A DNA stretch of 64,000 bases from positions 32,001 through 96,000 of the forward strand of contig CAVPLT010000007.1 in the NCBI GenBank assembly GCA_963706325.1, in the 5' to 3' direction. The DNA comes from an uncultured Nitrospiraceae bacterium. Lineage in GTDB: Bacteria; Nitrospirota; Nitrospiria; Nitrospirales; Nitrospiraceae. How positions within the stretch are numbered: position 1 is the first letter of the stretch; every line of letters starts with the position of its first letter. The notes beneath the pieces were generated by a model. The model was not told where the DNA came from. It saw only the letters and a list, made by a program, of their open reading frames with translations, and searched no databases. The position numbers were made by a program, and so were the translations under genes. Positions 1 to 64,000 of this stretch are shown here, one piece after another.

Positions 1-1
1 A

Positions 2-670
2 GAGCGACTTGTCGAGCGTGGGATTGGATTGCTCGAGTGCGAGCGCCTGTTCATAGTGCGGGATGGCTTGTGCATACTGTTCCTGAAGGTAAGGTGCGCT
101 TCCAGCACGAAAGTGGTCGAGACTGCTGGCGGGCGCAGCGGCGACGATATCGAGGCGGGCAAACAGGTCGCGCACCAGGGATTCGTCTCCGGGCGTATAG
201 CCTTTTTTCGAAATGTGAACGTCGGTGTAGACGTTCTCTTTTGCCACGCAGGCAAATGCATGGAGTTGGTTTACCCCTCCGCGGACTGCCGGACCGACGT
301 ATTCGAGCACGGGCATGTGCCGCACTTCATAATGCCTGACATTCTGGCTGTTGTTAGCCAGTGAGCCCTGTGCGATGTGTTGGAGATGAGCGAGGCATCC
401 TTGCACTGTTGCTTTCCTACCGACCATTTCCAGGGTCACTGAGAGCGTCATCGATGTTGCGGCATTGGTCGCAAAGAGGTATCGACGACCGTCCGGAGTC
501 ATCCCATCGACATGAATGTTGTATCCAGTAATGTCCAGTGAGACCGCCCAGGGTTTTTCTACGAGGGCGACCGTCGCAATATGTCGTGCTTCATTTGCGG
601 AGGCGAGACTAATGGACAAGACAGCGCAGCCCGCCACTCCAAGCAGAACGGATCTGATTAACGTAAGCAA
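2..670 (-). CDS. Exported TPR-containing protein (3' end runs off the window; not in the ORF track)
   Basis: Manual minus-strand translation from TTG at 670, preceded by AAGGAG: LLTLIRSVLLGVAGCAVLSISLASA (signal peptide)...FRAGSAPYLQEQYAQAIPHYEQALALE (TPR-like). Open to the window edge. Confidence 0.75.
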   Translation of the reverse strand, partial: MLTLIRSVLLGVAGCAVLSISLASANEARHIATVALVEKPWAVSLDITGYNIHVDGMTPDGRRYLFATNAATSMTLSVTLEMVGRKATVQGCLAHLQHIAQGSLANNSQNVRHYEVRHMPVLEYVGPAVRGGVNQLHAFACVAKENVYTDVHISKKGYTPGDESLVRDLFARLDIVAAAPASSLDHFRAGSAPYLQEQYAQAIPHYEQALALEQSNPTLDKSL

Positions 671-1302
671 TGGGCGACTCCTTGTCGTCGAGGCTTCGAC
701 TCTCCAAAGTGCGCTCTTAGTAGTCTAGCGCTCACGCTCCTTGGGCCAAAGCAAAAGTACGAATCCAGCGGGCCCGTTCCAAATGAGCGATTGTCAGTGG
801 TGAGACGGCATGGGCCGAGGGGTCCAGCCATCACTCGTACCAAATTGATTTCACCAGATCCCTTTGTGATAGGCGTTTTTCTGTCGCTTGATCAGGCAGC
901 GGAGACTGTACAGAATACAGGACCTCACGGCGCTGATGCAGTTTCTACGCGCCTGTTTACAATGATCACGCGTGACATGTCGCTGATGAAGAGCGAATTT
1001 GGAAAGAAGTAGTCGAGCATTATCGGGAATGGTTCTCGATACATCTCTTCCCCGATATACAAATTGTGCACATGAGTGAGGGCACAAGGGTGGAGGTCAG
1101 TTGCGCCAGGAGGCGTACGGCATCGATGTGCAATCCGGATCGCGGATGCCGCTGGCAGCTGGTTTCAGGAAGTTCTTTGCCTGATTAGTGACCAGGGCGG
1201 GTGGCGGTTTGTCGGGAATAAAGGTGGCGTGCCTCGATCGGCCCCGTTTTCTTCGTCCTCCCACCATCCTTTTTTCCGACCACGAGTGTGACTGTCTGCG
1301 GA

Positions 1303-1746
1303 TCAGGCAGCGGCCGCCGTGCATGCCGTGCTGAGTAATTTTTTTACCGTGGCATGCGCCAGGACAACATCAGGCGTCCGTTGCAGCGCCTCATAGTAAC
1401 TGCGTTCGAAGCCATCACCTTCCTCAGAAGGACGAAGCATCTCGCGAGCCTCTGATAGCAGTTCCTGGGCCATTTCCACTGTTGTGTCGTCCTGATCTTC
1501 CAGGACGACATCGATGCGCACAACGAGGTGCGATAACGGGTGAAGCCAAGCGAACCACGGATCGTTCATGACGAGCTGCAGCAGTTGGCCGGATGAGGTC
1601 ACGCGACCGTAGATGCGCTCATAGGTGAGCTGTTCAGAAACAATCAGAGACTTGTGCAAGCCCAACAGGCCGTGGCGAAGATCTTTGAGACTGCCGCGCA
1701 GACTGTCAGGGATAGGATTCGAAGAAGACCAGGAGGAACGTGGCAT
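1303..1746 (-). CDS. Conserved hypothetical helical protein
   Basis: 147-aa ORF with coherent protein-like sequence (LRHGLLGLHKSL...YERIYGRV...DPWFAWLHPLS). Confidence 0.7.
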   Translation of the reverse strand: MPRSSWSSSNPIPDSLRGSLKDLRHGLLGLHKSLIVSEQLTYERIYGRVTSSGQLLQLVMNDPWFAWLHPLSHLVVRIDVVLEDQDDTTVEMAQELLSEAREMLRPSEEGDGFERSYYEALQRTPDVVLAHATVKKLLSTACTAAAA

Positions 1747-1953
1747 ACATCACCAATTATAGCAGACCAAGCCCAAAGTGACGGCGATTCCCACCACAGG
1801 AATGAAGCCCTACTCCAGGGCCGCTTCTCCGTCCTTCGTTGATACTGTATCGGTTGGTTTTTCGCCAGGATTGAGCCGTACATACATTGAGATAGAAATT
1901 GTCTCTCGCGAACCCGCAGCCGGTAGGCGCTGCAGGTGGGAGAAGCTTTCGTA

Positions 1954-2860
1954 TTAGCGGGTGTAGGCCTGTGTATTCCAAATAGTACTGAGCGGGCGGG
2001 ACTGCCGACTCAGTCCGATTGATGGCGCACCGTACATTTCTGTGATCGTGCGCACTACGCCGTAATGATCGATTCGTTCGTCGAAACGACCACGACGCAC
2101 CATCGGCCCCACGAGTATCATCGGAATGTGATTGTCTGATTTTCCGTCGTCCTCATCCCAGGTCACAATCAGCAGACTGTTGTGGCTCTCGGCCCATTGC
2201 ACATAGCGGCTCAGATGCGTTTGCAACCACCTGTCGGCGCGTTGGATGCGATCGGGATCGTTCCCGTCGTGCATGTCGTTCTGTTGATTAGGAACGATGA
2301 TGCTGAGGGTCGGCAGTGTGCTGAAGTCACTGGGGAAGTCTGAAAAGGGTCGATTCTCGCTCGATGGAACCTGGTTGATCGGCGACGACTGCCAGTTGAC
2401 CCAAGGATTATGCTTACGCACGTAGGACGCCACGATACAGTCTGTCGAGCCGACCGCAGGAAGGTCTTCCGAATAACCGACGAAGGATCGTCCGACTTGC
2501 GCCAAAGTACTACGAAGATTGGGGGCTGGTCAGAACGAGCGGACAATTGTTCGCGATGATTCCCTCGGTGGAACCGGCAAACAGGGCGATATAGTTCGGT
2601 TGGCTCGGATGGGTTATGCCGTAGGCATTGGTCAGCAGCGCGCCTTGGTGCACGAGTTCATTCAAGTACGGCGCCGCCGATGAGTCGACGATTTGGGCCA
2701 GAGAATGGTTCTCTTCGATCACGACCACAATATGGTCAGGCCGTGGAAGCGGGATCTGAGCGAAGAGGAGGCCGGACGAAAGCAGCAGCGTCCACAAAAT
2801 GAGTATCGTCACGCAGCGCATGCGTATCCTCAGCACCGTGAGGTTAGGCCGGAAGTTCAC
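1954..2860 (-). pseudogene. Secreted acid phosphatase / phosphoesterase family protein split by a +1 frameshift
   Basis: N-part (2510-2860) has a signal peptide, PDHIVVVIEENHS and THPSQPNYIALFAG. C-part (1954-2505) has YVRKHNPW, NDMHDG, IVTWDEDD and HYGVVRTI. Removing one base from the G5 run at 2521-2525 joins the frames (TSPNLRSTLAQVG). Confidence 0.85.
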
Positions 2861-4574
2861 TCAGCCGTAGAGTGTAGAGGTAATGGTAGATACCTTGCTT
2901 TTCCAGCAGGGCTGCGTGGGACCCTTCCTCCACAATTTTTCCCTTATTTAAAACCAGAATGCGGTCGGCGCGCTGAATGGTGCTGAGTCGGTGCGCGACG
3001 ACAAAGGTGGTACGGTTGACCATGAGGCGCTCCAGAGCCTCTTGGACAAGTCGTTCCGATTCGGTATCCAGCGCGGACGTCGCTTCGTCGAGTAACAAAA
3101 TCCTGGGGTTTTTTAAAATCGCTCGCGCAATCGCCACGCGCTGACGTTGGCCGCCGGATAAATTGACGCCCTTCTCACCCACGATCGTTTCATAGCCGTC
3201 TGGAAATTCGACGATGAATTCATGCGCATGCGCGCCTTGGCTTGCGGCAATGATGTCCTCTTCGGGGGCGTCCTCTCGTCCATAGCGAATATTGTCGCGG
3301 ATCGATCCACCGAACAAGATCGTTTCCTGCGGCACCAGTGCGATTTGTCGGTACAGGCTATCGAGGCGTACGTCTCGCACATCGTGACCGTCGACTGTGA
3401 GTCTGCCTGCCGTCGGATCATAGAATCGATGGAGGAGATTGATGATCGTCGTCTTACCCGAGCCGGTGGGGCCCACAATGGCAATGAGTTCTCCAGGTTT
3501 GGCTTCGAAGGAGACATCCGAAAGCACCGGCTGTCTCGTATCGTAGGAAAAGCTGATGCCTTCTGCCCGCACATGGCCTTGGACGAGAGGCAACTCCACG
3601 GCTCCCGGCGCGTCGGCAATTTCAGCGTGAGTGTCGAGTATTTCGAAGACGCGTTCCATCGCGCCTTGAGCTTCCTTGATCTGCGCAAACACGCGAGCTG
3701 CCGACCCGAACGGTCCGATGAGAATGCCGGCAAACAGCACAAAGGCAAAGAGGTCGCCGGGTGACACGCTTCCGTCGATGACCTGCTGTCCCCCATACCA
3801 CAGTACCGCGGCTGCTGCGGCGAACGTCACGAACGTAATCGTCGGCACGAACCACGCCATGATGGTCGCTCGGCGAAGCGCCAGCTGCATGGCAGTTTGC
3901 ACCTGGGCGACAAATCGCTGCTCCTCACGTTTGCCCTGGACAAATGATTTCACCACGCGGATCCCCGCGATCACTTCTTCTACCAGGGTGCTGACGGAAG
4001 CGGTTTGGTCTTGAATGCTGGTCGAGAGCGCTCGCAGTCGCCGTCCGAAGAGTTTAGCCACAACTACCAGAAGCGGGAGCAGGACCAGAATCAGGAGGCA
4101 CAATTGCCAGTTCATGGCGAAGAGGAAGCCCGCCCCGCCGATGAAGGTGACGAGCTGCTTGGCCGCATCGATGGGGGTATCGGTGACGACGTTTTGAATC
4201 ACGGTCACATCGTTCATGAGACGGGACATCAGCTCTCCCGTCCGTCGCTTCGAGAAAAAGTTCACGGATAGAGTTTGGAGATGCGCGAAGAGATGTGTCC
4301 GAAAGTCCGCCATGACGCGCTGAGACACCCAGGACGTGAGGTAGCTATGTCCCATCGAACAGAAGCCCTGCAACAGCACCAAGCCCAAGAAGAGCAGGAT
4401 CATCTGCGTCATGCGCGCGGCATCATGCTGAACGGTGATGACATCCCAGAGCGATCCCCCGAGACGAAGCAGCGCCAGGTTGATGGCTGCGACCACCATG
4501 ACCATAAGGGCGGCGGCGAGCATCCGAGGGAAGTATGGCTTGATAAAAGGGAAGAATCGTTTAAACGAAACCAT
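2844..4574 (-). CDS. ABC exporter, fused permease/ATPase (MsbA-like)
   Basis: N-terminal TM domain, Walker A GPTGSGKTT, signature LSGGQRQR, Walker B LLLDEATSALD. Confidence 0.92.
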   Translation of the reverse strand: MVSFKRFFPFIKPYFPRMLAAALMVMVVAAINLALLRLGGSLWDVITVQHDAARMTQMILLFLGLVLLQGFCSMGHSYLTSWVSQRVMADFRTHLFAHLQTLSVNFFSKRRTGELMSRLMNDVTVIQNVVTDTPIDAAKQLVTFIGGAGFLFAMNWQLCLLILVLLPLLVVVAKLFGRRLRALSTSIQDQTASVSTLVEEVIAGIRVVKSFVQGKREEQRFVAQVQTAMQLALRRATIMAWFVPTITFVTFAAAAAVLWYGGQQVIDGSVSPGDLFAFVLFAGILIGPFGSAARVFAQIKEAQGAMERVFEILDTHAEIADAPGAVELPLVQGHVRAEGISFSYDTRQPVLSDVSFEAKPGELIAIVGPTGSGKTTIINLLHRFYDPTAGRLTVDGHDVRDVRLDSLYRQIALVPQETILFGGSIRDNIRYGREDAPEEDIIAASQGAHAHEFIVEFPDGYETIVGEKGVNLSGGQRQRVAIARAILKNPRILLLDEATSALDTESERLVQEALERLMVNRTTFVVAHRLSTIQRADRILVLNKGKIVEEGSHAALLEKQGIYHYLYTLRLSELPA

Positions 4575-4674
4575 GGGTGTTACGACAATCGTTCAGCGAG
4601 GACATGTGTGGAGCGTACCGCGTCGCATGCGGGGCACGAATACGATACGCCTTTCTCGATGAGGTAGGATCGAG

Positions 4675-4893
4675 CTAGAGCTGGGCGATCGACTCAATCA
4701 AGTTCTTGTTGATCGCCACGAAGTCGGACCGATCCTTGTCGTTGATCAACACGTCAGTCAGGCTGATGAACAGCCGCTGCTCTTCGTTGATCGCGTCCGA
4801 CACGCGATTGCGCATCGGCGGGATGAGAAAATCCCCGACATAGATACAGTTCACCGTTCGAACGCGGATGCGAACTTTTTTCCCCTCGGGCAC
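4675..4893 (-). CDS. Small conserved hypothetical protein
   Basis: 72 aa, GTG start with upstream GGAGG; RVSDAIN...FISLTD...FVAINK pattern. Confidence 0.7.
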   Translation of the reverse strand: MPEGKKVRIRVRTVNCIYVGDFLIPPMRNRVSDAINEEQRLFISLTDVLINDKDRSDFVAINKNLIESIAQL

Positions 4894-4924
4894 GGATCCC
4901 TCCGTCCATTATGTCGTGATGGGC

Positions 4925-5020
4925 TCAGCTCTTGCGACGCAAGAATTTCTGACGCCGGCGCAACTTCTTATACTTGTGCTTGCGCATCTTCTTCCGGCGT
5001 TTCTTGAGAACACTCGCCAT
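4925..5020 (-). CDS. AURKAIP1/COX24-domain small basic protein (ribosomal protein bS22/mS38-like)
   Basis: Manual translation MASVLKKRRKKMRKHKYKKLRRRQKFLRRKS* (31 aa) matches the SVxKKRRKKMxKHKxxK family pattern; GGAG upstream; below the ORF-track size cutoff. Confidence 0.9.
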   Translation of the reverse strand: MASVLKKRRKKMRKHKYKKLRRRQKFLRRKS

Positions 5021-5049
5021 ACATTCATTCTCCAACTGCTAGGCGCGGG

Positions 5050-5078
5050 AGTCTAGTGCGTTTCATGCCAAAATGCAA
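5050..5078 (-). promoter_or_regulatory. Sigma70-like promoter for the bS22-like gene
   Basis: TTGCAT-N17-TAGACT on the minus strand, about 30 nt upstream of the ATG. Confidence 0.5.
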
Positions 5079-5160
5079 GCCAAGATTCTGACGTTTTGAT
5101 TGTCGGGATGCCGCCAGGCGGGGTGCACGTCGTGATGATGAATGGTCTGTTGCCCTCAGC

Positions 5161-5189
5161 TTGCCTCTTCCTGCCAAGGTTCCTATACT
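5161..5189 (+). promoter_or_regulatory. Sigma70-like promoter for the lipoprotein-nadB unit
   Basis: TTGCCT-N17-TATACT, 5 nt upstream of an in-frame ATG at 5195. Confidence 0.5.
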
Positions 5190-5194
5190 GCGCC

Positions 5195-5713
5195 ATGCTT
5201 AACTGTTGCTCGTTGCGCACCGCGCTGTATCGGCGTCTTCTAGTAGGCCTCATGCTGACCTTGATCGTGGGGTGTGCAGGGAAAACCATTCAGTACAAAG
5301 ATGATCACGACCGCATTCTTCGCATCGACCAGGCGGTTGAGTTGCTGCGGAAATCGTACGTAGAGCAGGACCGCAGCGGCGTGGAGGCGCTCCTGTTGCC
5401 GTCGGGGAATATGGATCAACTGCAACGAGAGATTCATAGCGACTTCGATACCTTTCGCGATATCCAGCTGGAATTTTCGATTGAGCGCATCCTCATCGAG
5501 GGTGAGAACATCGACGTGTTCGTCCATTGGCAAGGTCAATGGAAACGAGATCCCGCTGAGTCTGGCACACGTCAACGAGGCCATGGGCGGCTGGCCTGGG
5601 TGGGGACGCAATCAATTCTTCTGCGGGAAGCTCAAGGCGATCTCCCGTTCGGCATGGGCATGCGAGCGACTGTGGGTGAAGACCCCGCGCGCGGCCAGGC
5701 TAAGCCTCAGTAA
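5195..5713 (+). CDS. Putative lipoprotein, NTF2/SnoaL-like fold possible; start uncertain (5195 or 5252)
   Basis: Hydrophobic stretch ending in lipobox IVGC; stop overlaps the nadB start (TAATG). Confidence 0.7.
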   Translation: MLNCCSLRTALYRRLLVGLMLTLIVGCAGKTIQYKDDHDRILRIDQAVELLRKSYVEQDRSGVEALLLPSGNMDQLQREIHSDFDTFRDIQLEFSIERILIEGENIDVFVHWQGQWKRDPAESGTRQRGHGRLAWVGTQSILLREAQGDLPFGMGMRATVGEDPARGQAKPQ

Positions 5714-7380
5714 TGCCTGCAAGACCGTCGCCTCACAAAATTGAAACTGATTTTCTCGTCGTCGGGAGCGGCGTCGCGGGACTGCGAGCTGCTATCGAAC
5801 TCAGCCGTGTCGGTCGCGTGCTGATGTTGACCAAGGGACATCCCTTGGAAAGCAATTCGATGTATGCCCAGGGCGGGGTCGCCGTCGCGCTGAGCGAAGA
5901 AGATGACGTCGGTAGTCATCTGACCGACACGCTCAAGGCCGGGCATGGGCTCTGCCGTCGCGAAGCCGTGCGTGTGCTGGTAGAGGAGGGACCGGAACGA
6001 ATTCAAGAGCTGATCTCGTGGGGCGCGAAGTTCGACAAAATTGGAAAGCGATTTGCCTTCACGCGTGAGGCGGCGCACAGCCGAAGCCGTATCTTGCGCG
6101 CTCGTGGCGACGCCACCGGAAACGAGATGGTGCGCGCGCTCATGGCCCACGCGGCGAGGCAGCCACGCATCCAGCGACTGGATCGTCGGTTCACGGTCGA
6201 TTTGGCGGTCATCGACGGCCGGTGCTGCGGGGCCATCGTGTTGAACGAGCTGTCGGGCGAACGGACAGCCTTGCCGGCCAGCGCGATAGTGTTGTCCACC
6301 GGTGGAGCGGGACAGGTCTACGCGCGGACGACGAATCCGGGCAACGCGACGGGTGATGGGATGGCGATGGCGCTTCGGGCCGGCGCGTTGCTGATGGACA
6401 TGGAGTTCGTGCAATTTCATCCCACGTCCCTGTACCTGCCGTCGAGCCCGCCCTTCCTCTTATCGGAAGCCATTCGCGGGGAGGGTGGGCAGCTCCGCAA
6501 TATCAAGGGCGAACTGTTCATGCAGCGCTACCATGCTGACGGCGCGCTGGCGCCACGGGACATCGTGTCGCGGGCGATTTGGTCTGAAATGGCGGCGACG
6601 CGCGCGCGCCATGTGTATCTGGACGTTACGCATCTGGGCGCAGCTTTCGTGAAACGACGCTTTCCTACCATCTACGCAACCTGCCTCCGATATGACATCG
6701 ACATGACGGAAGAATGGATTCCGGTCTCACCCAGCGCGCACTACATGATGGGCGGGGTGTGGACGGATGTGAAAGGAGCGACGACGCTACCTGGTCTGTA
6801 TGCGGCGGGTGAGGTGGCCTGCAGCGGAGTCCATGGCGCGAACCGGTTGGCCAGCAACTCGTTGCTGGAAGGATTGGTTTTTGGGATGCGCGCGGCTCAG
6901 TCGGCAGTGGCCCACACCGCTGGGCCGGCTCAGATGCCTTCCGTAGAAGAGCTGGAGCGAGGCCGGACGCGGGAGTTCGATGATCCGGAAAAGCTCAGGA
7001 GTTCCCTACGCCGCCTCATGTGGGGAAAGGTGGGACTGGTGCGGTCAGGAGATTCGTTGATCAGCGCCTCCGCGCAACTTGCTCGCTGGATGCGACTTCT
7101 GACAAAACCCTTTGCCTCGCGGGCGGCGCTTGAAGTGAAAAATATGGTGCAAGTCGCGCGCTGTATCACGGATGCGGCCCTGTGGAGGGAAAATAGCGTG
7201 GGGGCCCATTATCGGTCAGATTTCGCGGAGGGGAATCGCCCTGGATGGCGGCAACACAGCCAATTGTTGCTGCGGTCCACTGAGGCTACCGGGAAGCAAC
7301 GGACGGACCAAGACCTCGTACTTGCGCCTCAAGCGCCTGATGGCGGTACGACCGGGAGGAAGAAAGCCGGTCGTTCGTAA
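5713..7380 (+). CDS. nadB: L-aspartate oxidase
   Basis: GSGVAG FAD motif, SMYAQGG, EAAHSRSRI, EFVQFHPT, HYMMGG, GVHGANRLASNSLLE. Confidence 0.95.
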   Translation: MPARPSPHKIETDFLVVGSGVAGLRAAIELSRVGRVLMLTKGHPLESNSMYAQGGVAVALSEEDDVGSHLTDTLKAGHGLCRREAVRVLVEEGPERIQELISWGAKFDKIGKRFAFTREAAHSRSRILRARGDATGNEMVRALMAHAARQPRIQRLDRRFTVDLAVIDGRCCGAIVLNELSGERTALPASAIVLSTGGAGQVYARTTNPGNATGDGMAMALRAGALLMDMEFVQFHPTSLYLPSSPPFLLSEAIRGEGGQLRNIKGELFMQRYHADGALAPRDIVSRAIWSEMAATRARHVYLDVTHLGAAFVKRRFPTIYATCLRYDIDMTEEWIPVSPSAHYMMGGVWTDVKGATTLPGLYAAGEVACSGVHGANRLASNSLLEGLVFGMRAAQSAVAHTAGPAQMPSVEELERGRTREFDDPEKLRSSLRRLMWGKVGLVRSGDSLISASAQLARWMRLLTKPFASRAALEVKNMVQVARCITDAALWRENSVGAHYRSDFAEGNRPGWRQHSQLLLRSTEATGKQRTDQDLVLAPQAPDGGTTGRKKAGRS

Positions 7381-7951
7381 GAAAGGTTCGATAGTATCGA
7401 AGCACCTTTTTGACATACTGCCTGGTTTCCGCGATTGGAGGAAGCCCTTGATAGCGCTCCACGGTATGCTCTCCCGCGTTGTAAGCGGCCAAGGCCAGAG
7501 GCAGATTTCCGTCAAACCGGTCGAGCAGCTGCCGTAAATATTTCGTCCCGCCGCCGATGTTCTCATCTGGATTATAGGAATCCCGCACGTCCAACCGCAC
7601 GGCGGTCTGTGGCATCAGCTGCATGAGCCCGATCGCGCCGGCGCGCGAGACGGCCTGGGGGTCGAAATCGGATTCCGTCTTGATCACGGCACGTACCAGA
7701 GCCGGGTGGAGACGATGGGTTCGGGAATGTCGAGCGATGACCGGTTCCAACTCGCCCGCAGAGATGACGGTACGGGAACGAGGGAGTGCTGAAACAACAC
7801 GCCGGTATCGCGGATCATTCGGAACATTGGTGAGGGAAATAGTGCCGTTGCTGTCAATGTACTGATAGACGTCTGCGGCGGCGGGCAGTGCGGTCAAAAC
7901 CATGGTCGCGGTGACCCACAGGACCGGCATTGTTCGGCTGAAATGGATCAT
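7286..7951 (-). CDS. Lytic transglycosylase (SLT domain) with N-terminal DUF4124-like region
   Basis: Signal peptide, VYQYIDSNG, then AVIKTES, GAIGLMQLMP, ALAAYNAG, ETRQYV. Confidence 0.9.
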   Translation of the reverse strand: MIHFSRTMPVLWVTATMVLTALPAAADVYQYIDSNGTISLTNVPNDPRYRRVVSALPRSRTVISAGELEPVIARHSRTHRLHPALVRAVIKTESDFDPQAVSRAGAIGLMQLMPQTAVRLDVRDSYNPDENIGGGTKYLRQLLDRFDGNLPLALAAYNAGEHTVERYQGLPPIAETRQYVKKVLRYYRTFLTNDRLSSSRSYRHQALEAQVRGLGPSVASR

Positions 7952-8101
7952 TGGGGTTGAGCGTGCGGTGAGAACTCGGCTTCCAGTTGTCCTGTTGTAA
8001 CCGTAGCATCGGACCCCCTACCTGTCAAAACGATCTGGTTCTTTCAGAAACGGTTCAGGCGATGCAACGATCTAATCACATGGCGTTATTTGACAAAGTC
8101 C

Positions 8102-8983
8102 CTATGGCATCGGCTCGAGGAATCTCGTACGGCCTGCAGCAAAAGCCGCCTGAAGCCGGCGGGTCATAGAGCCCGGCAGGCCAGTACCGATCGCGTAGGC
8201 ACCGATTCGCGTGACCGGCATAATCTCCATGGTGGTATTGGTCAAAAAGCACTCATCGGCCTGCTGGAGGGCCGCCAGTTGATAATGCCCCTCCTCGATA
8301 GGCAGCCCTGCTTCCTGCGCCAGAGTCATGACGATGGTCCGCGTGATGCCATCTAAGATGCCGCATTCCAAAGCCGGCGTGTGTAAGGTTTGGCCCGACA
8401 CGAAAAAGAGATTACTAATCGTACATTCGGTCAATTCCTCCCGCCAGTTTAAGAGAAGGCTGTCGAAGGTGCCGGCCGCGATCGACTCGCGTTTAGCGAG
8501 GATATTGTTGAGAAAATTTGTGGCCTTGATTTGCGGAGAGAGTGCTTCCGGTAGGTTTCGCCTGGTTTTCGCCACGGTCAGGGATACACCGTGGCGCGAG
8601 AGTTCCGGCGGATAGCCTTGGAGTGCCTTTGTCATGATGACCACAGTGGCATGCGGGCAGAGACTCGGGTCCAATCCGATCTCTCCTTCACCGCGCGAGA
8701 CGGTGATGCGGAGATAGGCATCCGCGCGATCGTTGCCGACCTCATTGCGGCGCATGGCTTCATGGAGGAGATCCGGCCATTGGGAAAGTGGAATGGGAAT
8801 GTGCAATCCAATGGCTTCGGCCGAGCGCTGAAGCCTGGCCATGTGCTGGTCGTGCATAAAAATGCGTGCTCCGTAGGAGCGAAGGGTTTCGTAAACTCCA
8901 TCCCCGTACAAAAATCCGTGATCGAACACCGATACGACGGCTTCTTCACGGCGCACAAAACGGTCGTTCAGAAAGACCCACAT
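8102..8983 (-). CDS. PLP-dependent aminotransferase class IV (PabC/IlvE/Dat-like)
   Basis: DHGFLYGDGVYETLR, IKATNFL, ECTISNLF, GILDGITR, ADECFLTNT; translationally coupled to the pabB-like gene. Confidence 0.9.
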   Translation of the reverse strand: MWVFLNDRFVRREEAVVSVFDHGFLYGDGVYETLRSYGARIFMHDQHMARLQRSAEAIGLHIPIPLSQWPDLLHEAMRRNEVGNDRADAYLRITVSRGEGEIGLDPSLCPHATVVIMTKALQGYPPELSRHGVSLTVAKTRRNLPEALSPQIKATNFLNNILAKRESIAAGTFDSLLLNWREELTECTISNLFFVSGQTLHTPALECGILDGITRTIVMTLAQEAGLPIEEGHYQLAALQQADECFLTNTTMEIMPVTRIGAYAIGTGLPGSMTRRLQAAFAAGRTRFLEPMP

Positions 8984-10467
8984 CAGTGGCCCGGCTCCAA
9001 TATTTTGAAAAATGCACCCGCCTTGGCGAGCGTTTCGTCATATTCACGGTCGGGGTCCGAATCCGCCACAATGCCGGCGCCCACCTGCAGGTATCCGCGG
9101 TTTTTGGTCAGGACCAGAGTACGAATCAAAATATTCAGATCCAGGTCGCCGCTCCAACTGAAGTATCCGAGCGCTCCAGTGTAGAGTCCACGTCGCACCG
9201 GCTCCAGCTCCTCGATAATTTCCATACAGCGGAGTTTTGGAACTCCCGTGATGGTACCGCCTGGAAACACAGCCCTCACGAGGTCGAACGGCGATCTGCC
9301 GGGCTGAAGAATGCCGGTCACGTCGGATACCAAATGGCTGACGTGAGAATATTGTTCGACGGTCATGAATTCATCGACCCGCACCGAGCCGTACCGGCAG
9401 ACTTTCCCCAGGTCGTTGCGTTCGAGATCCACCAACATCACATGTTCGGCGCGTTCCTTGGGGCTTGCAAGCAGCTCCACGCGCAGAAGGTTGTCTTGCT
9501 CTTGGCCTGTGCCTCTCGGCCGGGTTCCGGCGATGGGTCGGATGCTGGCCTGTGAGCCGCTCAGTCGTACGAGCCGTTCGGGTGAGCAGGAGACAAGGCT
9601 GACCTCATCCAATTGCATGAGCCCCGCAAACGGAGAGGGGTTCAGGCGGCGAAGGCGGCGATAGAGCTCAGCGGCGTAGCGGGCGGATTCCGGCTTCGAA
9701 GGCGCGTTCTCCGGATCAAGGATAAAGCGGTGTGACAGGTTGGCCTGATAGATGTCGCCCGCGGCGATGAACTCTTGGCACCGCTGAACGCGGGCCTTGT
9801 AGTCGGCGCGTGATTGGCTCGGGATAAAACTCGCACCTTCAGACCAACGCGAGGTAGTGCGGGGGGCGATCGGACTCGTCAAGCGTGCTTCCAATGCGGA
9901 CAATCGGTCGCAGCCTTCGCGATACAGTTTTTCACGAGGCTCGGCTTGGAAGCGTGACAGGGGCGGACAGTACATCAGGTACAAAAGGCGGGTTTGATGA
10001 TCAACGGCGGCCACGAGATCCAGAAAGATCATGTGCAGATCCGGAAGGCAAAGATCATCGAGGGCCAACGTGGGGAGTGATTCGAACGAGCGGACGAGAT
10101 CGTATCCAAGGTACCCGACGGCGCCCCCAAAAAATGGCGGCAGCCCATCTGGCTGTGCAATTGCCGAGTCTGCCAGCGCTTGTTGAAGCGCGTCAAAGGC
10201 CGAGCCGTGGTGGGTCTGGACCCGCCCGGCACTCTTCATCTGGTAGTCCGGGGCGCGACCTGACAAGGTGAGGTAGGGATCGTTTCCGAAAAATGAATAA
10301 CGAGCGGTAACGCTGGTGCCGTTGGCGCTTTCCAATAGAAATGAGGGATGGTCCGACCGCGACAGTCGTTGATACAACTCGAACACATCGAAGTTGGGTT
10401 GCGGTCGCACCACCACCAGTGGTTGCGGAGGTCCGCTGAGGAATGACCTGTTGGAGGAAGACGTCAT
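8983..10467 (-). CDS. Chorismate-binding enzyme, aminodeoxychorismate synthase component I / anthranilate synthase I family
   Basis: FLLES, GDIYQANLS, SPERL, PIAGTRPR, KERAEHVMLVDLERND, FPGGTITGVPK, GAGIVADS. Adjacency to a class IV aminotransferase favours PabB. Confidence 0.88.
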   Translation of the reverse strand: MTSSSNRSFLSGPPQPLVVVRPQPNFDVFELYQRLSRSDHPSFLLESANGTSVTARYSFFGNDPYLTLSGRAPDYQMKSAGRVQTHHGSAFDALQQALADSAIAQPDGLPPFFGGAVGYLGYDLVRSFESLPTLALDDLCLPDLHMIFLDLVAAVDHQTRLLYLMYCPPLSRFQAEPREKLYREGCDRLSALEARLTSPIAPRTTSRWSEGASFIPSQSRADYKARVQRCQEFIAAGDIYQANLSHRFILDPENAPSKPESARYAAELYRRLRRLNPSPFAGLMQLDEVSLVSCSPERLVRLSGSQASIRPIAGTRPRGTGQEQDNLLRVELLASPKERAEHVMLVDLERNDLGKVCRYGSVRVDEFMTVEQYSHVSHLVSDVTGILQPGRSPFDLVRAVFPGGTITGVPKLRCMEIIEELEPVRRGLYTGALGYFSWSGDLDLNILIRTLVLTKNRGYLQVGAGIVADSDPDREYDETLAKAGAFFKILEPGH

Positions 10468-10640
10468 GACCCTGGCTTCATGGGACGGGGTAACTGAGAC
10501 AAAGACTATACCGTATCGAGCGGATGGGTCATAGTCGGCCAACTTCTTGACAAGGCCCTAGCGAATTTGCTTGAATGGCGCGCCCGCCGATGGGTGCACC
10601 CTCTCACATTGTGCTGAAGGGTGCCGCGCGTGAGCATGTG

Positions 10641-10859
10641 ATGCCCCCCTCTCAGGATCCGTTATATGCGGGGCTCGGACAGGCTGTCCGGATTGGGACG
10701 GAACTGCTCGCTGCGTTGATTGTCGGGGGAGGCCTGGGCTGGGTCGTCGATACGTATATGCTCGATTCCAATCCATGGGGAATGGTAATGGGATTGGTGT
10801 TGGGGTCTGCGGCCGGTGTTCGGAGTGCCTATCGGTCGGCCCAACGATGGCAGAGTTAA
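10641..10859 (+). CDS. AtpZ/AtpI family protein
   Basis: Two TM helices, GGGLGWVVD...PWG motif; first gene of the Fo cluster; start approximate. Confidence 0.85.
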   Translation: MPPSQDPLYAGLGQAVRIGTELLAALIVGGGLGWVVDTYMLDSNPWGMVMGLVLGSAAGVRSAYRSAQRWQS

Positions 10860-10889
10860 CCGGAATCGAATGAGCGAAAAAGGATCATC

Positions 10890-11639
10890 GTGGAAGAAAG
10901 TCCCCTACATGCCTTTGAACTGCATGAGCTGATCCCGCTGGTTCCGGCCGGGATCGATATTTCAATCAACAAAGCCGTCATCCTGATGTGGGTGGTAGTA
11001 GGGTTGGTGTCGTTGCTCATGATCTCCGCGGCATCGGCTCGCAAATTAGTCCCCGGGAAATTGCAGAACGTAGCGGAACTGATCGTCGAGTTCATTCGTG
11101 GGATCATTTTGGATACGATGGGCGAGCCGGGCATGAAATATTTTCCGCTCATCGGCACGTTGTTCCTCTTTATTCTCTTTGCCAATCTCATTGGTTTGAT
11201 TCCCGGATCGTATACCGTCACGAGTCAAATTATTGTGACCGCGGTGTTTGCCGTCGGGGTGTATGGGTTGAGTCTGGTGTTGGGGTTTTCTCTGCATGGA
11301 ATGAAGTTTCTTGGTATTCTTGTGCCGCCTGGAACACCAGGTTGGCTCCTGCCGTTGATGATCCCCATCGAATTGATCAGCCAACTGGCACGACCCATCT
11401 CGCTGGCCGTGCGATTGTTTGCGAATATGACCGCGGGCCATGTCATCCTCGGTGTGTTGTTCGGATTGGCGATCAGCGGCGGGTTACTCATTGGATGGCT
11501 GCCGTTTGCCTTTACGATTGCGATGAATGGACTCGAAGTCGGTATCGCATTTATCCAAGCCTATATATTTACCGTGCTCAGCTGTGTGTATCTAGGGGAT
11601 GCGGTTACCCTGCACGGTCACAGCGAGCACGCACACTAA
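10890..11639 (+). CDS. atpB: Fo ATP synthase subunit a
   Basis: RPISLAVRLFANMTAGH and IQAYIF motifs. Confidence 0.96.
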   Translation: MEESPLHAFELHELIPLVPAGIDISINKAVILMWVVVGLVSLLMISAASARKLVPGKLQNVAELIVEFIRGIILDTMGEPGMKYFPLIGTLFLFILFANLIGLIPGSYTVTSQIIVTAVFAVGVYGLSLVLGFSLHGMKFLGILVPPGTPGWLLPLMIPIELISQLARPISLAVRLFANMTAGHVILGVLFGLAISGGLLIGWLPFAFTIAMNGLEVGIAFIQAYIFTVLSCVYLGDAVTLHGHSEHAH

Positions 11640-11674
11640 GTTGCAATGTCTACATAAGGGAGGAAGGACACACA

Positions 11675-11905
11675 ATGGATGCAGCAGCAGCAGCGTTGGT
11701 CGGCATGGGGTTGGCGGCGGCGGGATTCGCCGGAGCCGGTGTGGGAATCGGGTACATTTTCGGAAAAATGATCGAAGCCGTGGCTCGGCAACCGGAAGCG
11801 GAAGGTCGCGTCGGCAAGTACATGTGGATCGGATTCGCGTTGGTCGAGGCGATCGCTCTGTACGGGCTGGTCATTGCGTTCATCATTATGGGATTGCGCA
11901 AGTAA
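11675..11905 (+). CDS. atpE: Fo ATP synthase subunit c
   Basis: MDAAAAALVGMG...GAGVGIG...ARQPE...FALVEA; SD GGAGGAAGGA. The long upstream extension in the ORF track is spurious. Confidence 0.96.
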   Translation: MDAAAAALVGMGLAAAGFAGAGVGIGYIFGKMIEAVARQPEAEGRVGKYMWIGFALVEAIALYGLVIAFIIMGLRK

Positions 11906-11980
11906 GCGCACTCATCGGCGAGCCCCGGCGAGGGGACTATTCCCGGTTCAGAACCCTCAACTCATTTGGGTACATAGACT

Positions 11981-12493
11981 ATGCCTCAATTTGAATCACA
12001 TTTCTTTTCGTCGCTGATATTCTGGGAGTTGCTCTCCTTCGGGATCTTATTCTTTTTGCTTTACAAGTATGCCTTCCCAAGCTTGTTGGGCATGCTGGAA
12101 GAGCGTGAGAAAAAGATCAAAGACAGCCTCGATCAGGCCGAACGGCATCGCTCCGAAGCGGAACGCAAGCTGAGAGAATACGAAGCCAAGCTAGCGACGG
12201 CCGCCAAAGACTCTGAGGCGCTGCTGGCGCAGGCAAAAGAGCGGGCTCAGCGATTGATGGAAGAGAACGAGCAGCGCATGACGGTGGATGCCGAACGGAT
12301 CAAGGGCGATGCGACCCGTGAGATCGATCAGGAACGCCGGAAAGCGATTCAAGACATTCGATCGCAGACGACGGATCTGGCATTGATGGTGGCGGAAAAA
12401 GTCGTGGGACGAGCCCTCACGGAAGCGGATCATCGGCGCCTGGCAGACGAAGCCCTGGACGCCCTCTCTAAGACCTACCAAAGCCGAAACTAG
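11981..12493 (+). CDS. atpF: Fo ATP synthase subunit b
   Basis: MPQF start, N-terminal TM, LEEREKKI, long coiled coil. Confidence 0.93.
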   Translation: MPQFESHFFSSLIFWELLSFGILFFLLYKYAFPSLLGMLEEREKKIKDSLDQAERHRSEAERKLREYEAKLATAAKDSEALLAQAKERAQRLMEENEQRMTVDAERIKGDATREIDQERRKAIQDIRSQTTDLALMVAEKVVGRALTEADHRRLADEALDALSKTYQSRN

Positions 12494-12497
12494 CCGG

Positions 12498-13319
12498 CTA
12501 TGCCGGGGGGGCGAGACTGACGCCTCCCTGGCGGTATCCTTCCAAATCCAGAGTGACGAATCGATAGCCAGCTTGTTTCAGGGCAGAGACTAACCGGTCA
12601 CGCCGACCGGGTCGCAGCAACTCCGGCAGCTCTTCCAGTGCCAGTTCAATCCTAGCAATATCTCCATGATCGCGCACGCGATATTGGCGGAACCCTTCCT
12701 GCGCCAACACTGCTTCTGCGCGCTCGACGCGGGACAATATGCCCCTCGTGATGGTGATCCCGCGTGGCACACGCGATGAGAGGCATGCTGCCGCCGGCTT
12801 CTCCCAATTGGATAGACCTATCTCCCTCGCCACCTCACGGATATCGGCCTTTGAAAATTCGGCCTCAAGTAACGGGCTGCGCACGCCCCATTCCCGAGCG
12901 GCCTTCAGGCCCGGGCGGTCGTCTCCTAAATCGTCTACGTTCGTCCCGTCCACAATGGTGCTTGCCGCATATTCGCCCCGGAGCTTGCTCAAAACAGAAT
13001 ATAAGTCCGTCTTGCAGTGATAACAGCGAGTCGAATCATTGCGAACAAAATCTGGAATCTCCAATTGGTCGGTTTCAATGATGCGGTGGTCGGCGCCGAT
13101 CTCCGCGGCAATACGTCGAGTCATGTCAAGTTCAGCGGCGGGAAACGTGGGAGAGACGGCGGTAACTCCGATGGCTCGCGTCCCCAGTTCGTCGTGGGCC
13201 AATTTAAGGACCAGCGAACTGTCGATGCCGCCGGAAAAGGCGACGACGACCGACCCCATCTCTCGAAGGATGCGCCGCGCCCGAGAAAGTTTATCGATCA
13301 GTGGAGTTGTGGAAAGCAT
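12498..13319 (-). CDS. larE: LarE-family ATP-dependent sulfur transferase (PP-loop)
   Basis: AFSGGIDS, RCYHCK, DGTNVDD, DRPG, ACLSSR, RVRDHG, VTLDLEGYRQG. Confidence 0.88.
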   Translation of the reverse strand: MLSTTPLIDKLSRARRILREMGSVVVAFSGGIDSSLVLKLAHDELGTRAIGVTAVSPTFPAAELDMTRRIAAEIGADHRIIETDQLEIPDFVRNDSTRCYHCKTDLYSVLSKLRGEYAASTIVDGTNVDDLGDDRPGLKAAREWGVRSPLLEAEFSKADIREVAREIGLSNWEKPAAACLSSRVPRGITITRGILSRVERAEAVLAQEGFRQYRVRDHGDIARIELALEELPELLRPGRRDRLVSALKQAGYRFVTLDLEGYRQGGVSLAPPA

Positions 13320-13361
13320 GAGGACTTGGCCTGGTACGAATCGGCTGTTGGCCCGTCGCCG

Positions 13362-14744
13362 TTACTGTTTGACTTTGGCTTTGGCAATTGATCCGACAAC
13401 CACTAAGGCGTAATGCTGGGGATCGAGATATTGTTTGGCGACGCGCAGGACATCATCCTTGGTCACCTTCTCGATGGCTTTGGGATAGTGCGTGAAATAA
13501 TCCGAGCCGAGGTTATAGAACTCCACTTGAGCCAAGACGTTCGCCAGCTTCGCGCTGGAATCGACGCGCAGGGGAAAACTGCCGATGATAAACGACTTGG
13601 CTTCGCTGAGTTCTTGATCCGTGACCGGTGCGTCGCGAATCCCCTTTACTTCGGTCAGTACGCCGGTGATGGCCTGATTGGTGACGTCGGTTCTTGTCTG
13701 CAGATTGATGAAAAACGCGCCGGGCATCAATCGAGTATCGAAGTGACTCATGATGCCGTAGGCCAGTCCCTGCTTGTCCCGAATCGAATCCATGAGGCGC
13801 GATGAGAACCCTCCGGCGCCTAGGATGTAGTTCATCACCGTGACGGCATAGTAGTCTGGATTGGTTCGACTAATGCCCGTGTGCCCCAAGACGATGGTCG
13901 ATTGCGTCAAATCCCTCTCGATGAGCTGGACCATTTTGCGTTCAATCGGGGCCGGCTTCTTGAGCACGTACGGAGAAGAAGGCCCCTTTTTCCATGATCC
14001 AAAATGGTTCTGAACGAGGGTCGTTGCCTGTTCCTGAGTGAGGTCCCCCACAATGACGAGGATCGTCTGATTGGGCAAGTACTCTCTGGCATGAAATTGC
14101 TGAATGTCGGCTACCGTGATTTTGTTCAGCGTGTCTTCGGAGCCATGGGCCGGCCAGCTATAGGGATGGCCGTGAAAAATCAATTGATGGAAGGCCTTCA
14201 TGGCCACGTTGCCGGGATCGTCGTCATCGCTGACGATCTCGCCGAGGATCTGCGTGCGGACCCGCTCAACCTCTTGTTTGTGGAATGCCGGGTGCTGAAG
14301 CATGTCGGCCAGGAGCGCGAAGCCGAGGTCAGCGTCCTTCTTCAAAACGCGGGCGGAGGCGGTGGTGAAATCCTCTGCCGCGTGGGCTTCGAGCGAGCCA
14401 CCCACAAAATCAATCTGTTCGGCGATTTGCCGAGAGGTCCTGGTAACGGTACCCTCATCCAACAGACTGGCAGTGAGATTCGCCAGGCCGGCTTTATCCG
14501 GTGGGTCTTGAGCCGACCCCACTCTTACGAGCGCATGAATTTCCACTGTAGGAATAAAATGTTGTTCCAGGAACAAGACCGTGATGCCGTTTGTCGTGAC
14601 GGAACGGGTGGGGACAATATCTGCACCCAGCGCGGATGCGGCGGGAATGCAAAGGTTTATGCCGGCTACTCCCAGCAGGAGGACGCCTATGGAAGAGACG
14701 CCTTTGAGGCATTGTCGCAGGGACGTGTGGAGTGCTCGCGTCAT
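13362..14744 (-). CDS. M16 family peptidase, non-catalytic subunit
   Basis: M16 fold motifs (LGAGGFSSRL, GLAYG); HxxEH site replaced by ANLTAS. Confidence 0.88.
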   Translation of the reverse strand: MTRALHTSLRQCLKGVSSIGVLLLGVAGINLCIPAASALGADIVPTRSVTTNGITVLFLEQHFIPTVEIHALVRVGSAQDPPDKAGLANLTASLLDEGTVTRTSRQIAEQIDFVGGSLEAHAAEDFTTASARVLKKDADLGFALLADMLQHPAFHKQEVERVRTQILGEIVSDDDDPGNVAMKAFHQLIFHGHPYSWPAHGSEDTLNKITVADIQQFHAREYLPNQTILVIVGDLTQEQATTLVQNHFGSWKKGPSSPYVLKKPAPIERKMVQLIERDLTQSTIVLGHTGISRTNPDYYAVTVMNYILGAGGFSSRLMDSIRDKQGLAYGIMSHFDTRLMPGAFFINLQTRTDVTNQAITGVLTEVKGIRDAPVTDQELSEAKSFIIGSFPLRVDSSAKLANVLAQVEFYNLGSDYFTHYPKAIEKVTKDDVLRVAKQYLDPQHYALVVVGSIAKAKVKQ

Positions 14745-14757
14745 CTTGACCTACCCA

Positions 14758-16149
14758 CTAGTGGGACTGAATCGGTGAAGCAGCTTGTGCTTGCGGAGGT
14801 TGGGGAATTAAAGTTCCCGTCGTGCGCCCATCGGCGGTCAGATATTGGGCCGCGACACGCTGGACGTCCTGGGCCGTGACGGCGCGGGTGCGTTCTACGA
14901 ACTGGGTGACTTTGCGCCATCCTGCCCCGATCGTCTCGGCCTCTCCCAGCAGCATCGCTTGGCGGAAATTCGAGTCCTGCTCAAAAATATGCGCGGCTTC
15001 GATCTGATTTTTTGCGCGCTGAAGCTCCAACTCGCTCGGTGGCTCGGTTTGGAGTCGGTGAATTTCTTTGATGACTGCCTCTTCGACGGCCTCGACCTTC
15101 TCCCCGGGTTTGACGACGGCATAAAAGTAAAACAATCCGGGATCTGCCTGCATCAGTCCGTAATCCGCCCCCACTGCCAGCGCGGTTTTCTGCTCGTACA
15201 CGAGACTTTGGTAGAGCCGAGCACTCTTGCCGTGGGACAGAATAGATTCAAGTACATTCAAGGCATAGGAATCGTCGCTGACATAGTTGGGCACGCGGTA
15301 GCCCATCATCACGAAAGGCACTTGCGCTTCACGCTTCAACAGAAAGCGGCGTTCGCCGCGCTGTTGAGCCTCCGCGACCGTCAGTGGCTTGGGGGACGGA
15401 CCTTTGGGAATTGGCTCGAAAAGTTTGGCGATAGTCGGGAGCAGGGTGTCTGCTTTGATGTCGCCGACCACCAGTAGGGTGGCATTGTTCGGCGAATAAT
15501 AGGTGTCGTAGTGACGCTGGAGATCGTCAAGGTTCATCGCGTCGAGGTCGGAGAACCATCCGATTACCGGCCAGTGGTAGGGGTGACTCATGAAGGCCTG
15601 GGCGAACAAAGCTTCGACCAGCGCGCCTTGCGGATCATCCTCGTTACGAAGCCGCCGCTCTTCCTTGACGACTTCCCGCTCGGTCTTTAATTCGTTGGCG
15701 TCGAGGATTAGTCCCTGCATTCTGTCGGCTTCAAGTTCGAGCGCTAATGTGACGCGATCGGCGGCCAGGTTTTCAAAGTAGGCGGTAAAGTCTTGGCTGG
15801 TGAAGGCATTGTCCATGCCGCCGTTCTTGCGAATGAGGCGGGAGAAGGTGCCCTTAGGATACTTAGCCGTCCCTTTGAACATCATATGTTCAAGCATATG
15901 CGACAGTCCGGCCCTCCCCATCACCTCATTCCGTGAGCCAACTTTGTACCAGACTTGGACAGTCGCGACGGGGGCCTTCGGGGCTTCCACCAGAATGACC
16001 TTCATATCGTTTGAAAGTGTAAATTCTTTGGGCTCGATGGCGCCGGCTGCAGAAGCCTGGCAAATGGAAAGGGCGGGAATAAGGAGTGCAAAGGCTACCA
16101 AGGACCAGGCGGTGCGCATCGGATTGGAGGCTGTGCTCTGTCTAGGCAT
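14758..16149 (-). CDS. M16 family zinc peptidase, catalytic subunit (start uncertain)
   Basis: VWYKVGSRNE, HMLEHMMFKGT, NAFTSQDFT; signal peptide. Confidence 0.92.
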   Translation of the reverse strand: MPRQSTASNPMRTAWSLVAFALLIPALSICQASAAGAIEPKEFTLSNDMKVILVEAPKAPVATVQVWYKVGSRNEVMGRAGLSHMLEHMMFKGTAKYPKGTFSRLIRKNGGMDNAFTSQDFTAYFENLAADRVTLALELEADRMQGLILDANELKTEREVVKEERRLRNEDDPQGALVEALFAQAFMSHPYHWPVIGWFSDLDAMNLDDLQRHYDTYYSPNNATLLVVGDIKADTLLPTIAKLFEPIPKGPSPKPLTVAEAQQRGERRFLLKREAQVPFVMMGYRVPNYVSDDSYALNVLESILSHGKSARLYQSLVYEQKTALAVGADYGLMQADPGLFYFYAVVKPGEKVEAVEEAVIKEIHRLQTEPPSELELQRAKNQIEAAHIFEQDSNFRQAMLLGEAETIGAGWRKVTQFVERTRAVTAQDVQRVAAQYLTADGRTTGTLIPQPPQAQAASPIQSH

Positions 16150-16163
16150 GTACGAAGAACATG

Positions 16164-17252
16164 CTAACAACGGGTTTGAATCTGTGTCAAGGCAACTGCA
16201 GCCGGCGCTCCCTCAATGCGACCGAGTTGCCCGCAGGCGCCCAACACATCGCGGCCACGACTGCGGCGGAGGTATACGTCCACATGGCCCTTGCGCAGAG
16301 TGTTCTGGAAGATTTCGATCGCCGCATCCGAAGGGCGTCGATAGGGGCTGCCGGGAAATGGATTGAAGGCAATGAGGTTCACTTTGCACCGAAGCCCGCG
16401 GAGCAGCTTAATCAGACGCGTGGCATCGTCGACATGATCATTGACATCCGCAAGCAGGACATATTCGAAGGTCAGACGATCACGCTCTGACAGCGGATAC
16501 GCGCGACAAGCGGCAAGCAGGGCCTGCAAGGAATGAAGCCGGTTCGCGGCAGGCATGATTTGGTGGCGGAGTTCGTCGGTCGTTGCATTCAGGGAGATGG
16601 CCAGGTTCACTTTGAGGGGCGCCACGTCTTGAATCCGCGAGGCAAGTCCTGCCGTGGAGATGGTGATACGGCGCGTTGAAAACCCTAGGCCCCAGGTTTG
16701 ATTGGTGAGGCGTACGACGGCGTCGGCCACCGCGTCCAGATTGGCCAGTGGTTCGCCCATGCCCATAAATACGAGATTGGTCAATCGTTCGCCTTCGCCT
16801 AGGTGGTCTTGGGCAAGGAGAACTTGGTCGACGATCTCATGGGGGCGCAGGTTACGGCGAAGTCCGAGCGTGCCGGTCAGGCAAAAGCCGCAATCGAGGG
16901 TACAGCCCACCTGTGTTGAGAGGCATAGGGTCAGCCGGTCGGCGTCGGGGATCAGCACGCATTCCACTTGATTGCCGTCGGCCAACGTCAACACGAACTT
17001 CCTGGTGCCGTCCTGTGAGGTGAAGATTTGCACATCAGCAGTTCGCCCAACGATGCAGCAGGCGGTGAGATGCGCGCGCTCCCGCTGCGAAAGATTCGTC
17101 ATCTCGGCGAAGGTGTGGACGCGTTCCTGGTAAAGCCAGCGCAAGATTTGTTGCGCGCGAAAGGCCGGCCAGCCGAGTGGAGCGACGAACGCGGCCATCG
17201 CGTTTTCGGTCAACGTCAGGAGATTAGTCCGAGTGTCGGCAGACAGTCTCAT
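16164..17252 (-). CDS. rlmN: 23S rRNA m2A2503 / tRNA radical SAM methyltransferase
   Basis: CLSTQVGCTLDCGFC, FMGMGEPL, ISLNA, FEYVLL, KVNLI, ACGQL. Confidence 0.95.
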   Translation of the reverse strand: MRLSADTRTNLLTLTENAMAAFVAPLGWPAFRAQQILRWLYQERVHTFAEMTNLSQRERAHLTACCIVGRTADVQIFTSQDGTRKFVLTLADGNQVECVLIPDADRLTLCLSTQVGCTLDCGFCLTGTLGLRRNLRPHEIVDQVLLAQDHLGEGERLTNLVFMGMGEPLANLDAVADAVVRLTNQTWGLGFSTRRITISTAGLASRIQDVAPLKVNLAISLNATTDELRHQIMPAANRLHSLQALLAACRAYPLSERDRLTFEYVLLADVNDHVDDATRLIKLLRGLRCKVNLIAFNPFPGSPYRRPSDAAIEIFQNTLRKGHVDVYLRRSRGRDVLGACGQLGRIEGAPAAVALTQIQTRC

Positions 17253-17364
17253 AACCCGGAGCCTAGCACAGGGAAAAAACTTATGACAAGCAAAGCGAAC
17301 CTGGTCGCGTTTGCAGCGCGTTACGATATAATGGTGCCGGTTCACCCTCTGTCAGGACGAGATT

Positions 17365-19599
17365 GTGACCGCACTGTCTTCGCGAACCATCTTCGCGGCT
17401 CTCACAGCCTGGTTCCTATTGTCGTGGTTGCTGATCGCCACGGCAGAATTACCGCGCGCCCTCCCATTGACGCCAGCACCCTGTGTTTCCGCTGAAGACT
17501 GTTTCCGTTCGGCTGTCGCGATGAATGAGCGATCAGGCGTTCCGGCACAACGCGACCAGACGATGCTATTGAAAATCGAGCAGTTACGGGCGGTGATGGA
17601 TCTGTATCCCTCGACGGTCTGGGCGAAACGGGCCGGAGTGGTCCTTGGAGTCCTTTTGATCGAACGGGAGCCCGCCGAAGCCGTGAAACTGCTCCGTGGG
17701 GCCCAACCGGATATTCCAGTCTTGGACGATTATCTTCGCCTCTGGATCGGAGAATCCCTCCTCCGGCTGAACGAGCCTATCCAGGCTGCTGAATTGTTCG
17801 AAACAATCCCCAAGCTGGTGCCTGATTCTAACTTGATTACGAAGGCCGCGTACCGCACGGGAGAGGCCTGGTTTAACGCAAACGTCTGTTTTCGCGCCGT
17901 GGAATGGTTGGAGCGTGCGGTGACTCTAGGTGATAAGGATCCGGCCGCACCGCTCGCATTATCACATCAAGCTGAGTGCCATATCCGAGAGAACCGACTT
18001 CCGGCCGCGCGCGAGGCCCTGAAGCAGTTGTGGCTGCGGTATCCGCAGGCGCCAGAATCGCGCGAGGCGAAAGCGCGATTGGATACGGCCCTGGGCGGAG
18101 AGGTGTGGACGCCGACAGCTGAAGACCATGCTCTCCGTGCGCAAGCGTTCCTGACGCTAGCCATGCAAGGCGAGGCAGTCGAAGAACTGAGACGTTTTCT
18201 CGCGTTGAGCCCCGCGCATCCTCGACGATTTGATGCCCGGCTCAAGTTGGGTGTGGCCTATGTTCGCCTCAAGCAATATGACCTGGCTCGGGAGACCTTT
18301 CGCAGCCTGGTTGCTGATCGTGTGCAAGAATCCTCGGAAGCTACGGTCTGGTTAGCCCGAGTCTATCTTCGACAGAATCACGGCGACAGACTTATTGAGC
18401 TGGCTCGATCGGTAGCTCAGAGTTCCCTAGGGGGTGATCAACGGGCGATGGTGCATCTCTTTGCCGGGGTGTGGCTTGAGGACCAGGGGCGGTTCGATGA
18501 AGCGATGAGCATGTTTCGGCAGGTTGCGAAACTCGGTGAGTCGGCGAGCCAGCGTGCGGAAGGTCTGTGGCGCGCGGGGTGGTCCCAATATCGAACCGCT
18601 CGGTACCGAGAGTCAGCGGAGACATTTCGTGCCGTGGTCGACTTGCATGTGAACGGATTTGAGCCCCAAGCGATGTATTGGGCAGCGCGCGCAGATGAGC
18701 GCGAAAACAGCGCGGGAGCTGCCGAGCAATACGCGCGAGTCTGCCAGCGGTACGCCTATAGTTATTATTGCCAGCTGGCCGGGCGCCGTTTCGCTTTGCC
18801 ACCGGCCATTTCTATGGTTGCGACAGTGGAATCTCCGGCGGATGAGGACAGCGCGCGCTTGCCGGAAAATCGGCGTCCCGAAATCGAACGCCATGTGGTC
18901 TATCAACGGGGGATCGAACTCAAGACATTGGGATTTGTTCAGGATGCGGCCCGTGAACTGGGGTTCTTGACGGAACAATACAGCCGCGATCAGGACGTCC
19001 TGCTGGCCTTCTCCACGTTGCTTAGCGAAGTGGGGGCATACCATCCCGCATTACGCGTGGCCAAGGTGCATTTTAGGGAGAAGTTGGAACGAAGCGGGTT
19101 GTCGACGGCGCCAGCTCTGTGGACCGTCGCCTATCCCACAGGACTTGTTCCCACCATTGCGGCGCAAGGTGTGGTCGCGGTCGATCCTTACCTGGCCGCA
19201 GCGATCATCCGCGAGGAAAGCCAATATGACGAGAAGGCCCTCTCTGTAGTAGGCGCGGTGGGGCTGATGCAACTGATGCCCGTCACGGCGAATGCGGTGG
19301 CGCAGCGTCATGGCTTTCCGCCGGTGGGACGGGAAGAATTGTTTGATCGCGAGATCAATATTCGGCTTGGTGTGCGGTACCTCGGCCAGTTGCTCGACCA
19401 ATATAACGGTAACCTTGCGTATGCGGTGGCGGCTTACAACGCTGGACCGATGGCGGTCAACAATTGGATTGCGGTGCACCAGGGACGGGATCAAGACGAG
19501 TTCGTTGAGCTCATCCCTTATCAAGAAACGCGGTTATATGTGAAGCGAGTCTTGCGCAGTTACGGGGAATATCGGCGGCTTCATAACGGCACGTCCTAG
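17365..19599 (+). CDS. Soluble lytic transglycosylase with TPR repeats (Slt-like)
   Basis: Signal peptide, TPR region, AIIREES, GAVGLMQLMP, AAYNAG, IPYQETRLYVKRV. Confidence 0.9.
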   Translation: MTALSSRTIFAALTAWFLLSWLLIATAELPRALPLTPAPCVSAEDCFRSAVAMNERSGVPAQRDQTMLLKIEQLRAVMDLYPSTVWAKRAGVVLGVLLIEREPAEAVKLLRGAQPDIPVLDDYLRLWIGESLLRLNEPIQAAELFETIPKLVPDSNLITKAAYRTGEAWFNANVCFRAVEWLERAVTLGDKDPAAPLALSHQAECHIRENRLPAAREALKQLWLRYPQAPESREAKARLDTALGGEVWTPTAEDHALRAQAFLTLAMQGEAVEELRRFLALSPAHPRRFDARLKLGVAYVRLKQYDLARETFRSLVADRVQESSEATVWLARVYLRQNHGDRLIELARSVAQSSLGGDQRAMVHLFAGVWLEDQGRFDEAMSMFRQVAKLGESASQRAEGLWRAGWSQYRTARYRESAETFRAVVDLHVNGFEPQAMYWAARADERENSAGAAEQYARVCQRYAYSYYCQLAGRRFALPPAISMVATVESPADEDSARLPENRRPEIERHVVYQRGIELKTLGFVQDAARELGFLTEQYSRDQDVLLAFSTLLSEVGAYHPALRVAKVHFREKLERSGLSTAPALWTVAYPTGLVPTIAAQGVVAVDPYLAAAIIREESQYDEKALSVVGAVGLMQLMPVTANAVAQRHGFPPVGREELFDREINIRLGVRYLGQLLDQYNGNLAYAVAAYNAGPMAVNNWIAVHQGRDQDEFVELIPYQETRLYVKRVLRSYGEYRRLHNGTS

Positions 19600-19613
19600 T
19601 GGGAGTCGTTTTC

Positions 19614-19642
19614 TTGACAAGCTGGAGCGAACTTCCTATATT
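19614..19642 (+). promoter_or_regulatory. Sigma70-like promoter upstream of zapB-zapA
   Basis: TTGACA-N17-TATATT. Confidence 0.65.
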
Positions 19643-19695
19643 TCGCATCCGTCGCTATATCTGTTGAACCACCCACTTTGACATGAGGAAATACC

Positions 19696-19950
19696 ATGAC
19701 TTTAGATCGTCTCGACGCCCTTGAAATTCGGATTCGTGATTTGGTGAAGCTCGTTCAGGACCTGAAGCGAAAGAATGTGTCGTTGGAAGATGAGTTGCGA
19801 CTGGCTCGGGAACGGGTCGCGGTGCGGGACGATGAGAATCGACGATGGGAGCAGGAGCGGGTCGATATTCGCTCGCGCATCGAAAAGGTGCTGGGCGAAA
19901 TTGATGTGTTGGAATGCCTGGATGAACCCAAGGAGGTGGCTTTTGACTAA
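19696..19950 (+). CDS. zapB: ZapB-like coiled-coil cell division protein
   Basis: 84-aa coiled coil directly upstream of and overlapping zapA; SD GAGG. Confidence 0.7.
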   Translation: MTLDRLDALEIRIRDLVKLVQDLKRKNVSLEDELRLARERVAVRDDENRRWEQERVDIRSRIEKVLGEIDVLECLDEPKEVAFD

Positions 19951-20239
19951 GACCATTGATGTGGAGATCTACGGCCAACGTTACAGCATCACCGGCGAAG
20001 CAGATGAGTCCTACGTGAAGAAGCTTGCCGATCTCGTCGATACGCACATGAAACATGTGGCGGCCGGACTGCGGTCCGCCACCCCGGCCAAACTGGCCGT
20101 CCTCGCGGCCATCAATATTGCTCACGAATTAATGGAGTCAGAGCGTAAGAGTCGTCAGGGCGAGGCCGACGCGGATCGCCGGATGGCATCCCTGATGGAG
20201 TCAATCGATCAACAAATGCCGTCCATGCTGTCCCGGTGA
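19943..20239 (+). CDS. zapA: Cell division protein ZapA
   Basis: TTG start after AGGAGGT; VEIYGQRYSI, LADLVDTHM, KLAVLAAINIAHEL. Confidence 0.92.
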   Translation: MTKTIDVEIYGQRYSITGEADESYVKKLADLVDTHMKHVAAGLRSATPAKLAVLAAINIAHELMESERKSRQGEADADRRMASLMESIDQQMPSMLSR

Positions 20240-20247
20240 GTTTCACC

Positions 20248-20276
20248 TTGCTTTCATATCACTCCTTTGCTATCGT
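20248..20276 (+). promoter_or_regulatory. Sigma70-like promoter at the start of the zapA-rny intergenic region
   Basis: TTGCTT-N17-TATCGT. Confidence 0.45.
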
Positions 20277-20282
20277 TTCTGT

Positions 20283-20745
20283 GTTGTATTGACCTGAGGG
20301 TCAGCAAGAGCTGGAGAGGAAAGGAAGCTTCGAATAAGGACGGAAAATTCTGAACACAGTTTTTGAGCTCTAAGAATATGGAATCGCTGAGTTTCATAGT
20401 GCTGTTCGGTGTGGTTATGGTGGCATGGGTTGACCGGCTGGCCCGTGTGTGTACGACTGTGCGACAGGTGGATGACAGCTCGGTGTTGTTAAGCAGGGAG
20501 CACATGCTGGCCCGTATACCCTCGGGCACTCTCTGCTCGGTACATGTTCCTATCCCAATCAAGCGGTCTGGTTATCTTCGCTTGCGAGGTGATAGGCGAA
20601 GTGATTCGGGTCGAGGGCGACCACCCCTCCGCTTGAATTAGCGATAGCGATTCCTCGAATCAGTCTGCAGGCTCAGAACTCAGGGTTTCTCCCTACTCAT
20701 TTACGCAGTCCTTTCCCACTCTCCGTGCTCCCCTAAACACTGGCT
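20283..20745 (+). ncRNA. Candidate large structured RNA (rny leader, or ncRNA at the usual 6S RNA locus)
   Basis: Nested complementary segments: 20318-25/20709-16, 20380-88/20646-54, 20492-500/20529-37, 20510-14/20523-27, 20559-66/20629-36. The zapA-downstream position is a common ssrS site in other bacteria. Confidence 0.55.
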
Positions 20746-20802
20746 GCGATCATTTGCAGGGTGACAGCGTGCTGTCCCGCTGCCGTAAGGGAGGTGGTTC
20801 CC

Positions 20803-22371
20803 ATTTCTCTCAGCGTCGTTGCGTACATCATTATAGGATTGGTGGGAGCGGTGTTAGGCGCCGTTGGTTATGAGTTCTTGCGACGCCGATCAGGATTGGC
20901 GCGCCGAGCCGAGGCGGAAAATCAGTCGGCGCAGGTTGTGCAGTCGGCCCAGCGCGAAGCAGAGAACTTGGTGAAAGAAGCCAAGCTGGAAGCGAAGGAT
21001 TTGGTCTTCCAAGCAAAAATTGAACTGGAGAAGGAACAGAAAGCCAAGCTCGCCGAGGTTTCTACTACGGAACGGCGAGTCTTGCAACGGGAAGAAAGTC
21101 TCGACAAGAAGGTGGCGGTTCTGGAAAAGCGCGATCAGGAAACACTCAGGCGCGAACAGGAGATCCTCAAGCGAGAGGAGGGTCTGGCTCAAAAGGAAGC
21201 GGCATGCGCCCAGGCTACGAAGCAGCATCGTGAGGCACTCGAGCGGGTGGCGAGCTTAACCGCTGAGGAAGCCAAACGGCAACTGATTCAAGAAATGGAC
21301 AGCCAGGCGCGTCTGGAAGCGGCCGGTCTTGCGAAGCGCATGCTGGAAGAGGCAAAGGAAAATGCCGATCGCGAAGCGCGAGAGATCATTTCTCTTTCCA
21401 TCCAACGCGTGACGCGCGACTATGTGAATGAAGCGACGATTTCGGTCGTGCCGATCGCGAATGACGCGATGAAGGGCCGGATCATCGGTCGCGAAGGACG
21501 AAACATTCGCGCAATCGAAGCGGCCACGGGAATCGATCTCATTATCGATGAGACGCCCGAGGCGGTCATTATTTCAGGGTTCGATCCACTCCGACGTGAA
21601 ATCGCCAAGGTATCTCTCGAACGACTCATGCACGATGGGCGAATCCATCCGACCCGCATCGAAGAGATAGTCGAAAAGGTCAAGATTGATATTGAAAAGC
21701 TCATGATCGAAGAGGCCGAGAAGGTCATCTTCGAGGTCGGTTTGTCCGATTTTCATCCCGAGTTGGTCAAGGTGCTCGGCAGGCTCAAATATCGAACCAG
21801 TTATGGCCAGAACAATTTGTATCATGCTCGAGAGGCCGCCTACATCTGCGGCATCATGGCATCTGAGTTGAAACTCGACGTCAAGCTCGCCAAGCGCGGG
21901 GCGTTGTTGCATGACATCGGTAAGGCCGTGAGTCACGAAGAAGAGGGACCGCATGCCATGTTAGGCGCGGAGCTCGCCAAGAAGTACGGCGAAAGTCCCA
22001 AGATCGTGAATGCCATTGCGGCACATCACGAGCAAGTGGAGCCGATTTGCCCGGAATCGGTCCTGGTGGCGGCGGCGGAAGCGCTGTCGGCTGCGCGCCC
22101 TGGCGCACGACGTGAGGCGTTAGAGTCCTATGTGAAGCGCTTGGAGAAGTTGGAGTCGCTAGCGACCGTTCACAAGGGTGTTCAGAAGGCCTATGCCATT
22201 CAAGCTGGACGCGAAATTCGTGTGATTGTAAAGCAGGAAGATTTGACGGACCCGGAATGTTTCCAGCTTTCTCGCGATTTGGCCAAGAAAATTGAACAGG
22301 AACTGACCTATCCGGGCCAAATCAAAGTCACGGTGATCCGCGAGAGCCGGTTTGTCGATTTCGCGAAATGA
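20803..22371 (+). CDS. rny: Ribonuclease Y (start probably ATT at 20803; alternative GTG at 20794)
   Basis: N-terminal TM, coiled coil, KH domain (MKGRIIGREGRNIR), HD domain (LLHDIGK), YAIQAGREIRV. Confidence 0.96.
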   Translation: MSLSVVAYIIIGLVGAVLGAVGYEFLRRRSGLARRAEAENQSAQVVQSAQREAENLVKEAKLEAKDLVFQAKIELEKEQKAKLAEVSTTERRVLQREESLDKKVAVLEKRDQETLRREQEILKREEGLAQKEAACAQATKQHREALERVASLTAEEAKRQLIQEMDSQARLEAAGLAKRMLEEAKENADREAREIISLSIQRVTRDYVNEATISVVPIANDAMKGRIIGREGRNIRAIEAATGIDLIIDETPEAVIISGFDPLRREIAKVSLERLMHDGRIHPTRIEEIVEKVKIDIEKLMIEEAEKVIFEVGLSDFHPELVKVLGRLKYRTSYGQNNLYHAREAAYICGIMASELKLDVKLAKRGALLHDIGKAVSHEEEGPHAMLGAELAKKYGESPKIVNAIAAHHEQVEPICPESVLVAAAEALSAARPGARREALESYVKRLEKLESLATVHKGVQKAYAIQAGREIRVIVKQEDLTDPECFQLSRDLAKKIEQELTYPGQIKVTVIRESRFVDFAK

Positions 22372-22381
22372 GTGCGTAGAC

Positions 22382-23161
22382 ATGAAAGTTCTGATGATCG
22401 GCGATATCATGGGCGAGCCAGGGCGACGGGCCGTGGCTCGCCTGCTTCCCAAGCTCATTGCCAAACACAATATCGACGTTGTGATTGGTAACGGGGAGAA
22501 TGTGGCGGGCGGATTCGGAATCACTCCGGACCTAATGGACGACCTTTTTGATCTCGGGGTGTCGGTGATCACCACCGGAAATCACGCGTGGGACAAGAAA
22601 GAAATTATCGAAGTGTTTCCACGTGAACCGCGTCTCCTACGTCCGGCCAATTATCCCTCTGGGGTGCCTGGACGCGGGAGTTATGTTTTTACGACGCCGG
22701 GTGGTGAGTCCTTGGGGATTCTTCACTTGATGGGACGGGCCTTCATGCCGACGCTTGATTGTCCCTTTCAGGTTGGCAAGCGAGAAGTCGAGCATCTCAA
22801 GACACAGGTTGCGGCCATCGTGGTCGATATGCATGCTGAAGCGACATCTGAGAAGATGGCGATGGCGCATTACCTGGATGGATTGGTGACGGCCGTGGCG
22901 GGCACGCATACTCATGTGCAGACGGCCGATGAGCAAATCCTTCCAAAGGGAACGGCGTATATCACCGATATCGGAATGACCGGTCCGCTCCATTCGGTCA
23001 TCGGAATCAAGAAAGAGTTGGCGATCGAAAAATTCCTCACGGGGATGCCGCGCCGCTTCGAAGTGGCACAGGGACCAACCGTGTTCTGCGCGGTCTTGCT
23101 TGATCTGGATGGGGTGCTCGGCAAAGCCGTGTCCATCGAACGAATCCGAGTGGTGGACTAA
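22382..23161 (+). CDS. ymdB: YmdB-like (TIGR00282 family) metallophosphoesterase
   Basis: GDIMGEPGR, NGENVAGGFGIT, TGNHAWD, HAEATSEK, GTHTHVQTAD; follows rny. Confidence 0.92.
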   Translation: MKVLMIGDIMGEPGRRAVARLLPKLIAKHNIDVVIGNGENVAGGFGITPDLMDDLFDLGVSVITTGNHAWDKKEIIEVFPREPRLLRPANYPSGVPGRGSYVFTTPGGESLGILHLMGRAFMPTLDCPFQVGKREVEHLKTQVAAIVVDMHAEATSEKMAMAHYLDGLVTAVAGTHTHVQTADEQILPKGTAYITDIGMTGPLHSVIGIKKELAIEKFLTGMPRRFEVAQGPTVFCAVLLDLDGVLGKAVSIERIRVVD

Positions 23162-23200
23162 TCGTTGTGCCCGTGACTTTTTCGTGTGGCTCCGTGAGAC

Positions 23201-24559
23201 ATGACCGGGCGTAATCCTTCCCTTCCACTTCTCCTCTCCGTGTCCGACGTGACGCGTCTCATTCGCGATTCCCTTGAAGATCAATTCCGGGATATTTGGA
23301 TTCAAGGAGAGGTTTCCAATCTTCGTGCGCCGAGCTCCGGACACCTATACCTCACCATAAAAGACGAGCAAAGCCAGCTTCGTGCCCTGTTCTTCCGGTC
23401 CGGGGTCGCGCGGCTTCGGTTCGCGCTCCAGGAAGGCATGGCGATCATTGCGCGCGGCCGTATTTCGGTATACGAGCCTCGCGGCGAGTATCAACTCGTC
23501 ATCGATTCGCTCGAACCGCAGGGGATCGGGGCGTTTCAGTTGGCGTTCGATCAGCTGAAGGAACGGTTAGCGCGTGAGGGGCTGTTCGAAGAGGCCCGTA
23601 AGCGTCCCTTGCCGGCCTTCCCGAGAACGGTTGGCATTGTGACCTCAAGTACAGGGGCTGCCATTCGCGATATTCTCGCCGTACTTTATCGACGCTGTCC
23701 GCTCGTTCATGTCCTGATTGCGCCTGTTCCGGTTCAGGGGGATGGGGCTGCTGAACGCATTGCCGCTGCGATAACGGCCTTGAGTGCGGTTCCAGAGGTG
23801 GAAGTCGTGATTGTCGGTCGAGGCGGCGGAGCTTCGGAAGATCTCTGGGCCTTTAACGAAGAACTGGTGGTACGTGCAATCGTGCAATCCAGGGTGCCGG
23901 TCGTCTCCGCGGTGGGGCATGAAATCGATGTCACCCTCTCGGACTTTGCGGCCGATTATCGCGCTCCGACTCCTTCTGCGGCAGCGGAGGCGGTGGTCCC
24001 GGTGTTAGCCGAGCTTCTTGACCGGTTAGACGAGGTGAACATTCGTCTGCGACGCACGATACAGACCTTCGTGGTAATGCAGCGCTATCGCGTGGATACG
24101 TCTCTTAGAATCCTGCGAGAAACGCGCTTTCGAATGCAAGCGCAGGCACAACGGCTGGATGAATTGAGCGATGCCCTACGGCGGTCGCTTACAGGGCGTC
24201 TGACCCTGTCACATCGTGGTATGGCGGAGTGTCATCATGCCCTGCTGGCACAGAGTCCCCGGAGCAAGATTGGGACATCGGTCGTGTTGCTTTCGCAACT
24301 GTGCAAGCGGCTGGAGCAGGAGGCTCGCCGAGGACTTGTTCACCGGAGGCAATCAGTGGAAGCTCGCATGACAGCCCTGGATGCCCTCAGTCCCTTAGCG
24401 ATCCTCAGGCGAGGGTACAGTGTTATTCAAGGCGTTCCGTTGGGACAGGTCGTGCGGCGGGCGTCAGAGGTGACCGTTGGAGAGGTCCTCCAAGCTCGAC
24501 TCTCTGAAGGACGGCTGTTGTGCCTCGTCAAGGAAGTTTTGCCTCATTCCGTATCTTGA
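23201..24559 (+). CDS. xseA: Exodeoxyribonuclease VII large subunit
   Basis: GEVSN, SGHLY, RGGGASEDLWAFN, SAVGHEID, APTPSAAAE. Confidence 0.95.
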   Translation: MTGRNPSLPLLLSVSDVTRLIRDSLEDQFRDIWIQGEVSNLRAPSSGHLYLTIKDEQSQLRALFFRSGVARLRFALQEGMAIIARGRISVYEPRGEYQLVIDSLEPQGIGAFQLAFDQLKERLAREGLFEEARKRPLPAFPRTVGIVTSSTGAAIRDILAVLYRRCPLVHVLIAPVPVQGDGAAERIAAAITALSAVPEVEVVIVGRGGGASEDLWAFNEELVVRAIVQSRVPVVSAVGHEIDVTLSDFAADYRAPTPSAAAEAVVPVLAELLDRLDEVNIRLRRTIQTFVVMQRYRVDTSLRILRETRFRMQAQAQRLDELSDALRRSLTGRLTLSHRGMAECHHALLAQSPRSKIGTSVVLLSQLCKRLEQEARRGLVHRRQSVEARMTALDALSPLAILRRGYSVIQGVPLGQVVRRASEVTVGEVLQARLSEGRLLCLVKEVLPHSVS

Positions 24560-24616
24560 CCTCTCCAAGGGGGCGGGCAATAATGCGTGCGTAAACGAAC
24601 TTGCAAGGGAGATGGT

Positions 24617-24865
24617 GTGGCCGCGATTAAGTTTGAGTATGCCATGGCGAGATTGGAAACGATCGTCGCTGAACTGGAGAAGGGCGATCTGCCCCTCGAT
24701 GACTCGCTGAAGATTTTTGAGGAAGGGATCAGGTTGTCGAAAACCTGCCTCAAGATGCTGGAAGATGCTGAACGGAAAGTCGAGATCCTGGTTCAGGAAA
24801 AGGATGGCAAGAAGCATATTCAAGCGTTTACTCTGGGTGACGATGAGTCCGAGCGTTCTCAGTGA
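24617..24865 (+). CDS. xseB: Exodeoxyribonuclease VII small subunit
   Basis: FEYAMARLETIVAELEKGDLPLDDSLKIFEEG; GTG start after GGGAGA. Confidence 0.93.
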   Translation: MAAIKFEYAMARLETIVAELEKGDLPLDDSLKIFEEGIRLSKTCLKMLEDAERKVEILVQEKDGKKHIQAFTLGDDESERSQ

Positions 24866-24932
24866 CGGTGCGGTCAGTGCGTAAGTCCGAGCACGGCGCC
24901 TTTTCCTCAGCGCCTCATCCTCCAGCGGTAAT

Positions 24933-25736
24933 ATGATTCAAAAAATACGTCCAGAGCGCGAGCGACTCGATCGTGCGCTTGTGAGCCGAGGGTTGGTGAC
25001 AAGTCGTGAGGATGCCGCTCGACTCATTCTTGCCGGCCTGGTTCGCGTGGATGGAATGCTCGTTGATAAGGCGGCAAAACCCATTCTGCCCGACGCTCAG
25101 GTGGTGGTCGCTGGGCGAGGATCGCCCTACGTCGGCCGCGGCGGCGAAAAGTTGGCTGCGGCCCTCGATCATTTCCAGGTCGAGCCGAAGGGGATGGTTT
25201 GTTTCGATGTGGGCTGTTCCACTGGAGGCTTCACTGATTGTCTCCTGCAGCGTGGCGCGGCTCGGGTCTATGCCGTTGATGTGGGGTATGGACAATTCGA
25301 TTGGCGACTTCGGCAGGATCCGCGTGTCTCACTCAAGGAACGAACGAACATTCGGTATCTTGAAGCGGGTTTTATCCAGGATCCGATCAGCCTGATCGTC
25401 ATCGATGTCTCGTTCATTTCACTCACTCTCGTGCTCCCTTGTGTGGTGCCCTACCTGACTGATTCAGGGGGAATTATCACGCTGATCAAGCCGCAGTTTG
25501 AGGTGGGAAAAGGTCTTGTCGGACGGGGGGGAATCGTTCGGGATGACGGATTGCGCGAGGGCTCGGCTCAGAAAGTGGTGGTCTGTGCCGATCAGCTGGG
25601 GCTGGAGTTGGCAGGCCGCATAGATTCACCCATTGATGGACGCAAGGGGAACCGAGAAATGCTAGCGTGGTTTCGTCGGCGCGGTAGAGCGATTCAACCG
25701 CAAGCTCCAAACGAAAACGCTTTGCCGATGGGCTGA
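24933..25736 (+). CDS. tlyA: TlyA family rRNA methyltransferase
   Basis: S4 domain, YVGRGGEKL, DVGCSTGGFTD, DVSFISL, LIKPQFE, GNRE. Confidence 0.93.
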   Translation: MIQKIRPERERLDRALVSRGLVTSREDAARLILAGLVRVDGMLVDKAAKPILPDAQVVVAGRGSPYVGRGGEKLAAALDHFQVEPKGMVCFDVGCSTGGFTDCLLQRGAARVYAVDVGYGQFDWRLRQDPRVSLKERTNIRYLEAGFIQDPISLIVIDVSFISLTLVLPCVVPYLTDSGGIITLIKPQFEVGKGLVGRGGIVRDDGLREGSAQKVVVCADQLGLELAGRIDSPIDGRKGNREMLAWFRRRGRAIQPQAPNENALPMG

Positions 25737-25811
25737 GAAGGTGTAGGCTGACCTTCGATTATTGGTTTGAGGATCGTTGGAGTCTGTCATGAAGGTGAGG
25801 CGAGGGCACGT

Positions 25812-26735
25812 ATGAAAGTTTTGGTTACCGGAGGGGCGGGATTTATTGGGTCACACGTGGTGGATCGCCTGCTCCAAGAAGGTCACGACGTGGTGGTGGT
25901 CGATAATCTCGTTACGGGTAAGCGAAGAAACGTGCCCAAAGTGGCGCAATTCTATAAGCTTGATATCGAAAATCCAAAGTTGGAGCGGATCTTTCGGAAT
26001 GAACGACCCTCGGTCGTGTTTCATTTGGCCGCGCAGATGAATGTGCGGCGCTCGGTAGATGACCCCATGTTCGATGCGCAGGTCAATGTCTTAGGGACTT
26101 TGAATGTTCTTGAACAGGCTTCGAAGCATGGTGCGAGAAAGGTTATTTTTTCATCGTCCGGCGGAGCCATCTATGGAGAACAGCTCACCTTTCCTGCGCC
26201 TGAAAGCCATATTACCCAGCCACTCTCCCCATACGGCATCAGCAAGTTGTGCGGGGAGCATTATTTGTCCTACTACCATCGGCTGAGCGGGATTCAGGTA
26301 GTGAGTCTTCGATATGCCAATGTCTATGGGCCGCGGCAGGATCCTGAAGGGGAGGCCGGAGTCGTCGCAATTTTTATTCAAAAGATGCTGCATGGGGAAC
26401 AAGCGGTGATTAATGGCAATGGCCGTCAAACGCGAGACTTCGTGTTTGTCGAAGATGTCGTGGAGTCAAACTTGATGGCAATGGGGCCCGACGTTGAAGG
26501 AGTGTACAACGTCGGCATGGGTGTTGAGACCTCCGTCAATGATTTATTCCAAATTGTCGTCGAGCTTACCAAAGTCGAATTCAAAGAGGTACATGGACCG
26601 GCGAAGAGAGGTGAGCAGGCGAGAAGCGTCATTGATTCCGCTAAGCTTTACCGCGAACTTGGGTGGGAACCCAAGGTGGATTTGCGTGAGGGGCTCCGGC
26701 GGACGGTCGAATATTTTCGCGAGCAGCTTGGGTAG
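25812..26735 (+). CDS. NAD-dependent epimerase/dehydratase (UDP-glucose 4-epimerase-like)
   Basis: TGGAGFIGSH, HLAAQ, YGISK, RYANVYGPRQ, TRDFVFV. Confidence 0.92.
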   Translation: MKVLVTGGAGFIGSHVVDRLLQEGHDVVVVDNLVTGKRRNVPKVAQFYKLDIENPKLERIFRNERPSVVFHLAAQMNVRRSVDDPMFDAQVNVLGTLNVLEQASKHGARKVIFSSSGGAIYGEQLTFPAPESHITQPLSPYGISKLCGEHYLSYYHRLSGIQVVSLRYANVYGPRQDPEGEAGVVAIFIQKMLHGEQAVINGNGRQTRDFVFVEDVVESNLMAMGPDVEGVYNVGMGVETSVNDLFQIVVELTKVEFKEVHGPAKRGEQARSVIDSAKLYRELGWEPKVDLREGLRRTVEYFREQLG

Positions 26736-26744
26736 AAACGTGGA

Positions 26745-27065
26745 TTAGTAACGAGGGACGGATGGATCTACCTGGGTAGACCATGCATCAATGCCGCCGA
26801 TCAGGTTTTTAACGTTTCCGAACCCCTGCTGCAGTAGAAATCCGGTCGCATCAGCGCTTCTCATGCCATGGTGACAATAGGCAATAATTTCAGCGTTGCG
26901 ATCGAGCTTGCCTAGAGATTGTTGAAGAGTTGCCAACGGGACTAGGACAGATCCCTCTAGCTTGGCCAGGGCATATTCCCACGGTTCGCGAACATCGACA
27001 AGCACAAGCTTGTCACCTTTATCCAGCCTCGACTTAAGATCTTTGGGCGTAATCGTAAAACTCAT
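26745..27065 (-). CDS. Single-domain rhodanese
   Basis: LVDVREPWE, CHHGMRS, LIGGIDAW, DPSVPRY. Confidence 0.92.
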   Translation of the reverse strand: MSFTITPKDLKSRLDKGDKLVLVDVREPWEYALAKLEGSVLVPLATLQQSLGKLDRNAEIIAYCHHGMRSADATGFLLQQGFGNVKNLIGGIDAWSTQVDPSVPRY

Positions 27066-27427
27066 CAGTGCACCTCCATCTGTATGACCGGATCATAAGG
27101 AGCCAGAAAAGGGGTGTCAACTCGGGGGCGTTTCCTATCCGTCGTTCGGACAGTTCCCCAGAGCAGATATTTATTTCTTTGGAGAGGCCAAGGCTAAGGG
27201 GATGGAATACTGAAAGAGCCAGGGAGTAATTTCTGCAACTGACGGTTACAAGCTCTTCGTGAAGGAGTCGTTTTTTTGCTGAAGTGTACAAATCCTGCCT
27301 ACTGATTAGTTGATTCGGCGGTGAAGATAAAAGCATAATCACCGATAAAGCCTTGATGCCTGCTGATTCGCAGACTGCAATGGATTTTTGAAGGCATGAT
27401 ATTTGCTTTCAATATTATGAGGCGGCT

Positions 27428-27757
27428 GTGGAGATTAACAGATCTGAGATTGTCGTGCTTGTGACGGCCTCATCAAATGGTGAGGCGGAAGAACTGGGAA
27501 AGTTGGCCGTATCTTCCGGCATGGCCGCTTGTGTAAATATCGTCAGAGGCATTCAGTCAATATTTCGTTGGGAGAAGGTGGTGAAGGTGGAGACTGAATG
27601 TCTGATGATCATCAAAACCACCTTGGATCGATTCTCGGAGCTCGAAACCGTTATTCGAGAGCACCACACTTACAGCGTTCCCGAGATTATTGCCCTGCCC
27701 ATTATCGGGGGGTCCGCTCCATACTTGGAATGGATCCAGGCGGAAACTCATAAGTAG
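27428..27757 (+). CDS. cutA: Divalent-cation tolerance protein CutA
   Basis: AACVNI, SIFRWE, IKTT, HHTYSVPEII. Confidence 0.92.
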   Translation: MEINRSEIVVLVTASSNGEAEELGKLAVSSGMAACVNIVRGIQSIFRWEKVVKVETECLMIIKTTLDRFSELETVIREHHTYSVPEIIALPIIGGSAPYLEWIQAETHK

Positions 27758-27792
27758 TTGATTGTATTATCTTAATAACTGAAAACAAAGGG

Positions 27793-27821
27793 TTGACCAT
27801 CCAGTCTGGGATTAGTACACT
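27793..27821 (+). promoter_or_regulatory. Sigma70-like promoter for the M23 peptidase
   Basis: TTGACC-N17-TACACT. Confidence 0.55.
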
Positions 27822-27874
27822 GCAGGAGTGGTTGACCTGAAGCCTCAGCTAATTCGTGAAGGGGAGACCGTCCT

Positions 27875-28894
27875 ATGAGCCAGCAAACGGCCGATACGAG
27901 TGATGCCTATACCATCGTCGTCTTTCGAGGGTCATCTTCTAAGCCGCTTCGCTTTAGTTTTCCCCGGAAGTTCATGCGTAAACTTCTGATCTTGGCCGCG
28001 ATTCTGATTGTCGCAGACTTGCTCGTTGTTTCCCATTACGTGATTCGAACCGGCGAGGTGTGGCAGTTGTCAGCGTTCCGAGCCGAGGCCATGGGAGCTC
28101 GTGAGCAAACGGCAGCCTTTTCCTCCGCGATTGATGATCTTAAAAAGCGCCTGTCGGTCATGGGAGAGGTCAACCAACGACTTCGCGTCATGCTGGGAAT
28201 CGATACGACCAAGCCTGCGGGTGATTTAGCCAATGGTCGGGGCGGCGATGATGGCCCCATGCCGGATGGTAAGGAGACTGTGCAGGGGGCGAGTCCGGCT
28301 GCGTCAGCCCCAGAACAGCGCCATCAGGTGACAGAAGTTCGGGATACGAACCAACTCGCGGCCGATTTCGCGACAGAAAACATTGAAGAAATTGCATTGC
28401 AGGTTCGCGAAAGCATCGATGCCCTTGTTCGGGAAGCCACCCAACAAGAGGAGGCTCTGCAAAGCCTTACACAAATTGCCGAGCAGCGTTCCACTCAGTG
28501 GGCGTCCACGCCTTCTATTTGGCCGGTGCGTGGATGGGTTACATCGGCCTTCGGTCCGCGGGTTTCGCCGTTTACTGAGAAACCGGCCTGGCATGATGGC
28601 CTAGACATCGGCGCATCCCCGAATGCCCCAGTGCAAGCCCCTGCTCTTGGACGTGTTGTCACGGTGGCGTTTGACTCGAAAATGGGTAATATGGTCAAGC
28701 TTGATCATGGTTACGGTATTGAGACTATCTACGGGCACCTTTCCAAACCATTGGTGAAGGAAGGTCAACGTGTAAAGCGAGGGGATGTTGTGGCGCTTGT
28801 TGGCAGTACTGGTCTATCAACGGGTCCGCATCTTCATTACATGGTAAAGAAGAACGGCCAGTCGCTTGATCCGACCAAATTCATTCTGGATTAA
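27875..28894 (+). CDS. M23 family peptidoglycan endopeptidase
   Basis: TM plus coiled coil; PSIWPV, HDGLD, YGHL, STGPHLHY. Confidence 0.92.
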   Translation: MSQQTADTSDAYTIVVFRGSSSKPLRFSFPRKFMRKLLILAAILIVADLLVVSHYVIRTGEVWQLSAFRAEAMGAREQTAAFSSAIDDLKKRLSVMGEVNQRLRVMLGIDTTKPAGDLANGRGGDDGPMPDGKETVQGASPAASAPEQRHQVTEVRDTNQLAADFATENIEEIALQVRESIDALVREATQQEEALQSLTQIAEQRSTQWASTPSIWPVRGWVTSAFGPRVSPFTEKPAWHDGLDIGASPNAPVQAPALGRVVTVAFDSKMGNMVKLDHGYGIETIYGHLSKPLVKEGQRVKRGDVVALVGSTGLSTGPHLHYMVKKNGQSLDPTKFILD

Positions 28895-29100
28895 TCGCCT
28901 CGCTTCATCGAACAAGTCTGACTCAGCCCATTACGTCTCCCTCCAGTATATCCCTCAGCATTTCAATCTACTTCGCCTCTGCATCGCAGCTCCTCTGCGG
29001 TCAGCTCGCCAGGGTCCCTCATGGGGTCGCCGCAACTTTGGTGCTCATCGGGTGTATGGTATAGCTCTCATTTTGAGAAAATCTTGAAACGAGGACATCC

Positions 29101-30786
29101 ATGAATGATCTGCAAATTGCCCGGTCTGTGACCCTCAAGCATATCTTCGAGGTTGCACAAACTTTAGGCATTGATTCGGAACATCTCATCTCTTTTGGCC
29201 GTTATAAGGCGAAGGTGACCACTCATTTGGAATCGCGCATTAGCACGCGTCCAATCGGTCGATATGTGTTGGTTACGGCCATCAATCCGACTCCTCTTGG
29301 GGAAGGGAAAACGACCACCGCGATTGGATTAAGCATGGGGCTTTGTCGCTTGGGCCATCAGTCGGTTGTTACATTGAGACAGCCCTCTCTAGGGCCTGTC
29401 TTTGGCATTAAGGGAGGCGGTACGGGAGGTGGTCGATCGCAGGTGTGTCCGATGGAGGATATCAATCTGCACTTTACGGGTGATGCGCACGCCGTCTCCT
29501 CCAGTCATAATCTTCTTTCGGCGTTTGTGGATAACCATCTCTTTCATGGGAATGCTCTTCATCTCGATCCGAACAGTATCAGGTGGCCCCGAACGCTTGG
29601 TGTGAGTGATCGTGCACTTCGCAATGTTCTGAGCGGCGCAGAGCCTGACCGACGATCTGGACAGTTCGTGATCACGGAGGCCTCGGAGGTCATGGCGCTG
29701 CTAGCCCTGGCGACTGATCATGCGGACCTTCGCCGACGTCTGGGCAGAATTCTGGTTGGCCTGAAGGCAACCGGAGAGTTGGCCAGGGCCGAGGCATTTG
29801 GCTGCGCTGGCTCCATGGCGGTGCTGCTGAAAGACGCATTGTTGCCGAATTTAGTGCAGACCTTGGAGGGGACACCCGCATTCGTCCACGCGGGGCCGTT
29901 CGGCAATATCGCTCATGGAAATTGCTCAATCGTTTCGGACCGGTTGGCCTTGCGTTGCGCCGACTATGTGGTCACAGAGGCCGGGTTCGGGAGCGATTTA
30001 GGCGCCGATAAATTTTTTAATATTAAGTGCCGCACGTCCGGTCTTCGTCCCGATGTAGGGGTGATAGTGGCGACACTCCGGGCGCTGAAACTGCATGGCG
30101 GGGGCGGAGTAGCGAAAGCTGGAGCGCCGTTACCTAATGGATTGACGGGGCCGAATCAAAGTGCCTTAGAGAAAGGCTTTGCCAACCTCGAGCAGCACAT
30201 TGCCAATGTACGAGCCCACGGAGTGCCGGTGGTCGTCGCCGTGAATGCCTTCATTGATGATTCATCCGACGAATTGAATTGGGTGTGCGAACGGGCGAAG
30301 GCTGCGGGCGCGGAGGCGGCAGCGGTATCGACACATTGGGCCGATGGAGGACGGGGGGCCGAGGAGCTTGCGCGGGTTGTGGTCAAAGTCGCTGCGCAAG
30401 GCGCCGCGCAATTCAAACATCTGTATGATCTTGCCTGGCCAATCAAAAAGAAGATCGAAACCATCGCGACGACGATGTATGGCGCGGCGGGGGTTTCGTT
30501 TCAAGCTCAAGCGGAACGGGATATCGAACTTGCGACGCGAATGGGATTCAGTGACCTGCCCATTTGTATGGCGAAGACACCACTGTCGCTCTCCCACGAT
30601 CCCTCTCTTAAAGGGCGGCCATCCGGTTTCACAGTGCCTATTCAGGAACTGCGAATTCTGGCAGGTGCCGGATTTCTCACCGCGGTGTGCTCAGGTATCC
30701 AGCTGATGCCAGGCTTGCCGAAGAGACCGGCTGGGGAACGGATAGATATGGATCCGCAGTCTGGAGAGATTGTGGGGCTCGCGTAG
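29101..30786 (+). CDS. fhs: Formate--tetrahydrofolate ligase
   Basis: TAINPTPLGEGKTT, PSLGPVFGIKGG, INLHFTGD, GPFGNIAHG, TEAGFGSDLG, CMAKT. Confidence 0.95.
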   Translation: MNDLQIARSVTLKHIFEVAQTLGIDSEHLISFGRYKAKVTTHLESRISTRPIGRYVLVTAINPTPLGEGKTTTAIGLSMGLCRLGHQSVVTLRQPSLGPVFGIKGGGTGGGRSQVCPMEDINLHFTGDAHAVSSSHNLLSAFVDNHLFHGNALHLDPNSIRWPRTLGVSDRALRNVLSGAEPDRRSGQFVITEASEVMALLALATDHADLRRRLGRILVGLKATGELARAEAFGCAGSMAVLLKDALLPNLVQTLEGTPAFVHAGPFGNIAHGNCSIVSDRLALRCADYVVTEAGFGSDLGADKFFNIKCRTSGLRPDVGVIVATLRALKLHGGGGVAKAGAPLPNGLTGPNQSALEKGFANLEQHIANVRAHGVPVVVAVNAFIDDSSDELNWVCERAKAAGAEAAAVSTHWADGGRGAEELARVVVKVAAQGAAQFKHLYDLAWPIKKKIETIATTMYGAAGVSFQAQAERDIELATRMGFSDLPICMAKTPLSLSHDPSLKGRPSGFTVPIQELRILAGAGFLTAVCSGIQLMPGLPKRPAGERIDMDPQSGEIVGLA

Positions 30787-30792
30787 GAGGGT

Positions 30793-31654
30793 CTAGCGCT
30801 GCTTCAGGAACCGGAAGAATTCAGAATCCGGACTCATGAGAATAGTGGTCTTGTCTTTAAGGGTTTTGCGGTAGGCTTCCATAGTGCGGGTAAATTCAAA
30901 AAAATGGGGATCCTGACGATAGGCATCGGCATAAATCCGGAACGCCTTCGCGTCGCCGCCGCCCCGAAGTTCTTCTGACTCTCGATAGGCCTCCGCGAGA
31001 ATGATTTCTCGATCTTTTTCGGCCTCCGATTTGATTTTTTGAGCTTCCTCCGCGCCTTCGGCACGGTATTGCTTTGCTTGTCGTTCCCGTTCAGCTTGCA
31101 TCCTGGAAAACACGGCTTTTTCATTTTGTTCAGGCAAGTCGGCTCGCTTGATGCGGACGTCCTGAATTTCGATACCATAGGCCGATGCTTTTTCATTCGA
31201 CCGCTGTGTGACGACGTCCATGAGTTCAGCCCGGGCCGATGAGACGATCTCTGCCAGGTCGTGCCGGCCCAATTCCACGCGCAGCTCAGAATAAATAATA
31301 TCGTGCAGTCGCTGCAGGGCGCCCCGTTGGCTCTGGAAGGCTTGATAGACCTTTAGCGGGTCGGTGATTCGCCATTTGGCAAAGTTGTCGAGGAGCAGCG
31401 TCTTCTTGTCCTGTGTGATGACGTCCTGTGCATTGGAGTCGTAGTCTAAGAGTCGCTTGTCGAAATAGGTGACTTCCTCGATGAACGGCATTTTTAAGTA
31501 GAGTCCAGCTTCCGTCACATTGCGGACCGGCTTGCCCAATTGGACGACGATGGCATTTTGGATGACATCGACAACATAGAAGGGGGATGCGCCTAAGATA
31601 AGAAGGCCGAGGACGAGCCCGATAAGATGCCAGGATAAATCCTTGCTTGCTCAT
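30793..31654 (-). pseudogene. hflC: Protease modulator HflC with a frameshift near codon 10 (or a sequencing error)
   Basis: MSKQGFILA, then one extra base near 31627; the shifted frame reads LIGLVLGLLILGASPFYVVDVIQNAIVVQLGKP and continues into the SPFH domain. Confidence 0.88.
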
Positions 31655-32688
31655 GGCGTCCGTTCCTGCGTAGCGCCGGATGGGGCTGGTTTGGTGAATC
31701 GGTCGAGTGGCAAAAAAGGCAGGATGCGGTCTCCGCCCTTGCCGTCGAGGACAAATTTGTCGATGTGGGGTAGAACGTCTTCAAGGGTCTCGATGTAGAT
31801 TCGCTTGCTGATAATGTCCTTGGCCTGATGGTATTCCTTCAGTGTCGCCAGGAATCGATTCGCTTCGCCCTGCGATCGATTGAGTCGCGCTTGCGCATAG
31901 CCTTTGGCCTGGTTGATCAACTGCGCCGCTTCACCCTTGGCTTTGGGCGTAATATCATTACGGTAGCCCTGTGCTTGGTTGATCAATTTTTCACGATCTT
32001 CCTTGGCATTGGTCACATCTTTGAACGCGGCAGCCACCGCTTCGGGCGGATCGACATCCTGCAGTTGTACCGCGGCAATTTGCACGCCGGTCTTATAGTC
32101 GTCCAGGATGTGTTGGAGGAGCTCCTGGGTGTCGTTCTGGATTTGCGCTTTGCCGGTGGTGAGGGCTTCGTCGATCTTGCTCTTGCCGATCACTTCCCGC
32201 ATCGAGGCTTCCGCCGCCTTCCCGATCGTCTCGTCGATATCCGCCACATTGAATAGGTACTCGCGTGAACTTTTGATCTTATATTGGACGATGAATTCAA
32301 TCGCCAAGATGTTCATATCGCCGGTTAACATCAAGGCTTCTTGCGGTACCATCTGCTGACGCCCTTGACGATCCTTTCGAAACCCAATTTCCACGCGATG
32401 GAGCTTGGCAACCTTGGGCTGCAGCACGCTTTCGACAATGGGAATTTTCAAGTGCGGCCCTGGATCAACGACTCGAACCGGAATGCCGAAGCGTTTGACG
32501 ACCCCTTCTTCGTCCGGCGCCACAATGAAGGCGCTTTGCCAAATGAGAAAAATGGCGAGCGCGACGATTAAGAGATTGCGTAATCCGCTGGAGGGCAACA
32601 GATCGCGAAGCTGGCCTCGGGCCTGTTGGAAGGCCTGGTCCAAGTCATCGCCCTTTTTGCTCCACGGATCTTTAGGGTCCCAGGCCAT
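31651..32688 (-). CDS. hflK: FtsH protease modulator HflK
   Basis: MAWDPKDPW, TM, EEGVVKRFG, MLTGDMN, RIYIETLE; coupled to hflC. Confidence 0.94.
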   Translation of the reverse strand: MAWDPKDPWSKKGDDLDQAFQQARGQLRDLLPSSGLRNLLIVALAIFLIWQSAFIVAPDEEGVVKRFGIPVRVVDPGPHLKIPIVESVLQPKVAKLHRVEIGFRKDRQGRQQMVPQEALMLTGDMNILAIEFIVQYKIKSSREYLFNVADIDETIGKAAEASMREVIGKSKIDEALTTGKAQIQNDTQELLQHILDDYKTGVQIAAVQLQDVDPPEAVAAAFKDVTNAKEDREKLINQAQGYRNDITPKAKGEAAQLINQAKGYAQARLNRSQGEANRFLATLKEYHQAKDIISKRIYIETLEDVLPHIDKFVLDGKGGDRILPFLPLDRFTKPAPSGATQERTP

Positions 32689-32966
32689 ACGTGACTCAAT
32701 TCAGTAAAGTGGCAAAGACGCCAACGGTGCACCTTAACAAAGTGAGCAACGGCGAGCAACAGGTAATAAGGAGCCACAAGGATAGCCACCCTCCATTATA
32801 CGAAGAAGTCTGGCGTGAGGAACCAAATGCGGGCTCTTGCGAAGCGGTCAGAAAGGTTTTGCGGTAGGCCGTCCCTATCGTTCTTCCTAGTTCGGTGTCC
32901 CGCCTCCACATGATAGAAGGGCCGCCGGATCGGTGTTCAACGGTTGGCTACATTATGGAGGGTGCA

Positions 32967-33554
32967 ATGAAAGGTCGGGCCATGCAGAAGCTGTTGCGGA
33001 TAGGATTGTTGATGGGTGTGGTGCTGGCGTACTCATCTGGTGACGGCGGCGCGGCGGAATGGGTCCATGAAGGAATGGCTGAACCGGGAAAGTGGACGGC
33101 GGGTTTCCGTGTAGGGCCAAGCTTTATCACGCAACCGAGCAATCTGAACACCACTGGACCAGCGCTTAACTTTCAAGCTCTCTACGGAATCAACCGGTGG
33201 TTCAGGCTAGGGGCCATGCTTGAATGGGAGAACCATGGCTTCGATCGTGTCCGAAGATCCTTGGATACTGTCACGCTGCTTCCCCTCATGCTCGAATATC
33301 GGCCCGGGCATATCGGCGAAGTCATTCCCTATCTGTCGACCGGTATTGGCGTGAATATCAACAGCAACGATGTGAAGGACACCTTTGCCTGGAGAACGGC
33401 GGGTGGCCTGGATTATGCGCTGACGAACTGGTTCTCCGGCGCTCCAAAAGGGTTGATGTTGAACACTGAAGTGGCCTGGAAGCGCAATGCCGCCGATGTC
33501 GGCGAGGCATCTGCAATCAGCATGATCTTCGGCGTGCGGTACACGTTTCAATAG
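32967..33554 (+). CDS. Outer-membrane beta-barrel protein (OmpW/OmpA-like, 8-stranded)
   Basis: Signal peptide, PYLSTGIG, AGGLDY, C-terminal GVRYTF; SD GGAGG. Confidence 0.8.
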   Translation: MKGRAMQKLLRIGLLMGVVLAYSSGDGGAAEWVHEGMAEPGKWTAGFRVGPSFITQPSNLNTTGPALNFQALYGINRWFRLGAMLEWENHGFDRVRRSLDTVTLLPLMLEYRPGHIGEVIPYLSTGIGVNINSNDVKDTFAWRTAGGLDYALTNWFSGAPKGLMLNTEVAWKRNAADVGEASAISMIFGVRYTFQ

Positions 33555-33565
33555 TCCCTATGATG

Positions 33566-33609
33566 GAGCGGGTGCCGGCCGCTGCCGCAGGGCGAGCCGG
33601 CATTCGCTC
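33566..33609 (+). terminator. Stem-loop downstream of the beta-barrel gene
   Basis: GAGCGGGTGCCGGC...GCCGGCATTCGCTC inverted repeat; no U-tract. Confidence 0.45.
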
Positions 33610-33707
33610 GTCGAGAAGGTCGCCTCCCCCAATAGCAGGACCAGGGAAAGTGCTAGCTGCGTCTTGAGCAGCTGCCTACTACTCTTGCTTATACGTGGAG
33701 GAAGATT

Positions 33708-34868
33708 GTGCTGCGACGAACGGTGTCTATAAAATCTCCGACGACCCTGCGTTTATCGAATCGCCGTCCCGCCAGGCGCATCCGTTATGCCATCGTCGGG
33801 CTGGGTCACATCGCGCAGGTAGCGGTGTTACCGGCGTTCGCCCACGCCCGATCCAATTCGGATGTCACGGCGCTCGTGTCGGATGATCCGGAGAAGCTGC
33901 GGCAGATCAGTAAAAAATATCGCGTTCCGTATACCTATACCTACAAGCAATTTGACCAATGTTTGCGTGATGGGCACATTGATGCCGTGTACATTGCGCT
34001 TCCGAACCATTTGCATTGTGAATACGCCGTGCGAGCAGCGAAAGCCGGCATTCATGTGTTGTGCGAAAAGCCTATGGCCGTCACCCAGCAGGAATGCCGG
34101 CGAATGATCGAAGCCGCTGAGAAAGCCCACGTAAAACTCATGGTGGCCTACCGGCTCCATCTGGAAGAGGCGAACTTAAATACCGTTCAGCTGGCCCGCT
34201 CTGGAAAACTCGGTAACCTGCGACTGTTCAATTCCGTTTTTACGATGCAGGTACGAGAAGGGGACATCCGGCTGAGTAAGCAACTGGGTGGTGGCACGCT
34301 CTATGATATCGGGGTCTACTGTATCAACGCCGCGCGATATTTATTTCGAGACAATCCAACCTCGGTCAGCGCGTTCGCGGTCCAAGGAGAAAATCGGCGC
34401 TTTAAAGAGGTCGATGAAATGACCGCCGCGTTGTTACATTTTCCGGGGGACCGCTTGGCCACGTTTATCTGCAGCTTTGGGTCGACCGATGTGTCCGCAT
34501 ACGACCTCGTGGGAACCAAAGGCCTGGTACGAATGGATCCCGCATACGAGTATGTGGGCTCTCTCAAGCAACAGATCTCGCTCAACGGAACAACCAAGAT
34601 CCGGGAGTTCCCTCCGCGCGACCAATTCGCGCCTGAGCTCGTCTATTTCTCACAGTGCATTTTGAAGAATACCGAGCCGGAACCAAACGGCTTGGAGGGG
34701 CTTATTGACGTACAGATCGTGCAGGCCCTGTATCGCTCTACGAAAAGCGGCAAGCCAGTCACTTTGCGGCCAATAGAGAAGCAGCAATGGCCCACCATAA
34801 AGCAAGTGGTCCGGCGGTCGCCCGTCTCAAAGCCCAGGCTTGTGAAGGTGAAGTCGCCTTCGCTCTGA
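33708..34868 (+). CDS. Gfo/Idh/MocA oxidoreductase (glucose-fructose oxidoreductase-like)
   Basis: YAIVGLGHIA, DAVYIALPNHLH, HVLCEKPMA, GGGTLYDIGVYC. Confidence 0.9.
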   Translation: MLRRTVSIKSPTTLRLSNRRPARRIRYAIVGLGHIAQVAVLPAFAHARSNSDVTALVSDDPEKLRQISKKYRVPYTYTYKQFDQCLRDGHIDAVYIALPNHLHCEYAVRAAKAGIHVLCEKPMAVTQQECRRMIEAAEKAHVKLMVAYRLHLEEANLNTVQLARSGKLGNLRLFNSVFTMQVREGDIRLSKQLGGGTLYDIGVYCINAARYLFRDNPTSVSAFAVQGENRRFKEVDEMTAALLHFPGDRLATFICSFGSTDVSAYDLVGTKGLVRMDPAYEYVGSLKQQISLNGTTKIREFPPRDQFAPELVYFSQCILKNTEPEPNGLEGLIDVQIVQALYRSTKSGKPVTLRPIEKQQWPTIKQVVRRSPVSKPRLVKVKSPSL

Positions 34869-35005
34869 TCACGGCTGTCAGGGATTATGCGAGACGCATT
34901 TCAACAACTCGTATTGGGTTGCAGTAGTCGATAGGAAGCCGCTCCAGAATCAGGGCCCCTGCCAGACACGGTGTGAGCGATGAATGTCGCCAGGGCGCTT
35001 GTTTA

Positions 35006-36046
35006 TTATGAGGTCAAGGCCCCGCCGCAGGATGAGCCGGACCCTGCCGTGCACCCATAGCAATGGTTCCTCGTCACGATCCGTCGGCGGTGTAATGATG
35101 ACAAATCGAAGTCTCGGATATGCCGTGGGATTCCCTGCGAGACCGGTAACTCCAGCATCTGATTGAAGTCACAGTCGTACAACGTGCCGTCCCATCCGAC
35201 CGAGAGTGTAGAGCGGCACATCACGCCTGCCGCCGCTGCGGGATTGAACGCAGCCGCCAGACGTTCCATGTAATCTTCATAGTTGCCGCTTTCTCTCAAA
35301 AACTCCAGAAACCTGCTGATCGGCATATTAGTGATGGTGTAGAGATGCGTGAAGCTGACTCCGTGTCGTCCCGCCAGTTCCTTCCGGAACTGCGCTTCTA
35401 TCCCTGCCTGCTTCGGGGGGAGAAACGCGCCGACCGGGTTGTACACGAGGTTCAACGTCAGTCCGGTTCCTTCCTTGCCGTAACCGAGGTCGTTTAATAG
35501 CCGCAGGGCCTCTACCGACTTGTGAAAAATTCCCTCGCCGCGTTGGGCGTCCGTCTGAGACGCTTGATAGGAAGGCAGCGACGCAATGACCTCCACCCGG
35601 TGCTGAGCCAGGAACTCGCCGAGGTTGGCCTGGGAAGGGAGGAGGAGCACGGACAGGTTGCATCGATCCAGCACATGGCGGCCTAACGAGCGAGCCTGCT
35701 CGACCAGCCACCGAAAGTGAGGATTCAATTCAGGAGCGCCGCCCGTAATGTCCAGGGTGGGGATGTCGGTGCAAGCAAGGGCTTGCAGACAGAGGTCCAT
35801 CGTGTCTTTCGACATGACTTCCGTTCGATCCGGACCGGCATCCACGTGGCAATGTCGGCAGGTCTGGTTGCAAAGCTTTCCGACATTCAGTTGGAGCGTC
35901 GTGATACCGGTTGCCTCCAGAGGAAAGAGCCCGGCGTGACCGAGCGCGGTTTCGAAAGGCGGGCAGGCTGTCGTTTCTGCCAACAGACGCAGCTGTTCCG
36001 AAGGCGCCGCGAGCGGGTCCCGTCGAGCGAGCAGACTTAGACCCAT
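35006..36046 (-). CDS. arsS: Arsenosugar-biosynthesis-type radical SAM protein ArsS
   Basis: QLNVGKLCNQTCRHCHVDAGP, DITGGAPELNP, TNMPISRF, VMCR, YDCDFNQML, HCYGCTAGSGSSCGG. Confidence 0.85.
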   Translation of the reverse strand: MGLSLLARRDPLAAPSEQLRLLAETTACPPFETALGHAGLFPLEATGITTLQLNVGKLCNQTCRHCHVDAGPDRTEVMSKDTMDLCLQALACTDIPTLDITGGAPELNPHFRWLVEQARSLGRHVLDRCNLSVLLLPSQANLGEFLAQHRVEVIASLPSYQASQTDAQRGEGIFHKSVEALRLLNDLGYGKEGTGLTLNLVYNPVGAFLPPKQAGIEAQFRKELAGRHGVSFTHLYTITNMPISRFLEFLRESGNYEDYMERLAAAFNPAAAAGVMCRSTLSVGWDGTLYDCDFNQMLELPVSQGIPRHIRDFDLSSLHRRRIVTRNHCYGCTAGSGSSCGGALTS

Positions 36047-36080
36047 CGAATCGATCCTTTCCTCGCCGCCGGTTTGGCGC

Positions 36081-37268
36081 TCAGCAACAATCGCCGGTGG
36101 AGCTGCAGCTCACCTCGGTGCCCTGTACACGTGTCGAAGCTCGGTTGTAGATCGTGAAGTGGGAACCATAGGCGTCTTGTGTCAGGACGCGCGTTGTTTT
36201 GGAACAGATTTCGAGCGGGACGCCCCGGTAGTACTGATGGTGATCGTCATCTTCCGCATGAATGATCGGACCGGTGAGCATCGCATAGTCTCCTTCCCAC
36301 AGGCAGGGCATTGGCTCCGGAAGCACGGCGCACCACCGGGGATCTGTGCTATCGATGAAGGTGGCCGTGGAGGCAATGATGAACAGGGACTGAAGCGGGA
36401 CACTTTGAAGGAGTTGCGTGGTACGTGGATCGATCGATTGCGGCACGCCCCGTCGATATTGCTGGCCGAGTTCATCCGTCACCGCGGAGAAGGGACCTCG
36501 CAGGGTGGCATAGAAAGGAGCCGCATGGTCGGTGAGGGGGCCGAATTTGTAGCCGGTGAGGGTGACCGATAAAAAATGAATGCCATCGATTGTTTGCCAG
36601 GGCGTGGATTTGATCTGATGCACGGCCTGGAAACCGGCGTCCACTATGCCGCTGATGTAGTCCTGTGCCTGCAAGGCGCCGGACAGGCAGTCGCCCCACT
36701 TGGCCGAATCGTGAACGAGGTACTGTGGAACGACCTGATCGGACACGATATCCGAAATCGTAAAGCGCCCGCCTGGCTTTAAGACTCGAAACATGTCACG
36801 AAACACCTTCCGCTTATCGGGCGCTAGGTTGATCACACAATTGGAAATAATCAGGTCGACGCTCGCATCCTCGACGGGCAGGGCATCGGCCATGCCTTTT
36901 CGGAACTCCATGTTCGACGCCTCATAGCCCAGGTTTGCGGCGACAAGGGGGGCATTTCGGCTGGCGATTTCCAGCATCGTGTCGGTCATGTCGATTCCGA
37001 TGACCTTGCCGGTCGGGCCCACGCGGCGAGCCGCTTCGAAACAATCGATGCCGCCGCCGGACCCAATGTCCAGCACGGTTTCGCCAGGTTGAACGGTATT
37101 GAGTCCGGCTGGGGTGCCGCACCCATAGGAAATGGTCAGGACTTCCTCTGGGACAAAGGACTTGAGGTCAGTAAAGTCATAGCCGGTCGGACAGCACATC
37201 TGTTCGCCCGTCGCTGCGGCCCGGGCATAGCGGTCGCTGACTTTCTGCTCAATGTCGTCGATAGCCAT
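36081..37268 (-). CDS. arsM: Arsenite methyltransferase-like protein with extended C-terminus
   Basis: [37 protein letters not shown] (the ArsM cysteine set); directly upstream of arsS. Confidence 0.8.
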
Positions 37269-37331
37269 ACGCTCCTTGCCGTCAAAGGGAGAATGCAACC
37301 GAATTGATCTATCAAGAGAATAGGCGGTAGG

Positions 37332-37711
37332 TCAACAACCACGGGAGGCAGGAGGGCCGAGCGAGAAGGCAGGGCCACCGGTCCGGCTGGGAACGTTGAA
37401 CTTATGCAGCGAAGTCACGAGGACCCCCACCAGGGCATTAAAATACTGCGGCTCACGGTCATGCCGGGGGGGCGTGCTGTTCATCTCTCGACCGGTGTAC
37501 GTGCAGGGACCGCCTGAGGCTTGGCAAATCCGATCGATGATCATGGAGTTCAAGCTCGGTATATTCCTATTCGCAAACCGGCTACTGATGCGGATCGGCC
37601 CAAGCGACGGAGTCGTTTGCCAACCCAGATGGCTGTCCCGCCGCCAAGCTGGTCGTAGAGCGACTTTCCAGGTGGCGACGCGGGGTTGCCGGGAAAGGAT
37701 CCAGTCCGCAT
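37332..37711 (-). pseudogene. Decayed group I truncated haemoglobin (GlbN/trHbN-like)
   Basis: Fragments in different frames: KSLYDQLGG; RISSRFANRNIPSLNSMIIDRICQASGGPCTYTGREM; FNALVGVLVTSLHKFNVP. Confidence 0.8.
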
Positions 37712-37752
37712 ATCGTCGTCCCCGCTGTCCCCGCCGAGGCGGCCCACAGGGA

Positions 37753-37775
37753 TCTTGACAGGAACTGTGTCAAGA
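37753..37775. promoter_or_regulatory. Perfect inverted repeat TCTTGACA-N7-TGTCAAGA between divergent genes
   Basis: 8-bp arms seen directly, each containing TTGACA. Confidence 0.55.
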
Positions 37776-37850
37776 ACGGACACTAGCGCTCCTTGGCCGG
37801 TGGGGCGTGATGCGCTGGCCATCGGGTCCGATAACCCTAAGAGGGTTGCC

Positions 37851-39164
37851 ATGGATCAACGCCGTTCCGCTCCTTCTCCCGTCATACTGACATGCTTTTC
37901 CGGACCAGATCAGGGCAAGCGCCTCGCCTTCAAAGACACCCAGTCCACGTTGGGCCGCTCAGTGCAATGCGATCTCCTCAGTGATGATCAGGATGTCGCT
38001 GACCGGCATGTCCTCTTCCAATTGCAAGGTGAAAAGCCGCTCTGCCAGTCGATTGGGAATGCGCCCCTCTTCGTAGACGGGCAACGCGCGCAAGAGATCG
38101 GCATTCTGCCGGGGCAGCAGCTGCGTATCGGCCGCTCGTTGTGGCACCTAGGCGCAGCCGCGACGGCCTCACCGGCCGAAGGATGGTTCGAGGATATTAC
38201 GGGCCGCATCAGTTCGGTTGCAGGAGTGGAAAAGATTCAGGGGTTTGACGCGCGGGAGATGTTCTCCGAAGTCTTTCGTTCGCGGTCGGACGAACATGTG
38301 GAGGAACATTTCACCGTCGGCACTCCTTCCACCACGCCGCCCCTGTCGGCTGTCGACACCACCTGGCCCAAACCCTGGGTGTTCTTCAAAACTTTTACGT
38401 TTTCTGTGCTGGTCTATGTGTGTTTCGTGTTTGCCGTCGAGGAATTTCACAACCCGAAACTCCTACCGGGTCTGATCATGACCGGCACCTTCCTGATTCC
38501 CGTGTCTCTACTGATCTTCTTTTTTGAAATGAATGTGCTGCGGAATGTGTCGCTGTATCAGGTCGTGAAACTCGTCATGCTCGGGGGAATCATGTCGCTG
38601 ATTCTCTCGCTCTTTCTCTTTCAGTGGACGGACCTCGGAACCTGGCTGGGCGCCATGAGCGCGGGAATCGTGGAAGAGGTCGGCAAGGCGGCGGCGTTGT
38701 TGCTGGTCATCAACAAAACGAAATACCGCTGGACCTTGAATGGGTTGCTGTTCGGCGCTGCTGTGGGGACCGGCTTCTCGGCCTTTGAATCGGCTGGATA
38801 TGCGCTATTGACCGGCCTGAGTTACGGGCAGGAGGCCATGCTGCAGGTCATTACGCTAAGAGGCCTGCTCAGTATGCTGGGGCTCCACGTGGTGTGGACC
38901 TCGATGGTCGGGGCGGCGCTGTGGCGAGCGCGAGGCGATCGGACATTCAGCCTCGAGATTCTTAAAGACCCCCAATTTGTTCGGATCTTCCTGCTCGCCA
39001 TGTCGCTTCACATGGCCTGGAACGCCCCCTTCAACCTGCCCTTCTATTTTAAGTATGTCATTTTGGGTTTCGTCGCCTGGGTCGTTAATCTCGCACTGAT
39101 TCAAGCCGGACTGAGGGAAGTGCGTGTGGCTCAGGATGTGATGAAGGCGTCGCAGGCTGCCTGA
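37851..39164 (+). CDS. FHA domain fused to a PrsW-family intramembrane metalloprotease
   Basis: FHA-like LGRS...VADRH; PrsW motifs IVEEVGK, GFSAFES, HVVWT, LHMAWN. Confidence 0.85.
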   Translation: MDQRRSAPSPVILTCFSGPDQGKRLAFKDTQSTLGRSVQCDLLSDDQDVADRHVLFQLQGEKPLCQSIGNAPLFVDGQRAQEIGILPGQQLRIGRSLWHLGAAATASPAEGWFEDITGRISSVAGVEKIQGFDAREMFSEVFRSRSDEHVEEHFTVGTPSTTPPLSAVDTTWPKPWVFFKTFTFSVLVYVCFVFAVEEFHNPKLLPGLIMTGTFLIPVSLLIFFFEMNVLRNVSLYQVVKLVMLGGIMSLILSLFLFQWTDLGTWLGAMSAGIVEEVGKAAALLLVINKTKYRWTLNGLLFGAAVGTGFSAFESAGYALLTGLSYGQEAMLQVITLRGLLSMLGLHVVWTSMVGAALWRARGDRTFSLEILKDPQFVRIFLLAMSLHMAWNAPFNLPFYFKYVILGFVAWVVNLALIQAGLREVRVAQDVMKASQAA

Positions 39165-39190
39165 GCGGGCGCTCAAGGCAGCACGACCAG

Positions 39191-39565
39191 TTACCGCGGA
39201 TCTCTCACCCACGCACGCCACCACCACCATCCATAGGCCACGACGTTTACACCTATCACCATCATCCCTAAGATCAGTTGAATATCGCGAGTCAGTCTCG
39301 CCGGATACAGCCACGGCAGGAGATAGCGCTCGATAAAGTCGGCGTCGTAGGTCGCGGAGCCGGCCAACTCTCTCAGCCTATTTTCTAACGGCGTAAGCGG
39401 ACAGATCCATCCAGTGAATTCCACGATGGCGCCCCAGGCCGCGGCCGGCAGGTGCAGCCAAACGAGTCGTGGCCATTTCAAGAGCAGTAGACCACCCGCC
39501 ACCGCGAACAACACGAAGACCAGGTGGAGCAGCAGCACAAGATCGGCAAGGAAGCCGTACCACAT
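39191..39565 (-). CDS. DUF2784 family membrane protein
   Basis: ADLVLLLHLVF, LHLPAAAWG, CPLTPLE, FIERY..PWLYP. Confidence 0.85.
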   Translation of the reverse strand: MWYGFLADLVLLLHLVFVLFAVAGGLLLLKWPRLVWLHLPAAAWGAIVEFTGWICPLTPLENRLRELAGSATYDADFIERYLLPWLYPARLTRDIQLILGMMVIGVNVVAYGWWWWRAWVRDPR

Positions 39566-39617
39566 GGCCGCCAGTGTGCAGAGAGTGGGTTCATGAATGC
39601 AATGAAAGCGGGAAGAA

Positions 39618-40190
39618 TCAGAATAGGCGAGGCGGGGCTTCCCGGTCGGCCGGTAGGGGATAGAGCAGACGTTCGCCCTGCAGAACGGCAAAGGCTGTGA
39701 GGCGATGTGTCTGTACCTGGCCTGGTCCCAGAATATGCCACACGTCCCAGCCGCTCGTCAGGAGTCTGTCGGCGATCAGCGACCGATGGCAGCGCCAAGG
39801 GACGGCCTCCGCGCACATAACGACCGTTCGCGATCGAGTGGCCTCCGCCATCAAGGTTTCCAGAGCCTGCTGAAATTCTTCGGTCTGCATATAGTCCGCA
39901 TACCCTCGAAAGCTGGCGTTCTTCCACCCCTTGTTGGGGGAGTCCGGGCTCGCCACCCGTCGGCCTCCCAAGTTCGGCATGTGTCGGTATGTCAGTCCGG
40001 CTTGGGTGAGACTCTCCGCCAGCGCGTCGGAGTGGAAATGCGGGTAGCGTCGCGATCCCGGATACCGCCGAACGTCGACGAGCCCCGCGATCCCCTGCGC
40101 GCTCAGCAGCGCAAGAAACTCTTCGTTTGTTCGGGTCGAATGGCCAATGGTCCAGAGGGTCGGCGCGGTCGTAAGTGGTGGAAGGTTCAT
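39618..40190 (-). CDS. DUF488 family protein
   Basis: TIGHSTR, VDVRRYPGSRR, LGGRR, MCAEAVPWRCHR. Confidence 0.9.
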   Translation of the reverse strand: MNLPPLTTAPTLWTIGHSTRTNEEFLALLSAQGIAGLVDVRRYPGSRRYPHFHSDALAESLTQAGLTYRHMPNLGGRRVASPDSPNKGWKNASFRGYADYMQTEEFQQALETLMAEATRSRTVVMCAEAVPWRCHRSLIADRLLTSGWDVWHILGPGQVQTHRLTAFAVLQGERLLYPLPADREAPPRLF

Positions 40191-40199
40191 GTTGCGATC

Positions 40200-40622
40200 C
40201 TACGATAGCAACGCTGTTGGTCTCGCAATCACGGACAAGTCTCCATAGCTGCCGGTGTCCCCGCAGAGTGTGGCGAACGGGAGTAGAAGTTGGGCGCTGG
40301 GAGGGACCGCAGCATTACGCGCCCAGGCCGCCAGATCTTGAGGATCCTCAAGTATATCCAGCGGTACTTCGTAATATCGCGCAAGAATACGCCGCGGGCT
40401 GGGACGGAACGGTTGCATGCCGCGTGAGCGATAAAATGGTTGCGTCAGGTCATGAGTTTTGAAAAAGAGTCGCCCTCTATGGATAATAGCGAAAAATCTC
40501 CCTTGAAAGTAAAGGCCGTAACCGCCGAACATGGCCCTGCCGGTGAGGTCCGGCATCGCGCTGAGCTGATCCAACACAAAATCTTTGAAACTGTCACTGC
40601 GCCTGCGCCGAGGTGGCCCCAT
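40200..40622 (-). CDS. TfoX/Sxy N-terminal domain protein
   Basis: RAMFGGYGLY, FAII, YYEVP. Confidence 0.82.
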   Translation of the reverse strand: MGPPRRRRSDSFKDFVLDQLSAMPDLTGRAMFGGYGLYFQGRFFAIIHRGRLFFKTHDLTQPFYRSRGMQPFRPSPRRILARYYEVPLDILEDPQDLAAWARNAAVPPSAQLLLPFATLCGDTGSYGDLSVIARPTALLS

Positions 40623-40811
40623 CAGATTCCTGCCGTACAAGCCGATCAGACGAACATCGTTCCTTCGCAGTCGACAGTCCGATGTGGACGGCTGACTAGA
40701 CCATTAGGAATGCGCGATCTCTACAACCTTCGCCCGGGGCGCACGCTCCGCTGCCGGCAGAAGGTCACGCCGGCCTCATTACTTGCGGCGCACTGTGCAA
40801 CATTGCGCAGA

Positions 40812-41246
40812 TCATTTCAATGCCTGCAGAGACTCGCGTAGTTCCCGCACCTCCGTAGCAAAGAGTTCCAGATGCTGGCTGCGTTGGGGTTGATCGTCTT
40901 TAAACTTCCAGACTCGCTTGAAAATTGCCCGCAACTCTTTGTTGTGCGTCACGGCTAGCGCATAGGCCGGCGTCTCGCGTTTGTCCTTGTCGACGCAGCA
41001 AATGGTGTTGTCGAAAGCATGCCACTGGTTATGCAAGTCATTGAAGGCTTGATCGTCCCCCCGTCCGTTTTGACCGGCTTTCGCGGTCGTCTCCATCATA
41101 TTGGTCAGATTGATCAGGGTCTCGATGGTGTCGGCGCCCTTGGCCTTTTCGGTAAATTCCTTCGCATGCGGATAGAAAAGATAGCTGCAGCCGCTGGTGG
41201 TGAGTATCACCAGCCCGATCACACCAGCCAGTAGAACCTGTCGCAT
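40812..41246 (-). CDS. Conserved helical lipoprotein
   Basis: SD AAGGAGG, signal peptide with TSGC lipobox. Confidence 0.75.
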   Translation of the reverse strand: MRQVLLAGVIGLVILTTSGCSYLFYPHAKEFTEKAKGADTIETLINLTNMMETTAKAGQNGRGDDQAFNDLHNQWHAFDNTICCVDKDKRETPAYALAVTHNKELRAIFKRVWKFKDDQPQRSQHLELFATEVRELRESLQALK

Positions 41247-41411
41247 AGAAGCCTCCTTTGTTAGGGTTCTCGACCCTCGTAAATCAGCTTGGTCGATTGA
41301 GCCGGTTAATTCAACCGGTATTTGCTGAGTCCGTGCTCGTAGGTCCACGTAGGTTCATGTGTAAGGACGGCCTGGGCTTGTTCGCGCAGGTATGAGCCGG
41401 TACAGTGAATC

Positions 41412-42947
41412 ATGGACCTGGCACAATTGGTGAGGGCGGTGGAACTCGTTCGCGCCACCGCCAAGAAAACCGAGAAGGTGCATCGACTCGCAGAGCTTCT
41501 GCGCCACACCCATGGCTATGAGACACAGCTGGCGGCGCTGTACCTTTGCGGCTCGTTGCCGCAGGGAAAAATCGGTGTCGGATGGGCGGTGCTGCAGAAA
41601 GCCATGGCCGAAGGTCCGGCGATCGGTGAGCGGTTGTCACTGTCGGATGTCGACAGTGAATTGACCGGGGTGGCAGCCGAGCGGGGGCCTGGCTCGAACG
41701 AAAGGAGGACGGCCCGACTCGGCCGTCTGTTTGTCCGCGCCACCACAGACGAACGGCAGTTCCTGGCTCGGCTGGTGGTTGGGGAGATCCGCCAAGGCGC
41801 CTTGGAGGGCCTGCTGCTCGATGCCGTCGCGAAAGCTTCTGGCCGGGCCGCGAGAGCCATCCGACAAGCCTTTATGTTCTCCGGCAACATCGGAGAGGTC
41901 GCGCGGGTGGCGTTAGAAGAAGGGCCCGAAGGTCTGACTCGTTTTTCGTTGCGTCTTTTCCAGCCGGTCTCGCCCATGCTCGCGGGCAGCACGGAAAATG
42001 TCGAAGATGCGTTAGCGCGACTGGATGGGGCGGCCCTGGAATACAAACTTGACGGCGCGCGTATTCAAGTCCACAAGGGCGGCGATGAGGTCCGCATCTT
42101 CACGCGGCAATTGCAGGATGTCACCGGGCGGATGCCTGATCTCATTGAATGGGCGCGGAGCTTGCCGGTGCGGGATGCTGTGCTGGACGGAGAGGCCTTG
42201 GCGCTCCGGCCCGATGGCCGTCCGCATCCATTTCAGGTGACGATGCGTCGCCTGGGAAGAAGCAAGAACATTGAGGAATTAACAGCAGACATTCCACTCA
42301 CGCCGTTCATGTTCGATGCGCTCTATTTAGACGGGAATGTGCTGGTAGATAGGCCATATCACGAGCGAAACGCCCAGCTCATTGAAACGGTGTCCGCTGC
42401 CGCCGTGCCTCGGCTGCTCACGAAGCAGGCTGAAGACGCCCGACAGTTTTTCCAACGAGCCTTGGCGGCAGGGCATGAAGGGATTATGGTGAAGTCGTTA
42501 TCGGCACCCTATGTGGCCGGACAACGCGGCGCACAGTGGTTGAAGCTGAAGCAGGCCGCCACGCTTGACCTTGTCATCCTGGCGGCAGAATGGGGAAGCG
42601 GTCGTCGAACCGGATGGCTCTCCAATCTGCACCTGGGCGCGAGAGACAGTGAAACCGGGCAACTCGTCATGCTGGGCAAGACCTTCAAGGGATTGACCGA
42701 TGACATGCTTCGCCGGCAGACCGAGACACTCCTTGCGCTCGAAACTCACCGCGATGAACACGTCGTGTATGTCCGCCCCGCACTGGTCGCCGAAATTGCG
42801 TTTAGCGACATACAGGAATCGCCGCGTTATCCCGGTGGCCTCGCCCTGCGATTCGCCCGGGTGAAGAGGTATCGTCCGGATAAGTCAGTTGGGCAGGCAG
42901 ATACTATTCAAACTGTGAGAGGTATGTTTACCCGACAGCGAGCCTGA
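41412..42947 (+). CDS. ATP-dependent DNA ligase
   Basis: EYKLDGAR (adenylated Lys), VLDGE, EGIMVK, WLKLK, LRFAR..R.DK. Confidence 0.93.
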   Translation: MDLAQLVRAVELVRATAKKTEKVHRLAELLRHTHGYETQLAALYLCGSLPQGKIGVGWAVLQKAMAEGPAIGERLSLSDVDSELTGVAAERGPGSNERRTARLGRLFVRATTDERQFLARLVVGEIRQGALEGLLLDAVAKASGRAARAIRQAFMFSGNIGEVARVALEEGPEGLTRFSLRLFQPVSPMLAGSTENVEDALARLDGAALEYKLDGARIQVHKGGDEVRIFTRQLQDVTGRMPDLIEWARSLPVRDAVLDGEALALRPDGRPHPFQVTMRRLGRSKNIEELTADIPLTPFMFDALYLDGNVLVDRPYHERNAQLIETVSAAAVPRLLTKQAEDARQFFQRALAAGHEGIMVKSLSAPYVAGQRGAQWLKLKQAATLDLVILAAEWGSGRRTGWLSNLHLGARDSETGQLVMLGKTFKGLTDDMLRRQTETLLALETHRDEHVVYVRPALVAEIAFSDIQESPRYPGGLALRFARVKRYRPDKSVGQADTIQTVRGMFTRQRA

Positions 42948-43059
42948 CGCAGGCTCGACGCTCTCAGAAAAACTAGGGGTTTATCTAGTGGGGAGCCCAT
43001 CGATGGTGAAGCTACATTCAATCTGGCAGCTCACAGTTCACCACTATTCGGAGGATGGT

Positions 43060-43338
43060 ATGCGTATATTTGTGACGGCAGCAATGGTTGGCATTTGCAT
43101 GGTAGCGGGTTTCACCCTCTCTGCAGGGGCCAGCGAAACGAAGGCCAAGATGGAAAAGGCCAAAGGCGAGATGAAGGCCGATACCGAGGAGATGAAGGGC
43201 GAAGTGAAGGGCATGAAAGAGGAGATGAAGGGCAATGATACCAGCGCTGCTATGGAGCGGGCGAAAGGAAATGTGAAGGGGACCACCGAACGAGCCAAGG
43301 GAAAAATCAACGAAACGACAGAGAAGATAAAAGACTAG
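43060..43338 (+). CDS. Exported low-complexity Lys/Glu/Met-rich protein (CsbD/LEA-like)
   Basis: SD GGAGG, signal peptide, repeated (E)MKG/AKG units. Confidence 0.75.
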   Translation: MRIFVTAAMVGICMVAGFTLSAGASETKAKMEKAKGEMKADTEEMKGEVKGMKEEMKGNDTSAAMERAKGNVKGTTERAKGKINETTEKIKD

Positions 43339-43348
43339 CGTGATTGAC

Positions 43349-43385
43349 GATCCGTCCCGTCGCTGAATTGCCGGCGGGGTGGATC
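43349..43385. terminator. Hairpin between convergent genes
   Basis: GATCCGTCCCGTCG...CGGCGGGGTGGATC. Confidence 0.5.
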
Positions 43386-43388
43386 TGC

Positions 43389-44249
43389 TCAGCGCTCAGG
43401 CTTGCGGGCCGCGACGACTCGAGCCGCGATGGGTAATACGATACGATCATGGCGGCGGAACCCATTTACCGCGGTGATAATTCCTCGTTCCGCCTCCGAT
43501 TTCTGCTGTGGCGTCAGTGTCGCGAATAGGTTTTGAAACGGCGCCGCAATATCCATCAAACTGCTAAAGAACTCCTCCGCTGTGGTATAGGTTACGTCGG
43601 CGAGAAACTCTTCTTCGCTCAACCGGGCTAGCCCGGCTCCTTTCAACATTCCTGTCAATTCCCCTGATTTTGCCAGCCGGAACACTCCTGGCGCTTCCGG
43701 GTCCGGCGTCGGCAGCGTCACGATGCTCTTGATGACGTCCATCGGGATTCGCATGAACGGATTTGTGTCCGGTGATGACCAGACGGCCGCTGCCATATAC
43801 CCTCCCGGCTTCAGCACACGTGCCATGTCCTTGAGGGCTTTCGGAATCTCCGGCAGAAACATCAAGCAGAATCGGCTGATCACCGCATCGAACGATTCCC
43901 CGTCAAAGGGAAGGGCGGTCGCGTCCCCCGTTCGAAAGGTGACATGTTTCATTCCAAGGGCCTGGGCCTTGCGTGTGGCGACGGCCAGCATAGATTCGGC
44001 AAGGTCGATTCCCACCACTGAGCCGTCCGATCCCACGACCTCGCCGGCAAGCAAGGCTGGATACCCAGTACCGGATCCCACATCCAGAACCTGCATGCCG
44101 GGTCGCAATCGCGCATCCGCCGCGAGCCTGTGATTGATGAAGGTCATATTACGGCTGAAATACTGGTCCCATTTATCCCAGCCTCCCGCGACGCGGTTCC
44201 AATCTTTGCGCTGGGCCTCAATCACCTCTGCCGGCATTGGCGTTGGCAT
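43389..44249 (-). CDS. Class I SAM-dependent methyltransferase (UbiE-like)
   Basis: [32 protein letters not shown]. Confidence 0.9.
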   Translation of the reverse strand: MPTPMPAEVIEAQRKDWNRVAGGWDKWDQYFSRNMTFINHRLAADARLRPGMQVLDVGSGTGYPALLAGEVVGSDGSVVGIDLAESMLAVATRKAQALGMKHVTFRTGDATALPFDGESFDAVISRFCLMFLPEIPKALKDMARVLKPGGYMAAAVWSSPDTNPFMRIPMDVIKSIVTLPTPDPEAPGVFRLAKSGELTGMLKGAGLARLSEEEFLADVTYTTAEEFFSSLMDIAAPFQNLFATLTPQQKSEAERGIITAVNGFRRHDRIVLPIAARVVAARKPER

Positions 44250-44289
44250 CAAGAATCTCCTTGTCGGCCATGGATCCAGCGAACATGCG

Positions 44290-44793
44290 CTACCTCACCC
44301 GTTCGAAGGTAAATATTTTGGGTACGTCTTTTCCCGCTTTGCTCAGCATCCACGTTTGAGTGAAATGGTCGTGATCCTTCACGTCGATCGACAGCTGATG
44401 CATGTGAACGTCAGTCGGGTTTTTGAGATTGGTCGCATCCACGAAGGCAAAATTGATGGACTTATCGCCCTCTTTCACTCCACCCGCGCGCATGCGGGGC
44501 TGATTGTTGAGAGAGCAGTAATGCGTCAGCATCAGTTGGTCGCCGTCGCTATAGTACATGGTGGTCATGGGCGGACTGTCGGGCGGCGTGAGAGTTTCAG
44601 TCAGGTTGGTGCCCCCCGAGCTGAGTGCATAGGTAGTCTTGTAGGCCTTTCCGTCGGCATCGGTGCCCTTCCATTCTCCGACAAGAAACTTCAGGGGAGC
44701 CAGACTGGTATCGGGGGCATCGGCTGCGTGAGATGAGATCGATAAACAGAGAAGCAGGAGAACGTAGAGAGTGCGGGACATTCCTCGCGGCAT
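44290..44793 (-). CDS. Exported beta-rich conserved hypothetical protein
   Basis: Signal peptide, LKFLVGEWKG, MTTMYY, LTHYCSLNNQPRM. Confidence 0.8.
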   Translation of the reverse strand: MPRGMSRTLYVLLLLCLSISSHAADAPDTSLAPLKFLVGEWKGTDADGKAYKTTYALSSGGTNLTETLTPPDSPPMTTMYYSDGDQLMLTHYCSLNNQPRMRAGGVKEGDKSINFAFVDATNLKNPTDVHMHQLSIDVKDHDHFTQTWMLSKAGKDVPKIFTFERVR

Positions 44794-45145
44794 GCAAACC
44801 CTCCATCATGATGCGGGACGAAGCAATGAAAAGCCAGTCAAGCATGTCTCTCCGGTCGAGATCAAGCCCTTTTCGGCTGCGGTCGCATGAACGAGTCAGT
44901 CGAATACGCGTGCTGGATCCACCGGTACGGCTGTCTCAGGAGCCTTGCAGGAAATGCTGTAAGGTTCGGCTGTCTCCTCCGTCTGTATGAGCGTATGGGC
45001 CGATAGTTACCACAGGCAGGTGTCCGAGGACGCAGACCGAATCCACTCAGATCGCCCTGCAACGCTCGAACGACCTTCGTTCCAGATACGCTCTTGATGA
45101 AGAAAGGGAGATCGTTGATAACGTGATGATGTAAGGACCATCCTG

Positions 45146-46102
45146 ATGAAACGAAAAAATGTTGTGCGGCTGGGGGTCATCATCGTGACGGCGGTGATCG
45201 CCGTCACGATGGCCGCCTGCAGCCAGTTTGAGCCGCGTGACAAACGATTTTATTATCGGGCGCTGTGGAACTTCGCGCTGCGGGAAGACCTCGCCGAACT
45301 CGACAGCGAGTTCAACGGCGTCGACTTCGGACATTCCAATCTGTACGAGCATCTTTTGCTCACCGGCGGCAGAGACGTCCCGGCTATTGAGGACACAGCC
45401 CGCAAGCAAACGCTGGCCTTTATCGCCACCAAGCCACGCCTCAATCCTAGTGAGGAGGCCATCGCTCCCACCTATATGAAGCTGGCCTGGCGCGCCCAGA
45501 ATACGTTCGACGAAGCGCACGCGCTACACCGCGCCACCTATGACATCATGGTCTCAGACGAACCGGACAAAGATCGTGCGATTCAAAACGTGCTGAACTA
45601 TTACCGTGAGAGCGCCTACGCCATTACGACGAAGCGGCTGGATCACCATCGACTGGATCAGTTTCCCTACTCCAAGGCGTTTAGGAAACGATTTCCTCTG
45701 TTCAATGCCACCATCTGGTCGTATCACTACTTGCAAGTGGCCGTGTACGATCCCTTGCAGGCGGCGTCTGATCTAGCGGCAAAGACCCAGGCCGTGCGGC
45801 CTATTCTCACCACTTACCACCGATACCTGGCCGATCCGCCCGTGCAGTGGACGTTCATGCCGCTGACGGCGGAATTGAGCCCCAGGTTCGCGGCGCGCTA
45901 TCCGGAGCTTGCGAATATTTTCGACAACCTTCACATGCTGCATGACAACATCAGCGATATTCTGACGAGTGAACTCGTGCCTACGTGGGAAGAAAAGCGC
46001 ACCGAAATCTACCGCCTCGTGAATACCTATTACTTCGCCGGCGCGGATGCGACAAATCCGATGATCGTCGAAACTCAGGCAGATCAGGAGCATCAGCATT
46101 GA
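45146..46102 (+). CDS. His-rich lipoprotein of unknown function, possibly metal-binding
   Basis: Lipobox MAAC; GHSNLYE, AHALH, YHYLQ, NIFDNLHMLHD; C-terminal HQH. Confidence 0.8.
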   Translation: MKRKNVVRLGVIIVTAVIAVTMAACSQFEPRDKRFYYRALWNFALREDLAELDSEFNGVDFGHSNLYEHLLLTGGRDVPAIEDTARKQTLAFIATKPRLNPSEEAIAPTYMKLAWRAQNTFDEAHALHRATYDIMVSDEPDKDRAIQNVLNYYRESAYAITTKRLDHHRLDQFPYSKAFRKRFPLFNATIWSYHYLQVAVYDPLQAASDLAAKTQAVRPILTTYHRYLADPPVQWTFMPLTAELSPRFAARYPELANIFDNLHMLHDNISDILTSELVPTWEEKRTEIYRLVNTYYFAGADATNPMIVETQADQEHQH

Positions 46103-46884
46103 GCAAACCGGATAGGCGGACGATTTGCGGCCTGTTTTTCGCACTGCTGGCCCTGTCGCCGCTGTCGGGTCTGGCTTTAGACCATGACAATCTCGATCCC
46201 AACCGTCCGATCGGCATGGAGGACGCCTATGCCATTCCCAAGGGCGAAATCGGCATGGAAGGCGGCGTGCGATTTAACGATCGCCGGGAAGGGCGCACGC
46301 GCGTCACGTTCCAGCCGCAAATCATCTATGGCGCATTTGAGAACACCCAGATTGAAATCCAAGGCGATTTGTTTACCGACCCCCAATCCCTGGTCGGCGC
46401 GAACAAATCCGGAGACCTGCACCTGGGTGTCCTGTACAATTTCAACACCGAGACGTTGAATATTCCGGCCATGGCCGTGCGGGTGGAGGCCGATCTGCCG
46501 ACAGGCGTGAACTCGAAAGGCGTGGATACGCAACTTACCGGCATCCTCACGCGTTCGTTCGGGCGGCTCCGTGCCCATCTCAACCTAGGCTACAGCCTTC
46601 TCGGCTCTCCGCAAGGTCAAGAGAGGTCGGGCGCCTATCGCGCCGTCGCCGCAGTCAGTTATCCGCTCGGCTATCCCACTAGTTTTCGCGACACGCTGAT
46701 CGCCAGTATCTATAGCCGCCAGTCGGATCTTCGTGGGCAGCGGAATCACACCGGTGTGGAAATAGGTCTGCGCCACCAACTCACCTCGCGTGTGGTGTTA
46801 GACGGCGGCCTCGGCACCGAGTTCCTCGGGCCGTCTGATCGGGCAGCGCTCCTTGGAACAGTAGGAGTGTCAGTAGGGTTTTGA
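46099..46884 (+). CDS. Putative outer-membrane beta-barrel transporter (MetA-pathway/'transporter' type)
   Basis: TTG start overlapping the upstream stop; signal peptide; amphipathic strands; LPTG, HLNLGY; C-terminal F. Confidence 0.78.
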   Translation: MSKPDRRTICGLFFALLALSPLSGLALDHDNLDPNRPIGMEDAYAIPKGEIGMEGGVRFNDRREGRTRVTFQPQIIYGAFENTQIEIQGDLFTDPQSLVGANKSGDLHLGVLYNFNTETLNIPAMAVRVEADLPTGVNSKGVDTQLTGILTRSFGRLRAHLNLGYSLLGSPQGQERSGAYRAVAAVSYPLGYPTSFRDTLIASIYSRQSDLRGQRNHTGVEIGLRHQLTSRVVLDGGLGTEFLGPSDRAALLGTVGVSVGF

Positions 46885-46908
46885 GAATCGCAATCTGCGA
46901 AGGGTGAG

Positions 46909-48210
46909 TCAGCGGCCGTGGCCGCCATGGCTACCGCCGCTCCCACCATGGGAATGTCCCACTCCGCTGGAATGGGTGTGTCCGCCGAAATATTGCGGGC
47001 TCACAGATGCGCTCGGGTGCGTGGTAGGAGAGGGTGAGGTGTGGATGTTGGGGGGGCTAGGGCGCCAGAAATGTGAGGGATGGAGCTGATAGGTGGTGGA
47101 TGAGGGGGCAGACTGGTGCATCACCGGCGGAATGGAGCGTGGAGTGGGGATGTTGACGATGTCGCCAACCTTTGCAGGCACGCCGGCGGGTGTCAGCAGC
47201 GGCGGTGACTGATGATTGTGCGCATGGGGCGGAGTAGGGACCAACAATGTGTGACGCGGCGGCAATGCGGAGGCTCCTCCTGTTGGGGGTGACATCCGGC
47301 CAGGCTGAGCCGCGATGTGTTGGTGTGCGAGCGGAAGATGACGGTGCCGGGGGTAGAGGCCTTGCGCCTGCAGCAGCAAGCCGTTCACTCCGCCCACGCC
47401 GATCGAGGGATAGGAGTAGAATCCCGGCGTAGCATAGACCACGCTTGTCCACGCTTGGGACACAAGACCGGTGGCTTGCAGTTCATTGAGCAGGTCCTCG
47501 CGCTCGCGGCTGAGCTGTTGCACCTCGCCAGGCGATGGGGCGGCGGCGAGGGCTCGGCTGGTGGCATCGAGCTGTTCCTGCAATCGATCCGTTTCGGCGC
47601 GGAGCGCCAGGAACTCTTGCTTGGCACTGTCGTTCTCGCGCAGCGCCGCAATGGCCTGCGCGACCTCATGCGGATCGATCTCGGCCGTGAGGTCGGCGCG
47701 AATCACCACGGCCCCGTCCTCCAGCCTGGGCGTAACCGACTGGTTCACGATCTTCACGATGCCTGCCGTGAAAGAGCGTATGTCATCCCGCGTCACATCC
47801 ATGTTTCGGACTTCGGTCACGCTTTCCAAATAGGTCGCCACCTGTTCGAGCGCGTCTTTTTTCGCGGCCTCGACCGCCAAGCGCACGGCATCTGTCCGCG
47901 TGTCATGATCGCTCATGCGATGTTCCCCGCTGGCCGTGACGGTCCTGCTGTCGGCGGAGGGAGGGGATGGTGCAGTGGTGACAACAGGCCCAGCAGGGGG
48001 CGGCGCCTCGTCCTCACGCTGTGTGATCTGGTTGCGGTATTTGTCGGGGATGGAGTCAAACTCATTGGTGAAAGTTTGAACACCGGCGTCATTGATGTAG
48101 CTGTAGATGTGAGTGGACGCAAAGCTGAGCTGGGCAGTAATAGCTTGAGCGGTCAGCCAGATAAGGGAAAAAAGAACCGTGAATGTGGACGCCCTCTGAG
48201 AGAGATACAT
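46909..48210 (-). CDS. Exported protein with DUF4124-like N-terminus, coiled coil and Pro/His/Gly-rich tail
   Basis: Signal peptide, IYSYINDAGVQTFTN..DSIP..YR, ALEQVATYLES.T.V segment, low-complexity C-terminus. Confidence 0.78.
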   Translation of the reverse strand: MYLSQRASTFTVLFSLIWLTAQAITAQLSFASTHIYSYINDAGVQTFTNEFDSIPDKYRNQITQREDEAPPPAGPVVTTAPSPPSADSRTVTASGEHRMSDHDTRTDAVRLAVEAAKKDALEQVATYLESVTEVRNMDVTRDDIRSFTAGIVKIVNQSVTPRLEDGAVVIRADLTAEIDPHEVAQAIAALRENDSAKQEFLALRAETDRLQEQLDATSRALAAAPSPGEVQQLSREREDLLNELQATGLVSQAWTSVVYATPGFYSYPSIGVGGVNGLLLQAQGLYPRHRHLPLAHQHIAAQPGRMSPPTGGASALPPRHTLLVPTPPHAHNHQSPPLLTPAGVPAKVGDIVNIPTPRSIPPVMHQSAPSSTTYQLHPSHFWRPSPPNIHTSPSPTTHPSASVSPQYFGGHTHSSGVGHSHGGSGGSHGGHGR

Positions 48211-48900
48211 ATGGTCCTCTCGTCTCTTCGCTCCGTCAGCATATCACAGGAGCGGATGGGAATTGGCGCAGGTGGACTTGGATAAGTTCAGTCGCAAGCC
48301 GGCATGTTTTGTCGCTCTTCAGCGGGAATGATCCAATGCCGTTACGATCGTGATTCAGCAAACTGGACCAACCCACGATTGGTCAGTCGACAGCGCCCCG
48401 GCGGCTATCTAACGCACCCCTTGGCAAGCCAAAGGCTTCTTCCTCGCATCAAGCGATCCAGTGTCTCCTTGTGAGAAGCGTTCCGAAATGCGCACAGTCA
48501 GTGGTCCAGCTTCCTCCGATTGAAGATGCCATATCGTGGCGACTGGTGGGTGATTCAAGAGTGACACACCTAGCTGCAAACTAACTCTCCGTCTCTCTGT
48601 ATCGCTAGGGCCCTCCCTAGCTGCCAGAAAGCGAGCCCGGCCGTAGGATGGCACCTACTACACTCTAAACATTCAAGCTGACGTCGAGACCGCGCAGCAA
48701 ACACTCACAAGAAGATCTATGGGAACGAGAGTTCCGACCTAAATGTGTAGTTCGACAATTGGGGATGAGAGACTTTTGATAGGAATTCATTCACACCGAC
48801 TGACCTCAGTTTTCTTCATTTCCCGTGGATTTGTCCTCTTTTAGCGCGGCGTTCGGGCCGCGTGAGAGATGTGTTATTCGATTGAGACTTCTGACCCAAC

Positions 48901-51900
48901 ATGGATACCATCAGAACCGCACACCCGCTTCACCTTCCCCGCAAGAAATCGTATGTGACCGATGGCCCGGTGGAGTTCTCGATGCCCCTCGCCGTCCATC
49001 CATCGAAGTTCGCAGAGAGGGTAGACCGCACGGATGGGCTATTGGCCCTCTTGCTGGGAATTGTAGTCGGCGTCGCCTGCCTGGTCATCGCGGATACCAT
49101 CCCCTCCTTCCTGCTGCAGTCGATAGACTTTTGGTTTGAGGCCGACACGCTCCGTGAAGTTTCAAACATGACCCGGGTCCACGCCAATCACTATCGGACA
49201 TCGGTGCATCCCCTCTTCTCGTTGCTCACCTTCATCCCGGTGTATGCCGTCAGACACGGTCTGTCGATGAGCCCGGTACAAGCCGTGCTGCTGGTAACGA
49301 GTGTGATCGGCGGCCTGTGGTCCGGAACACTGTATGTCCTGCTTCGCCTCCTGGGCTGCCGCAAGCCGGATGCCTTCGTCTTCACTCTGCTCGGGGTCTG
49401 CAGCGCCTCGGCGCTCTTCTGGCTGCCGGTTCCCAATTCATTTTCGTGGGGCTCGCTCACAATCATGTTCGCGCTCGTGCTGCTCTTGCTTGCCGAGCAA
49501 CGCACGTTCGGCGCCGCGGTGTATGTGGTGGCCAGCGCCCTCACGCTCAGCGTGACGGTTACCAACTGGATGGCCGGTTTATTGGTGACGCTGGTTCGGT
49601 GGCCCTGGAGGCAAGCTGCGCAGCTCTCTGTCAACGCCTTATGCTTGGTCGTGCTGCTGTGGGGGGTGCAGAAGGTCATCTTTCCCAGCGCAGAGTTTTT
49701 CATCGGCAGCCGAGGGGAGACGTCGTACATCAATCATCCGCAGGCAGGGACCGCAACTAACGTCGCCTCTTCGTTTGTGTTTCATAGCCTCATTGCGCCT
49801 GCCGTTCGGTTCATCAAGGACGACGCATACACCCAGATCAATGATGATTCGTTCCGCTTGTCTGAACGTCTGACATTCCAATTTTCAAGCCCGGGATCCG
49901 CAGGTCCGCTTGGCGTCATTGCCGTCGGCATATGGTCTGCGCTGCTCCTCAATGGATTGTGGCGATTGTTGACCCTGAGTGGTCACGTTCGGTTTCGGCT
50001 GGTGCTGGGGCTGTTGCTCGTTTCCGAACTCGCGCTGCACATGCTCTATGGGGAGGAAACGTTCACCTACAGTTTAAATTTTGTCCCTCTGCTCATCGCC
50101 GTTGCCGCGTTGGGTGCGCTCAGCCCAGGACGGCCGCTGGTGCTTGGTCTTGCCTCTCTCCTTGTCGTGTGCGCTGGCATTAATAACTGGCAGCAATTCA
50201 GGGGGGTGGTGGAGTCGGCCACGCAGTTCACACCGCAGCGCACGCTCATGACCAGCATGATGCGAAGCGATCCGGACCGGCTGTGGCCACGCTCAGTCGG
50301 CCATGTGCCTTTGGCCGTACCGGGAACTCCGGAGGGAGGCGCGGCCTACCACGAGCCCGGCGGGGACTTTAGTCCGCGTACCCCGAGTTTCGGCGTCTCG
50401 CTCTGGCTGTGCGATGACACTGGGCGTCCCGTGGTCAACAGTGAGACGGTGCCGCTCAGCGAAATCCAACAAAAATTTGCGCCGTCGACCCATCCGCAGG
50501 TCCCCAGCATCGCGACGCGGACACCGTACTATGACGCCACATGGTCACGGCTGGATGCCACACGTTGGGAGCTTCGGTTCAAGAATTACACGACGCATGT
50601 CCCCGCGATTCTCATCCGAAGCGTGGGTCCGGCGGGCGGCCCCGTGACCTCGCTGATCTGGAATGGCGCACAGGTGGCGGTGAACCACCGGTGGGCCGTG
50701 AGCGCAACGCCTTCTCCTGGCCTCGTTGTGTTGGGGGATGAAAATGCGGCGGAATGGATGACCGAACAGGTACCAGGCACCTCGTGGAGTGGCGAGTCGG
50801 GCTGGGGATACGCGCGTCTGACGTTTAGGGAGACATCGGCGAAGGTCGGCGACGAGATACGCGTGGTGTTGAGCGATCTCCAGCCTCAATTCGAAATGAA
50901 AGAATATTTCCCCAAGGCGCCGGAGCGAGCGCGCATGACGCTGCCCGACCCGCGCTTTCAGGCTTCTATGGATGCGCAGATCACTCACCTCATGATGAGT
51001 TTGGTCGATAATGAAACCAGACCCGGCGATCCGGTCCTTTTCTATCGCGCCTGGCACCGGCCGGGCGCGTACATTACGACCGGGCTTGCGCGCGCCGGAG
51101 ATCCCCACATCAGCCGGGTGCTGTCCACATTCCTTGCGACGCATGACTTCGGCGGCGGGTCCGGCGCGGAAGCCGATGCGCCAGGACTTGCGATTTGGGC
51201 GCTCACGGAGTCGGCCACCTACATCGCTGACCCTGTGCATGATGATTGGATCTGGCCGCATATCCTTCGGAAAACAGAATGGATTGAGCGCATGCTCACG
51301 GCCCGCGCTCCTGTTCCGGAGCCGTTTTCCAAACCTTCGCCACAAAACCTCAACCACGGGCGGCAGACCAGGACTGCTGTGCTGGCTCAGCCTACTCGTG
51401 ACGGCCTGATCGTCGGACGAGTTGGACAGGAATGGCCGCTACTCTACGTGAATGCCATCAGTTACCGTGGCCTGCTCGCCGCGGCTGACTTTGCCGACCG
51501 ACTCGGCAAGCGCCAGCATGCGGTGCGTTGGCGGACTCAGGCGCAGGCATTGAGAAAAAGCTGGGAACGACAGGCTCTGCCTGGCGCTCCTGACGCGCCC
51601 GTCTCATCCGCGTCTGTGTCGTCCGTCGTCCCTACCGCGTCCAGCCGCAATCAATTGGGACAACCGTTGCCCACGTATCGGCCGCCGGCCGACAATCGGG
51701 GTCCTGCGGGCGAATTGGCCCGCAGCCATCTGGCCTTACGGTCGGGGCAGCCACAAGCCGTGTGGGCCACGCTTCACCAACTCTGGAATCATCAGGCCTC
51801 ACCAGGCCTCTATACCTGGGATGCCCCGCGACCTCCGATAGAGGACGTCGTCGATGGATGGCAATTCGCGAGAGGATGGCACAATGAGTCGGTCATCTCG

Positions 51901-52194
51901 CCGGACTATGAGACAGCGGCTCTATTGTTGCAGTTGCAGCAAGACATGCTGGCCTATGTCGATGAGGCGGCGGCAGAACCCACGGTCGTGATTGGCGCTG
52001 GAGTCATCCCGTCCTGGCTCTCGCAACCGATGGTGGTGTCTGGCCTTGCGCTTCCCGGTGGTTCCGTTGATTGGCAATGGAATGGGCATGCGATGCGTGT
52101 CACTCTGCGCGGTCCATCTCGCCTGATTCGATTGGGCGCAGCCTTTCCCTCCGGCACCGAGTTCACCGTCGTACAGGGCTCACCGACTAGCTGA
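48901..52194 (+). CDS. Large fusion: polytopic membrane domain plus a six-hairpin glycosidase-like C-terminal domain
   Basis: About 11 hydrophobic segments in the first ~430 aa with an SVHPLF motif; soluble C-part with HEPGG.FSP, ETRPGDP..Y..W.R.GAY, EADAPG. Confidence 0.75.
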   Translation: MDTIRTAHPLHLPRKKSYVTDGPVEFSMPLAVHPSKFAERVDRTDGLLALLLGIVVGVACLVIADTIPSFLLQSIDFWFEADTLREVSNMTRVHANHYRTSVHPLFSLLTFIPVYAVRHGLSMSPVQAVLLVTSVIGGLWSGTLYVLLRLLGCRKPDAFVFTLLGVCSASALFWLPVPNSFSWGSLTIMFALVLLLLAEQRTFGAAVYVVASALTLSVTVTNWMAGLLVTLVRWPWRQAAQLSVNALCLVVLLWGVQKVIFPSAEFFIGSRGETSYINHPQAGTATNVASSFVFHSLIAPAVRFIKDDAYTQINDDSFRLSERLTFQFSSPGSAGPLGVIAVGIWSALLLNGLWRLLTLSGHVRFRLVLGLLLVSELALHMLYGEETFTYSLNFVPLLIAVAALGALSPGRPLVLGLASLLVVCAGINNWQQFRGVVESATQFTPQRTLMTSMMRSDPDRLWPRSVGHVPLAVPGTPEGGAAYHEPGGDFSPRTPSFGVSLWLCDDTGRPVVNSETVPLSEIQQKFAPSTHPQVPSIATRTPYYDATWSRLDATRWELRFKNYTTHVPAILIRSVGPAGGPVTSLIWNGAQVAVNHRWAVSATPSPGLVVLGDENAAEWMTEQVPGTSWSGESGWGYARLTFRETSAKVGDEIRVVLSDLQPQFEMKEYFPKAPERARMTLPDPRFQASMDAQITHLMMSLVDNETRPGDPVLFYRAWHRPGAYITTGLARAGDPHISRVLSTFLATHDFGGGSGAEADAPGLAIWALTESATYIADPVHDDWIWPHILRKTEWIERMLTARAPVPEPFSKPSPQNLNHGRQTRTAVLAQPTRDGLIVGRVGQEWPLLYVNAISYRGLLAAADFADRLGKRQHAVRWRTQAQALRKSWERQALPGAPDAPVSSASVSSVVPTASSRNQLGQPLPTYRPPADNRGPAGELARSHLALRSGQPQAVWATLHQLWNHQASPGLYTWDAPRPPIEDVVDGWQFARGWHNESVISPDYETAALLLQLQQDMLAYVDEAAAEPTVVIGAGVIPSWLSQPMVVSGLALPGGSVDWQWNGHAMRVTLRGPSRLIRLGAAFPSGTEFTVVQGSPTS

Positions 52195-52418
52195 GTCAGG
52201 CCCATCCACACCGCATGAACTGCCCACAGGGCCTTCTTGATTGAATATTCTGGCCCTGGCTTGGCTCACGCTGACGGTTCGAAAGGCGCCCAGAATCGCC
52301 CCTCCTGTTTGTGCCATCGCCTCGTAAATTCCGGCCGACCTTCTTGACCTATTATCATCTACAGCTTGACGCACTTTACTCTACAATAAGATAATGCGCC
52401 GGTCTCAGGGGGCCGGGC

Positions 52419-53312
52419 ATGGGACGAGTCAGTCGATATGCATGCAGTACCCTTGCGCTGTGTGGCGTCTTCCTGAGCGTCGCCTGCAGCGAGCCATCCA
52501 GTGATGCCTATTGCGACGCCAGTGCCCGCGACAATCAGCAGTCCCTCCAATTCCTCAACCAGGTACTCGAACGAAAGCGCAATAACACCGGGGTCTATCT
52601 CGCGCGGGCTCGGTGTCAGTATTTCCTCGGCTCCTATGCTCAAGCCGTGCAGGATGCAAGCGAAGTCATCAGCCGATTACCGAATCAGGCGGAGGCGCAC
52701 CTCATCCGCGCCAAGGCCGGCAAAATGCTCGGCCAGATTCCCCAGGCGTTGAACGATTATACGGCGGCGATCCGCCTGCACCCCACGGCCGATGCCTACT
52801 ATGGTCGCGGTTTGACTTACCTACGGGAATTTCAGGACAAGGATCGGGAAGCGCTCGAAGATTTCACCGCCGCCATCCGTCTCGATGCCAACCATGTCGG
52901 CGCTTATAAATCCCGCGCTGAGATTTACAGCCGTCACGATCAGTTTCAGAAGGCGCTCACGGATTCCGAGGTGGTGCTCAAACTCGATCCCGCCACGCCT
53001 CACGCCTACTGCAACGTCGGCTTTGCGCACTATGCGCTGGGTCACGACGGCGAAGGCCGCAACTTCCTCAATACCTGTTATCAGAAAGATCCTGAACCTC
53101 AAACGTGCGGGTACTACGAAACCGAAATCCGCAAAGTGCTCCTCGCGCGGCAGCCGAGATGGAACCGCGGCGGGGGGTATGCATCAGAGGCGCGTGAAAA
53201 GACGCCGCTCGATCGGGAACGCGAATACCAGCACAACTCGTATGAGAGTTTGAGGAATTCGGGATTTAATGATCGTGCGGAGGCCTGCCGGACGGATGGG
53301 TCGAAATGTTGA
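52419..53312 (+). CDS. TPR-repeat lipoprotein
   Basis: Lipobox SVAC; repeated A..DYT.AIRL.P units. Confidence 0.85.
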   Translation: MGRVSRYACSTLALCGVFLSVACSEPSSDAYCDASARDNQQSLQFLNQVLERKRNNTGVYLARARCQYFLGSYAQAVQDASEVISRLPNQAEAHLIRAKAGKMLGQIPQALNDYTAAIRLHPTADAYYGRGLTYLREFQDKDREALEDFTAAIRLDANHVGAYKSRAEIYSRHDQFQKALTDSEVVLKLDPATPHAYCNVGFAHYALGHDGEGRNFLNTCYQKDPEPQTCGYYETEIRKVLLARQPRWNRGGGYASEAREKTPLDREREYQHNSYESLRNSGFNDRAEACRTDGSKC

Positions 53313-53313
53313 G

Positions 53314-53471
53314 AGGGGGGCGGCGTGATCCCGTTCCCTTGCTCCCGGAACGCGCGCCCTCAGAAGGGCCTCGTTCGACGCGCGCAGTTGGAAACGAGGT
53401 CACGCCACCCCTTGAGGAAAAGGGTAACAGGCCGCGCACCATAGCACTGTGCTCGGCCCATGCGCGCAGTG
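53314..53471. repeat. REP-like long hairpin element plus a partial second copy
   Basis: GGGGCGGCGTGATC...GGTCACGCCACCCC outer stem, inner GCCCT/AGGGC; core CGCGC...CTCG...GCGCGCAGT repeated at 53430-53471. Confidence 0.65.
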
Positions 53472-53596
53472 AAGCTTAGCTACTTCTTTCGGCAAGCAGG
53501 GTAAGGAAGTTAGGCTTTTCATCCAGCGAGATCAACGAATGCTTCGGTATTTACGGCAAGGTTGCTAGAGCATAAGACAAATGCGGGGCGCATTTT

Positions 53597-54127
53597 GTGG
53601 AAAGAGTTAGAGTTGAAAAGCCGGCGGGTATCGAGTTAGCGGATGTCTCAAGTCTTCCAGAAGGCAACAGGCCTGAATACTACGCTGCAAAACAATTTCT
53701 GGAAATTTTCAACCGAGATCGTCAAGTGCCGTATGAGATTGATCTGCTTCAGGATTGTCCCGACGTGGCTTGTACGCCAGCGCCATTCTATATTGAGGTC
53801 GCAACCGTTTTTGATACCCCGACTGATGCGTCCAAGCTACTTGGCAGAGGTGAGGGAGTCGGCGATCTTCGTGAAATTCATGCAGCAATTCGACAAGTAA
53901 AGGGCATTCTAAGAGACAAAGCTTCAAAGAGATATGGGGTCGTCAATTGTATTCTGGTGATTCGGCATGGAGTTCCTATTTTCACTGGTCGAGACTTTCG
54001 TCGCTTTGTGGATAAGTTTATTATTCCCAAAACTCACGGCTTCGACGAGATTTATCTCCTGACGTTTCTTGAAACGAATGGATTGCTCACAGTGGGAGGG
54101 GACCTTCTTCGTCTTTTCCCTACTTGA
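53597..54127 (+). CDS. Hypothetical protein, AT-richer than flanks, possible PD-(D/E)XK fold
   Basis: 176-aa ORF with PDVAC...FYIEVAT, K..K.Y and FDEIYLL. Confidence 0.65.
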   Translation: MERVRVEKPAGIELADVSSLPEGNRPEYYAAKQFLEIFNRDRQVPYEIDLLQDCPDVACTPAPFYIEVATVFDTPTDASKLLGRGEGVGDLREIHAAIRQVKGILRDKASKRYGVVNCILVIRHGVPIFTGRDFRRFVDKFIIPKTHGFDEIYLLTFLETNGLLTVGGDLLRLFPT

Positions 54128-54375
54128 GAGGCAATGAAAAGGGAACAGCATTCTTCGGTGGAAGATCCCACATGGCCGATCCTCTCTAGAGATGTCGGCA
54201 TGAATGAAATTTTTCAAAGTCTTTAATGCTGCCGGTCAGGGAGGAGAATTGATCGCTCCTGCCTCGATCTGTCATCTGCTATAAACAATATAACTAGACC
54301 GGGCTGGAGGCGCGAACCTCGGTTGACAGTAGCCCGTAGCAATCGGTAGGCTAAAAAACTGTGGGAGGGCTAACG

Positions 54376-54672
54376 ATGGCACTTCTTCTCGCGTGTTACA
54401 TCATCTTTTCTTCAGTGATTCCTGCATCAGCGTTAGAGGGTTCTCAAACCACCGCGGCCTTGGTCATCAAGGCCGATGTCTTGTACTGGGAAGAGGGGGA
54501 ATTGATTGTCAAGGAATTCTCCGGCCACGAAGAGCGTCTGAAAGTGACCGCCGAAACAAAAATCGAGGGCGTGGTGGCCGGACGACTGAAAACCGGCGAC
54601 AAAATCGTCGCCCAGATTACGGACGATCGGCGCGCGCTGGTCATCACCTTACAGGTTCCGGACGCGAAGTAG
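54376..54672 (+). CDS. Small exported OB-fold-like protein
   Basis: SD GGAGG, signal peptide, G.E.RL.V..ETK..G..LKTGDKI.A. Confidence 0.78.
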   Translation: MALLLACYIIFSSVIPASALEGSQTTAALVIKADVLYWEEGELIVKEFSGHEERLKVTAETKIEGVVAGRLKTGDKIVAQITDDRRALVITLQVPDAK

Positions 54673-54807
54673 CGGCATCCCAGCCGTCCCGCGCTACATG
54701 CTGCGCTATCCGCATCGGCTGTTATGTATCTTCGCCGCCTATTTTCATTAGACTTCGGCTCCCATCGGACCGAGACTGAACTGCGGGTCACTCGAATGTT
54801 ACTTGTA

Positions 54808-54926
54808 GGACGTTAAGAATAGCCGTCCAGCGCGGCCGCAGCGAGTGAAGGGTCGAGGCGTACCCGCTGGGTACGTTGAGGGCCTAAACGATCAGAGAAC
54901 AAAGCTCGCGGGCTTTTGCAACATCC
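54808..54926. mobile_element. MITE/REP-like palindromic element
   Basis: Degenerate terminal inverted repeats GGACGTTAAGAA / TTTTGCAACATCC and central palindrome CGTACCC-GCT-GGGTACG (54859-54875); lies between convergent genes. Confidence 0.6.
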
Positions 54927-54928
54927 GT

Positions 54929-55651
54929 TTAGTCGAGTATCGAGAACGCGGCGACGAAGTACGGCCCCTTCGCAGCTTGCGCGCCTCTGATCCGCACCTC
55001 CGTGACATCATACACCCACCCGCCGACCAGCCAAGGATTGGGAGCCAGGTCTGACCAGTACCACCAGCTGCCATCCGTCTTTCTGAACCAGAATTGAATG
55101 GGCTCGGTTCCCGTGACTCTGATGATCGGCAAGTCGAAGACCCGTGGCTGGTGCGTCACTCGATCTTCCATCCAGATCTTAATCCAGTGATCCTTTCCAT
55201 GCGCGCCGAGCGTCCTTGGCTCATGGATCCAATCGGCCGCCACACAGTCATCTCCCACGGGCCGTCCATATCCTGCTCCTGGTCCGTCACCGGGATCGAC
55301 GAAGCAGGGCGTGAGCAGGCTCGGGCTCTCGAAGGTCAAATGGATGTGGCCGTAGGTCATGTCGTCCACATTGATGTAGTTGCTGAAGCAGCGATGACGG
55401 TAGGTCCAGCAGGCCTGGTGTGTGGACGGATCGCAGACCTCCAGGTCTCCGGATGCATTGATGCCGGTGGAGACGCCAAAGTTGCCGCGAGCCTGCCCAT
55501 AGATGTTGGTCAGGGCGAACGTATTATCGAAATCGACAAGACAGTCGCCGAGCCAATTGTGAGCCTCGGCAGGCGGAGCCGCTAGGAGCAGCCCGCTGAA
55601 CGCCACCGTCAGGCACAGCGTCGCCAGTGTGCCGATTCGTTTCTGGTTCAT
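54929..55651 (-). CDS. Secreted Cys/Trp-rich hypothetical protein
   Basis: SD AAGGA, signal peptide ending AEA, six Cys in the mature part. Confidence 0.78.
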   Translation of the reverse strand: MNQKRIGTLATLCLTVAFSGLLLAAPPAEAHNWLGDCLVDFDNTFALTNIYGQARGNFGVSTGINASGDLEVCDPSTHQACWTYRHRCFSNYINVDDMTYGHIHLTFESPSLLTPCFVDPGDGPGAGYGRPVGDDCVAADWIHEPRTLGAHGKDHWIKIWMEDRVTHQPRVFDLPIIRVTGTEPIQFWFRKTDGSWWYWSDLAPNPWLVGGWVYDVTEVRIRGAQAAKGPYFVAAFSILD

Positions 55652-55717
55652 GGTGTATTCCTTTCATGCTGTGATCTGAAAACCGCCTAATGGGCCGCCT
55701 GGTCCCGAGTCACGTGG

Positions 55718-56125
55718 TCACTTGATGACCGCGCCGGGCGCCGCTGCCTCCCGCAACCGTTGAAACGCCTGATTCCGCTCGACCTCCGGCAGAAGGAGGG
55801 CCGCATGGTGATATCGATCCACCAGGCGCTGCTTCTGCCGGAAGTTTGTGGCTTGTGTAATCTGTGTCAGTAGCCCCTCGAGGTCGACGCGCTCGGAGGG
55901 AATGTGCTGAGGCCGTGAGGACTCCGCCAACATGGCGCGCACTTCTTCGTCGCTCGCTTGACGAGGACCCTGCACGGTTTGTCCGGCTTCGCCGAGCGGC
56001 CCGCCCGGCACGAATTGGTGAGGCGGAGGAGGGACGCATCCAAATGAAACCATCATGCAGAGCAGGAGCCATCGCATTGGTCGCCCCGCGTGGCGGAGTT
56101 GAGGCCTATATGAACCAGCATGCAT
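55718..56125 (-). CDS. Putative lipoprotein
   Basis: SD AGGAGG, hydrophobic stretch with SFGC lipobox followed by a Pro run. Confidence 0.65.
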   Translation of the reverse strand: MHAGSYRPQLRHAGRPMRWLLLCMMVSFGCVPPPPHQFVPGGPLGEAGQTVQGPRQASDEEVRAMLAESSRPQHIPSERVDLEGLLTQITQATNFRQKQRLVDRYHHAALLLPEVERNQAFQRLREAAAPGAVIK

Positions 56126-56436
56126 CATGACCTCCTGTTCATTCTGTTCTCGACTGACGCTGTCAGGCGCCTGTGTTCGTGTGGCGATTCCACCAATCGG
56201 GAAAAGCAAACTTTGCGCCATTCCTAAGTCCAGGATGTATCCGCGCGAAATAACAATCGCTTGGACGTCTGCTGGCAACATCACCTGGGGCATGATGCTG
56301 AGGCGGGTATCAGAGTAGATACAGACTACGTATCCCATTCGATACTGGTGAGTAAGCGGCGGAGTGTGAGGGATCGACAGTCAAATGGCAGATGGCATAG
56401 TCTAAGTGTCTTTCTGATAGCCGAGTGGGACAGAAG

Positions 56437-56907
56437 ATGGGCTCCAAAAAACTCAGCGCGGGGATTGTGCTCTACCGACTGTGTCACGAGGAGATCGAAG
56501 TCTTTCTCGTTCATCCCGGTGGGCCGTTCTGGGTCAAGAAAGATGCGGGCGCCTGGTCGATTCCGAAGGGCGAGTATGAGACCGGAGAAGAGCCGCTCAC
56601 GGTCGCCAAGCGAGAGTTTCAGGAGGAAACCGGCTTTCCAGTCAAAGGGACCTGTCATCCACTGACCGCGTTGAAACAACCGAGCGGAAAAGTGGTCTCG
56701 GCCTGGGCGGTAAAAGGGGACGTAGATGCCGCCGCCTTGACGAGTAATACCTTCACGCTGGAATGGCCTCCTAAGTCCGGCAGAACCCGGGAGTTCCCAG
56801 AGGTGGATCGCGGAGGCTGGTTCGATCTGTCGACGGCGCGAGCCAAAATACAGGCGGGCCAGCGGGGCTTTCTGGATCAGCTTGAGCAGTGGAGACAGGG
56901 CATGTGA
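56437..56907 (+). CDS. NUDIX hydrolase
   Basis: LVHPGGPFW, WSIPKGE, AKREFQEETG (Nudix box), FPEVDR. Confidence 0.92.
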   Translation: MGSKKLSAGIVLYRLCHEEIEVFLVHPGGPFWVKKDAGAWSIPKGEYETGEEPLTVAKREFQEETGFPVKGTCHPLTALKQPSGKVVSAWAVKGDVDAAALTSNTFTLEWPPKSGRTREFPEVDRGGWFDLSTARAKIQAGQRGFLDQLEQWRQGM

Positions 56908-56997
56908 GATGTCATCGATCAGATATCCACTCAGTTGACTCCATCGCAGCGGCTGAGTAGCTTGGTTGTTTCCCTAACATGCACGTCCTAAAAGGAG

Positions 56998-58029
56998 ATG
57001 CCGACTATGCCGACTCAGAACCAGGCTGGAGGTCCCACGCCTGAATTATTTTTTCAGACGGCCAATGCCTATCAGCGCTCCCACGCACTCAAGGCAGCCA
57101 TCGATTTGGATCTGTTCACCGCCATTGCGGAAGGCAAGGATACTGTCCCAGTCCTCGCCGAACGCTGTGGTGCGGCGGCGCGAGGGATCCGGATCCTGGC
57201 AGATTTTCTGACGATTCAGGGGCTCGTGACCAAAGAAAACAACTGCTACAGACTCACGCCGGATTCCGCACTCTTTTTGGATCGAAAATCTCCCGCTTAT
57301 CTAGGGTCTGCGTTGGGCTTTCTCCATGCGCCTAAGTTTACGGAGGCATTTCAAAATCTTACCGATGCCGTCCGCAAGGGAGGCACCGTCTCAGGCGAGG
57401 CCGGAACCGTAGCCCCCGAACATCCTCTCTGGGTAGAGTTTGCCAAGTCCATGATTCCTCTGATGGCCAAACCGGCACAGGAGATCGCGCTGCTGGTGCA
57501 GCAGATTCGGCCGGCGGTGAAACAAGTCTTGGACATCGCGGCGGGGCATGGGCTCTTTGGAATCGAAATAGCAAAACGTTGTCCGACTGCGGAGATTGTG
57601 GCGCTCGATTGGCCCAATGTGCTCGCCGTGGCGCAGGGGTTTGCCCGTCAGGCCGCGGTGCAGGACCGCTACCGGGTGATCGCCGGTGACGCGTTTCAAC
57701 AGGATTTGGGAAGCGGCTACGATCTGGTGCTGCTGACAAATTTCCTCCATCATTTCTCCTTGGCCGGCTGCGAAACGCTGCTCCGCAAGATCCACCGCTG
57801 CCTTGCGCCGGGCGGACGTGTGATCACGTTAGAGTTCGTGCCCAATGACGATCGAGTGTCGCCGCCCATGGTCGCTGAATTCAGCCTGATCATGTTGGCG
57901 ACAACACCGGAAGGGGATGCCTACACGGTGAAGGAATACGAACAGGTTTTCCGAGCAGCGGGTTTTTCACGAACTGAACTACAAACCCTGCCAGGCTCCA
58001 TGGAACAGGTGCTAGTCTCTTTCAAATAG
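56998..58029 (+). CDS. O-methyltransferase family 2 protein with dimerisation domain
   Basis: AAIDLDLFT, VLDIAAGHG, AGDAF, NFLHHF, LAPGGR. Confidence 0.9.
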   Translation: MPTMPTQNQAGGPTPELFFQTANAYQRSHALKAAIDLDLFTAIAEGKDTVPVLAERCGAAARGIRILADFLTIQGLVTKENNCYRLTPDSALFLDRKSPAYLGSALGFLHAPKFTEAFQNLTDAVRKGGTVSGEAGTVAPEHPLWVEFAKSMIPLMAKPAQEIALLVQQIRPAVKQVLDIAAGHGLFGIEIAKRCPTAEIVALDWPNVLAVAQGFARQAAVQDRYRVIAGDAFQQDLGSGYDLVLLTNFLHHFSLAGCETLLRKIHRCLAPGGRVITLEFVPNDDRVSPPMVAEFSLIMLATTPEGDAYTVKEYEQVFRAAGFSRTELQTLPGSMEQVLVSFK

Positions 58030-58051
58030 CAAAGGGGGGGCGGCGGCGTCT

Positions 58052-58700
58052 TTATTGGGGAGACGCAAAATGCGTTGCGAGTTCGGCCCGGGTCGTGACA
58101 CGTGTTCGCTTTGCGAGGCGTTTCAGGTCGTCGACCTTCGATCCAAAGGAACCGCTCGCGACGACTACCTCTCTTCGGTGGCGGGCGATTAACAGAGAAT
58201 GCAGCTGAGTACGACTCTGTAGAGACGGGGCAATTCCAGAGATCGCTGCCTCAAATTCGACGGCATCCTTTTCGGTATCCCAGCTCGTAAGCCAGGCCAT
58301 CTCACGCCCGTTCTTGCATTCAGCGGCAATCCATCGGTCCCCATCCCATCCATCCCATACCCTTTGTGTTACCGTTGAGTCGAGATCAAGAAGCCACAAC
58401 GACAGCGTGAGTTCTCCATCGTATCTTGACAGAGCAGGCGGCACCCTTCCGTTTCGACCAGTCGTGCAAACTTGGACAGATCGATAACCTGAAAATCGCG
58501 TCTTCCCTGACTTTCGACGTGGAGGATCTGTTCCGTCGATGCGGGAGGTGACTCTAATCCTTCCTTCCCCTCGTGATAAGCAAATCGGTAACCATGTATT
58601 CGTCTCAACGGACCTTTCTTCATTTCTCGTGTGATGACTCTGATTCCGTTCTCGATCGATGCCGAGCCCGGAGTGTTTGGGGCGGCACTGAAGCCCACCA
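58052..58700 (-). pseudogene. Fragmented remnant of an exported protein (PxSTEQILH / GWDGD family)
   Basis: PPASTEQILH in one frame; GELTL, WDGWDGDRW and WLTSWDTEKDAVEF in another; no intact N-terminus. Confidence 0.6.
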
Positions 58701-58870
58701 GGAATGATCAGATCAATGACATTCTGGAGTGGAGCGACGGACGATTACGTTGAGACATACGGGCGAGCGGTCAGAAGCATTTCCACCTCAGCTCGATCCT
58801 AAAACAACGGCCACGAAAGCAGTCGACAAATAGGGAGTCGTGTCACCCCTATCTTCTGGAGGCCTAATCC

Positions 58871-60415
58871 TTACGTCGTCGTTCCGGTTCTCGTGGCTTC
58901 GACAAACTGCTCGGTGGAATCGTCCAAGAGGCGGCCCTTGCGGCCTTGAGCGCGATGGATGTACAGCAGCTCGTGGTTGATGTCTCGGGAATGCGTGGGC
59001 GGAAGGGGCATCTGATAGGCGACTGGTTGGGCGTGATCGGCCATTTGGAGACGAGGGTCATACAGGCTGTTAAATTTCCAGAGCATCTTGACGAAATTGG
59101 TTTGACCACGCAGCAGATGTCCGGCAGCGATCCGTGCCGTCGACTTCAAGGCTCTCCATCCCAAATGTTTCTGATTTAAGATCTGCTGCGTCTTGACCAA
59201 CTCAGCATAAAATTCCGGCAGGGACAGTGTCGTCGGCAGGACGGCATGCTGTATGTCATAGAGGCGGTAGTCTCTGGTTGTCGCACGTCTGGCTTCCGTA
59301 TGCCAGGACTCCGTGCCGGGATAGGGCGTATTCACGCTGATGTTCACGATCTCAGGAATCTCCAGGCACCATTGGCGAACGATCTCGAACCGGCGTCTAT
59401 CCCACCCCGGATCGGCGATCAAATTGATCGCGACCGTGATGCCGAGCGAGCGGGCAAATTCGAGCGCTTCAAAATTTTTTCCGATGGTGGTGCGTTTGCG
59501 ATGGAGTGCGAGCCCTTCTTCATCGATGGCTTCGATTCCGATAAACATGTAGGCGAGGCCCAGCCGCTTCCATAAGTGAAACACTTCTTTGTTGCGAAGC
59601 AGGACATCGCCCCTCGTCTCTAAATAATACTGTTTCTTGATGCCGCGTCGAGCAATGGCTTCGCCGATCGCCATTCCCTGTTTGGCTTGAATAAAAGCGA
59701 CGTCATCAACGATGAATATGCCCGGCTCTCGCACGGAGGCCAGATCCTCTACGATTTTTTCAGGGCTCGCCGCTCGATAACTTCGACCATAGAAGGTCCA
59801 GGCGCTGCAGAACGAGCAATCCCACGGGCAGCCGCGTGTAAATTCTATCGAAGCACAGGGATCGAGCACGCCGATGAAATATTTGCGTCGATGACGCAAT
59901 AGATCTCGTGTCGGGTGAAAGTCATCCAAACTGGTGATCATCTTTGCCGGTGGGCCTTGGCCGTCTACTGTGACTGTGCCGGGAACGTACGCGAGCGCCG
60001 ATCGATCCTCTTCAATGGCCATCAACAGCGGGCCGATGGCACCTTCCCCCTCGCCTTTCAAGACACAGTCGATGGCCCCGCCTGCATGTTCCAACAGGGC
60101 CTCTGCGACGAACGATGCGCTATGCCCCCCGACGAAGACCACGCTATTCGGCAGCTGTTGCTTGGTGAGTTTTGCCAGATCCACGATTTCGGGCACATTG
60201 GCCAAATAGTTACAGGAAAATCCGATCGCCTCCGGGCGGCGCTCGTGAAGGAGGGTGAGGAATTGTTCATGCGACTCCACTTGCAGATCAATCAGCATGA
60301 CCTGATGACCGGCTTGACGAGCTGCGGCCGCGACGAGTTCGAGCCCCAGCGGCTCGAGTCGGAGATAAATCTTGGTGTACAACAACGGACTGGGATGGAC
60401 GAGAAGCAGATTCAT
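58871..60415 (-). CDS. hpnR: Hopanoid C-3 methylase (cobalamin-dependent radical SAM)
   Basis: VHPSPLLYTKIYLRLEPLGLE, B12-binding region (NYLANVPE, VGGHSASF), RGCPWDCSFCSAWTFYGR, YDIQHAVLPT, KMLWKFN. Confidence 0.88.
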   Translation of the reverse strand: MNLLLVHPSPLLYTKIYLRLEPLGLELVAAAARQAGHQVMLIDLQVESHEQFLTLLHERRPEAIGFSCNYLANVPEIVDLAKLTKQQLPNSVVFVGGHSASFVAEALLEHAGGAIDCVLKGEGEGAIGPLLMAIEEDRSALAYVPGTVTVDGQGPPAKMITSLDDFHPTRDLLRHRRKYFIGVLDPCASIEFTRGCPWDCSFCSAWTFYGRSYRAASPEKIVEDLASVREPGIFIVDDVAFIQAKQGMAIGEAIARRGIKKQYYLETRGDVLLRNKEVFHLWKRLGLAYMFIGIEAIDEEGLALHRKRTTIGKNFEALEFARSLGITVAINLIADPGWDRRRFEIVRQWCLEIPEIVNISVNTPYPGTESWHTEARRATTRDYRLYDIQHAVLPTTLSLPEFYAELVKTQQILNQKHLGWRALKSTARIAAGHLLRGQTNFVKMLWKFNSLYDPRLQMADHAQPVAYQMPLPPTHSRDINHELLYIHRAQGRKGRLLDDSTEQFVEATRTGTTT

Positions 60416-60551
60416 ACAGCACCTCCGTCGTGGCTGTTAGGGATGGAAGTTTGTCTCCTAGGGAGAGCGCTCCCACCGCTATCAGGAAAGAGGAAATATG
60501 AAATTCGTTCCAGTATGAATCGGTAGAGGTGCGATGTCTAGCCTGCTCAGG

Positions 60552-61619
60552 TTAGCGCGGTGGCCGGCCGGTCTGCGCGCTGCCGACATTGCTCATGCAG
60601 CTCAATGTTTCGCAGGCGCACGGAAGGATGGATTTGTTCGATGGCTGGTCGTGGTATTGGCCCACCTGTCGGCCGGAGCCTACCTCTATCTCAATAAGAA
60701 AACTGTACTTGAGGAGCAGCAGGGCGAGGCGCGGCAGCCAGGGAAGAATTCCCACGCCCAGACAAATGGAGAGCGCCACGATAGACGTCACCAGGTCCTC
60801 ATCCAATCCGGTTTCCGTCGCAAAGATCACGGCGGTGACGGCAGAGGGCATGGCGGCGACGAGCACCACCACGGCTCGTTCCATCCCGACGAGATTCAAC
60901 AACCAGGCGACGGCAAGCCCGAGCAGCAACCCTCCGACCATACGTAACGTCACTCCCAGCAGGGCGAGCCACAGCGCACGGCGCAGCACGGAAACACTGA
61001 TCGAGAGACCCAACACGAGACTAGCCAGCGGCGTAGTGGTGAGATGAAGAGGAACGAGTACCTCGTGCAGCCAAGCGGGAAGATGGTAACCGAAGGCGTT
61101 GAGGGTCAGACTGCCGCAGAGCGCCCACAGCGGTGGAGAAGAGAGCAAGCGCACCAGAACTGATTGTAGCGTTGAGGCGCCCGCGCCATGCCATACGGCA
61201 AGGCCGTAGATCAGCGTGAGAGTCAACGTGCTCTGACCAAGATCAAACAATATGGCCTGCGCCAGCCCCTGATCACCGAGCGTCGCGAGCACGACGGGAT
61301 AGGCGAAGTACACCGAATTGATACAGGCGGTGCCCAGCGTAAATCCCCCTTGCGTGGCGCGGGGAAGTTCGAGCAGCCGGGAAAGTTGCCAGGAGCAGAG
61401 CAGCATCAAGAGGGTGACCAGACAGGCGGCCAGCGGGACTTTCCATGCCGTGGAGGCGAAAGTCATACCATCCAACGACACGAGAATGGTCGCGGGCAAG
61501 CTGATCGAAAACACCATCGACGCGAGTCGTTCCGCTTGAACTTTTCCAAGCAGGGCGAATGAGCGGAGCAAAGCGCCCATAAAAAAGATCGCGATAAAGG
61601 CCTGCAGCGTGGCGGACAT
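60552..61619 (-). CDS. AEC (auxin efflux carrier) family transporter
   Basis: SLPATI, NSVYFAYP, SPPLWAL, PLASLVLG, AMPSAV. Confidence 0.85.
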   Translation of the reverse strand: MSATLQAFIAIFFMGALLRSFALLGKVQAERLASMVFSISLPATILVSLDGMTFASTAWKVPLAACLVTLLMLLCSWQLSRLLELPRATQGGFTLGTACINSVYFAYPVVLATLGDQGLAQAILFDLGQSTLTLTLIYGLAVWHGAGASTLQSVLVRLLSSPPLWALCGSLTLNAFGYHLPAWLHEVLVPLHLTTTPLASLVLGLSISVSVLRRALWLALLGVTLRMVGGLLLGLAVAWLLNLVGMERAVVVLVAAMPSAVTAVIFATETGLDEDLVTSIVALSICLGVGILPWLPRLALLLLKYSFLIEIEVGSGRQVGQYHDQPSNKSILPCACETLSCMSNVGSAQTGRPPR

Positions 61620-61731
61620 GATCGGGAGAGTAGCAGAAATTCGCTTCCAGAAGGACCCGCTTCACTTGTCGGCGAACGCGCCAGAATTTTATGTGCGCTG
61701 GCCCAACGCGCCTGCTAGGATGGCCCATCCC

Positions 61732-62961
61732 ATGAATCAACCTTCTGTATCCGCGGGACCGCGTCAAGCGGCGGTCTTCTTCATTCTCATCACGGTGGTC
61801 CTCGACATGTTGTCGTTCGGGATCATCATCCCCGTGCTGCCCCGGCTCGTCGAAGATTTTCTCGGCGGGGACACGGCGCAGGCGGCGGAGATCTACGGCC
61901 TCATGGGAACAGCGTGGGCCTTGATGCAGTTCATCTGTTCGCCGATTCAGGGCGCGCTCTCCGATCACTTCGGCCGACGACCGGTGGTGCTCCTCTCCAA
62001 CCTTGGTCTCGGTCTCGATTTCATCTTGATGGCGTTGGCTCCGAATCTGACCTGGCTTTTTGCAGGTCGGGTCATTTCGGGAATCGCCTCGTCGAGTTTT
62101 AGTACGGCCGGCGCCTATATCGCCGACGTCACTCCGCCAGAGAACCGAGCCGGGGCATTCGGCATGATGGGGGCGGCCTTCGGGTTGGGATTTGTCCTGG
62201 GGCCCGCGGTGGGTGGGCTCTTGGGCGCCATCGATCCGCGTTGGCCATTCTGGGGCGCGGCAGCGACCAGTTTGCTCAATGCCTGTTACGGATTTTTCGT
62301 CCTCCCGGAATCGCTCGCGCTCGACAAGCGAGCCCCCTTTCGCTGGAGACGAGCCAATCCGGTCGGGTCACTTGTGCTGCTCCGTTCACATCACGAACTC
62401 TTTGGGCTCGCGACGGCGAACTTTCTGATGAACCTCGCGCATGTGGTGCTCCCGAGCGTGGCTGTCCTGTACTTAGGCTATCGCTATGGTTGGGGGCCAT
62501 CCGCCGTCGGGTTCACACTGGCGGCCGTGGGCGTTTGTGCCATGATCGTTCAAGGCGCGTTGGTGAAGCCGATCACCGCGCGACTAGGCGAGCGACGCAC
62601 CATGCTCACGGGGTTCTTCTGCGGGGCGGCGGGCTTTGCGATCTATGGCCTTGCCCCCACGCCGGCCCTCTATTGCCTGGGCATTCCGGTCATGGCGTTT
62701 TGGGGCCTGGCCGGACCATCGGCGCAAGTGTTTATGACGCGCCGCGTGAGTTCCGCCGAACAGGGACAATTGCAGGGCGCCATTGCGAGCCTGACCGGCA
62801 TCGCCGGGTTGATCGGCCCGACTCTCTTCACACAAATATTCGCAGCCTTCATCGGGCCCCAAGCCGATTGGCATCTTCCCGGCGCGCCCTATCTGCTTTC
62901 GACGATATTCTTGCTGGTGGCGATGCTCGTCGCCGGGCGAGCGACGAGTGTCGCTCGTTAG
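61732..62961 (+). CDS. TCR/Tet family MFS transporter
   Basis: LDMLSFGIIIPVLP, GALSDHFGRRPV, GRVISG, GFVLGP, LPES, EQGQLQG. Confidence 0.92.
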   Translation: MNQPSVSAGPRQAAVFFILITVVLDMLSFGIIIPVLPRLVEDFLGGDTAQAAEIYGLMGTAWALMQFICSPIQGALSDHFGRRPVVLLSNLGLGLDFILMALAPNLTWLFAGRVISGIASSSFSTAGAYIADVTPPENRAGAFGMMGAAFGLGFVLGPAVGGLLGAIDPRWPFWGAAATSLLNACYGFFVLPESLALDKRAPFRWRRANPVGSLVLLRSHHELFGLATANFLMNLAHVVLPSVAVLYLGYRYGWGPSAVGFTLAAVGVCAMIVQGALVKPITARLGERRTMLTGFFCGAAGFAIYGLAPTPALYCLGIPVMAFWGLAGPSAQVFMTRRVSSAEQGQLQGAIASLTGIAGLIGPTLFTQIFAAFIGPQADWHLPGAPYLLSTIFLLVAMLVAGRATSVAR

Positions 62962-62983
62962 CCGGGGGTGTGACAGTGTCTTG

Positions 62984-63934
62984 TCAGCGGGCGCCGTGTA
63001 CGACGATTTCCCTGGTTCGATATATTGCCAGCGCGCGCATGCCCGCTTCTTCCGCCTCATGCTCCCGTTCAGTCTTTCGATAGAGGTCGGCCAGGAGCGA
63101 CCAGGCTGCGGCCTCGACGTCCTGATCGCGCAAGGTTTGTGACAGCAACAGCGCGCGTCTTCCTAACGTAATGCCTTCGTTGAACTGCCCGTCGGCGCTA
63201 TCGAGCTGCGCAAGCCTGAGTCGCAGCTTAGCTTCGAACAGCAACTGGTGTTCCGCCTCAGCCAGACGCAGGCCCTCGCCATAATCGGTGCGCGCATCGG
63301 ACGTGTAATCCGAGAGCCAGTGGGCGTCACCCAACGAGAGGATGGCCATAAGCTCCTGCTCCACATCGTGGCGTGTCCGTGCGTCTTGTCTGGCCTGTTG
63401 CAGTGAAGCCAGCCCCATCTCGGTGTGTCCTTCGTCTACCTGCAGCAAGCCCAACTGCACCAGCGCCTCGTTCCACCCTCGCGAATCTTTCACGCGCCTG
63501 AAAAGCGTGATGGCTTGGTCGAGCGCATCATGGGCTTCATCGCGTTGTCCAAGTCGAGCCGCTATGCGGCCCTTAATCAGGAGTGCGCCGGCATGGGAGG
63601 CTTTATCTGGTGATCGAGCCAAGACGGGGAGCGCCTCTTCAAGCGCCTTGTAGGCCTCCTGCGGTTTGCCTTGGCGCTCATAGACCCGAGCCATCTTCAC
63701 CAGCGCGATGGCGATGCCTCGCGGCTGTTGCTTCTCGCGAAATCTTGACAGGGCCAGTTGGTAATACGTCAGCGTTTCGGGAAAATGATGTTGATGGTCG
63801 TGTATCTCGCCGATGCGAAGTAATTCATGCCCCGAGAGCGTGCTGGGCGAAGAGTCATTCGGCTTTGCGGTCGAGGACGCGAGTGCCCAAGCCGGTTCCA
63901 GGCCGGACAAGAGGCAGAGGAGACAGGCACTCAA
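62984..63934 (-). CDS. Exported TPR-repeat protein (frame open to the window edge; true start uncertain)
   Basis: Repeated TPR-like helices (YYQLALSRFRE, ALDQAITLFR, ALLLSQTL). Confidence 0.8.
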   Translation of the reverse strand: MSACLLCLLSGLEPAWALASSTAKPNDSSPSTLSGHELLRIGEIHDHQHHFPETLTYYQLALSRFREKQQPRGIAIALVKMARVYERQGKPQEAYKALEEALPVLARSPDKASHAGALLIKGRIAARLGQRDEAHDALDQAITLFRRVKDSRGWNEALVQLGLLQVDEGHTEMGLASLQQARQDARTRHDVEQELMAILSLGDAHWLSDYTSDARTDYGEGLRLAEAEHQLLFEAKLRLRLAQLDSADGQFNEGITLGRRALLLSQTLRDQDVEAAAWSLLADLYRKTEREHEAEEAGMRALAIYRTREIVVHGAR

Positions 63935-64000
63935 AAGCCATAGGTTCGTTGTGAAGGAGTGCGGAAACCAGGGGTCTGTAGGAAGCGCATAGTGGTTCGC

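Follow-up and report, generated by a model that had tools for sequence, protein, structure and literature searches.

RNase Y initiates the decay of mRNA in many bacteria. The leaders of pnp and rnc are long and structured and are cut by RNase III, tnaC and mgtL are leader-peptide attenuators that act with Rho, and AUU start codons limit output, as in infC and pcnB. To our knowledge, the leaders of rne, pnp and rnc do not enclose a long upstream open reading frame (uORF).

Here we analyse a gap between zapA and rny, the gene for RNase Y, that lies in a 64,000-nucleotide stretch of DNA (the window) from a genome most closely related, among named records, to Nitrospira and Nitrospiraceae. In an overall model that we hold with about even confidence, this gap is the ~520-nt 5′ leader of the rny message. 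As described in the accessible part of PMC10303841, B. subtilis rny is likewise controlled through its own leader and likewise has a very strong, structured Shine-Dalgarno sequence. However, the B. subtilis leader is ~160 nt, AU-rich and uses RNase J1, whereas the leader considered here is ~520 nt, is followed by a putative AUU start, and belongs to a genome in which RNase J was not found; furthermore, the accessible text describes neither a uORF nor a long rod for B. subtilis, unlike the situation here (PMC10303841). The 5′ UTR of E. coli rne is also a long structured leader of a ribonuclease gene (PMC10303841, same part). In hbs mRNA of B. subtilis, a long-range helix linking 5′ UTR and 3′ UTR loops out the ORF, modulates cleavage by RNase Y and competes with ribosomes, according to the portion of PMC5737220 consulted. 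There, 14 bp surround a conserved protein gene; here, ~70 predicted pairs surround a weakly constrained uORF, and they do so ahead of the gene for the nuclease itself.

Systems of the tnaC and mgtL types, and those of the SecM/MifM/RAPP type (PMC10987492, in part), likewise place a uORF before the controlled gene, which in our case is accompanied by a C-rich stretch past the stop and, in some lineages, by an R-G-x-P motif. However, the uORF here far exceeds theirs in length, lacks a universal motif, and has its start and stop clamped by one predicted rod. The 6S RNA (RF00013) would be an ancestral neighbour at this locus and is, like the leader, rod-like with a purine-rich 5′ side; nevertheless, the leader rod has over twice the length of 6S, encloses an ORF, and has neither a match to the 6S model nor the apical motif. 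Finally, infC and pcnB likewise combine a strong Shine-Dalgarno sequence with AUU. We found no description of this rny leader in the literature searched, most subscription papers being outside the reach of that search.

Results

The zapA–rny gap and its promoter

The gap is flanked on the plus strand by zapB (19696..19950; Pfam ZapB, E 1.2e-08) and zapA (19940..20239; Pfam ZapA, E 2.4e-20) on one side, and by rny (20803..22371; Pfam RNase_Y_N, KH and HD) and ymdB (22352..23161; Pfam YmdB) on the other. The genes rny and ymdB are likely co-transcribed, since a single RNA contig (21918-22544) reaches from one into the other. The gap was present in all 17 same-genus genomes searched and in 100 of 102 loci across the order, where its length ranges from 398 to 712 nt (of the other two loci, one gave no match and one was mis-assigned).

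The initial annotation had pointed to a promoter-like TTGCTT-N17-TATCGT before the gap. We located the two elements of this pair, 17 nt apart, at 20248-53 and 20271-76; as a predicted σ70-type promoter with an extended −10 element (20248..20276, plus strand) it is nearly invariant in 17 same-genus sequences, and similar promoter-like pairs lie 3′ of zapA across the order. (Note that a consensus promoter scan did not report the 20248-53/20271-76 pair.) The transcript would start near 20283, and a small 5′ hairpin (20290..20303, plus strand) is paired in 84 of 85 cells over the 17 sequences. Another promoter-like site (10/12) is found on the minus strand at 20830-20857, directed back toward the leader; it is not kept in relatives and is probably a chance occurrence.

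A predicted long-range rod in this genome and genus

The predicted rod spans 423 nt and comprises ~70 predicted pairs. Its 5′ arm (20308..20388, plus strand) is purine-rich and carries helices P1, P2 and P3, with pair probabilities of 0.95-1.0 and 87-100% pairing; its 3′ arm (20646..20730, plus strand) is pyrimidine- and C-rich, and the first base of this arm lies 4 nt past the uORF stop. The stretch 20642-20735 (C 34, G 16) falls in the top 1% of genome windows, and C exceeds G in the 3′ arm of 22 of 23 loci. Every complementary segment listed in the initial annotation is present in the sequence, the only correction being that the 5′ strand of P2, for which pairing is present, runs one base earlier, at 20358-20368 instead of 20359-69.

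That annotation had described nested helices across the whole gap. In 17 same-genus sequences the outer helices are indeed conserved, with 87-100% of positions paired, but the four larger inner helices are not (42-63%). Ensemble pair probabilities separate the two sets in the same way (0.95-1.0 in the outer helices versus 0.00-0.79 in the inner ones). The folding energy of the whole gap was like that of shuffled controls (z −1.06; 15 of 100 shuffles equally good), whereas the duplex formed by the outer arms alone had an energy of −65.1 kcal/mol as against −38.7 kcal/mol in local shuffles, none of 300 of which was as good (z −5.4 with arms picked post hoc; z −4.9 in a fixed-window version). Eight coding controls in the arm-shuffle test gave z from −1.6 to 1.2. 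Covariation within the genus is nearly absent, with a single both-side change in P1-P3, so conservation at this level could be conservation of sequence.

The 5′ arm is dense in GGA at 20313-20345, with a mean of 5.9 per 100 nt in the genus versus 1.1 in the uORF, an excess that is absent in genus group g10. A csrA gene is present, and binding of CsrA to this putative target is possible.

The inner sequence follows the reading frame

The large branched RNA proposed in the initial annotation did not survive comparison, its branches being variable ORF sequence at the codon level and unconserved. In one test the inner domain did exceed its shuffles, but at 57% pairing and with kinship uncontrolled. 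The sole inner helix kept in the genus is a 5-bp hairpin at 20609..20622 (plus strand; 98% paired, 83 of 85 cells), which coincides with the RGRP codons of the uORF. Codon-type selection on ORF 20378-20641, which had been named as a competing explanation for conservation in the gap, thus holds for the inner part; it does not extend to the 3′ strands of the rod, because these lie outside the ORF and are nevertheless kept.

The rod in other genera

The sequence of the rod is unalignable between genera. In a second genus (19 sequences), however, a long-range stem, unrelated in sequence, reaches 91.9% pairing and shows 18 both-side changes, although the sequences were hand-picked and the structure was derived from the same alignment, which favours the stem. 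This pairing was matched by 3 of 500 shuffles, and slid controls were 26-51% paired. The covariation that is near-absent in the first genus is therefore present in the second, and in two genera whose sequences are unrelated the uORF start region pairs with a distal strand. For a genus represented by 12 sequences, the consensus showed partial long-range pairing only.

Across a wider set of loci, the two arms of a genome paired better with each other than the cross-genus mean in all 23 loci that were scored (six of 29 picked loci having been dropped for want of a promoter match), with a modest specificity (median z −1.5; 7 of 23 below −2). The fixed-window arm shuffle test passed z −2 in 13 of 31 loci; in a retest of 18 mostly weak loci, seven passed z −2 and three were positive. 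A rod is also predicted in lineages that lack the long uORF. Together, the pairing and shuffle tests indicate a rod with a large loop that is clear in this genome and of uneven strength elsewhere, and they support the earlier proposal that the long rny leader holds a conserved long-range structure that is probably regulatory.

The predicted rod encloses a selected open reading frame

The 87-codon uORF (20378..20641, plus strand) has a hydrophobic N-terminus, a variable middle and an Arg-rich end. Its start lies inside the innermost helix, and its stop lies 4 nt 5′ of the partner strand. P2 and P3 cover the uORF ribosome site and part of the ATG with a predicted probability of 0.95-0.96 (98-100% paired). 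In 18 same-genus loci there were no stops among 1523 in-frame codons versus 78 and 47 stops in the shifted frames, the reference row being open by construction. Ten groups had 0-2 in-frame stops each versus 2-78 in shifted frames, in a count whose three g10 groups take in 23 of the 35 loci of g10 and omit several broken-frame ones. In three sister-family groups the in-frame stops numbered 7/1156, 0/437 and 0/304 versus 14-74 in shifted frames. In a less selected count, an open frame of at least 85 codons that ends 85-220 nt before rny was found in 54 of 59 named loci, these 59 being the scorable ones out of 80, as compared with 159 of 1180 local shuffles. Sequence comparison thus indicates that the uORF is kept open by selection.

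The protein sequence itself is under weak constraint. dN/dS for the uORF is 0.67 in this genus and 0.46-0.86 across groups, versus 0.08 for rny, with lower values (0.19-0.45) over the first 25 codons in 6 of 10 groups; in the sister family, divergence is spread about evenly over the three codon positions, and the third shows little or no excess. Between its start and the C-terminal motif, the frame is shifted in 2 of 18 same-genus loci and in one of two loci of the next genus; the long uORF is missing in g9, in family f3 and in two genera of family f2; and in genus group g10a the ORF reads through the 3′ arm. The dN/dS values, the even codon divergence, the tolerated frameshifts and the lineages without a long uORF indicate that selection acts more on the open frame than on the peptide. 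Gene callers predict the uORF as an 87-aa protein in four clusters, and it has four database homologues; no Pfam family and no Atlas match of at least 0.9 was found for it.

The N-terminus is hydrophobic in many genera, with a hydropathy over 17 residues of 2.1-2.9 in this genus and 0.8-1.5 in g19. Near the C-terminus, about ten genera share an R-G-x-P motif, which most of g10, the whole of g19 and f2g47 lack. In the genome studied here the motif reads RGRP, in congeners RSRP, RRRP or RSRL; at the hairpin that coincides with this site, every member of this genus uses CGA as the first Arg codon. Three loci have the motif out of frame, and it lies ~180 nt from the rny start. In two sister-family genera (L089, L094, L091, L264, L265) the uORF carries RGSP, in one instance as HLPYRGSP, near the SecM(Ms) arrest sequence.

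A very likely AUU start for rny

A strong Shine-Dalgarno sequence lies in a local hairpin and is followed by a putative AUU start at 20803-20805 (20789..20805, plus strand). A further hairpin lies ahead of the ribosome site (20763..20776, plus strand; 82 of 85 cells paired, two both-side changes). At the rny start position of 100 loci, inspection by eye gave 78 ATT, 17 ATG and 5 other codons, an automated count found ATT in 48 of 59 loci, and one genus has six of each of ATT and ATG. From these counts, rny very likely starts at the AUU at 20803, a start codon for which we found no report for rny in the literature searched. An in-frame GTG within the Shine-Dalgarno sequence could be mis-called as the rny start, and ATG variants are often paired with a weaker Shine-Dalgarno sequence.

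For a simple anti-Shine-Dalgarno switch driven by uORF translation, folding tests gave mixed evidence. Against it, the mean unpaired probability of the rny site barely changed upon simulated uORF translation or loss of the 5′ arm (0.37, 0.37 and 0.34). Partly for it, in 29 of 34 loci the rny ribosome site became costlier to open once the 5′ arm was removed (the mean going from 9.9 to 11.8 kcal/mol), in a test that had no composition control and in which the rise in this genus was only 0-1.7 kcal/mol.

RNA contigs cover the leader

The expression data consist of assembled contigs of RNA runs, which give no strand, ends or levels. One contig (20576-21145) runs from the uORF into rny, although a bridging contig alone does not prove one transcript, and another (20542-20801) begins in the uORF and extends as far as the rny ribosome site. 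In one run, a single contig (20300-20727) matches the rod. Contigs begin at 20300-20344 and end at 20716, 20721 and 20727; in a run of unrecorded type a contig continues past the rod end. These data hint weakly that a read-through form and a rod-sized product both exist. One contig joins 20346 to 20754, skipping 407 nt with 34 letters on the short side; this join is possibly an artefact of reverse transcription or assembly on the rod.

6S RNA and the outgroup loci

The initial annotation had also suggested an expanded 6S RNA. This suggestion was not borne out: a search of 19800-21200 with Rfam returned no 6S (RF00013) match to E 10 and nothing credible from other families, a 6S-like gene lies on another contig, and outgroups hold 6S plus a separate hairpin region in tandem ahead of rny. 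An Rfam search of 20 related gaps likewise gave no credible match. We rejected 6S identity for the rod as well, the predicted 423-nt structure containing an ORF and lacking the 6S apical motif. The 6S-like match is on contig C4 at 878387-878461 (L001:1455-1625; 40 bits, below the Rfam cut-off), in a gene with a full rod of ~160 nt, a promoter-like site of its own and the apical motif common to full 6S. Of 19 family genomes, 18 carry such a 6S-like gene away from this locus; 6S was not found in 41 genomes of three sister families, nor in five of these when rescanned.

Of 35 outgroup-family loci scanned, 10 carry a full 6S upstream of rny, and one more is cut by the locus end. The segment between 6S and rny is structured (MFE z < −2.5 in 8 of 10), and eight of the 10 segments contain a 34-56-codon ORF, with long-range pair counts in the 10 segments mostly not above shuffles. 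Judged by position and layout only, this hairpin region would be homologous to the rod. Families f5 and f7, the only ones in which we saw the zapA-6S-rny order, have zapA, 6S, the segment and rny in that order, and ATT at the likely start; zapA was not adjacent to rny in any of five outgroup genomes checked. We infer that 6S left the zapA–rny locus in Nitrospirales, the promoter staying with the leader. Seven outgroup families have rny directly 3′ of another gene, without such a leader. By eye, the gene before rny in these seven (L122-L151, L164, L171, L173, L174, L178, L179, L182) looks rarA-type.

Discussion

The rod, with the selected open uORF inside it, would make the rny leader a translation-gated switch on RNase Y output, a reading to which we assign an even chance of being correct. 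By the geometry of the predicted fold, initiation on the uORF and closure of the rod would be mutually exclusive. Ribosomes would load on the uORF before the 3′ arm, 270 nt downstream, is made, and repeated initiation would keep P2 and P3 unzipped and leave the C-rich, untranslated 3′ arm exposed. In that state Rho or an endonuclease (RNase Y or E) would have access to the arm, which could also base-pair with the Shine-Dalgarno sequence of rny; either course would lower rny. At low uORF initiation the rod would close and hide the arm, and read-through would be favoured. Cut or terminated transcripts may be trimmed to the base of the rod, giving a stable RNA of ~430 nt. The output step, the effector and the sign of control in this scheme are what we infer. 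The genome contains rho, rnc, an rne/rng gene and csrA; no RNase J was found (no TIGR00649 match in the 96%-complete genome), and no intrinsic terminator was found 3′ of the rod.

An alternative that we regard as rather unlikely is that the leader is an RNase Y autoregulatory element in which the RNA fold alone serves as cleavage sensor, the uORF keeping the loop single-stranded or bringing the message to the membrane. The prediction of a rod even where the long uORF is missing and the hydrophobic uORF N-terminus in many genera would both suit such a leader, as would the autoregulation of B. subtilis rny through cuts in its 5′ UTR and early ORF (PMC10303841, accessible part). However, the B. 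subtilis UTR route depends on RNase J, and none was found in this genome, which is 96% complete; moreover, this reading overlaps with the translation-gated switch, and sequence cannot separate the two. Messages of type I toxins such as hok and aapA1 offer another precedent, in that pairing between their 5′ and 3′ ends silences translation. By analogy, the uORF might encode a small membrane protein with a job of its own that the rod merely silences, which we think quite unlikely. The low dN/dS over the first 25 codons in 6 of 10 groups, the high hydropathy in the genus and the prediction of an 87-aa protein by gene callers argue for this, but the frameshifts in this genus and the next, a sister family without a codon-position signal, the finding of only four homologues, and an antisense promoter-like site that is single and not kept in relatives argue against it. 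A type I toxin-antitoxin system was considered and rejected, given the length of 87 aa, the weak constraint, the tolerated frameshifts and no conserved antisense promoter seen.

Still less probable, in our estimation, is that the uORF encodes a SecM/MifM-like arrest peptide that senses membrane insertion and controls membrane-anchored RNase Y. RGSP is a proven arrest motif of Mannheimia SecM, and RGRP is not among the arrest motifs described in the consulted part of PMC10987492; the part of PMC12992588 available to us does not mention rny, RGRP or RGSP. The hydrophobic N-terminal segment together with R-G-x-P near the C-terminus in about ten genera is what such a peptide might look like, and HLPYRGSP of one relative can be set beside HAPIRGSP of SecM(Ec-Ms) (PMC7886326, in part). 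Nevertheless, the motif is lacking in most of g10 and throughout g19 and f2g47, reads RGRP here and varies in congeners; its codons overlap an RNA hairpin with a constant CGA; it is out of frame in three loci and distant from the rny start; and the downstream gene is rny rather than secA, secDF or yidC. The least probable of these alternatives, to our mind, is that the rny transcript releases the rod as an RNA, 6S-like or new, that acts in trans. An RNA contig that matches the rod exactly (20300-20727) would fit a released RNA, as would, weakly, the coverage of the gap in seven of seven RNA runs, which were chosen by this sequence, as against coverage of zapB/zapA in one; so would the failure to find 6S in 41 sister-family genomes. 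But Rfam gave no match, 18 of 19 family genomes have a separate 6S-like gene, outgroups hold 6S and the hairpin region side by side, and the sequence is unalignable between genera.

A broader and more doubtful proposal, which we offer tentatively, is that the leader constitutes a lineage-wide, sequence-independent gauge of translation: the rod would clamp both ends of a sacrificial ORF, start and stop, with a peptide product of little importance, ribosome traffic would set the level of RNase Y, and the AUU would act as a second gate, in an arrangement older than Nitrospirales that outlived the departure of 6S. The analysis also corrects the annotation of the locus, adding an ORF that had been overlooked, an rny start that is likely mis-called, and a 6S-like gene, relocated and shortened, below the Rfam cut-off. 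In the literature searched, worked-out control of the RNase Y level was found only for B. subtilis. A rod and uORF leader with an AUU start would provide a concrete, mutable model for the coupling of decay capacity to translation in nitrifiers.
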